DNA of 31,484 nucleotides, from IMG/VR virus record IMGVR_UViG_3300029517_000011. The stretch is one strand, 5' to 3'. Positions 1 through 31,484 of the stretch are shown here, in pieces. The stretch is from a virus (lineage: Duplodnaviria > Heunggongvirae > Uroviricota > Caudoviricetes). A program made the translations under genes and the position numbers. The notes under the pieces were generated by a model. That model saw only the letters and a program-made list of their open reading frames with translations, ran no database searches and had not been told where the DNA came from. Position 1 is the stretch's first letter. Every line of letters starts with the position of its first letter.

Positions 1-88
1 GCGGTGAACGTACCGTCCTGGTTGGGGAACACGCCACATACCAGAGATTCGCTGTTGCCAAGATCGATAGTATCCATGCTGACCTCAT
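1..88 (-). CDS. Hypothetical protein, N-terminal 29 codons only (candidate first gene of the leftward early operon; continues past the window start)
   Basis: ATG at 86-88 (minus) immediately after an in-frame stop, open to the window edge (MRSAWILSILATANLWYVACSPTRTVRSP...). Lies downstream of the operator-like palindrome at 191-210. SD-like AAGGGG is very close to the ATG. Confidence 0.25.
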   Translation of the reverse strand, partial: MRSAWILSILATANLWYVACSPTRTVRSP

Positions 89-190
89 TTCCCCTTAACG
101 CCGGGGTAGCGGAACTGTTTGCTGAGAACACCGTGCGGTGTCTTGATGGAAAATAATTTAGAATAACCTAACATGAGAGGCAAGTGTTTT

Positions 191-210
191 TTGTTAGATT
201 GATCTAACAA
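191..210. promoter_or_regulatory. Operator-like palindrome TTGTTAGA-N4-TCTAACAA on the distal side of the repressor gene (OL-like)
   Basis: Perfect 8-bp inverted arms separated by 4 bp; same half-site (TTAGA...TCTAA) as the palindrome at 703-720 on the other side of the repressor gene. Confidence 0.5.
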
Positions 211-245
211 AAAGGGTGGGCGCAACTAATCACTTGAAAAGAATG

Positions 246-653
246 TTATTTTATTGATTTATTTTTACGCGCTTTAAGCATTTCTTCGAAGAGTTTGTTG
301 AAGTTTTCTACTCTTGCGCGCATTTCAGACAGCAAGGCTTCCTGCTCGGAAGATGGAAGAGCATCGAATAATTCGATCAATTCTTTGTGGTTGGGAGTTA
401 GCTCTGTTTCCACATGAAGTTCTTGTGCAGGCACTGGTGCCTTGTCTTCGTCACCAAACATTAGCCATGTAGGTGAGCACTTCAGAGCATCCGCTAAAGC
501 AAACAATCGTTTTCCGACTGGCTGGGTTTCGTCTCTTTCCCATTGTGAAATTGTGACGTGAGCAACTCCAGCGAGGCGCGCGGCTTCTCGTTGTGTTAAG
601 CGTAATTCTTTTCGTCGCGCCAGAACTCGCTGGCCCAGGGTTCTTGTATCCAT
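246..653 (-). CDS. dicA: Phage repressor, DicA-like XRE-family HTH protein (135 aa)
   Basis: 135-aa ORF with an N-terminal HTH (LRLTQREAARLAGVAHVTISQWERDETQP) and a C-terminal segment (CSPTWLMFGDEDK...NFNKLFEEMLKARK) that I recall as characteristic of E. coli Qin DicA. Divergent from a small cro-like gene, with palindromes on both flanks. Confidence 0.8.
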   Translation of the reverse strand: MDTRTLGQRVLARRKELRLTQREAARLAGVAHVTISQWERDETQPVGKRLFALADALKCSPTWLMFGDEDKAPVPAQELHVETELTPNHKELIELFDALPSSEQEALLSEMRARVENFNKLFEEMLKARKNKSIK

Positions 654-662
654 AGTTAGGTA

Positions 663-720
663 ATTCTAATTTTTCTTGACTTAGGTATCCCGCGCACAAT
701 AATGTTAGAAAAGTCTAACA
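663..720. promoter_or_regulatory. Divergent promoter/operator region between the repressor and cro-like genes
   Basis: Plus strand: TTGACT (676-681), 16-17 bp spacer, AATAAT/ATAATG (698-704), overlapped by palindrome TGTTAGA-N4-TCTAACA (703-720). Minus strand: TAGAAT -10-like hexamer (663-668) 9 nt before the repressor ATG with no SD, suggesting a near-leaderless repressor mRNA. Confidence 0.5.
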
Positions 721-734
721 AGAGGGGGGCTTTG

Positions 735-962
735 ATGCTTAAAGTTGACGCAATTACTTTTTTTGGCAGCAAAACAAAGCTTGCCAATGCCGCAGGAGTG
801 AGGCTGGCAAGTGTTGCTGCTTGGGGGATACTGGTTCCTGAAGGTCGCGCGATGCGTCTACAGGAGGCATCTGGCGGGGAGCTTCAGTATGATCCCAAAG
901 TTTATGATGAATATCGTAAGACGAAGCGGGCGGGGCGGTTGAACAATGAAAATCACTCCTGA
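735..962 (+). CDS. dicC: Cro-like small regulator, DicC-like (76 aa)
   Basis: ORF track frame 702-962; I place the start at ATG 735 because the predicted transcript start lies near 710 and AGAGGGGGG precedes 735. 76-aa product (MLKVDAITFFGSKTKLANAAGVRLASV...) matches DicC in length, position and, as far as I recall, sequence. Confidence 0.7.
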   Translation: MLKVDAITFFGSKTKLANAAGVRLASVAAWGILVPEGRAMRLQEASGGELQYDPKVYDEYRKTKRAGRLNNENHS

Positions 963-1467
963 ACAGGCTCGTGAGGCTCTGGATGCCTGGATATGTCGAC
1001 CAGGAATGACACAGGAGCAGGCGACGATATTAATCACTGAAGCATTCTGGGCTTTGAAAGAGCGCCCGAACATCGATGTTCAGCGTGTCACAGATGAAGG
1101 TGGCGCGGTTGATCAGCGAGCGCTTGGTGTTAATCGAGTGAAGATATTCGAACGCTGGAAGGCTATCGACACCAGGGATAAGCGTGAAAAGTTCACGGCG
1201 CTAGTGCCTGCGATTATGGAGGCTATCCGGATTAGTGATTTCAGGTTGTATCGTGAAATTACTGACGGAAAAAGCATCACGTGCATGATCGCCGGGTTAA
1301 ACAAAGAATATGGCGATGTGGTGGAGTCCGGACTGCTTTTTGCTGATCCTGCCGTAGTGGATCGTGAAACTGACGAACTTATAGAAAAAGCAATTGCTTT
1401 CAAGCTTGCGTATCGACAGCAATACCAACAAAAAGCTGGATGGAATTATGAGCCTTCTTTTTGCTGA
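946..1467 (+). CDS. Hypothetical early-region protein (173 aa), in the position of cII/YdaT-type regulators
   Basis: ORF track 946-1467; its start overlaps the end of the cro-like gene and its end overlaps the replication gene start. Function is inferred from position only. Confidence 0.6.
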   Translation: MKITPEQAREALDAWICRPGMTQEQATILITEAFWALKERPNIDVQRVTDEGGAVDQRALGVNRVKIFERWKAIDTRDKREKFTALVPAIMEAIRISDFRLYREITDGKSITCMIAGLNKEYGDVVESGLLFADPAVVDRETDELIEKAIAFKLAYRQQYQQKAGWNYEPSFC

Positions 1468-2413
1468 ACGCCCACTGGTTATAAACACGCAGCTGGCAAT
1501 GAAAATTGGCTTAAACGAAGCCATTGTTTTGCAACAACTGCACTACTGGTTGAGAGATACCAACTCCGGCATGGAATGTGATGGTGTTCGCTGGATTTAT
1601 AACACAACGGAACAATGGCTGGAACAGTTCCCATTCTGGTCAGAGTCAACGTTAAAGCGCGCGTTTGCAAGTCTGAAAACGCTGGGGCTTTTGCGTTGTG
1701 AAAAGCTCAATAAATCAAAGCGCGATATGACCAATTTCTACACGATCAACTATGGGAGCGAGCTTTTAGATGGTGGCAAATTGAGCGAATCCATCGGTTC
1801 AAAATGCGCCGCTCCATCAGGTCAAAATGACACGATGGAAGAGGTCAAAATGAAACGCTCCATTGGTTCAAAACGACCCAATGTCATCGGGGCAAAATGG
1901 CCTGATGATCTTACAGAGAATACAACAGAGATTACTACAGAGAATAAAAACACTTTTCGTCCGGAAGCTTCGCAACCGGACCCGCAGACGACTGAACAGG
2001 ATTCTTTAACCCGGAACTCCGACGCGGTTGTGTTTAGTGCGAAAAAACGCCAGTGGGGTAGCAGGGAGGATTTGGCGTGTGCGCAGTGGATCTGGGGGCG
2101 GATCGTGGGTCTCTACGAACAGGCAGCCAGTGATGATGGCGAGATCATGCGACCAAAAGAGCCTAACTGGACTGCCTGGGCCAATGACGTGCGCACAATG
2201 CGGATGCTGGATGGCAGAAGCCACAGACAAATTTGCGAAATGTTTGGTCGGGTTCAGCGAGATCCATTCTGGGTAAAAAACATCATGAGCCCGTCAAAGC
2301 TCCGCGAAAAATGGGACGAACTGGTCATCCGCCTGGGACGTTCACCTGTACAGCGTTGTGTTAATCATATTTCTGAACCGGATACAGAAATTCCGCCTGG
2401 TTTCAGAGGATAA
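1448..2413 (+). CDS. Phage replication initiation protein (O-like; iterons lie inside the gene)
   Basis: ORF track frame 1394-2413; I prefer ATG 1448 (MSLLFAERPLVINTQLAMKIGLNEAIVLQQLHYWL...), which gives an N-terminal HTH-like domain. Five 23-bp direct repeats sit mid-gene as in lambda O. The C-terminal half resembles primosomal/DnaT-like replication proteins from memory. Confidence 0.6.
   Translation: MSLLFAERPLVINTQLAMKIGLNEAIVLQQLHYWLRDTNSGMECDGVRWIYNTTEQWLEQFPFWSESTLKRAFASLKTLGLLRCEKLNKSKRDMTNFYTINYGSELLDGGKLSESIGSKCAAPSGQNDTMEEVKMKRSIGSKRPNVIGAKWPDDLTENTTEITTENKNTFRPEASQPDPQTTEQDSLTRNSDAVVFSAKKRQWGSREDLACAQWIWGRIVGLYEQAASDDGEIMRPKEPNWTAWANDVRTMRMLDGRSHRQICEMFGRVQRDPFWVKNIMSPSKLREKWDELVIRLGRSPVQRCVNHISEPDTEIPPGFRG
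1791..1950. repeat. Candidate origin of replication: five tandem 23-bp iterons (1791-1905) followed by an A-rich segment (1906-1950)
   Basis: Units start at 1791, 1814, 1837, 1860 and 1883, with consensus about CCATNGGTTCAAAATG. Exact 23-bp periodicity (TCAAAA at 1799, 1822, 1845, 1868, 1891). Followed by TACAGAGAATA-type A-rich repeats. Confidence 0.7.
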
Positions 2414-2453
2414 GTGTTGATTTCAGGTCATGAGGTAATTTTAAGGGGGACTT

Positions 2454-2876
2454 GTGGCAAAAGTTTTTACACAAGAAGAGCGGGAAAAAATTAAATGGCA
2501 GGTGGTGGAACTCGTGCGCCAGAGCGGCCGTGAGACGTTACGGCAACTGGAAGCTAAAACAGGTGCGACTAGATATCTGATGAGCGTTCTTGCCAGAGAG
2601 CTGGTAGCCAGTGGCGATGTATACAACTCCGGCTACGGGTTATTCCCCTCTGAACAGGCGCGTAAGGACTGGCAAAACGCCCGCAAAAAACTCTCGAGGG
2701 CAAAGGTGAAGAAACCTGCTGTGGTTGATCCGGACCTTATCTGGTCATCACCTGACGGAGAAATACGTCGCTACGACAGTCGCCTAAACATAATCTGTCG
2801 CGAGTGCCGGAAGAGCGAAGTTATGCAGCGCATACTGGCTTTCTATCAGGGTAATTTTCAGGACGTGGCGCAGTGA
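2454..2876 (+). CDS. Hypothetical protein (140 aa)
   Basis: GTG start at 2454 preceded by SD TAAGGGGGA. Stop overlaps the next gene's start (GTGA at 2873-2876), suggesting translational coupling. Confidence 0.6.
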   Translation: MAKVFTQEEREKIKWQVVELVRQSGRETLRQLEAKTGATRYLMSVLARELVASGDVYNSGYGLFPSEQARKDWQNARKKLSRAKVKKPAVVDPDLIWSSPDGEIRRYDSRLNIICRECRKSEVMQRILAFYQGNFQDVAQ

Positions 2877-3229
2877 GTGCACCGGCAACCATTCTTGATA
2901 TGTGCTGTGGCAGCCGCATGTTCTGGTTCGATAAGTCTGACAAACGGGCGATATTCAGCGATATCAGAAAAGAAGGATACACATTACGCAATGGGAGACG
3001 CTTGATTATCAGCCCTGACATTATCGCAGATTTTCGTGCATTATCATTTGCAGACGCATCTTTTTCGATGGTTGTATTAGACCCTCCGCATCTTGAGCGT
3101 GTTGGTGATAACGCCTGGATGGGAAAGAAATATGGACGGCTGAATAAAGATGCCTGGCGTGATGATTTGCGACAGAGATTTAAAGAAGCTTTTCGGGTGT
3201 TGAGGCCGCACGGCGTTCTGATTTTTTAA
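2873..3229 (+). CDS. SAM-dependent DNA methyltransferase-like protein, probably C-terminally truncated or interrupted by an in-frame TAA
   Basis: Motif I-like LDMCCGSRMF near the N-terminus and DPPH (motif IV-like of N6/N4 amino-methyltransferases) at about residue 70. ORF ends at TAA 3227-3229, but the same frame stays open for 29 more codons (WNETQIPVSQILALTDRKPVICQRTGKKR) to TAA 3317-3319. Confidence 0.5.
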   Translation: MSAPATILDMCCGSRMFWFDKSDKRAIFSDIRKEGYTLRNGRRLIISPDIIADFRALSFADASFSMVVLDPPHLERVGDNAWMGKKYGRLNKDAWRDDLRQRFKEAFRVLRPHGVLIF

Positions 3230-3491
3230 TGGAATGAAACGCAAATACCGGTAAGCCAGATTCTGGCACTGACAGATAGAAAGCCTGTTATCTGTCAACG
3301 AACAGGGAAAAAACGATAAAACCCACTGGATTATTTTTATGAAAGAGGCATCCAGTGAGTAGATTCGTAAGGTTACAGATACGTATATCTGAATAATTAA
3401 ATTCAGTTCTGTAAATAAAACTTAATCCTTAACCGGATGGATTTCTGCACCCTCAGAACATCAGGAGGCCGCCCGAAAGGGCGGTAGTGAA

Positions 3492-3602
3492 ATGCGAAAG
3501 TTCAAAATTATTATTGAAACGGGAATAGCTGGTGGAGATTTTGAGGATGTATTCGAAGTGGACGATGACGCAACACCTGATGAAATTCATGACGGAGCAT
3601 AA
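3492..3602 (+). CDS. Small acidic hypothetical protein (36 aa); frame remains open for 23 codons beyond the TAA
   Basis: ATG 3492 follows a GC hairpin (3468-3485, GAAA loop) and GGAGG at 3463-3467. Product MRKFKIIIETGIAGGDFEDVFEVDDDATPDEIHDGA. Below the size cut-off of the ORF track. Confidence 0.3.
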   Translation: MRKFKIIIETGIAGGDFEDVFEVDDDATPDEIHDGA

Positions 3603-3666
3603 GAAATTTTCTTTAACTACTGCAATTACTCATACCACGAAATAAAAGACGATGAGGAAGAACAAA

Positions 3667-3777
3667 GTGGCTGATTTTTGTTCAGCTAAATATAACATCA
3701 GTTTTGAAGAGCGGGATGAACTATTAATGGACTATGGTGAATTACGCGGTGGAAGTGCTGCTGATGTCGAATCCTAG
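3667..3777 (+). CDS. Small hypothetical protein (about 37 aa); same frame reopens after TAG 3775-3777 for 21 codons
   Basis: SD GAGGAAG at 3655-3661 then GTG 3667 (alternative ATG 3652). Acidic, protein-like product (...YNISFEERDELLMDYGELRGGSAADVES). Confidence 0.25.
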   Translation: MADFCSAKYNISFEERDELLMDYGELRGGSAADVES

Positions 3778-3839
3778 CGTGATGACTATGAAGCGGGAAA
3801 AACTCCGGTCGAAGCATATTGTGATGAGTGGGGCGATGA

Positions 3840-4094
3840 ATGAGCGAGATTAATTATCAGGAAGGGCATGAAACGGCGGGGCAAGCAAAACCAGTGGCAT
3901 GGCGATATCGCTACGTGAAAAAAGCGTTACGGACTTTCAGGGGAAGTAGTGGTCTGGTGACTGGAAATATGTACCGAAAAAAGAGGATTGTAACGACAGG
4001 CCGAACTATCAAATTCAGGCCTTATTCACTGCCTCACCAGTCCCGGTTACATCAGAAGAACTGGTTAAAGCTGTGCACTTTTATGAACAACTAA
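3840..4094 (+). pseudogene. Possible frameshifted or degraded small gene
   Basis: ORF-track ORF 3840-4094 starts plausibly (MSEINYQEGHETAGQ...), but its 3' half looks non-protein-like while the -1 frame reads a protein-like ...VPVTSEELVKAVHFYEQLKRENPPTSGN. Confidence 0.3.
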
Positions 4095-4380
4095 AACGCG
4101 AAAATCCACCAACATCCGGCAACTAGATTAATGGATTAACTATGTCGGTTAAACGACCAGCCAACTGAAAAAGCGGAAACCTGATTACAGGTTGCCAGAT
4201 AAGGCAATGAGCTACCTGGCGCGGAACGGACTGATAAGTATGGGGAATGTTTTACGATGAACCTTTAGACTAAAGAGTTTGTAACGCTATGTAAGTGATT
4301 TTTTCTGGTTTAGATATTTATATGTCCGGCCAAATTGAGGTGTGTTTAAATGTAATTGCACATTGATTGTAGGAGGAATA

Positions 4381-4560
4381 ATGAAAAACGCATTGCAGTT
4401 TTTGTTTGTTGCGTTCTGGTTGTTCGCATCATGTATGCCCATCATCTTCACAGCAAGGTATATGGAAAAAGTTGATGTTTTGATATTAATATTTGGATAT
4501 ATAAATGCCCTTTTTTTAGGGGTGTTCATGGCGGTCATGTGCATTGAATACTGGCGGTAA
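4381..4560 (+). CDS. Small hydrophobic membrane protein (59 aa, two predicted TM segments)
   Basis: ORF track frame 4342-4560; strong SD AGGAGG then ATG 4381 (MKNALQFLFVAFWLFASCMPIIFTARYMEKVDVLILIFGYINALFLGVFMAVMCIEYWR). AT-rich upstream region. Confidence 0.55.
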   Translation: MKNALQFLFVAFWLFASCMPIIFTARYMEKVDVLILIFGYINALFLGVFMAVMCIEYWR

Positions 4561-4708
4561 ATACAGCGAACTCCATTGGTTTAGTTGGATATTTACTGTG
4601 CTGGACAAAAACGGTTTGCGGGGAAATCTTAGTTAAGTAGAATGACTGCGGGTGCTTGAGGCTATCTGCCTCGGGCATGGACACCAACGGCAGATAGAGA
4701 AAAGCCCC

Positions 4709-6584
4709 AGTTAACATTACGCGTCCTGCAAGACGCTTAACATTAATCTGAGGCCAATTTCATGCTAGACACATGTAGGTTAGCCTCTTACGTGCCGAAA
4801 GGCACGGAGAAGCAGGCTATTGTTAACACCAAGCTGTAATGTCCCCTTTGAACCATTCTAAAATGTCCCCAGACAATTCTCTGGGGGATTTTTCATGACC
4901 AAAGAAACTGTTACGATGAGTCATAAGGAACTCCACCGACTTCAGATTATTCAGGAGTCAATTAATCGACATATTACTCAGGAACAAGCTGCGGCACGCA
5001 TTGGCATTTCTATTCGGCAGGTTAAACGTCTGGTGCAACGGTATAGAAATGAAGGGCCTTCTGGTCTGGTTTCCCACCGACGTGGAAAGCGTCCTAATAA
5101 TTCCTTTTCTACTGAATTCAGAGCAACAGTAATTTCACTCCTCAAAGGCCGTTACGCTGATTTTGGACCTACGTTTGCGTGCGAAAAATTGCGCGAGATA
5201 CACGGTTTATCTTTATCCGTTGAAACTCTCAGAAAGTGGATGATAGAAGAGGGGTTATGGCGTGAACGCCGTCGTAAAATTGCCCGTATATATCAACGCC
5301 GCATGCGACGACCATCTTACGGTGAACTGATCCAGATTGATGGCTCACCTCATGACTGGTTTGAAAATCGAGGCCCCAGATGTACACTGATCGTTTTCAT
5401 TGATGATGCCACCAGTGCGTTGATGGCGTTGCGTTTTGTGCCTGCTGAAACAACCCGGGCTTACATGGAAACCCTCCGGGGTTACCTTAATGATCATGGC
5501 GTACCGCTCGCTCTCTACTCTGATAGACACAGTATATTCAGGGTAAATAACCCAGAGCGGGAAGGTGAGCTGACCCAGTTCACTCGTGCGATAAAGACAC
5601 TGGGCATCGAGCCAATCCATGCCAACAGCCCGCAGGCAAAAGGGCGGGTAGAGCGCGCCAATCAGACACTACAGGACAGGCTGGTCAAAGAAATGCGGCT
5701 TCAGAATATCAGTGATATTGAAACAGCAAATGCATGGTTGCCGACCTTTATTGAAGCCTATAACAACCGGTTCGCTACGTCGCCTCGTACTACTGATAAT
5801 GCTCATCTTGATGTGCACCATTCTGAAGAGGAACTGGGTTATATCTTCAGCCTACAGGCGAAGCGCGTTCTGTCTAAAAATCTCACTTTCCAGTACAAAA
5901 GCAGTGCGTTTCAGGTACGCAGTGAGGGCCGGGGATATCGACTTAGGCATTCGGTTGTTACTGTATGCGAGAACTTTGACGGTGAAATTAACGTTCTGTA
6001 TGACGGGAAAGCGCTGGGCTGGGAAAAGTATGTTGATGGCCCGGAGCCTATACCACTGGATGATGAAAAGAGTGTCCATGAACGAGTGGATAATGCCCGT
6101 ATTGATTTACGCTCAAAATACTATGTTAAACCTAAAGCTGACCATCCCTGGCTTACGCGCCGAACGCAAAGTCATCAGCAAGTTAAGCCCCCGAAGTTAC
6201 CTAAAAAGAAGCCTGATCCCGATAAAAAAGATTGAAACCAAGATCGATTCGGTTGAGTGCATATCCATTCATAGGGTAGATTCTTAAGTCGCGTTTCTGG
6301 TGTTCATTTTCGGGTGGTTTGTTACTTGTTTTACCGGGGATATGCCAGAAACGCGCTGAGTCAGTCTGGGCGGTGCGCGTAATGAGGCGTTATGGTAAAT
6401 AGCCTATGCTAATGTCCGCTAAGAGCAAGAAGCGGAAGTTGGCAGTTTTGTGGACTGTCCCCACAAAAGTGACTACAGAAATAGTTGCAATTCATAATTG
6501 ATCATGGGTTGTCAGTTAAACTCGTGGCGATTTAAATAGACTAATTGGGAGTGCGTCCATTACTTATATCTTGTAATGTTAACT
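4709..6584 (+). mobile_element. Insertion sequence with a single rve-type DDE transposase; ends not resolved (4709 and 6584 are only a provisional 12-bp inverted match)
   Basis: Single transposase gene 4895-6235 with no second IS gene, interrupting the phage nin-like region. AGTTAACATTAC (4709-4720) is the reverse complement of 6573-6584. No convincing longer terminal inverted repeat found by eye. Confidence 0.3.
4895..6235 (+). CDS. IS transposase, HTH N-terminus plus rve integrase-core DDE domain (446 aa); IS481/ISNCY-like architecture
   Basis: ORF track 4895-6235. N-terminal HTH (ITQEQAAARIGISIRQVKRLV). Catalytic-core-like segments LIQIDGSPHDW, ALYSDRHSIF and ANSPQAKGRVERANQTL fit D, D, E spacing of retroviral-integrase-type transposases. 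SD GGGGGA sits inside a hairpin (4867-4886) before the ATG. Confidence 0.85.
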   Translation: MTKETVTMSHKELHRLQIIQESINRHITQEQAAARIGISIRQVKRLVQRYRNEGPSGLVSHRRGKRPNNSFSTEFRATVISLLKGRYADFGPTFACEKLREIHGLSLSVETLRKWMIEEGLWRERRRKIARIYQRRMRRPSYGELIQIDGSPHDWFENRGPRCTLIVFIDDATSALMALRFVPAETTRAYMETLRGYLNDHGVPLALYSDRHSIFRVNNPEREGELTQFTRAIKTLGIEPIHANSPQAKGRVERANQTLQDRLVKEMRLQNISDIETANAWLPTFIEAYNNRFATSPRTTDNAHLDVHHSEEELGYIFSLQAKRVLSKNLTFQYKSSAFQVRSEGRGYRLRHSVVTVCENFDGEINVLYDGKALGWEKYVDGPEPIPLDDEKSVHERVDNARIDLRSKYYVKPKADHPWLTRRTQSHQQVKPPKLPKKKPDPDKKD

Positions 6585-6630
6585 ATCAGAAATGATACAA
6601 AGATAATATGTCTTTAAAGAAAAGGCTGAT

Positions 6631-6657
6631 GGCGAAAAGTGGCCCGATGAGGGCCAC
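6631..6657 (-). terminator. Intrinsic terminator downstream of flxA
   Basis: On the minus strand: stem GTGGCCC / GGGCCAC with a 5-nt loop followed by a U-run (complement of GGCGAAAA at 6631-6638). Confidence 0.55.
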
Positions 6658-6671
6658 AATACGGCTGTCAC

Positions 6672-7004
6672 TTAGACGTAAATATCAATGGTGCCAGCGG
6701 TATTTGTATCGTCTTTTTTCTCTTCTTTTTTATCAGGCTGAACTGTCGCGTCTTCATTCTTTTTCTCTGCCTGCTGCCTTAACAACTGCTCCAGTTGAGC
6801 CCAGAGGCTTTCAATTTGCTTCTGTACCAATGCAGCCATTTCTTTTTTCTGCTGTGTCGTCATCCCCTCTTCCGATGAGATTTTCCCAAGCTTTTCAGTC
6901 AGCACCTGAATTTGTCTTGTGATTTTGGCTATTTCTGATGTTCCTTCCGGGGCGGAGTTGTTTGAAATAACGGTTGAGGTATTTCCCTGAATTGTGACAG
7001 ACAT
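6672..7004 (-). CDS. flxA: FlxA-like protein (110 aa)
   Basis: ORF track 6672-7004. N-terminus MSVTIQGNTSTVISNNSA and 110-aa length match my recollection of E. coli Qin FlxA. Preceded by SD AAAAGGAGAAA and a sigma-28 consensus promoter. Confidence 0.7.
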   Translation of the reverse strand: MSVTIQGNTSTVISNNSAPEGTSEIAKITRQIQVLTEKLGKISSEEGMTTQQKKEMAALVQKQIESLWAQLEQLLRQQAEKKNEDATVQPDKKEEKKDDTNTAGTIDIYV

Positions 7005-7027
7005 AGATTTCTCCTTTTAAAAAAGCA

Positions 7028-7054
7028 CTATCGGCATGAACAAAAAAATCTTTA
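7028..7054 (-). promoter_or_regulatory. Sigma-28 (FliA) type promoter for flxA: TAAAGATT-N11-GCCGATAG
   Basis: Minus-strand sequence TAAAGATTTTTTTGTTCATGCCGATAG matches the FliA consensus TAAAGTTT-N11-GCCGATAA at 7/8 and 7/8 positions with the canonical 11-nt spacer, about 25 nt upstream of the flxA ATG. Confidence 0.7.
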
Positions 7055-7206
7055 ATCGTATTTCTTGTGTCATTAATTGTTTGATGTTCAGATTGTTTTC
7101 CTCGCGGGCTGGCGCGCCTCAGAAAGTAAAGCTTGTTGACAGGGGTAAACGTTCGGCAATAATTTTCTGCCGCATGCGGGTGTTGCATAAAACGTGTTAC
7201 GTTCCT

Positions 7207-7512
7207 TTATCGACAGGTCAGGTCACCGCTCACCCGCCGACGAGAAAGCAACACTGACATGCTAAAGCAAAAAATAGATGAATAAGTTGAGTTGTGCATA
7301 TGTAGCCTGACCGTCACAAAGTATATGGTGTCTGTACCAGTAAGATGATGGCCGGACTCTTTAAAAACGAGCTGACCTGCACAATACAGGATGGACTTAG
7401 CAATGGCTGCTCCTGGCACAAAGCGGACAGTGATCACCGTTCTTACGACTACTTTCTGACTTCCTTCGTGACTTGCCCTAAGCATGTTGTAGTGCGATAC
7501 TTGTAATGACAT
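7207..7512 (-). CDS. Hypothetical 101-aa ORF (possibly YdfV-like by position); may be non-coding
   Basis: ORF track 7207-7512 between flxA and relB, same strand as flxA. Composition is not convincingly protein-like and it overlaps the relBE promoter/operator. Confidence 0.25.
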   Translation of the reverse strand: MSLQVSHYNMLRASHEGSQKVVVRTVITVRFVPGAAIAKSILYCAGQLVFKESGHHLTGTDTIYFVTVRLHMHNSTYSSIFCFSMSVLLSRRRVSGDLTCR

Positions 7513-7525
7513 TTGTAATTACAAG
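7473..7525 (+). promoter_or_regulatory. relBE promoter with operator palindrome (relO-like)
   Basis: TTGCCC (7473-7478), 17-bp spacer, GATACT (7496-7501), overlapped by inverted repeat CTTGTAAT-N10-ATTACAAG (7500-7525). SD AAGAGGTG precedes relB ATG 7537. Confidence 0.55.
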
Positions 7526-7536
7526 AGGTGTAAGAC

Positions 7537-7776
7537 ATGGGTAGCATTAACCTGCGTATTGACGATGAACTTAAAGCGCGTTCTTACGCCGCGCTTGAAA
7601 AAATGGGTGTAACTCCTTCTGAAGCGCTTCGTCTCATGCTCGAGTATATCGCTGACAATGAACGCTTGCCGTTCAAACAGACACTCCTGAGTGATGAAGA
7701 TGCTGAACTTGTGGAGATAGTGAAAGAACGGCTTCGTAATCCTAAGCCAGTACGTGTGACGCTGGATGAACTCTGA
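7537..7776 (+). CDS. relB: RelB antitoxin (79 aa)
   Basis: ORF track 7537-7776. MGSINLRIDDELKARSYA...KPVRVTLDEL matches E. coli RelB as I recall it. Stop overlaps the relE start (TGATG). Confidence 0.9.
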   Translation: MGSINLRIDDELKARSYAALEKMGVTPSEALRLMLEYIADNERLPFKQTLLSDEDAELVEIVKERLRNPKPVRVTLDEL

Positions 7777-8063
7777 TGGCGTATTTTCTGGATTTTGACG
7801 AGCGGGCACTAAAGGAATGGCGAAAGCTGGGCTCGACGGTACGTGAACAGTTGAAAAAGAAGCTGGTTGAAGTACTTGAGTCACCCCGGATTGAAGCAAA
7901 CAAGCTCCGTGGTATGCCTGATTGTTACAAGATTAAGCTCCGGTCTTCAGGCTATCGCCTTGTATACCAGGTTATAGACGAGAAAGTTGTCGTTTTCGTG
8001 ATTTCTGTTGGGAAAAGAGAACGCTCGGAAGTATATAGCGAGGCGGTCAAACGCATTCTCTGA
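7776..8063 (+). CDS. relE: RelE mRNA-interferase toxin (95 aa)
   Basis: ORF track 7776-8063. MAYFLDFDERALKEWRKLG...; RelE/ParE-family size and position immediately after relB. Confidence 0.9.
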   Translation: MAYFLDFDERALKEWRKLGSTVREQLKKKLVEVLESPRIEANKLRGMPDCYKIKLRSSGYRLVYQVIDEKVVVFVISVGKRERSEVYSEAVKRIL

Positions 8064-8134
8064 ACCAAAGCATGACATCTCTGTTTCGCACCGAAGGTGA
8101 CACTTCTGCTTTGCGTTGACAGGAGAAGCAGGCT

Positions 8135-8290
8135 ATGAAGCAGCAAAAGGCGATGTTAATCGCCCTGATCGTCATCTGTTTAACCGTCATAGTGACGGCA
8201 CTGGTAACGAGGAAAGACCTCTGCGAGGTACGAATCCGAACCGGCCAGACGGAGGTCGCTGTCTTCACAGCTTACGAACCTGAGGAGTAA
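8135..8290 (+). CDS. hokD: Hok-family small membrane toxin, HokD/RelF-like (51 aa)
   Basis: ATG 8135 to TAA 8288-8290, translated by hand: MKQQKAMLIALIVICLTVIVTALVTRKDLCEVRIRTGQTEVAVFTAYEPEE. Below the ORF-track size cut-off. Hok-family hydrophobic N-terminus with the conserved Cys. Confidence 0.85.
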   Translation: MKQQKAMLIALIVICLTVIVTALVTRKDLCEVRIRTGQTEVAVFTAYEPEE

Positions 8291-8358
8291 GAGACCAGGC
8301 GGGGGAGAAATCCCTCGCCACCTCTGATGTGTCAGGCATCCTCAACGCACCCGCACTT

Positions 8359-8385
8359 AACCCGCTTCGGCGGGTTTTGTTTTTT
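8359..8385 (+). terminator. Intrinsic terminator after relBE-hokD
   Basis: Stem AACCCGC / GCGGGTT with TTCG loop followed by TTGTTTTTT. Confidence 0.7.
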
Positions 8386-8457
8386 CCTGGCATTCTGGTT
8401 TACAATTCGCACGCCAGCCTGAACAACTGGCACCTGCTGCGCCAGCAGAGACAACCG

Positions 8458-8736
8458 ATGGCGCACGATACCAAATTACACAATTCTGATGATTCTGCCG
8501 TCTTTGCCAGCAGGCACGGGCGGCGTTCCCGCACTTTCAAATCTGACTGGTTCCAGCATGACCCATGCACTGAAGAACAGGCCGAGTGGCTAATTCAGTG
8601 CTACCGCAGACACGGATACGAGATTAAGAAAGCCCTCAGCCTCGATTATCGTCACTGGATAATCTCCGTCAGGCTTCCTTACTCTGAACGCCCACCGCGT
8701 CCGTCTCGCACATTCCAGCAGCGTATCTGGAGGTAA
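8458..8736 (+). CDS. Hypothetical protein (92 aa), Rem-like by synteny with Qin (relB-relE-hokD-rem)
   Basis: ORF track frame 8329-8736; I start it at ATG 8458 because the 5' extension overlaps the terminator at 8359-8385. Stop TAA 8734-8736 abuts the next gene's GTG. Confidence 0.5.
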   Translation: MAHDTKLHNSDDSAVFASRHGRRSRTFKSDWFQHDPCTEEQAEWLIQCYRRHGYEIKKALSLDYRHWIISVRLPYSERPPRPSRTFQQRIWR

Positions 8737-8737
8737 C

Positions 8738-9793
8738 GTGCGGGTATTACTTCGACCTGTTCTGGTACCGGAACTCGGGCTGGTGGTCCTTAAGCCGGGC
8801 CGTGAATCCATGCAGGTATTTCATAATCCCCGGGTGCTGGTGGAGCCGGAACCGAAAAGCATGCGCGGTCTGCCGTCAGGAGCTGTTCCTGCCGTGCGCC
8901 AGCCGCTCGCGGAAGATAAATCATTACTGCCATTTTTCAGCGATGAGCGGGTGATTCGTGCTGCTGGCGGCGCTGGCGCATTGTCTGACTGGCTGTTACG
9001 CCATGTTAAATCCTGCCAGTGGCCTCATGGTGACTACCACCACAGTGAAACCGTCATACATCGTTACGGTACCGGCGCGATGGTATTGTGCTGGCACTGT
9101 GATAATCAGTTACGCGACCAGACTTCAGAATCACTCGGGCAACTTGCTCAACAAAACCTGACATCCTGGATGATTGACGTCATCCGCCACGCAATAAACG
9201 GTACACAGGAGCGGGAGTTATCGCTGGCTGAATTATCCTGGTGGGCGGTCTGCAATCAGGTAGCGGACGTATTGCCGGAGGCAGTATTACGTCGTTCTCT
9301 GGGATTGCGTGCGGAAAAAATCCGCTCGGTGTACCGCGAAAGCGACATCGTACCGGGAGAGCAGACCGCCACCAGCATACTGAAGCAGCGCACAAAAAAT
9401 CTTGCGCCGCTGCCTCACGCCCACCAGCAAAACCCGCCACAGGAAAAGACGGTGGTCAGCATTGCCGTTGATCCGGAGTCACCGGCTCAGTATCTCCAGC
9501 GCCAGAAACCACAACGGGAAGAGATGCCTGTATACACGCGCTGGGTAAAAACGCAGAAATGCATGACGTGCGGTAATCAGGCAGATGATCCGCATCACAT
9601 CATTGGTCATGGACTGGGAGGGATGGGAACAAAGGCTGATGATTTGTTTGTTATTCCGCTGTGCCGCAAATGTCATAACGAACTGCACGCCGGGGTAAAA
9701 GATTTTGAAGAAAAACACGGCAGCCAGCTGTTGTTGCTGATTCGTTTTTTAATGCACGCGAGAAATTCGGGCGTCCTGAAGTGGAAAGCATAA
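8738..9793 (+). CDS. DUF968-type protein (YdfU-like, 351 aa) with C-terminal Cys/His HNH-like motifs
   Basis: GTG 8738 preceded by GGAGG. C-terminus CMTCGNQADDPHHIIGH...CRKCHNELH resembles a zinc-finger/HNH-like motif. Size and position match Qin ydfU from memory. Confidence 0.65.
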   Translation: MRVLLRPVLVPELGLVVLKPGRESMQVFHNPRVLVEPEPKSMRGLPSGAVPAVRQPLAEDKSLLPFFSDERVIRAAGGAGALSDWLLRHVKSCQWPHGDYHHSETVIHRYGTGAMVLCWHCDNQLRDQTSESLGQLAQQNLTSWMIDVIRHAINGTQERELSLAELSWWAVCNQVADVLPEAVLRRSLGLRAEKIRSVYRESDIVPGEQTATSILKQRTKNLAPLPHAHQQNPPQEKTVVSIAVDPESPAQYLQRQKPQREEMPVYTRWVKTQKCMTCGNQADDPHHIIGHGLGGMGTKADDLFVIPLCRKCHNELHAGVKDFEEKHGSQLLLLIRFLMHARNSGVLKWKA

Positions 9794-10171
9794 ATGACAG
9801 AATGCATAGAGTTTGTTTTGCCTTACCCGCCGACGGTGAACACCTACTGGCGCCGTCGTGGTAGTACATATTTTGTATCAAAAGCTGGTGAGCGTTATCG
9901 CCATGATGTGGAGCTTATTGTTCGCCAGCAGCGACTGAAATTAAATCTGTCCGGTAGGTTGGCAATCAGGATTATTGCAGAGCCACCGGATAAGCGCCGC
10001 CGCGACCTGGACAATATCCTGAAGGCACCACTGGATGCGCTGACACATGCAGGACTGCTTATCGACGATGAGCAGTTTGACGAAATCAATATAGTGCGCG
10101 GTTTGCCTGTTCCTGGTGGGCGACTGGGCGTGAATATTTTCGTAATAAGAGGTAGTAATGATGGTGCGTGA
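9794..10171 (+). CDS. rusA: Holliday-junction resolvase RusA (125 aa)
   Basis: ORF track 9794-10171. PYPPTVNTYW...DKRRRDLDNILKAPLDALTHAGLLIDDEQ shows the RusA pattern (acidic DxD catalytic region) and typical lambdoid nin-region position just before Q. Confidence 0.85.
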   Translation: MTECIEFVLPYPPTVNTYWRRRGSTYFVSKAGERYRHDVELIVRQQRLKLNLSGRLAIRIIAEPPDKRRRDLDNILKAPLDALTHAGLLIDDEQFDEINIVRGLPVPGGRLGVNIFVIRGSNDGA

Positions 10172-10529
10172 TATTCAGATGGTTCTTGAGCGGTGGGGGG
10201 CATGGGCTGCGAGTGATAGCTCTGGGGTAGACTATTCACCTATAGCAGCTGGTTTTAAGGGGCTTATGCCGCAGATAAGTAAAACACGAATTTCTTGTAC
10301 AGACGATGACGCTCTTATCATTGAGAGCTGCCTTGCTTTACTAAAAAAGAAAAAACCGTACGAACATTCTCTGATTGTGGCTCATTACCTATACGGCATC
10401 TCGAAACGGAAGATTGCAAAGGCACGCAAAAAAGATGAGAAATTGATACGGATAGAGATCCAGATGGCAGAGGGCTTTATCGATGGCTGTCTCTCAATGC
10501 TTGATGTTCGTCTCGAGATGGAATTGTGA
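10158..10529 (+). CDS. Late-gene antiterminator Q, short Q family (123 aa)
   Basis: ORF track 10158-10529. N-terminal IQMVLERWGAWAA motif typical of the roughly 125-aa phage antitermination-Q family; positioned between rusA and the lysis region. Confidence 0.7.
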   Translation: MMVRDIQMVLERWGAWAASDSSGVDYSPIAAGFKGLMPQISKTRISCTDDDALIIESCLALLKKKKPYEHSLIVAHYLYGISKRKIAKARKKDEKLIRIEIQMAEGFIDGCLSMLDVRLEMEL

Positions 10530-10545
10530 ACCTCTTGAATATTCT

Positions 10546-10573
10546 AAACGGCCTAAGGGCCGTTTTATTCTTC
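10546..10573. terminator. Convergent hairpin terminator shared by Q (plus) and the inverted cassette (minus)
   Basis: Perfect 8-bp stem AAACGGCC / GGCCGTTT with TAAG loop at 10546-10565, followed on the plus strand by TATTCTTC. Lies 17 nt after the Q stop and directly after the stop of minus-strand gene 10565-10993. Confidence 0.6.
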
Positions 10574-10993
10574 TTTAGTAACTTCAATAGGTAAAACTTC
10601 TACATTCTTACCAATGTTAACAATCTTTCTAACAGTTTCTTCCCGATCAGCAATAAGCTCAGCTTTAAATTTCTCGCTTAGATGAGGGCTTTTCAGTTGC
10701 TCATCAATACCTTTTAAATCTCTCTCAAGGCGATTTCTTAGGGCGGCTTCGGCTGGAGACTCAAGTCCATGTCGATTGATAACATACAACATAATGTAGG
10801 TTAGCATTGCTGACACTAATGGGGCGAGGGCATACAAAAAAGCTCTCCATTCACTATTAGGGTCAGGCGCCAATAGTGGTACCAATGTAGTTAGAACTGC
10901 GCCAATCCCGCCTGTTGTTAGACCAGAATTACTACTTAAAATGCTTTTTTTATCACCGCTCATTATTTGACTGCCTGTGCGCGGTTGCATCAT
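10565..10993 (-). CDS. Cassette gene 3: membrane protein (about 142 aa, two predicted TM helices, charged coiled C-terminus)
   Basis: ORF track 10565-10996; start among clustered ATG/TTG codons at 10990-10996. Hydrophobic stretches GIGAVLTTLVPLLA and FLYALAPLVSAMLTYIMLYVI. Overlaps the end of cassette gene 2. Confidence 0.6.
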   Translation of the reverse strand: MMQPRTGSQIMSGDKKSILSSNSGLTTGGIGAVLTTLVPLLAPDPNSEWRAFLYALAPLVSAMLTYIMLYVINRHGLESPAEAALRNRLERDLKGIDEQLKSPHLSEKFKAELIADREETVRKIVNIGKNVEVLPIEVTKEE

Positions 10994-11216
10994 CAATTAG
11001 CTCAACGATCTTCTTTCCATCTTTAGCATCTAAGTGGATAGTAATCGTTTTTTCAAGCATGCGTTCAGCACTGTAAAACCTTAGTTCTACGATTTTTGTA
11101 GGAAAAATTTTACGCCACAACAACGCGGAACCAGCATAAACAAAGCGATAGAAGGTCGGGAGACTTACAAGCACCCCCAACCAAAAAACGATTTGTAAAA
11201 GCTGTTGCTGAATCAT
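10953..11216 (-). CDS. Cassette gene 2: small membrane protein (87 aa, one N-terminal TM helix)
   Basis: ORF track 10953-11216. LLQIVFWLGVLVSLPTFYRFVYAG hydrophobic segment. Starts 15 nt after the stop of cassette gene 1. Confidence 0.6.
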   Translation of the reverse strand: MIQQQLLQIVFWLGVLVSLPTFYRFVYAGSALLWRKIFPTKIVELRFYSAERMLEKTITIHLDAKDGKKIVELIDDATAHRQSNNER

Positions 11217-11231
11217 TAGTTTCTACCAAAG

Positions 11232-12113
11232 CTAGATCAATTTTTTCCCTTGAATCACGCGATGACGAAGTACTTTCTTGATAACATACTTTTCTGTTTG
11301 TCCTCGTGCGGAAGTTGTACGTGTTGTTTCTAGAAGCACAGAAAACATATCTTCACTTGTGATCGTTCCCTCTGCTTGCCTTACTTTAGCTAAAAACTCA
11401 TAGTCTGTAAGTAGTACGGAGTGCTCATCTTGGTTGTAGTCCATCCTCCACCCCTTCTCACTATGAAAGTTAACTTGGGTAAATTTTACATTAACCTCTT
11501 TTTCTTCAACTGTTTTGGTCAAAAGCGTCCCTCTGGGAAGGGGTTTAATCTCTTCAGTTTGCTCTCCTTCAAGCTTGAGCAAAACTTTATCATTCTCATC
11601 TACAATTTTAAAAATGGGAGAGTCTTTACCATCTAAAGGAGCCTGAACAACAGAAATCAACGCATCCCGAATTGTTGGCTCAGTTACCAAGGTTGCAACT
11701 GCTGATGAGCATTCAATCTCACCATCTTCAAATTCAAGAACAGCCTTATCTGTTCCTGCTTTTTTGGTAATCGAAACAACTTTTTTTGAGCCTAATTGTC
11801 TTATTAACGATAAAGCGGTGGCATGAGCTGTTGCGCCCACAGTTCCAACAATCCCGATAGTTTGCAGAACGTCAATTGCATGCGGTAGGAGTTGCACTAC
11901 AGTATATGCAATACCCACAGATCCTTTCTGGATGGGGGCAGTGACTAAAATTTTTACAGATTTGTTGCCCTCATTTAACAAGCTATCAGCTTTATTAATA
12001 AGAGTTGTCATGGAAAGTATTGATTTACCAAGTGTTTCAGCGTCAATAGCATGCTTTGACAATTCTTTATCATTGGCGTCATAAAACACCTTAAAGGAAG
12101 TTGACTTCTCCAT
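11232..12113 (-). CDS. Cassette gene 1: soluble protein of unknown function (293 aa)
   Basis: ORF track 11232-12113. SD AAGGA 5 nt before ATG (minus-strand mRNA ...gcatagcAAGGAccgtcATG). No recognisable catalytic motif (no P-loop, HxD, etc.). Confidence 0.7.
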   Translation of the reverse strand: MEKSTSFKVFYDANDKELSKHAIDAETLGKSILSMTTLINKADSLLNEGNKSVKILVTAPIQKGSVGIAYTVVQLLPHAIDVLQTIGIVGTVGATAHATALSLIRQLGSKKVVSITKKAGTDKAVLEFEDGEIECSSAVATLVTEPTIRDALISVVQAPLDGKDSPIFKIVDENDKVLLKLEGEQTEEIKPLPRGTLLTKTVEEKEVNVKFTQVNFHSEKGWRMDYNQDEHSVLLTDYEFLAKVRQAEGTITSEDMFSVLLETTRTTSARGQTEKYVIKKVLRHRVIQGKKLI

Positions 12114-12371
12114 GACGGTCCTTGCTATGCCTCATTGATTAATGCATATCTTGTTGATGGCTAAATTTGTAGAGACTTAATTTACCTAGAAAAGAAGATA
12201 AAATCACTAACGCGGTCCGCATTTTCTTGTTTATTGTGTTAAGAGTGGTCACTTCGGCATACAGCTTAAAACCGCTGCCGTGCGTTTTTTTGTCGTTTAT
12301 CTCTGATAATTATGGTGAATGCGCTGGTGGAGGAGGTAAGGGTGATTTTTAACCAGGTGATTTTTGAATGC

Positions 12372-12400
12372 TTGCAACATTGATTTCGTAACGTTATTAT
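12372..12400 (+). promoter_or_regulatory. Sigma-70 promoter TTGCAA-N17-TATTAT immediately upstream of the tRNA cluster; candidate late promoter (PR-prime equivalent)
   Basis: TTGCAA at 12372-12377, 17-bp spacer, TATTAT at 12395-12400; first tRNA begins at 12410. Preceded by direct repeats GGTGATTTTT (12341-12350 and 12356-12365). Confidence 0.55.
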
Positions 12401-12409
12401 CCTGCGCCC

Positions 12410-12485
12410 GGCCCTTTAGCTCAGTGGTGAGAGCGAGCGACTCATAATCGCCAGGTCGCTGGTTCAAATCCAGCAAGGGCCACCA
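12410..12485 (+). tRNA. tRNA with anticodon CAU, ileX/ileZ-like (tRNA-Ile2 lysidine type, or Met)
   Basis: Hand-folded cloverleaf: acceptor GGCCCTT/AAGGGCC, D-stem GCTC/GAGC, anticodon loop CUCAUAA, T-loop TTCAAAT, encoded CCA. Close to E. coli ileX as I recall it. Confidence 0.8.
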
Positions 12486-12486
12486 A

Positions 12487-12563
12487 CCGCCACTAGCTCA
12501 TCAGGAAAGAGCGTCAACCCTTTAAGTTGAGTGTGCGAGGTTCGAGTCCCCGGTGGCGGTCCA
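12487..12563 (+). tRNA. Atypical tRNA: anticodon loop CCUUUAA (formal anticodon UUU, Lys-like) with C instead of U at position 33; C1-G72 acceptor pair
   Basis: Folds as a cloverleaf (acceptor CCGCCAC/GTGGCGG, D-stem GCTC/GAGC with GG in the loop, anticodon stem TCAAC/GTTGA, T-arm GGTTCGAGTCC, encoded CCA) but has a noncanonical position 33 and an A-C mismatch in the T-stem. Confidence 0.55.
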
Positions 12564-12565
12564 GT

Positions 12566-12641
<76 letters not shown>

Positions 12642-12644
12642 TAT

Positions 12645-12719
<75 letters not shown>

Positions 12720-12925
12720 GTTAGAGTCTTTCAGTCTGCGATGATGGGAAAGCCCGGAGTGACTGAAAGACGTTTGGGTTATGAATGAGCGTCTTTTTTG
12801 CAAAATTGCTGTGCAGGAATAACAACCTTCGGGCAGGCGATCATTCATAAGCACTCTGCTTTTATTCCGATTAACTGTGGGTGGTTTGTTGGATAGAGTG
12901 CTTTCCTGACTGTAGATCCAATTTC

Positions 12926-12950
12926 GCCCGCTTTTGCGGGCTTTTCTTTT
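12926..12950 (+). terminator. Intrinsic terminator between the tRNA cluster and the holin gene (candidate tR-prime-like Q-sensitive terminator)
   Basis: Perfect stem GCCCGC / GCGGGC with TTTT loop followed by TTTTCTTTT. Confidence 0.55.
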
Positions 12951-13010
12951 CAAATCCCTTTCATCTCTCAGTGTAAAACTACGCCATCCGTTATTTGCGG
13001 AGGTGAGGCT

Positions 13011-13226
13011 ATGAAATCCATGGACAAAATTTCAACTGGCATTGCCTACGGCACCTCCGCAGGCAGTGCTGGCTACTGGTTTTTACAGTGGCTTGATCAG
13101 GTCAGTCCGTCACAGTGGGCTGCGATTGGTGTGCTGGGGAGTCTGGTTCTGGGCTTCCTGACTTATCTGACAAATCTGTACTTCAAAATCAGAGAAGACA
13201 AGCGTAAGGCTGCGCGGGGAGAGTAA
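13011..13226 (+). CDS. Holin, phage-21 S-type (pinholin-like) with dual start motif (71/68 aa)
   Basis: ORF track 13011-13226. [28 protein letters not shown]... with Met1 and Met4 (antiholin/holin dual start), SD GGAGGTGAGG, two TM segments and a charged C-terminus. Confidence 0.85.
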
Positions 13227-13230
13227 TTTA

Positions 13231-13581
13231 ATGACTCAAAACTATGAACTGGTTGTTAAGGGAGTCCGCAATTTTGAGAATAAAGTTGCGGTAACTTTAG
13301 CCTTACGGAACAAAGAACGCTTTGACGGTGAAATTTTTGACCTGGACATCACCATGGACCGTGTTGAAGGTGCTGCGCTGGAGTTTTATGAGGCAGCAGC
13401 CAGAAGGAGAATCAGACAGGTATTTCTGGATGTTGCTGCCAGGTTATGTGAATGGGATGAGCCGTCGCCAGAAAAACGCCCCATAATTTTTGAGGCGCAG
13501 AATGTGTGGGTAACCTACAAAGGAAAGCTACCGGGAAGAATTACTTGTTCTCTGAAGACTCCTCCGGAATCGCAACCTTAA
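13231..13581 (+). CDS. Hypothetical protein (116 aa) inserted between holin and endolysin
   Basis: ORF track 13231-13581. SD GGAGAG 8 nt upstream of ATG. No TM segments; not a canonical lysis gene. Confidence 0.6.
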   Translation: MTQNYELVVKGVRNFENKVAVTLALRNKERFDGEIFDLDITMDRVEGAALEFYEAAARRRIRQVFLDVAARLCEWDEPSPEKRPIIFEAQNVWVTYKGKLPGRITCSLKTPPESQP

Positions 13582-13644
13582 GCCACTGACCGGAACAGAT
13601 AAACCTGTCCATGGGCAGAAACCGGTAAATTCTGATAAATATCC

Positions 13645-14178
13645 ATGAACGCAAAAATCAAATACGGCCTGTCAGCTGCCGTTCTGGCGCTGATTGCTGC
13701 AGGCGCGTCTGCTCCTCAAATACTTGACCAGTTTCTGGATGAAAAAGAAGGTAACCACACAACGGCATACCGTGATGGTTCTGGCATATGGACCATCTGT
13801 CGTGGTGCCACAATGGTGGATGGTAAGCCCGTCATACCGGGAATGAAGCTGTCGAAGGAAAAATGCGACCAGGTTAACGCTATTGAACGTGATAAGGCGC
13901 TGGCATGGGTGGAGCGCAATATTAAAGTACCACTGACCGAACCACAGAAAGCGGGTATAGCGTCATTTTGTCCCTATAACATTGGCCCCGGTAAGTGTTT
14001 CCCGTCGACGTTTTATAAGCGGCTGAATGCCGGTGATCGTAAGGGTGCATGCGAGGCGATTCGCTGGTGGATAAAAGATGGTGGGCGCGATTGCCGCATA
14101 CGTTCAAATAACTGCTATGGACAGGTTATTCGTCGTGACCAGGAAAGCGCATTAGCCTGTTGGGGGATAGATCAGTGA
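13645..14178 (+). CDS. Endolysin, lysozyme (T4-lysozyme-like fold) with N-terminal signal-anchor-release (SAR) segment (177 aa)
   Basis: ORF track 13645-14178. N-terminal hydrophobic [16 protein letters not shown] followed by a lysozyme catalytic region ([22 protein letters not shown]); the phage-21 R-type arrangement paired with a pinholin. Confidence 0.85.
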
Positions 14179-14612
14179 GCAGAGTCGCCGCGATTATTTA
14201 TGCTCTGGTTATCTGCATCATCGTCTGCCTGTCGTGGGCGGTCAATCATTACCGTGATAACGCCATCGCCTACAAAGAACAGCGCGACAAAGCCGCATCC
14301 ACTATCGCTGACATGCAGAAGCGTCAACGTGATGTAGCAGAACTCGACGCCAGATACACAAAGGAGCTTGCTGATGCTAACGCGACTATCGAAAGTCTCC
14401 GTGATGATGTTTCTGCTGGGCGTAAGCGGCTGCAAGTCGCCGCCTCCTGTGCAAAGTCAAAGACCGGAGCCAGCGGCATGGGCGATGGAGAAAGCCCAGG
14501 ACTTACAGCAGATGCTGAACTCAATTATTACCGTCTCCGAAGTGGAATCGACAAGATAACCGCGCAGGTTAACTACCTGCAGGAATACATCAGGACGCAA
14601 TGCCTGAAATAA
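14175..14612 (+). CDS. Spanin inner-membrane subunit Rz (i-spanin)
   Basis: ORF track frame 14160-14612 begins at TTG; I prefer GTG 14175, which overlaps the endolysin stop. Sequence [30 protein letters not shown] is close to lambda Rz as I recall it. Confidence 0.8.
14368..14559 (+). CDS. Spanin outer-membrane lipoprotein Rz1 (o-spanin), embedded in the +1 frame of Rz
   Basis: ORF track 14368-14559. Signal peptide ending in lipobox LLGVSGC; proline-rich mature part ([16 protein letters not shown]). Confidence 0.75.
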
Positions 14613-14643
14613 TTTTTTTGCAAATCACAAAGTCAATTTAATG

Positions 14644-14667
14644 AGCCTCGCGATGCGGGGCTTTTTT
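14644..14667 (+). terminator. Intrinsic terminator after the lysis cassette
   Basis: Stem GCCTCGC / GCGGGGC (one G-U pair) with GAT loop followed by TTTTTTA. Confidence 0.55.
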
Positions 14668-14814
14668 ATGTCCGCAGTAAACGCGCTTCACACGCGCGAC
14701 TTCTGAACACAGAACCTTTCAGGATGACCCTTGAGGATGCCGGTTTGGTTATCGGTGCCTTTCTGTGGGCCGGAATCCTGTGTGACAAGGTTCATCACTA
14801 AAAGGTAATTACCG

Positions 14815-15369
14815 ATGAATTATCCAACTATCGTTGACGGCATTGACTTCAAAGAACTGGTTTTTATTACCAACAATGACCCTGTCACCGATTCATTTAT
14901 GGTGGCGAAAGCATTTCGTAAGCGACATGACAACGTTGTGCGTGATGTAGAAAGAACTATCCCTGCTTGTCCTGAAGAGTTTGATACAAAACTCAATTTT
15001 GAGGTTTGCTATAAAAACAATGAGTTACAGAATGGTAAGCCACAAAAATTCTATCGGCTACGCAAGGATGGGTTGATGCTTTTGGTTATGTCCTACACCA
15101 AAAAAGAAGCAATGCGTATCAAAATTGCTTACATCAACGCATTCAACTGGATGTACGCCATGCTTCAGGTTGGTCATCGTCAATTTGAAGAAGAGCGAAA
15201 CGCCGTAATGCTGGAGTACATGAAAGAAAAGGATGTCGCCAGCATGTCTGGCCGTCTGCTCAATCGCTGGGGAAGAACGAAAAAACCTCAATTGCTTGCA
15301 AAGCTGGAACGTCTGGAGAAGCAAGGACAGTTTTTATTACCGGGATTCGATAAAGGCATTCAAGCCTGA
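14815..15369 (+). CDS. Rha-family phage regulatory protein (184 aa)
   Basis: ORF track 14815-15369. N-terminal LVFITNNDPVTDSFMVAKAFRKRHDNVVRDVERTI resembles the Rha/antirepressor N-terminal domain (KRHDNVLRDI-type motif). Confidence 0.55.
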   Translation: MNYPTIVDGIDFKELVFITNNDPVTDSFMVAKAFRKRHDNVVRDVERTIPACPEEFDTKLNFEVCYKNNELQNGKPQKFYRLRKDGLMLLVMSYTKKEAMRIKIAYINAFNWMYAMLQVGHRQFEEERNAVMLEYMKEKDVASMSGRLLNRWGRTKKPQLLAKLERLEKQGQFLLPGFDKGIQA

Positions 15370-15684
15370 CACATCATGCGCTGTATCGTCGCCGTATTCC
15401 CGTATTAACAGAGACCGTAGCCCGACGGGGAACTCCTTCTGCGCGAGTGTGCGGGAATAATCAAAAACGATGCACACCGGGTTTTTACCGCGTTTATGGT
15501 TCGCGGGTTTGTCCCTCATGCTCGCCAGTCCTGTGCGGGGGTGGAAGAAACAGGACACTTACACAGATTCTTGTGGGCACGATGCTATGCCTTTCTGGAT
15601 TATCCCGATGCCATTCATGCAAGGCGTTGTATCAGACGTTCGTCAGAGCTGTCAGGCTGACGGGTCCTCCCGGTGGGGTGGCCT

Positions 15685-15710
15685 GCCACGGGGCGGGAGC
15701 GTCGCGGAAA
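15685..15710. other. Candidate cos site (cosN-like GC-rich element) upstream of the terminase small subunit
   Basis: ACGGGGCGGGAGCGTCGCGG (about 15688-15707) resembles the lambda cosN region (ACGGGGCGGCGACCTCGCGGG from memory). Followed by an AT-rich region with an 8-bp inverted repeat ATGTCGAA...TTCGACAT and about 500 bp with no convincing ORF. Confidence 0.4.
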
Positions 15711-15876
15711 AAGGCTAGTTTTTGCATTTTTATCGGCCACCATCATCTTTGCATCTTATTGATTATTAATGGTTATTTTTTTTTTGCATGTCGAATTGAG
15801 TGTTTTTTGTTCGACATCGAACGCGTTTTCTTAAAGTTGTTCGCACGATGCATATTTAAAGCTCTCCGGAGGAAAT

Positions 15877-16368
15877 ATGGATCATGAGTTGAAAAACCTG
15901 GTGCTGAATATTAATCAACTGGCGGCTTTATCTGGTCTGCACCGCCAGACTGTCGTGGCAAGACTGAAAAACATTCGTCCCGCTGGTGGACATGACAAAC
16001 TCAAGCTATACCGGTTGACCGATATTCTGACTGAATTTATGGGGTTACCACCGCCGGTTGCTGAGGGCGAAATGGATCCACATGAACGCAAAGCCTGGTA
16101 TCAGTCTGAACGTGAGCGTCTTAAGTTCGAACAGGAAACGGCACAACTCATTCCGGCCAGTGATGTCAGACGGGAGTTTGCCATCTGGGCAAAAGCGGTC
16201 GTGCAGGTGCTGGAGACATTACCGGATATTCTTGAACGTGACTGCGGTCTGCAGCCTGCCGCTGTGAGCCGTGTTCAGTCCATTATTGATGATCTGCGCG
16301 ATCAGATAGCCCTGCGGGTGACTGAAGCAGGTGCGGATGATGAGGAGGAATTACAGCAGGAGGAGTAA
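15877..16368 (+). CDS. Terminase small subunit (Nu1-like, 163 aa)
   Basis: ORF track 15877-16368. SD GGAGGA; N-terminal HTH-like LNINQLAALSGLHRQTVVARL; 1-nt overlap with the large-subunit start (TAATG). Confidence 0.8.
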   Translation: MDHELKNLVLNINQLAALSGLHRQTVVARLKNIRPAGGHDKLKLYRLTDILTEFMGLPPPVAEGEMDPHERKAWYQSERERLKFEQETAQLIPASDVRREFAIWAKAVVQVLETLPDILERDCGLQPAAVSRVQSIIDDLRDQIALRVTEAGADDEEELQQEE

Positions 16369-18470
16369 TGCTGAATCAGGAAACCGCAAAGGCAGCACGA
16401 ACCGATTCAGGTTATATCCTTCGCGCACCGAGACGAATGCGGGTTGCTGATGCCGTTGCTCAGTATATGCGGGTGCCCATGGGGGCAGGGAACTCAGTCC
16501 CGTGGGATCCGCTGGTGGCACCGTATGTTATTGAGCCTATGAACTGCCTGGCCTCGCGTGAATACGACGCAGTGATATTTGTTGGCCCGGCACGAACCGG
16601 CAAGACTATCGGCCTGATTGACGGCTGGGTGATTTACAACGTGATTTGCGATCCTGCTGATATGCTGATCATTCAGATGACGGAGGAAAAAGCCCGCGAA
16701 CACTCCAAAAAACGACTCGCCAGAACGTTTCGCGTCAGCCCGGAAGTGGTCAGTCGCCTGAGTCCGAACAAAAATGACAACAACGTTTATGACAGAACAT
16801 TCCTTGCTGGTAACTACCTGAAAATCGGCTGGCCGTCAGTCAATATCATGTCCTCATCAGATTATAAATGCGTGGCGCTGACGGATTATGACCGTTTTCC
16901 GGAAGATATTGATGGCGAGGGGGATGCCTTCTCTCTTGCCTCAAAACGTACCACCACATTTATGTCCAGTGGTATGACGCTGGTGGAGAGTTCCCCCGGC
17001 AGGGATGTGAAGGATGTGAAATGGCGACGGACTTCACCGCATGAGGCTCCACCAACCACGGGGATACTGTCGCTCTATAACCGTGGCGATCGCCGTCGCT
17101 GGTACTGGCCCTGTCCACACTGTGGTGAGTATTTTCAGCCCTGCGGCGATGTGGTTGCTGGTTTCCGTGATATTGCCGATCCCGTGCTGGCAAGTGAGGC
17201 GGCTTATATTCAGTGCCCTTCCTGTTCAGGACGGATTATGCCTGAACAAAAACGTGAGCTGAACGGACGTGGGGTCTGGTTGCGGGATGGTGAATCCATC
17301 AATGCGGATGGCAGTCGTTATGGTGATCCCCGACGCTCACGTATTGCGTCATTCTGGATGGAGGGTCCGGCAGCTGCTTACCAGACACTCTCGCAACTCG
17401 TTTACAAACTGCTTACTGCAGAACAGGAATACGAGACAACCGGAAGTGAAGAAACACTCAGGGCGGTTATCAATACCGACTGGGGATTACCTTATCTTCC
17501 CCGCGCCAGCATGGAGCAACGAAAAAGTGAACTGCTTGAGCAGCGGGCAGAGCCAGTTCCTTCCCGCAGTGTGCCTGATGGCGTTAATTTCCTTGTGGCG
17601 ACAGTGGATGTGCAGGCGGGACGTCATCGCCGTTTTGTGGTTCAGGTAACGGGCTATGGCAGCCGTGGCGAACGCTGGATTATTGATCGTTACAACATCA
17701 CGCAGTCATTGCGCGGTGACAGCGACGGGGAGAGCCAGCGAATTGATCCGGCCAGCTATCCGGAAGACTGGGATGTCCTGCTGACGGATGTTTTTCATAA
17801 AAGCTGGCCGCTGGCCTCCGATCCTTCTCAACAAATGCGACTGATGGCAATGGCGGTGGACTCCGGCGGTGAAGACGGGGTCACTGATAATGCCTATAAA
17901 TTCTGGCGTCGTTGCCGTCGTGATGGCCTTGGTAAACGTATTTACCTGTTTAAGGGCGACAGCATCCGGCGCGCAAAACTGATCACTCGTACATTCCCTG
18001 ATAACACCGGACGAACGGGCCGACGGGCGCAGGCCTCAGGTGATGTGCCGCTCTGGCTTCTTCAGACGGATGCACTGAAAGACCGGGTGAATAACGCGTT
18101 ATGGCGTGACTCGCCAGGTCCCGGCTATGTGCATTTCCCTGACTGGCTGGGGAGCTGGTTTTACGACGAACTGACGTATGAAGAGCGGAGCAGTGACGGG
18201 AAATGGAGTAAGCCTGGTCGCGGTGCCAACGAAGCTTTTGACCTGATGGTGTATGCCGAGGCTCTGGTCATTCTGCATGGATACGAAAAGATCCGCTGGC
18301 CGGATGCACCGGAGTGGGCGAGCCGGGAAACCTGGCTGGAGTGTGTCCAGGACAGTACCGAACCGTCATCCTCACCGGAACCGGTATCCACGCCTGTTAA
18401 AAAACAAAAACGGAAGAAAACAGTAACTGACGATGTTAACCCCTGGCTGACTTCCGGAGGATGGTTATGA
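16368..18470 (+). CDS. Terminase large subunit (GpA-like, 700 aa)
   Basis: ORF track 16368-18470. Walker A-like VGPARTGKT; size and position typical of lambda-type terminase A. Confidence 0.85.
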   Translation: MLNQETAKAARTDSGYILRAPRRMRVADAVAQYMRVPMGAGNSVPWDPLVAPYVIEPMNCLASREYDAVIFVGPARTGKTIGLIDGWVIYNVICDPADMLIIQMTEEKAREHSKKRLARTFRVSPEVVSRLSPNKNDNNVYDRTFLAGNYLKIGWPSVNIMSSSDYKCVALTDYDRFPEDIDGEGDAFSLASKRTTTFMSSGMTLVESSPGRDVKDVKWRRTSPHEAPPTTGILSLYNRGDRRRWYWPCPHCGEYFQPCGDVVAGFRDIADPVLASEAAYIQCPSCSGRIMPEQKRELNGRGVWLRDGESINADGSRYGDPRRSRIASFWMEGPAAAYQTLSQLVYKLLTAEQEYETTGSEETLRAVINTDWGLPYLPRASMEQRKSELLEQRAEPVPSRSVPDGVNFLVATVDVQAGRHRRFVVQVTGYGSRGERWIIDRYNITQSLRGDSDGESQRIDPASYPEDWDVLLTDVFHKSWPLASDPSQQMRLMAMAVDSGGEDGVTDNAYKFWRRCRRDGLGKRIYLFKGDSIRRAKLITRTFPDNTGRTGRRAQASGDVPLWLLQTDALKDRVNNALWRDSPGPGYVHFPDWLGSWFYDELTYEERSSDGKWSKPGRGANEAFDLMVYAEALVILHGYEKIRWPDAPEWASRETWLECVQDSTEPSSSPEPVSTPVKKQKRKKTVTDDVNPWLTSGGWL

Positions 18471-18679
18471 ACCAGAATGATATCGAAGCCATGATTCAGC
18501 GTTATATGGAAGCTGAAATGGCGGTGCTGGACGGAAAATCCGTCACCTTTAATGGTCAGCAGATGACCATGGAAAACTTATCTGAGATCCGGCAGGGACG
18601 GCAGGAGTGGGAGCGCCGCCTTGCGGCTCTGATTACACGACGACGGGGGCATCCCGGGTACCGGCTGGCGAGGTTCTGA
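18467..18679 (+). CDS. Head-tail joining protein, gpW-like (70 aa)
   Basis: ORF track frame 18461-18679; ATG 18467 has better SD spacing from GGAGG (18456-18460). C-terminus RRRGHPGYRLARF resembles the lambda W C-terminus. Confidence 0.7.
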   Translation: MNQNDIEAMIQRYMEAEMAVLDGKSVTFNGQQMTMENLSEIRQGRQEWERRLAALITRRRGHPGYRLARF

Positions 18680-20187
18680 TGGCAATTCTTGATGATGTGA
18701 TTGGCGTTTTTTCACCTGGATGGAAAGCGGCAAGGCTGCGTTCCCGTGCGGTGATCCAGGCTTATGAAGCCGTAAAAACGACGCGGACACACAAAGCCCG
18801 ACGGGAGAACCGAACTGCCGACCAGCTAAGCCAGTACGGGGCCGTGTCGTTACGTGAGCAGGCCCGTTACCTTGATAACAACCACGATCTGGTTATTGGT
18901 GTATTTGACAAGCTGGAAGAACGGGTGGTGGGGAAAAACGGGATTATTGTCGAGCCACATCCGGTATTACGCAATGGGGCCATTGCCCGTGATCTGGCAG
19001 CGGAGATTCGCACCCGATGGAGTGAATGGTCTGTCAGCCCGGAAGTCACCGGGCAGTTTACCCGTCCGATGCTGGAACGTCTGATGCTGCGTACCTGGCT
19101 GCGCGATGGTGAGGTGTTTGCCCAGATGGTTTCCGGGCGCATAAACAGCCTGACGCCTTCTGCCGGTGTTCATTTCTGGCTGGAGGCGCTCGAGCCGGAC
19201 TTTATTCCCATGACCAGTGATGAGAGCAACAGGCTGAATCAGGGCGTGTTTGTTGATGACTGGGGGCGTCCCGAAAAATATCTGGTGTATAAAAGCCGTC
19301 CCGTATCCGGACGGCAGATGGAAACCAAAGAAGTGGATGCAGAGCGAATGCTGCATCTTAAATTTGTTCGCCGTCTGCACCAGATGCGCGGGACGTCTTT
19401 GTTGTCCGGTGTGCTGATCCGCCTCAGTGCCCTGAAAGAGTATGAGGATTCTGAGCTGACTGCAGCAAGGATCGCCGCTGCTCTGGGGATGTACATCCGG
19501 AAAGGCGACGGGCAGAGCTATGAACCGGATGGTAATGGCAGCAAGGATAAGGAACGCGAGCTTACCATTCAGCCAGGCATTATTTACGACGATCTGAAAC
19601 CCGGCGAAGAAATCGGAATGGTGAAGTCGGATCGCCCCAATCCTAACCTTGAAACTTTTCGTAATGGTCAGTTGCGTGCCGTGGCGGCGGGCAGTCGTCT
19701 GAGTTTTTCCAGTACAGCGCGCAACTATAACGGCACTTACAGCGCCCAGCGTCAGGAGCTGGTTGAATCCACTGATGGCTACCTGATCCTGCAGGACTGG
19801 TTTATTGGTGCCGTCACCCGCCCGATGTATCGTGCCTGGCTGAAACAGGCTGTGGCATCCGGTGTTATCAGGCTACCCCGCGATCTTGACCGTTCTTCAC
19901 TGTATACCGCGGTGTATTCCGGACCGGTGATGCCGTGGATTGACCCTGTTAAGGAGGCTGAGGCCTGGAAAATTCAGATTCGTGGTGGAGCAGCGACAGA
20001 ATCAGACTGGGTACGTGCAGGTGGTCGTAATCCGGATGATGTCAAACGTCGGCGCAAGGCCGAAATTGATGAAAACCGCAAGCTGGATCTGGTATTTGAT
20101 ACCGATCCGGCCAGTGATAAAGGAGGCAGCAGTGCCGCAACGAAACGACAGGAGCCGCAGCACACCGACGACCAGTCCGAAGAATAA
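18679..20187 (+). CDS. Portal protein (502 aa)
   Basis: ORF track frame 18607-20187; ATG 18679 overlaps the gpW stop (TGATG) with SD GGCGAGG. Size and position after terminase and W. Confidence 0.8.
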   Translation: MAILDDVIGVFSPGWKAARLRSRAVIQAYEAVKTTRTHKARRENRTADQLSQYGAVSLREQARYLDNNHDLVIGVFDKLEERVVGKNGIIVEPHPVLRNGAIARDLAAEIRTRWSEWSVSPEVTGQFTRPMLERLMLRTWLRDGEVFAQMVSGRINSLTPSAGVHFWLEALEPDFIPMTSDESNRLNQGVFVDDWGRPEKYLVYKSRPVSGRQMETKEVDAERMLHLKFVRRLHQMRGTSLLSGVLIRLSALKEYEDSELTAARIAAALGMYIRKGDGQSYEPDGNGSKDKERELTIQPGIIYDDLKPGEEIGMVKSDRPNPNLETFRNGQLRAVAAGSRLSFSSTARNYNGTYSAQRQELVESTDGYLILQDWFIGAVTRPMYRAWLKQAVASGVIRLPRDLDRSSLYTAVYSGPVMPWIDPVKEAEAWKIQIRGGAATESDWVRAGGRNPDDVKRRRKAEIDENRKLDLVFDTDPASDKGGSSAATKRQEPQHTDDQSEE

Positions 20188-20200
20188 TTCCTGGTTCAGG

Positions 20201-22159
20201 ATGCAGGCTGGTCACCAGAGTGACGCGGATATTTATATTTATGACGAGATTGGTTTCTGGGGGGTTACAGCGAAGCAGTTTATCAGTGATCTGAATGCAC
20301 TGGGCGATATCACTCACATTAATCTCCATATCAATTCACCGGGTGGCGATGTCTTTGAAGGCATCGCCATTTTTAATGCGCTGAAAACACATGGTGCGTC
20401 CATTACCGTTTATGTCGACGGTGTGGCGGCGTCAATGGCGTCGGTCATTGCGATGGTGGGAAACCCGGTCATTATGCCGGAAAACACCTTCATGATGATT
20501 CATAAACCATTTGGCTTTACGGGCGGTGATGCGGAGGACATGCGCACCTATGCCGACCTGCTCGATAAGGTTGAGGCGGTTCTGTTACCCGCTTATGCAC
20601 AGAAAACCGGGAAAACCACCGATGAAATTGCTGTCATGCTGGCGGATGAGACCTGGATGTCCGGTGCCGAATGTCTGGCACATGGATTTGCTGATCAGGT
20701 GACGCCAGCCGTTAAGGCAATGGCATGTATTCAGTCAAAACGTACAGAGGAATTTAAAAAGATGCCGGAATCCATTCGAAACATGATTACTCCGCCACGC
20801 AACAGTGCTCCACGCGTACAGGATGATGAACCTGCTGCCTCCCGGACGCCAGTGCAGGCAGCAGCACCCGTGGTGGATGAAAACAGTATCCGTGCGCAGG
20901 TACTGGCAGAGCAAAAAGCGCGTGTAAACGGTATTAATGATCTGTTTGCCATGTTTGGCGGGCGTTATCAGACGCTGCAGGCTCAGTGTCTTGCCGATCC
21001 TGAATGTTCGCTGGAGCAGGCCCGCGAAAAGCTGTTGAACGAGATGGGGCGCGAGTCCACGCCATCCAATAAAAATACCCCGGCTCATATTTATGCCGGT
21101 AACGGTAATTTTGTGGGGGACGGGATCCGCCAGGCGCTGATGGCGCGTGCCGGATTTGAAAAAACCGAACGTGATAATGTCTACAACGGGATGACCCTGC
21201 GTGAATATGCCCGTATGTCACTGACTGAACGGGGTATTGGGGTTTCCAGTTATAACCCGATGCAGATGGTCGGTGCGGCGTTCACACACAGTATGTCTGA
21301 CTTCGGTAATATTCTGCTGGATGTTGCGAACAAAGCCATTCTGCAGGGCTGGGAAGATGCCCCTGAAACCTATGAACAGTGGACGCGGAAAGGTCAGTTG
21401 TCTGATTTTAAAATTGCCCATCGTGTGGGTATGGGGGGCTTCAGTGCTCTGCGTCAGGTGCGTGAAGGGGCGGAATATAAATACGTCACCACCGGAGATA
21501 AACAGGCCACTATTGCACTGGCGACCTATGGCGAGCTGTTCAGTATCACCCGTCAGGCCATTATCAATGATGATCTGAATATGCTGACCGATGTCCCGAT
21601 GAAACTGGGCCGTGCGGCGAAATCCACTATTGCCGATCTGGTTTATGCCATTCTGACGTCTAACCCGAAAATCTCCACAGATAATGTAAGTCTGTTCGAT
21701 AAAGCGAAACATGCAAACGTACTGGAGAGCGCTGCAATGGACGTGGCATCGCTGGATAAAGCCCGCCAGTTGATGCGCGTTCAGAAAGAGGGGGAGCGTC
21801 ATCTGAATATTCGTCCTGCGTTCGTACTGGTACCGACGGCGATGGAGTCTGTTGCTAACCAGGTCATTCGCTCCTCAAGTGTCAAGGGGGCTGACATTAA
21901 CGCCGGTATTATTAACCCGGTGAAAGATTTTGCGACCGTTATTGCAGAGCCTCGTCTTGATGATAACAGCCAGACCACCTTCTACCTGGCTGCGTCAAAA
22001 GGCTCCGATACGATTGAAGTGGCTTATCTCAACGGTGTGGATACGCCATATATTGATCAGATGGAGGGCTTCAGTGTGGATGGCGTGACAACGAAAGTGC
22101 GTATTGACGCCGGTGTCGCGCCAGTTGATCACCGCGGTCTGGTGAAATGTACGGCGTAA
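20201..22159 (+). CDS. Prohead protease (ClpP/S49-like) fused in one frame to a major capsid protein domain (652 aa)
   Basis: ORF track frame 19940-22159; first ATG after the portal stop is 20201. N-terminal region HINSPGGDVFEGIAIFNAL...VDGVAASMASVIAMVG is ClpP-like; the C-terminal roughly 330 aa are capsid-like. Followed by a strong terminator. Confidence 0.7.
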   Translation: MQAGHQSDADIYIYDEIGFWGVTAKQFISDLNALGDITHINLHINSPGGDVFEGIAIFNALKTHGASITVYVDGVAASMASVIAMVGNPVIMPENTFMMIHKPFGFTGGDAEDMRTYADLLDKVEAVLLPAYAQKTGKTTDEIAVMLADETWMSGAECLAHGFADQVTPAVKAMACIQSKRTEEFKKMPESIRNMITPPRNSAPRVQDDEPAASRTPVQAAAPVVDENSIRAQVLAEQKARVNGINDLFAMFGGRYQTLQAQCLADPECSLEQAREKLLNEMGRESTPSNKNTPAHIYAGNGNFVGDGIRQALMARAGFEKTERDNVYNGMTLREYARMSLTERGIGVSSYNPMQMVGAAFTHSMSDFGNILLDVANKAILQGWEDAPETYEQWTRKGQLSDFKIAHRVGMGGFSALRQVREGAEYKYVTTGDKQATIALATYGELFSITRQAIINDDLNMLTDVPMKLGRAAKSTIADLVYAILTSNPKISTDNVSLFDKAKHANVLESAAMDVASLDKARQLMRVQKEGERHLNIRPAFVLVPTAMESVANQVIRSSSVKGADINAGIINPVKDFATVIAEPRLDDNSQTTFYLAASKGSDTIEVAYLNGVDTPYIDQMEGFSVDGVTTKVRIDAGVAPVDHRGLVKCTA

Positions 22160-22182
22160 ACGTCGCAGACAACAACTCTGAT

Positions 22183-22202
22183 GGCCCGTAAGGGCTTTTT
22201 TT
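22183..22202 (+). terminator. Intrinsic terminator after the capsid gene
   Basis: Stem GGCCC / GGGCC with GTAA loop followed by a 9-T run; a second hairpin lies at 22214-22232. Confidence 0.6.
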
Positions 22203-22245
22203 GTACCTGAAATCAGCCCCTGAACGGGGCTGTGCGGAGACAGTT

Positions 22246-22569
22246 ATGGCAAAGAATTTTGTAGAAGAAGGAAAAACGGTGGCGATTGTTGCCAGTGCAG
22301 CCATCAGCAGCGGAGATCTGGTGCAGGTGGGCGATGTTTTTGCGGTGGCGCTGACCGATATTCCACAGGGTGAAACAGGCGACGGCATGACCGAAGGTGT
22401 GTTTATGCTGCCTAAGCTGAAAACGGATGACATGAAAACGGGTAAGAAGGTTTATCTGAAGTCAGGAAAAGTTCAGCTGACTAACAGCGGCTCTGATCCG
22501 CTGGTCGGGGTTGTCTGGGCAGATGCCGGAACCAGTGCAGAAGAAGTGCCGGTAAAACTCAATGTCTGA
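22246..22569 (+). CDS. Small head structural or decoration protein (107 aa, DUF2190-like)
   Basis: ORF track frame 22201-22569 starts at TTG; ATG 22246 preceded by SD GGAG (MAKNFVEEGKTVAIVASAAISSGDLVQVGDV...). Confidence 0.6.
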   Translation: MAKNFVEEGKTVAIVASAAISSGDLVQVGDVFAVALTDIPQGETGDGMTEGVFMLPKLKTDDMKTGKKVYLKSGKVQLTNSGSDPLVGVVWADAGTSAEEVPVKLNV

Positions 22570-22837
22570 TCCCTTTTCCCGGCTGGCAGCGCGTATGGAT
22601 GCTATCACGGTCAGAAAGATGGGAAAGACAGCCTCGATTAATGATGTCGATATGACTGTGATCCCGGGAGAAACACTGGCAGAGCTGAATGCTCTGTCCG
22701 GACCTGCGGTCTCTCTGGTGGTGTTTTCTTCGGGATACCGCCCACGGCGCGGGGATCGCGTTGTTTATGACGGACAACAATGGACGGTCACACGGCATGA
22801 ACGCTTTAACGGTAAGCCAATGATCTTTATTGAGTAA
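22562..22837 (+). CDS. Head-tail connector / head completion protein (91 aa)
   Basis: ORF track 22562-22837. Overlaps the upstream stop; position between head and tail modules. Confidence 0.55.
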   Translation: MSDPFSRLAARMDAITVRKMGKTASINDVDMTVIPGETLAELNALSGPAVSLVVFSSGYRPRRGDRVVYDGQQWTVTRHERFNGKPMIFIE

Positions 22838-22848
22838 AGAGGTGTGGG

Positions 22849-23427
22849 ATGAAGGGGCTTGAGAATGCCATCCGCAATCTGAACAGCCTTGATACCCGTA
22901 TGGTGCCACAGGCCAGCGCATGGGCGATAAACCGTGTGGCACAGAAAGCGGTCTCGGTTGCCACCCGGCAGGTTGCCGGGAATACCGTTGCGGGAGATAA
23001 CCAGGTGAAAGGGATCCCCCTGAAACTGGTTCGTCAGCGTGTCCGGGTGTTTAAAGCCAGTCCGTCAGGAAAAATGACGGCCAGGATCCGCGTTAACCGG
23101 GGCAATCTGCCCGCCATTAAGCTGGGGACAGCCCGGGTCAGACTGACCCGGCGTGGTGGAAAACTGCAGTACCGTGGCAGTGTGCTGAAGGTGGGTAAAT
23201 ATCTTTTCCGGGATGCGTTTATTCAGCAACTGGCGAATGGTCGCTGGCATGTGATGCGGCGTATTGATGGCAAAAATCGTTACCCCATTGATGTGGTGAA
23301 AATCCCTCTGTCCGGACCGCTGACACAGGCATTTGAAGATGCCCGCGACCGCATCATTGCTGCGGAAATGCCGAAACAGCTGGGGTATGCACTGAAACAA
23401 CAACTGAGGTTATGGCTGACCCGATGA
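22849..23427 (+). CDS. Minor tail protein Z-like (192 aa)
   Basis: ORF track 22849-23427. SD AGAGG; same length as lambda gpZ and located before the U and V homologues. Confidence 0.7.
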   Translation: MKGLENAIRNLNSLDTRMVPQASAWAINRVAQKAVSVATRQVAGNTVAGDNQVKGIPLKLVRQRVRVFKASPSGKMTARIRVNRGNLPAIKLGTARVRLTRRGGKLQYRGSVLKVGKYLFRDAFIQQLANGRWHVMRRIDGKNRYPIDVVKIPLSGPLTQAFEDARDRIIAAEMPKQLGYALKQQLRLWLTR

Positions 23428-23825
23428 ACCGACATACACAAATCCGCCAGGTCGTACTGGCACGCCTTCGGGAACAGTGTGGAGACAGCGCCACGTTTTT
23501 TGACGGGCTTCCGGCATTTGTTGATGCGCAGGAACTGCCTGCCGTGGCGGTGTGGCTGAGTGATGCTCAGTACACCGGAAAAATGACGGATGAAGATGAC
23601 TGGCAGGCTGTTCTGCATATTGCTGTCTTCATCCGGGCACAGGCACCGGATTCAGAGCTGGATATGTGGATGGAGAGCACCATTTTCCCGGCCCTGAATG
23701 ATGTATCGGCACTTTCCGGACTCATCGACACCCTGATCCCACTCGGTTTTAACTATCAACGTGATAATGAGATGGCCACCTGGGCGATGGCGGAAATCAC
23801 GTACCAGATCACGTACACGAATTAA
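23424..23825 (+). CDS. Tail terminator protein U-like
   Basis: ORF track frame 23412-23825; ATG 23424 overlaps the Z stop (ATGA). ATFFDGLPAFVDAQELPAVAVWL...ELDMWMES resembles lambda gpU (TGATFFDGRPAVFDEADFPAVAVYL from memory). Confidence 0.75.
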   Translation: MNRHTQIRQVVLARLREQCGDSATFFDGLPAFVDAQELPAVAVWLSDAQYTGKMTDEDDWQAVLHIAVFIRAQAPDSELDMWMESTIFPALNDVSALSGLIDTLIPLGFNYQRDNEMATWAMAEITYQITYTN

Positions 23826-23835
23826 GGAGGTGGTA

Positions 23836-24579
23836 ATGACCACGCCAAATCCACTGGCAAAGACGAAAGGTGCGGGGACGACGTTCTGGATGTATACCGG
23901 CAACGGCGATGCGTTTGCGAACCCTTTGTCGGACACTGACTGGCTGCGTCTTGCGATGGTGAAGGATCTGCAACCTGGCGAAATGACCGCTGATGCAGAA
24001 GATGACACTTATCTCGATGATGAAGATGCAGACTGGAAAACGACAACCCAGGGGCAGAAATCCGTTGGTGATACTTCGGCGACGCTGGCCTGGCGTCCGG
24101 GTGACAGCGGGCAGAAAAAACTGGTTCAGTTGTTCGACTCCGGTGAAGTCTGCGCGTTTCGTATCAAATATCCCAACGGCACTGTTGATGTTTTCCGCGG
24201 CTGGCTGAGCTCACTGGGTAAAACCATTGCCTCAAAAGACGTGATGACCCGCACAGTGAAAATCAGCGGTGTGGGGCGTCCATATCTGGCAGAGGAGGGC
24301 ACTGAAACTGTGGGCGTTACCGGGCTGACGGTGGCACCGGCATCCGCCAGTGTCAATGTGGGAGCAACCACCACGCTGACCTTTACAGTAAAACCTGACG
24401 GAGCCAGTGACAAAGCGATCAGTGTGCATTCGACAGATCCACAGACAGCCACTGTGACCCTGAACGGACTTGTGGCCACGGTGAAAGGCGTGAAGCAGGG
24501 CAGCGTCAGCATTGTGGGCATGACCGCTGACGGGAATTTTGTGGCTGTGGCTGCGGTGACTGTCAGCGCTGCAGGTTAA
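23836..24579 (+). CDS. Major tail protein V-like with C-terminal Ig-like (Big_2-type) domain (247 aa)
   Basis: ORF track frame 23761-24579; SD AGGAGG then ATG 23836. C-terminal TVAPASASVNVGATTTLTFTVKP...VSAAG is Ig-like as in lambda gpV. Confidence 0.8.
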   Translation: MTTPNPLAKTKGAGTTFWMYTGNGDAFANPLSDTDWLRLAMVKDLQPGEMTADAEDDTYLDDEDADWKTTTQGQKSVGDTSATLAWRPGDSGQKKLVQLFDSGEVCAFRIKYPNGTVDVFRGWLSSLGKTIASKDVMTRTVKISGVGRPYLAEEGTETVGVTGLTVAPASASVNVGATTTLTFTVKPDGASDKAISVHSTDPQTATVTLNGLVATVKGVKQGSVSIVGMTADGNFVAVAAVTVSAAG

Positions 24580-24599
24580 CAGGACGATACTCATCATTT

Positions 24600-24623
24600 G
24601 CCCCGGTTATCCGGGGCTTTTTT
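24600..24623 (+). terminator. Intrinsic terminator/attenuator after the major tail gene
   Basis: Stem GCCCCGG / CCGGGGC with TTAT loop followed by TTTTTT. Confidence 0.65.
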
Positions 24624-24639
24624 GCAGGTGGAGAACATG

Positions 24640-25026
24640 ATGTTTCTGAAACAGGGCACGTTTAATTATGAAAAGCAGTCCGTGGTGCTCAGTGAGCTGT
24701 CCGGGCTGCAGAGAATTGAATATCTGGCGTTTGTTCAGCAGCGAACGGCAAAGTTTGATGCCGAAGAGGGAGAACTGCCGGAGGCTGAACGACAGATTGC
24801 TTTTCTGCGGATGGGGATGGATATCAATGCCTGGCTGGTTTCCCGCTCACTGTGGAATGCGGAACAGTCTCAGGATGTTGAGACGCTTTGCGCATCCGTT
24901 ATTACAACATGGTCGTATGATGCCCTGGGAGCGGGGGCGGAGATGGTTCTGTCGCTGAGCGGTATGGGAGCCATTGAGAATGCCGGGGATTTGGAGCATG
25001 AGGTGCTGACGCCGGAAAAGTCCTGA
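24640..25026 (+). CDS. Tail assembly chaperone G-like
   Basis: ORF track frame 24598-25026; SD GGTGGAGA then ATG 24640. MFLKQGTFNYEKQSVVLSELSGLQRIEYLA resembles lambda gpG (MFLKTESFEH...LSELSALQRIEHLA from memory). Confidence 0.8.
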   Translation: MFLKQGTFNYEKQSVVLSELSGLQRIEYLAFVQQRTAKFDAEEGELPEAERQIAFLRMGMDINAWLVSRSLWNAEQSQDVETLCASVITTWSYDALGAGAEMVLSLSGMGAIENAGDLEHEVLTPEKS

Positions 25027-25364
25027 CGCGGGAAATGCAGTTTGTCATGCGGCTTGCCCGGGAGTTCCGGCGGGCAGACTGGCGGCGGATGCTGTCGGAA
25101 ATGTCGGCCACTGAGCTTGGTGAGTGGGGCGATTATTTCCGGATGCAGAGCTTCAGTGATGTGTGGATGGATGCGCAGTTTGCCTCGCTGAAGGCATTGA
25201 TCGTGAGAATGGTGTCCGGTAGCAGTGATGCTGCGGTGGCTGATTTCAGCCTTTTACCGGAAGAGAACGGGATACCGGAGCGAACGGACGAAGAACTGAT
25301 GCATCTTGGGGAAGGTATTTCCGGAGGTGTGCGTTATGGACCAGATAGCCAACCTGGTCATTGA
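25014..25364 (+). CDS. T-frame segment of tail assembly chaperone, predicted to be made as a G-T fusion by programmed -1 frameshift
   Basis: -1 frame is open from 25002 to stop 25364 (ORF track lists it from an internal ATG at 25035). Candidate slip site G GAA AAG at 25014-25020, four codons before the G stop. Confidence 0.6.
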   Translation, partial: GKVLTREMQFVMRLAREFRRADWRRMLSEMSATELGEWGDYFRMQSFSDVWMDAQFASLKALIVRMVSGSSDAAVADFSLLPEENGIPERTDEELMHLGEGISGGVRYGPDSQPGH

Positions 25365-28300
25365 TTTGGGGATTGATGCGGCAGAGTTTAAAAATGAAAT
25401 TCCCCGTATCAAAAACCTTCTGAATGGTGCAGCCAGCGATGCAGAACGGTCTTCTGCCCGTATGCAGCGTTTTATGGAGCGTCAGACTCAGGCCGCCCGG
25501 CAGACAATGCAGGCGGCTTCTTCGGCTGCAACAGCCGCATCCGTCCATGCGCAGACGGTGGAGAAGAGCGCACAGGCTCATGAACGCATGGCCCGCGAGG
25601 TGGAGCAAACCCGCCAGCGTATGGAGGCACTGAGCCAGAAAATGCGCGAGGAACAGGCGCAGGCCATGGCTCTGGCGGAGGCTCAGGATAAAGCAGCTGC
25701 TGCGTTTTATCGTCAGATTGACAGTGTGAAACAGGCCAGTGCGGGGCTGCAGGAATTACAGCGTATTCAGCAGCAGATCCGACAGGCCAGAAACAGTGGC
25801 GGGATTGGTCAGCAGGATTATCTGGCGCTGATTTCTGAGGTTACGGCGAAAACCCGTGTTCTTACGCAGGCTGAGGAAGAGTCTACCCGACAGAAAGTGG
25901 CGTTTATCCGTCAGCTTAAAGAGCAGGCAACCCGCCAGAATCTTTCTTCTTCTGAGTTGCTTCGTGCCAGGGCTGCCCAGCTGGGGGTAAGCAGTGCTGC
26001 AGAAGTGTATATCCGCAAAATGGAGCAGGCAGGAAAAGCCACGCATTCGCTGGGTCTGAAAAGTGCAGCAGCCCGCCAGGAGATAGGCGTTCTGATAGGT
26101 GAACTGGCCCGTGGCAATTTAGGAGCGCTGAGGGGATCCGGGATAACGCTGGCTAACCGTGCCGGATGGATAGACACACTGATGTCACCGAAAGGCATGA
26201 TGCCAGGCGCGGTTATTGGCGGTATTGCCGCGGCCGTCTATGGTCTGGGTAAAGCCTGGTATGACGGTCAGAAGGAGGGGGAAGAATTTAACCGCCAGCT
26301 GTCGCTGACGGGGCATTATGCCGGAGTCACTGCCGGGCAGCTGTGGACGCTCAGTCGTGCTATTTCCGGGAATGGTATCACGCAACATGCTGCAGCCGGT
26401 GCGCTGGCTCAGGTGGTGGGGAGTGGTGCATTTCGTGGAAACGATATCGGTATGGTGGCGAGAGCTGCCGCACAGATGGAGCGATCGGTTGGCCAGTCGG
26501 TCAGCGATACCATAAATCAGTTTAAGCGGCTGAAGGATGATCCTGTAAATGCCGCGAAGGCTCTGGACAATGAGCTGCATTTTCTTACTGCCACTCAGCT
26601 TGAGCAGATACGCGTCCTTGGGGAGCAGGGGCGGTCCAGTGATGCTGCACGGATAGCCATGTCTGCACTGGCAGAGGAAACCGGTCGGCGTACTGCGGAT
26701 ATTGATAATAACCTCAATGCGCTTGGCAGTACGCTGAAGTATCTGTCTGATTTATGGAGTCGTTTCTGGGATGCGGCCATGAATATTGGTCGTGAAGACT
26801 CGCTGGATGAACAGATTGCCGCTTTACAGGAGAAAGTGTCGCGGGCGAAAAGACTCCCCTGGACGGCATCATCTTCTCAGGTTGAATACGATCAGCAGCG
26901 TCTTAACGATCTTCAGGAGAAAAAACGCCAGAAGGATTTGCAGGATGCAAAAGAGCAGGCAGAGCGGAATTATCAGGAGCAACAGAAACGCCGTAATGCT
27001 GAAAATGCTGCACTGAACCGGATGAATGAAACGGAAGCAGCACGACATCAGCGTGAAATAGCGCGTATTAATGCCATGCAGTACGCCGATCAGGCTGTCA
27101 GGGATGCGGCGATACAACGTGAAAATGAACGTTACGAGAAAGCCCTGGCATCCGGTAAGAAAAAAACACGCGAAACCCGTAATGATGAGGCCACCCGGTT
27201 ATTGCTGCAGTACAGTCAGCAACAGGCACAGGTGGAAGGACAGATTGCTGCTGCCAGACAGTCAGCAGGCATTGCCACGGAAAGGATGACAGAAGCGCAT
27301 AAACAGCTTCTGGCTCTGCAGCAGCGCATCAGCGACCTGGACGGGAAAAAACTGACGGCAGATGAAAAGAGTGTGCTGGCCCGTAAAGATGAACTGATTC
27401 AGGCACTGACGCTGCTGGATGTAAAACAGCAGGAGCTTCAGAAACAGACGGCACTCAACGAGCTGAAGAAAAAAACAATTCAGCTGACCAGTCAACTGGC
27501 TGAAGAAGAGCGCGCTCAGCGTCAGCAACATGACCTGGATATCGCCACGGTGGGTATGGGTGATCAGCAGCGACAGCGATATCAGGTACAACTGAGTCTT
27601 CGCCAGAAATACCAGCAACAGCTGGAGCAGTTGAGGCGGGATAGTGAGCAGAAAGGGACATATAACACGGATGACTACAGAAAGGCCGAGCAGGCGCTGA
27701 CGGAGAGCCTGAACCGACAACTGAATGAGAATCGCCGTTACTGGCAACAGCTTGAAGTTGTACAGGGTAACTGGAAAAACGGAGTCCTGCGTGCATTTCA
27801 GGATTTTACCGTGGATGCAGATAATACGGCAGAAACAGCAGAACAGGTGTTCTCGTCAGCCTTCAGCAACATGGGAAATGGCCTGGCAACTTTTGTCACT
27901 ACCGGCAAACTCAATTTCAAATCCTTCACCTCTTCGGTGCTGTCAGATATGGCGAAAATCCTGGCGCAGGCAACCATGATGAAATCGATAAAAGGGATTG
28001 GCAGTGTACTGGGATTTGATCTCAGCAGCCTTTCCCTGAATGCCAATGGGGGGATTTATCAGTCTGCTGATTTGAGTCGTTACAGTGGCACGGTGGTTAA
28101 CCGTCCGACGTTTTTTGCTTTTGCAAAAGGCGCGGGTGTGATGGGGGAAGCGGGACCTGAAGCCATTCTGCCATTGCGTCGTGGTGCTGACGGTAAGCTG
28201 GGGGTTGTGGCGGATATTGGGGGTTCAGGTATGGCGATGTTTTCCCCGCAGTACAACATCGAGATCAATAACGATGGCACGAACGGGCAGATAGGTCCGG

Positions 28301-28401
28301 CTGCCCTGAAGGCGGTTTATGACCTCGGGAAAAAAGCGGCAGCGGACTTTATGCAACAGCAGGCCCGTGATGGTGGTCGGTTAAGTGGAGCATATCGGTA
28401 A
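25336..28401 (+). CDS. Tail tape measure protein H-like (1021 aa)
   Basis: ORF track frame 25306-28401; SD GGAGG then ATG 25336. Long coiled-coil-rich protein; C-terminal NNDGTNGQIGPAALKAVYD matches the lambda H C-terminus as I recall it. Confidence 0.85.
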   Translation: MDQIANLVIDLGIDAAEFKNEIPRIKNLLNGAASDAERSSARMQRFMERQTQAARQTMQAASSAATAASVHAQTVEKSAQAHERMAREVEQTRQRMEALSQKMREEQAQAMALAEAQDKAAAAFYRQIDSVKQASAGLQELQRIQQQIRQARNSGGIGQQDYLALISEVTAKTRVLTQAEEESTRQKVAFIRQLKEQATRQNLSSSELLRARAAQLGVSSAAEVYIRKMEQAGKATHSLGLKSAAARQEIGVLIGELARGNLGALRGSGITLANRAGWIDTLMSPKGMMPGAVIGGIAAAVYGLGKAWYDGQKEGEEFNRQLSLTGHYAGVTAGQLWTLSRAISGNGITQHAAAGALAQVVGSGAFRGNDIGMVARAAAQMERSVGQSVSDTINQFKRLKDDPVNAAKALDNELHFLTATQLEQIRVLGEQGRSSDAARIAMSALAEETGRRTADIDNNLNALGSTLKYLSDLWSRFWDAAMNIGREDSLDEQIAALQEKVSRAKRLPWTASSSQVEYDQQRLNDLQEKKRQKDLQDAKEQAERNYQEQQKRRNAENAALNRMNETEAARHQREIARINAMQYADQAVRDAAIQRENERYEKALASGKKKTRETRNDEATRLLLQYSQQQAQVEGQIAAARQSAGIATERMTEAHKQLLALQQRISDLDGKKLTADEKSVLARKDELIQALTLLDVKQQELQKQTALNELKKKTIQLTSQLAEEERAQRQQHDLDIATVGMGDQQRQRYQVQLSLRQKYQQQLEQLRRDSEQKGTYNTDDYRKAEQALTESLNRQLNENRRYWQQLEVVQGNWKNGVLRAFQDFTVDADNTAETAEQVFSSAFSNMGNGLATFVTTGKLNFKSFTSSVLSDMAKILAQATMMKSIKGIGSVLGFDLSSLSLNANGGIYQSADLSRYSGTVVNRPTFFAFAKGAGVMGEAGPEAILPLRRGADGKLGVVADIGGSGMAMFSPQYNIEINNDGTNGQIGPAALKAVYDLGKKAAADFMQQQARDGGRLSGAYR

Positions 28402-28730
28402 TGGAGACGTTTCACTGGAAAGTGCGCCCGGATATGAATGTGGTATCAGAGCCGAAAGTGGTGACAGTGAAGCTGGGCGATGGTTATGAACAGCGTCGTG
28501 CGGCGGGACTGAATAACCAGTTGTCGACTTACAGCGTGACGATACGTGTTCGTAAATGTGAACACCCATCTTTAAAAGCCTTTCTGGAACGGCACGGTGG
28601 CGTCCGTGCATTTCAGTGGACGCCACCTTATGACTGGAAACCGATTAGGGTGGTTTGTCGTAAATGGTCGGCAAGCGTGGGGGCGCTGTGGGTAACCATA
28701 ACGGCAGATTTTGAACAGGTCGTGGCATAG
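28401..28730 (+). CDS. Minor tail protein M-like (109 aa)
   Basis: ORF track 28401-28730. METFHWKVRPDMNVVSEPKV...FEQVVA is near-collinear with lambda gpM (MKTFRWKVKPGMDVASVP...FEQVVN from memory). Confidence 0.85.
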   Translation: METFHWKVRPDMNVVSEPKVVTVKLGDGYEQRRAAGLNNQLSTYSVTIRVRKCEHPSLKAFLERHGGVRAFQWTPPYDWKPIRVVCRKWSASVGALWVTITADFEQVVA

Positions 28731-28739
28731 GAGGCTCTG

Positions 28740-29438
28740 ATGCAGGATATTCCACAGGAAACACATCATGAGACGACACGCCTCACTCAGTCAGCCCAGG
28801 TGGTGCTCTGGGAAATCGATCTGACAGAGGTCGGTGGTGAACGTTATTTTTTCTGTAATGAGCAGAACGAAAAAGGTGAGCCGGTTACCTGGCAGGGGCG
28901 GCAGTATCAGGCATACCCCATTCAGGGGACAGGATTTGAACTGAACGGCAAGGGCAGTGCTGCCCGTCCGACACTGACGGTTTCTAACCTGCACGGCATG
29001 GTCACGGGGATGGCGGAAGACCTGCAGAGTCTGGTCGGCGGAACGGTGGTCAGGCGTAAGGTTTACGCCCGTTTTCTGGATGCGGTGAACTTCGTCAACG
29101 GAAACAGCGACGCCGATCCGGAGCAGGAGGTGATCAGCCGCTGGCGCATCGAGCAGTGCAGCGAACTGAGTGCGGTCAGTGCCTCCTTTGTGTTGTCCAC
29201 ACCGACGGAAACGGATGGTGCTGTTTTTCCGGGGCGTATCATGCTGGCCAACACCTGCACCTGGACCTATCGCGGTGATGAGTGCGGTTATAGTGGTCCG
29301 GCGGTCGCGGATGAATATGACCAGCCGACGTCCGATATCACGAAGGATAAATGCAGCAAATGCCTGAGCGGCTGTAAGTTTCGCAATAACGTCGGCAACT
29401 TTGGCGGCTTCCTTTCCATTAACAAACTTTCGCAGTAA
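28740..29438 (+). CDS. Minor tail protein L-like (232 aa)
   Basis: ORF track 28740-29438. Same length and position as lambda gpL; C-terminal Cys cluster (CSKCLSGC). Confidence 0.85.
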   Translation: MQDIPQETHHETTRLTQSAQVVLWEIDLTEVGGERYFFCNEQNEKGEPVTWQGRQYQAYPIQGTGFELNGKGSAARPTLTVSNLHGMVTGMAEDLQSLVGGTVVRRKVYARFLDAVNFVNGNSDADPEQEVISRWRIEQCSELSAVSASFVLSTPTETDGAVFPGRIMLANTCTWTYRGDECGYSGPAVADEYDQPTSDITKDKCSKCLSGCKFRNNVGNFGGFLSINKLSQ

Positions 29439-29442
29439 TCCC

Positions 29443-30186
29443 ATGACAGAGACAGAATCAGAGATTCTGGCGCACGCCCGGCGATGTGCGCCAGCGGAGT
29501 CGTGCGGCTTCGTGGTGAGAACGCCGGAAGGGGAAAGATATTTTCCCTGCGTGAATATCTCCGGTGAGCCGGAGGCGTATTTCCGGATGTCGCCGGAGGA
29601 CTGGCTGCGGGCAGAGATGCAGGGTGAGATTGTGGCGCTGGTCCACAGCCACCCCGGTGGTCTGCCCTGGCTGAGTGAGGCTGACAGGCGGCTGCAGGTG
29701 CAGAGCGATTTGCCTTGGTGGCTGGTCTGCCGGGGTGAGATTCATAAATTCCGCTGTGTGCCGCATCTTACCGGGCGGCGCTTTGAGCACGGGGTGACGG
29801 ACTGTTACACGCTGTTCCGGGATGCTTATCATCTGGCGGGGATTGAGATGCCGGATTTTCATCGCGGGGATGACTGGTGGCGTCACGGTCAGAATCTCTA
29901 TCTGGATAATCTGGAGGCAACGGGGCTGTATCAGGTGCCGTTGTCAGCGGCGCAGCCGGGCGATGTGCTGCTGTGCTGTTTTGGTTCATCGGTGCCGAAT
30001 CATGCCGCCATTTACTGTGGTGACGGCGAGCTGCTGCACCATATTCCTGAACAACTGAGCAAACGAGAGAGGTATACCGACAAATGGCAGCGACGCACAC
30101 ACTCCCTCTGGCGTCACCGGGCATGGCACGCATCTGCCTTTACGGGGATTTGCAACGATTTGGCCGCCGCATCGACCTTCGTGTGA
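29443..30186 (+). CDS. Tail assembly protein K-like (NlpC/P60 plus JAB/MPN-type domains)
   Basis: ORF track frame 29401-30186; ATG 29443 (MTETESEILAHARRCAPAESCGFVV...). HSHPGG motif typical of the JAB/MPN region. 3' end overlaps the I gene as in lambda. Confidence 0.8.
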   Translation: MTETESEILAHARRCAPAESCGFVVRTPEGERYFPCVNISGEPEAYFRMSPEDWLRAEMQGEIVALVHSHPGGLPWLSEADRRLQVQSDLPWWLVCRGEIHKFRCVPHLTGRRFEHGVTDCYTLFRDAYHLAGIEMPDFHRGDDWWRHGQNLYLDNLEATGLYQVPLSAAQPGDVLLCCFGSSVPNHAAIYCGDGELLHHIPEQLSKRERYTDKWQRRTHSLWRHRAWHASAFTGICNDLAAASTFV

Positions 30187-30731
30187 AAACGGGGGCCGAA
30201 GCCATCCGGGCGCTGGCCACACAGCTCCCGGCGTTTCGTCAGAAACTGAATGACGGCTGGTATCAGGTGCGCATTGCCGGGCGTGATGCAGGTGAAACCG
30301 AATTATCTGCCCGTCTTAATGAGCCGCTGGCAAATGGTGCCGTGATCCACATCGTACCGCGCCTGGCGGGGGCTAAAAGTGGCGGCGTATTTCAGGCTGT
30401 GCTGGGGGCGGCGCTGATTGCGGTGGCATGGTGGAACCCTGCAGGCTGGCTGGGTGCTGCGGCTTTATCGGGCATGTATGCGGCAGGAGCCAGTATGATC
30501 CTAGGCGGTGTGGCCCAGATGCTGGCACCGAAAGCCCGGACGCCCACAGCGACCAGCACGGATAACGGTAAGCAGAACACCTATTTCTCGTCACTGGATA
30601 ACATGGTTGCTCAGGGCAATGTTCTGCCTGTTCTGTACGGTGAAATGCGTGTGGGGTCGCGGGTGGTTTCTCAGGAGATCAGCACGGCAGACGAAGGTGA
30701 CGGTGGTCAGGTTGTGGTGATTGGTCGCTGA
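30084..30731 (+). CDS. Tail assembly protein I-like (215 aa)
   Basis: ORF track 30084-30731. MAATHTLPLASPGMARICLYGDLQRFGRRIDLRVKTG is very close to lambda gpI as I recall it. Confidence 0.85.
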   Translation: MAATHTLPLASPGMARICLYGDLQRFGRRIDLRVKTGAEAIRALATQLPAFRQKLNDGWYQVRIAGRDAGETELSARLNEPLANGAVIHIVPRLAGAKSGGVFQAVLGAALIAVAWWNPAGWLGAAALSGMYAAGASMILGGVAQMLAPKARTPTATSTDNGKQNTYFSSLDNMVAQGNVLPVLYGEMRVGSRVVSQEISTADEGDGGQVVVIGR

Positions 30732-30750
30732 TGCAAAATGTTTTATGTGA

Positions 30751-30777
30751 AACCGCCTGCTGGCGGTTTTGTCGTTT
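30751..30777 (+). terminator. Hairpin with T-rich tail between I and J (weak terminator or attenuator)
   Basis: Stem AACCGCC / GGCGGTT with TGCT loop followed by TTGTCGTTT. Confidence 0.4.
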
Positions 30778-30791
30778 ATGGAGCATGACGA

Positions 30792-31484
30792 ATGGGTAAA
30801 GGCAGCAGTAAGGGGCATACCCCGCGCGAAGCGAAGGACAACCTGAAGTCCACGCAGTTGCTGAGTGTGATCGATGCCATCAGCGAAGGGCCGATTGAAG
30901 GTCCGGTGGATGGGTTAAAAAGCGTGCTGCTGAACAGTACGCCGGTGCTGGACAGTGAGGGGAATACCAACATCTCTGGTGTCACGGTGGTGTTCCGGGC
31001 AGGTGAGCAGGAACAGACACCGCCGGAGGGATTTGAATCCTCCGGATCCGAGACGGTGCTGGGTACGGAAGTGAAATACGACACGCCTATCACCCGGACC
31101 ATCACGTCGGCAAACATCGACCGTCTGCGCTTTACCTTCGGTGTGCAGGCACTGGTGGAAACCACCTCAAAGGGTGACAGGAATCCGTCGGAAGTCCGCC
31201 TGCTGGTTCAGATACAGCGTAACGGTGGCTGGGTGACGGAAAAAGACATCACCATTAAGGGCAAAACCACGTCGCAGTATCTGGCCTCGGTGGTGGTGGA
31301 TAACCTGCCGCCGCGCCCGTTCAACATCCGGATGCGCAGGATGACGCCGGACAGCACCACAGACCAGCTGCAGAACAAAACGCTCTGGTCGTCATACACC
31401 GAAATCATCGATGTGAAACAGTGCTACCCGAACACGGCACTGGTTGGCGTGCAGGTGGACTCGGAGCAGTTTGGCAGTCAGCAG
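30792..31484 (+). CDS. Host-specificity / central tail fibre protein J-like, N-terminal 231 codons (continues beyond the window)
   Basis: ATG 30792, open to the window end (not in the ORF track because no stop is reached). MGKGSSKGHTPREAKDNLKSTQLLSVIDAISEGPIEGPVDG is essentially the lambda J N-terminus as I recall it. Confidence 0.85.
   Translation, partial: MGKGSSKGHTPREAKDNLKSTQLLSVIDAISEGPIEGPVDGLKSVLLNSTPVLDSEGNTNISGVTVVFRAGEQEQTPPEGFESSGSETVLGTEVKYDTPITRTITSANIDRLRFTFGVQALVETTSKGDRNPSEVRLLVQIQRNGGWVTEKDITIKGKTTSQYLASVVVDNLPPRPFNIRMRRMTPDSTTDQLQNKTLWSSYTEIIDVKQCYPNTALVGVQVDSEQFGSQQ

What the first reader, a model, noticed from the sequence alone, without database searches (positions are those of the whole stretch)
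25002..25035. Predicted G-T programmed -1 frameshift with a non-canonical slippery heptamer (G GAA AAG)
The T reading frame is open in the -1 frame from 25002 and overlaps the last eight codons of G, as in lambda. However, the only slippery-like sequence in the overlap is G_GAA_AAG (25014-25020) rather than lambda's G_GGA_AAG. The P-site tRNA would have to re-pair GAA onto GGA with a middle-position mismatch. Either frameshifting here is less efficient or it uses a different mechanism.
Basis: partly seen in the sequence, partly recalled or inferred. Interest (0 to 1): 0.45.

Follow-up and report, generated by a model that had tools for sequence, protein, structure and literature searches.

The report
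Lambda-type G–T tail chaperone frameshift site
This is the usual phage tail-assembly "G/GT" programmed -1 ribosomal frameshift, using the slip sequence G_GAA_AAG, one base away from lambda's; that variant is already annotated in phages N15, phi80 and LLS and is the commonest form among the relatives I compared.

Summary
G (24640-25026, Pfam Phage_TAC_2) ends ...CCG GAA AAG TCC TGA. The T reading frame (Phage_tail_T) is open in the -1 frame from 25002 to 25364. G_GAA_AAG (25014-25020) is the only slip-prone sequence in the 7-codon shift window.

Across 24-29 related G-T junctions from Escherichia, Salmonella, Citrobacter, Proteus, Providencia, Morganella, Kluyvera, Ewingella, Pantoea and Vibrio phages, the junctions align without gaps except in the two Vibrio phages. 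The central AAA is invariant, and third-codon-position variation switches from the G frame to the T frame at the heptamer. The window's ATG at 25035 exists only in the E. coli clade and has no Shine-Dalgarno sequence.

GGAAAAG is not new. GenBank records of N15, phi80 and LLS mark it as the -1 slippery sequence at the homologous position. It occurs in at least five clades of the T tree, so lambda's canonical G_GGA_AAG is the minority state. The invariant core is A_AAR (tRNA-Lys slipping AAG to AAA); the P-site codon varies (GAA, GGA, GCA, GTA, AAA, CCA).

No conserved downstream structure was found. This allele has a Shine-Dalgarno-like GAGGTG 8 nt upstream. Efficiency is untested. This is a new member of a known kind, of low to moderate interest. 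Public records that annotate T as a stand-alone gene are probably wrong.

The parts
23836..24579 (+). Major tail tube gene (lambda V-like, with a C-terminal Ig-like domain). It is the upstream neighbour that defines the synteny.
   Evidence: Pfam Phage_TTP_12 E=1.2e-66 and Big_2 E=1.3e-11.
24600..24623 (+). Intrinsic-terminator-like hairpin plus T-run between V and G. It would lower G/T/H transcription relative to V.
   Evidence: Scan hit with 7 GC pairs and a TTTTTT run. The equivalent site is annotated as a terminator in phages Ayreon and mEp460, and a similar feature is annotated in N15.
24640..25026 (+). Gene G, the tail assembly chaperone (128 aa). It is the 0-frame product. An alternative ATG lies at 24637.
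   Evidence: Pfam Phage_TAC_2 E=1.7e-39. RefSeq annotates gpG at the same coordinates.
24999..25001 (+). TGA in the -1 frame. This is the 5' limit of the window in which a -1 shift can give full-length GT.
   Evidence: Read directly from the sequence.
25000..25005 (+). Shine-Dalgarno-like GAGGTG, separated from the heptamer by 8 nt. It is a candidate lineage-specific 5' stimulator and its role is inferred, not shown.
   Evidence: Anti-SD duplex of -9.2 kcal/mol, in the top 4% of 14-nt windows in G. The site is polymorphic in E. coli relatives: GAGGTG 49, GAGGCG 21. It is absent in the N15 clade.
25014..25020 (+). Slip site G_GAA_AAG. The A-site tRNA-Lys moves from AAG to AAA. The P-site tRNA-Glu moves from GAA to GGA with a central G.U.
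   Evidence: for the sequence. Conserved at the homologous position in relatives. The same heptamer is annotated as the -1 slippery sequence in N15, phi80 and LLS.
25024..25026 (+). G stop codon (TGA), one codon after the slip site.
25020..25364 (+). T segment read in the -1 frame after the shift (114 aa). Predicted GT is join(24640..25020,25020..25364), 241 aa, with junction ...VLTPEK|VLTREMQFVM...
   Evidence: Pfam Phage_tail_T E=5e-15. Fusion reconstructed. Codon-position variation switches to this frame at the heptamer.
25035..25037 (+). ATG used by all database records as the start of a stand-alone T. It is probably just an internal Met codon.
   Evidence: No SD core upstream. The ATG occurs only in the E. 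coli clade, and its position is Leu in the Salmonella and Citrobacter relatives. Annotated as the T start in mEp460 and RefSeq.
25336..28401 (+). Tape measure gene (lambda H-like). It is the downstream neighbour and overlaps the end of T by 29 nt.
   Evidence: Pfam TMP_2 E=4.4e-49 and Tape_meas_lam_C E=4.7e-22.

Best explanation
A small fraction of ribosomes translating G slip back one base at G_GAA_AAG (25014-25020), miss the G stop at 25024 and continue in the T frame. This makes a 241-aa G-T fusion alongside a large excess of the 128-aa G, as in lambda tail assembly. The essential event is tRNA-Lys (anticodon mnm5s2UUU) leaving AAG and re-pairing on the overlapping AAA. tRNA-Glu on GAA either re-pairs on GGA (first and third positions Watson-Crick, central G.U) or simply gives up its third base. 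Both routes give the same protein. What is shown: the gene identities, the synteny, the frame arrangement, conservation of the site, and the switch of coding frame at the site. What is inferred: that shifting happens, its rate (probably around a per cent or a few, by analogy with about 4% in lambda), and any help from the upstream GAGGUG.
For: Pfam identities and the V-G-T-H gene order. The heptamer is the only -1 slip-prone site in the 7-codon shift window. The AAA core is invariant in 24 of 24 divergent junctions, and position 3 of the preceding codon is always A even though that codon encodes E, G, A, V, K or P. Third-position variation is highest in the G frame upstream (1.88 bits) and in the T frame downstream (1.51 bits) of the heptamer. 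T lacks a conserved start codon, and residues invariant across the family lie upstream of the window's ATG. The same heptamer at the homologous position is annotated as the frameshift site, with joined GT CDSs, in phi80 and LLS and as a slippery sequence in N15. Gifsy-1 and Gifsy-2 T are annotated as made by frameshifting. The module is carried by isolated phages (Ayreon, mEp460, cdtI, Tritos) and by 1848 of 5426 complete E. coli genomes, so it is not a decaying mutant. A_AAG is the most shift-prone tetramer in E. coli (Sharma 2014), and natural single-tRNA sites such as G_CGA_AAG and A_CGA_AAG exist (Atkins 2016 review).
Against: There is no direct evidence for a GT protein from this heptamer in any source I could read. 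In a purified E. coli system the exact sequence AUG GAA AAG gave mainly the 0-frame product and was used as the 'less slippery' control (Peng 2019). A_AAG without a stimulator was barely above background in vivo (0.15%) and needed a pseudoknot to reach 5.6%, yet no conserved 3' structure exists here. The ATG at 25035, 8 nt after the G stop, could allow some termination-reinitiation in this clade.
Confidence: 0.85

Rival explanations
1. T is made on its own from ATG 25035, either by direct initiation or by termination-reinitiation after the G stop 8 nt upstream, as every database record of this clade annotates it. No frameshift would then be needed.
For: There is an in-frame ATG at 25035. mEp460, cdtI and RefSeq PGAP annotate a 109-aa T from it. 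The short distance from the G stop would permit coupling.
Against: There is no SD core in the 14 nt upstream. That position is Leu in Gifsy-1, Fels-1, Gifsy-2 and Citrobacter. In 13 lineages the first ATG is at codon +24, inside the conserved domain. Invariant K1 and E6 lie upstream of the ATG. Annotators disagree among themselves: Ayreon starts T at 25101. From my own knowledge of Xu, Hendrix and Duda (2013, 2014), the lambda T domain works only when tethered to G.
Confidence: 0.08
2. The shift is made at the RNA level: RNA polymerase slips on the A-run and a fraction of transcripts carry one extra A or one A fewer.
For: The site contains AAAA. Transcriptional slippage is used elsewhere for similar two-product genes (Atkins 2016 review).
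Against: The run is only four A residues. To my knowledge, productive slippage by bacterial RNA polymerase needs runs of about 7-9 or more. Family members keep A_AAR but never extend the run, apart from the Stx phages' A_AAA_AAG, which is itself a classic ribosomal site.
Confidence: 0.03
3. G_GAA_AAG is a degenerate, non-functional copy of lambda's G_GGA_AAG in a decaying prophage, and T is not expressed.
For: It differs from the lambda heptamer by one G-to-A change. The sequence is common in prophages.
Against: The site is identical in isolated phages. It is conserved across genera at 43-70% identity. The T frame is intact and shows a coding-type substitution pattern. The heptamer is found in at least five clades of the T tree.
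Confidence: 0.02

Closest known systems
Bacteriophage lambda G / G-T programmed -1 frameshift (Levin, Hendrix and Casjens 1993; Xu, Hendrix and Duda 2004, 2013, 2014)
   Same: Homologous G and T proteins (PF06894, PF06223) and the same V-G-T-H gene order. The slip site is at the homologous position, with -1 frame 'GK' in both. Neither has a conserved 3' structure in my alignment.
   Different: Lambda has the canonical G_GGA_AAG with the stop 5 codons later. The window has G_GAA_AAG with the stop 1 codon later. T is only 37% identical. The window has an ATG just after the site and a Shine-Dalgarno-like GAGGTG before it.
Phages N15 (gene 14/15), phi80 (gpG-T), LLS, mEp043 and HK225
   Same: Exactly the same heptamer, GGAAAAG, in the same frame at the homologous position. 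It is explicitly annotated as the -1 slippery sequence in N15, phi80 and LLS.
   Different: T is about 41-45% identical. The G stop is 5 codons after the site, not 1. There is no Shine-Dalgarno-like element upstream (duplex energy about 0). The preceding codon is GCG or GTG rather than CCG.
Salmonella prophages Gifsy-1, Gifsy-2 and Fels-1
   Same: The nearest divergent relatives (67-70% nucleotide identity). They have identical CCG GAA AAG YCC TGA, and T is annotated as made by frameshifting in Gifsy-1 and Gifsy-2.
   Different: They have no ATG at the position of 25035. The overlap is longer (28 nt).
Single-tRNA (tetra- or hexanucleotide) A_AAG sites: IS1222 G_CGA_AAG and Bacillus subtilis cdd A_CGA_AAG (Licznar et al. 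2003; reviewed by Atkins 2016)
   Same: The A-site tRNA-Lys slips from AAG to AAA while the P-site codon cannot re-pair canonically.
   Different: According to the tetramer assays, such sites need a strong 3' stimulator to shift appreciably, and none is detectable here. GAA on GGA still keeps two Watson-Crick pairs plus a G.U, so the site lies between a heptamer and a tetramer.
E. coli dnaX (A_AAA_AAG with an upstream SD-like sequence and a downstream hairpin)
   Same: An SD-like element at a comparable distance upstream of an AAG slip codon (GAGGUG, 8 nt).
   Different: There is no downstream hairpin. The SD-like element is not conserved across the family. The expected efficiency is far lower than the value of up to about 80% that the Atkins 2016 review gives for dnaX.

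Membership tests
Lambda-type tail assembly chaperone G/GT frameshift cassette | Two overlapping ORFs lying between the major tail tube gene and the tape measure gene | tested here: met
   V-like 23836-24579, G 24640-25026, T frame 25002-25364, H-like 25336-28401.
Lambda-type tail assembly chaperone G/GT frameshift cassette | Upstream ORF homologous to gpG | tested here: met
   PF06894 Phage_TAC_2, E=1.7e-39, 134.9 bits against a cut-off of 27.
Lambda-type tail assembly chaperone G/GT frameshift cassette | Downstream ORF homologous to gpT, in the -1 frame, overlapping the 3' end of G | tested here: met
   PF06223 Phage_tail_T, E=5.1e-15. The overlap is 22 nt before the G stop.
Lambda-type tail assembly chaperone G/GT frameshift cassette | No conserved independent translation start for the downstream ORF | tested here: met
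   The ATG at codon +6 is found only in the E. coli clade and lacks an SD. In other lineages the first ATG is at +10 to +24, inside the conserved domain.
Lambda-type tail assembly chaperone G/GT frameshift cassette | Slip-prone sequence in the overlap, conserved at the homologous position | tested here: met
   The A_AAR core is invariant in 24 of 24 junctions. The coding-frame signal switches at the heptamer.
Lambda-type tail assembly chaperone G/GT frameshift cassette | Fusion protein GT actually produced at a low percentage of G | not testable with these tools
   This needs a reporter assay, a western blot or mass spectrometry. No such data for this heptamer were found in the paper library.
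Canonical X_XXY_YYZ tandem-slippage heptamers | Both the P-site and the A-site tRNA can re-pair in the -1 frame with at most a wobble-position change | tested here: not met
   The A site is satisfied (AAG to AAA). P-site GAA on GGA has a second-position G.U (sequence; stated the same way by Peng 2019).
Single-tRNA A_AAG (hexanucleotide) frameshift sites | A_AAG in the 0 frame with a P-site codon that varies freely among relatives | tested here: met
   Relatives have P-site codons GAA, GCA, GTA, GGA, AAA and CCA. Position 1 is A or C in Morganella-type phages.
Single-tRNA A_AAG (hexanucleotide) frameshift sites | A strong 3' stimulator (hairpin or pseudoknot) a few nucleotides downstream | tested here: not met
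   Window folds give z-scores from -0.96 to +0.5. The 24-sequence consensus structure is -1.4 kcal/mol with no covariation. The six-sequence subset gives only a helix starting about 40 nt downstream, with an unfavourable covariation term.
dnaX-type stimulated -1 frameshift | SD-like sequence 6-17 nt upstream of the slip site | tested here: inconclusive
   GAGGTG lies 8 nt upstream (-9.2 kcal/mol, top 4%) in this allele. It is weaker in the GAGGCG allele (-5.6), absent in the N15 clade and strong in Pantoea (-11).

The most novel reading that the evidence does not exclude
In this chaperone family the real, selected slip signal may be only A_AAR plus a matching first base, roughly X_XNA_AAR. The shortfall in P-site pairing would then be made up differently in each lineage: by an internal Shine-Dalgarno sequence (GAGGUG here, GGGGAGGA in Pantoea), or by a stop codon placed directly after the slip codon (Proteus, Providencia, Morganella, Kluyvera, Ewingella). 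Because both tRNAs at G_GAA_AAG (Glu and Lys) carry mnm5s2U34, the G:GT ratio of these very common E. coli and Salmonella prophages would be even more sensitive to host 2-thiolation than lambda's. The family would then be a natural mutational series for P-site rules of bacterial -1 frameshifting.
Probability: 0.3. Interest if true: 0.45.

Novelty: new member of a known kind. Interest (0 to 1): 0.28.

Why it matters
There are three consequences, all modest.

1. **Annotation.** All 17 close phage records and RefSeq's annotation of a prophage module present in about a third of complete E. coli genomes call T a stand-alone gene, with inconsistent starts. The 241-aa GT fusion is missing from these records.

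2. **Prediction tools.** Tools and surveys that accept only X_XXY_YYZ would miss the commonest slip site found among the relatives of the textbook example sampled here.

3. **A natural series of slip sites.** The family holds G_GAA_AAG, G_GGA_AAG, G_GCA_AAA, G_GTA_AAG, A/C_GAA_AAG, A_AAA_AAG and C_CCA_AAA at one homologous site. This gives a ready-made set for measuring how much P-site re-pairing matters in bacteria.

None of this changes the accepted picture of tail assembly.

Tried and rejected
- **Downstream stimulator.** I folded four windows around and after the site. All were within the range of shuffled sequences (z from -0.96 to +0.5). RNAalifold on 24 junctions gave -1.4 kcal/mol and no compensatory pairs. 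A six-sequence subset of close relatives gave only a small 5-bp hairpin abutting the site (broken in Gifsy-2) and a helix about 40 nt downstream, with an unfavourable covariation term. I rejected a conserved 3' structure.
- **Independent start for T.** I checked this across 28 lineages and rejected it as the family's mechanism.
- **Decaying-prophage mutation.** Rejected.
- **Literature.** Full-text searches for GGAAAAG and 'G GAA AAG' with frameshift, phage or tail found only Peng et al. 2019, where the heptamer is a low-slippage control. A search for N15/phi80 frameshift papers gave nothing relevant. Licznar et al. 2003 reportedly measured all NNA_AAG hexamers and would give the value for GAA_AAG, but it is not held in the library. 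Xu et al. 2004 could not be read either, so I cannot say whether GGAAAAG is listed there.
- **Second viral-contig scan.** A scan with a divergent T profile returned mostly the same E. coli prophages and added only five new junction types.
- **Transcriptional slippage.** I considered it and set it aside because the A-run is only 4 nt.

Full report
**What is in the sequence**

The finding's coordinates are right. Gene G runs from 24640 to 25026, with an alternative ATG at 24637 and GGAG at 24630-24633. It ends ...GAG GTG CTG ACG CCG GAA AAG TCC TGA. In the -1 frame there is a TGA at 24999-25001, and the frame is then open from 25002 to a stop at 25362-25364.

A -1 shift must therefore happen within seven codons (25003-25023) to give a long product. 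Within those codons G_GAA_AAG (25014-25020) is the only place where an A-site tRNA can re-pair cognately one base back. The predicted fusion is join(24640..25020,25020..25364). It has 127 + 114 = 241 aa and the junction ...VLTPEK|VLTREMQFVM....

**Gene identities and setting**

- G matches Pfam Phage_TAC_2 (lambda gpG) at E=1.7e-39.
- The -1 ORF matches Phage_tail_T at E=5e-15.
- The upstream gene is a lambda-type tail tube protein with an Ig-like domain.
- The downstream gene is a tape measure protein.

The region is 98-99.9% identical to phages Ayreon, mEp460, cdtI, Tritos and others. It is 100% identical to prophages in E. coli O157:H7, and the module occurs in 1848 of 5426 complete E. coli genomes.

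None of these records annotates a frameshift. mEp460 and RefSeq start a 109-aa T at ATG 25035. Ayreon starts it at 25101.

**Comparative test of the frameshift**

The nearest divergent relatives are Gifsy-1, Fels-1 and Gifsy-2 (67-70% nucleotide identity). They keep CCGGAAAAG exactly while the flanks differ, and G ends TPEKS* or TPEKP*. The window's ATG codon is CTG or CTT in them. Gifsy-1 and Gifsy-2 T are annotated as 'part of gpG by translational frameshifting'.

A scan of one genome per species found 22 loci, reaching down to 43% identity. More distant phage relatives came from a tblastn search with T. All junctions line up, without gaps except in the two Vibrio phages:

| Lineage | 0-frame sequence at the junction |
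|---|---|
| E. coli, Shigella, Salmonella, Citrobacter | CCG GAA AAG YCC TGA |
| Proteus, Providencia heimbachae | CTG GAA AAG TAG |
| Morganella type | GC[A/C] GAA AAG TAA |
| Kluyvera, Ewingella type | CTG GCA AAA TAG |
| Providencia rustigianii | ATG GGA AAA TAG |
| Pantoea | AAG GTA AAG ... |
| N15, phi80, LLS, mEp043, HK225 | GCG/GTG GAA AAG ... |
| lambda and some Stx2a phages | GCG GGA AAG |
| other Stx phages | TCA AAA AAG |
| Vibrio phages | GAC CCA AAA |

In the 24-sequence alignment, heptamer positions 4-6 (AAA) have zero entropy, against 1.2-2.0 bits in most flanking columns. Position 7 is G in 19 and A in 5. Position 3 is A in 15, G in 3, C in 4 and T in 2.

The codon before the slip codon always ends in A although it encodes six different amino acids. 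That points to selection on the nucleotide rather than on the protein.

Upstream of the heptamer, variation peaks at third positions of the G frame (1.88 bits against 1.55 and 1.32). Downstream, it peaks at third positions of the T frame (1.51 bits against 0.89 and 0.78). The frame under protein-coding selection therefore changes at the heptamer.

**The rival start codon**

The ATG six codons after the slip Lys is confined to the E. coli clade and has no Shine-Dalgarno core. In 13 lineages the first ATG is at codon +24, inside the invariant LAREFxRPDWR block. Family-invariant K1 and E6 lie upstream of the window's ATG.

Independent initiation therefore cannot be the family's way of making T. 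Some termination-reinitiation in this clade cannot be excluded.

**Is the heptamer new?**

No. GenBank records mark GGAAAAG at the homologous position:
- N15: misc_feature 'slippery sequence for -1 translational frameshift'.
- phi80: the same label, with a joined gpG-T CDS.
- LLS: 'minus-one programmed translational frameshift site GGAAAAG', with a joined CDS.

On a neighbour-joining tree of T, G_GAA_AAG appears in at least five clades, while canonical heptamers are scattered minorities. P. heimbachae (G_GAA_AAG) and P. rustigianii (G_GGA_AAA) have T proteins 77% identical, so the two kinds of site interchange readily.

The PRFect authors also report many non-XXXYYYZ motifs in tail chaperone frameshifts. 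One is GGGGGAA, in which tRNA-Glu re-pairs on GGA through the same G.U.

**Mechanism**

The invariant element is A_AAR, that is, tRNA-Lys re-pairing from AAG or AAA onto AAA. In E. coli, A_AAG is the most shift-prone tetramer, and efficient motifs are those that allow cognate A-site re-pairing (Sharma 2014). Natural single-tRNA sites G_CGA_AAG and A_CGA_AAG are known.

For G_GAA_AAG, the P-site tRNA-Glu would keep its first- and third-position pairs and take a central G.U on GGA.

Evidence that this is a weak site:
- Peng et al. used exactly AUG GAA AAG as the less slippery control and saw mainly 0-frame product with wild-type EF-G.
- A_AAG without a stimulator gave about 0.15% in vivo, against 5.6% with a pseudoknot.

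Only a low level of shifting is needed. Lambda shifts about 4% of the time, and a high G:GT ratio is required.

**Stimulators**

I found no conserved 3' structure. Upstream, this allele has GAGGTG separated from the heptamer by 8 nt. Its anti-SD duplex is -9.2 kcal/mol, in the top 4% of windows within G.

The element is polymorphic, however (GAGGTG 49, GAGGCG 21 among IMG/VR relatives), and it is absent in the N15 clade.

Two other patterns are suggestive but rest on few lineages. Pantoea, with a poor P-site match (G_GTA_AAG) and a distant stop, has a very strong GGGGAGGA 9 nt upstream (-11 kcal/mol). The poorest other motifs (A/C_GAA_AAG and G_GCA_AAA) all have the stop codon directly after the slip codon.

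**Verdict**

This is an unannotated member of the well-known lambda-type G/GT frameshift family, and its slip-site variant is already annotated in sister phages.

What remains open is quantitative: how efficient G_GAA_AAG is in its native context, and what sets that efficiency. The practical outcome is an annotation correction. The comparison also shows that lambda's canonical heptamer is the exception among the relatives sampled here.

Noticed in passing
window 24600-24623: A strong terminator-like hairpin (GCCCCGG TTAT CCGGGGC followed by TTTTTT) lies between the major tail gene and G. It is annotated as a terminator in Ayreon and mEp460, and N15 has a similar feature at the same place. It would reduce G/T/H expression relative to the tail tube protein.
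   Followed up: partly
window 25035 and 25101; L001 3504-3767, L002 1938-2267, L003 1896-2225: Public records disagree on the start of T (ATG 25035 in mEp460 and RefSeq, ATG 25101 in Ayreon), and none joins it to G. This is probably a systematic mis-annotation affecting a prophage module found in about a third of complete E. coli genomes.
   Followed up: yes
L024 about 1855-1862 (Pantoea latae) and L027 (P. piersonii): The Pantoea relatives use G_GTA_AAG, whose P-site codon cannot re-pair well, and carry a very strong internal Shine-Dalgarno-like GGGGAGGA 9 nt upstream (-11 kcal/mol against anti-SD, top 0-1% within G). This resembles the dnaX arrangement.
   Followed up: partly
L017/L018 1887-1896, L127 and L149 698-707, L015/L016, L019-L023, L028: In Morganella-, Proteus-, Providencia-, Kluyvera- and Ewingella-type relatives the G stop codon follows the slip Lys codon directly (for example GAA AAG TAA and GCA AAA TAG). 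This group includes the motifs with the poorest P-site re-pairing, which suggests help from a 'shifty stop'.
   Followed up: partly
window 19940-22159: A 739-aa ORF appears to fuse a ClpP-like prohead protease or scaffold to a major capsid-like C-terminal part. The Ayreon record calls the equivalent gene 'putative ClpP protease-like protein/scaffold protein'.
   Followed up: no
window 25336-25364: The tape measure gene starts 29 nt before the end of the T frame, so three reading frames (G, T and H) are used within about 350 nt.
   Followed up: no
L007 (JAEWTL010000010.1) and L011 (JAGTSE010000010.1): Metagenome-assembled genomes labelled 'Bacillota bacterium' and 'Proteobacteria bacterium' (soil) carry this E. 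coli prophage module at 94-99% protein identity. The likely cause is binning contamination.
   Followed up: no
L030 and L031 (IMG/VR): Two viral contigs have G interrupted by indels (G ORFs of 105 and 79 codons) but keep the slip-site 18-mer. These are probably assembly or sequencing errors rather than biology.
   Followed up: no
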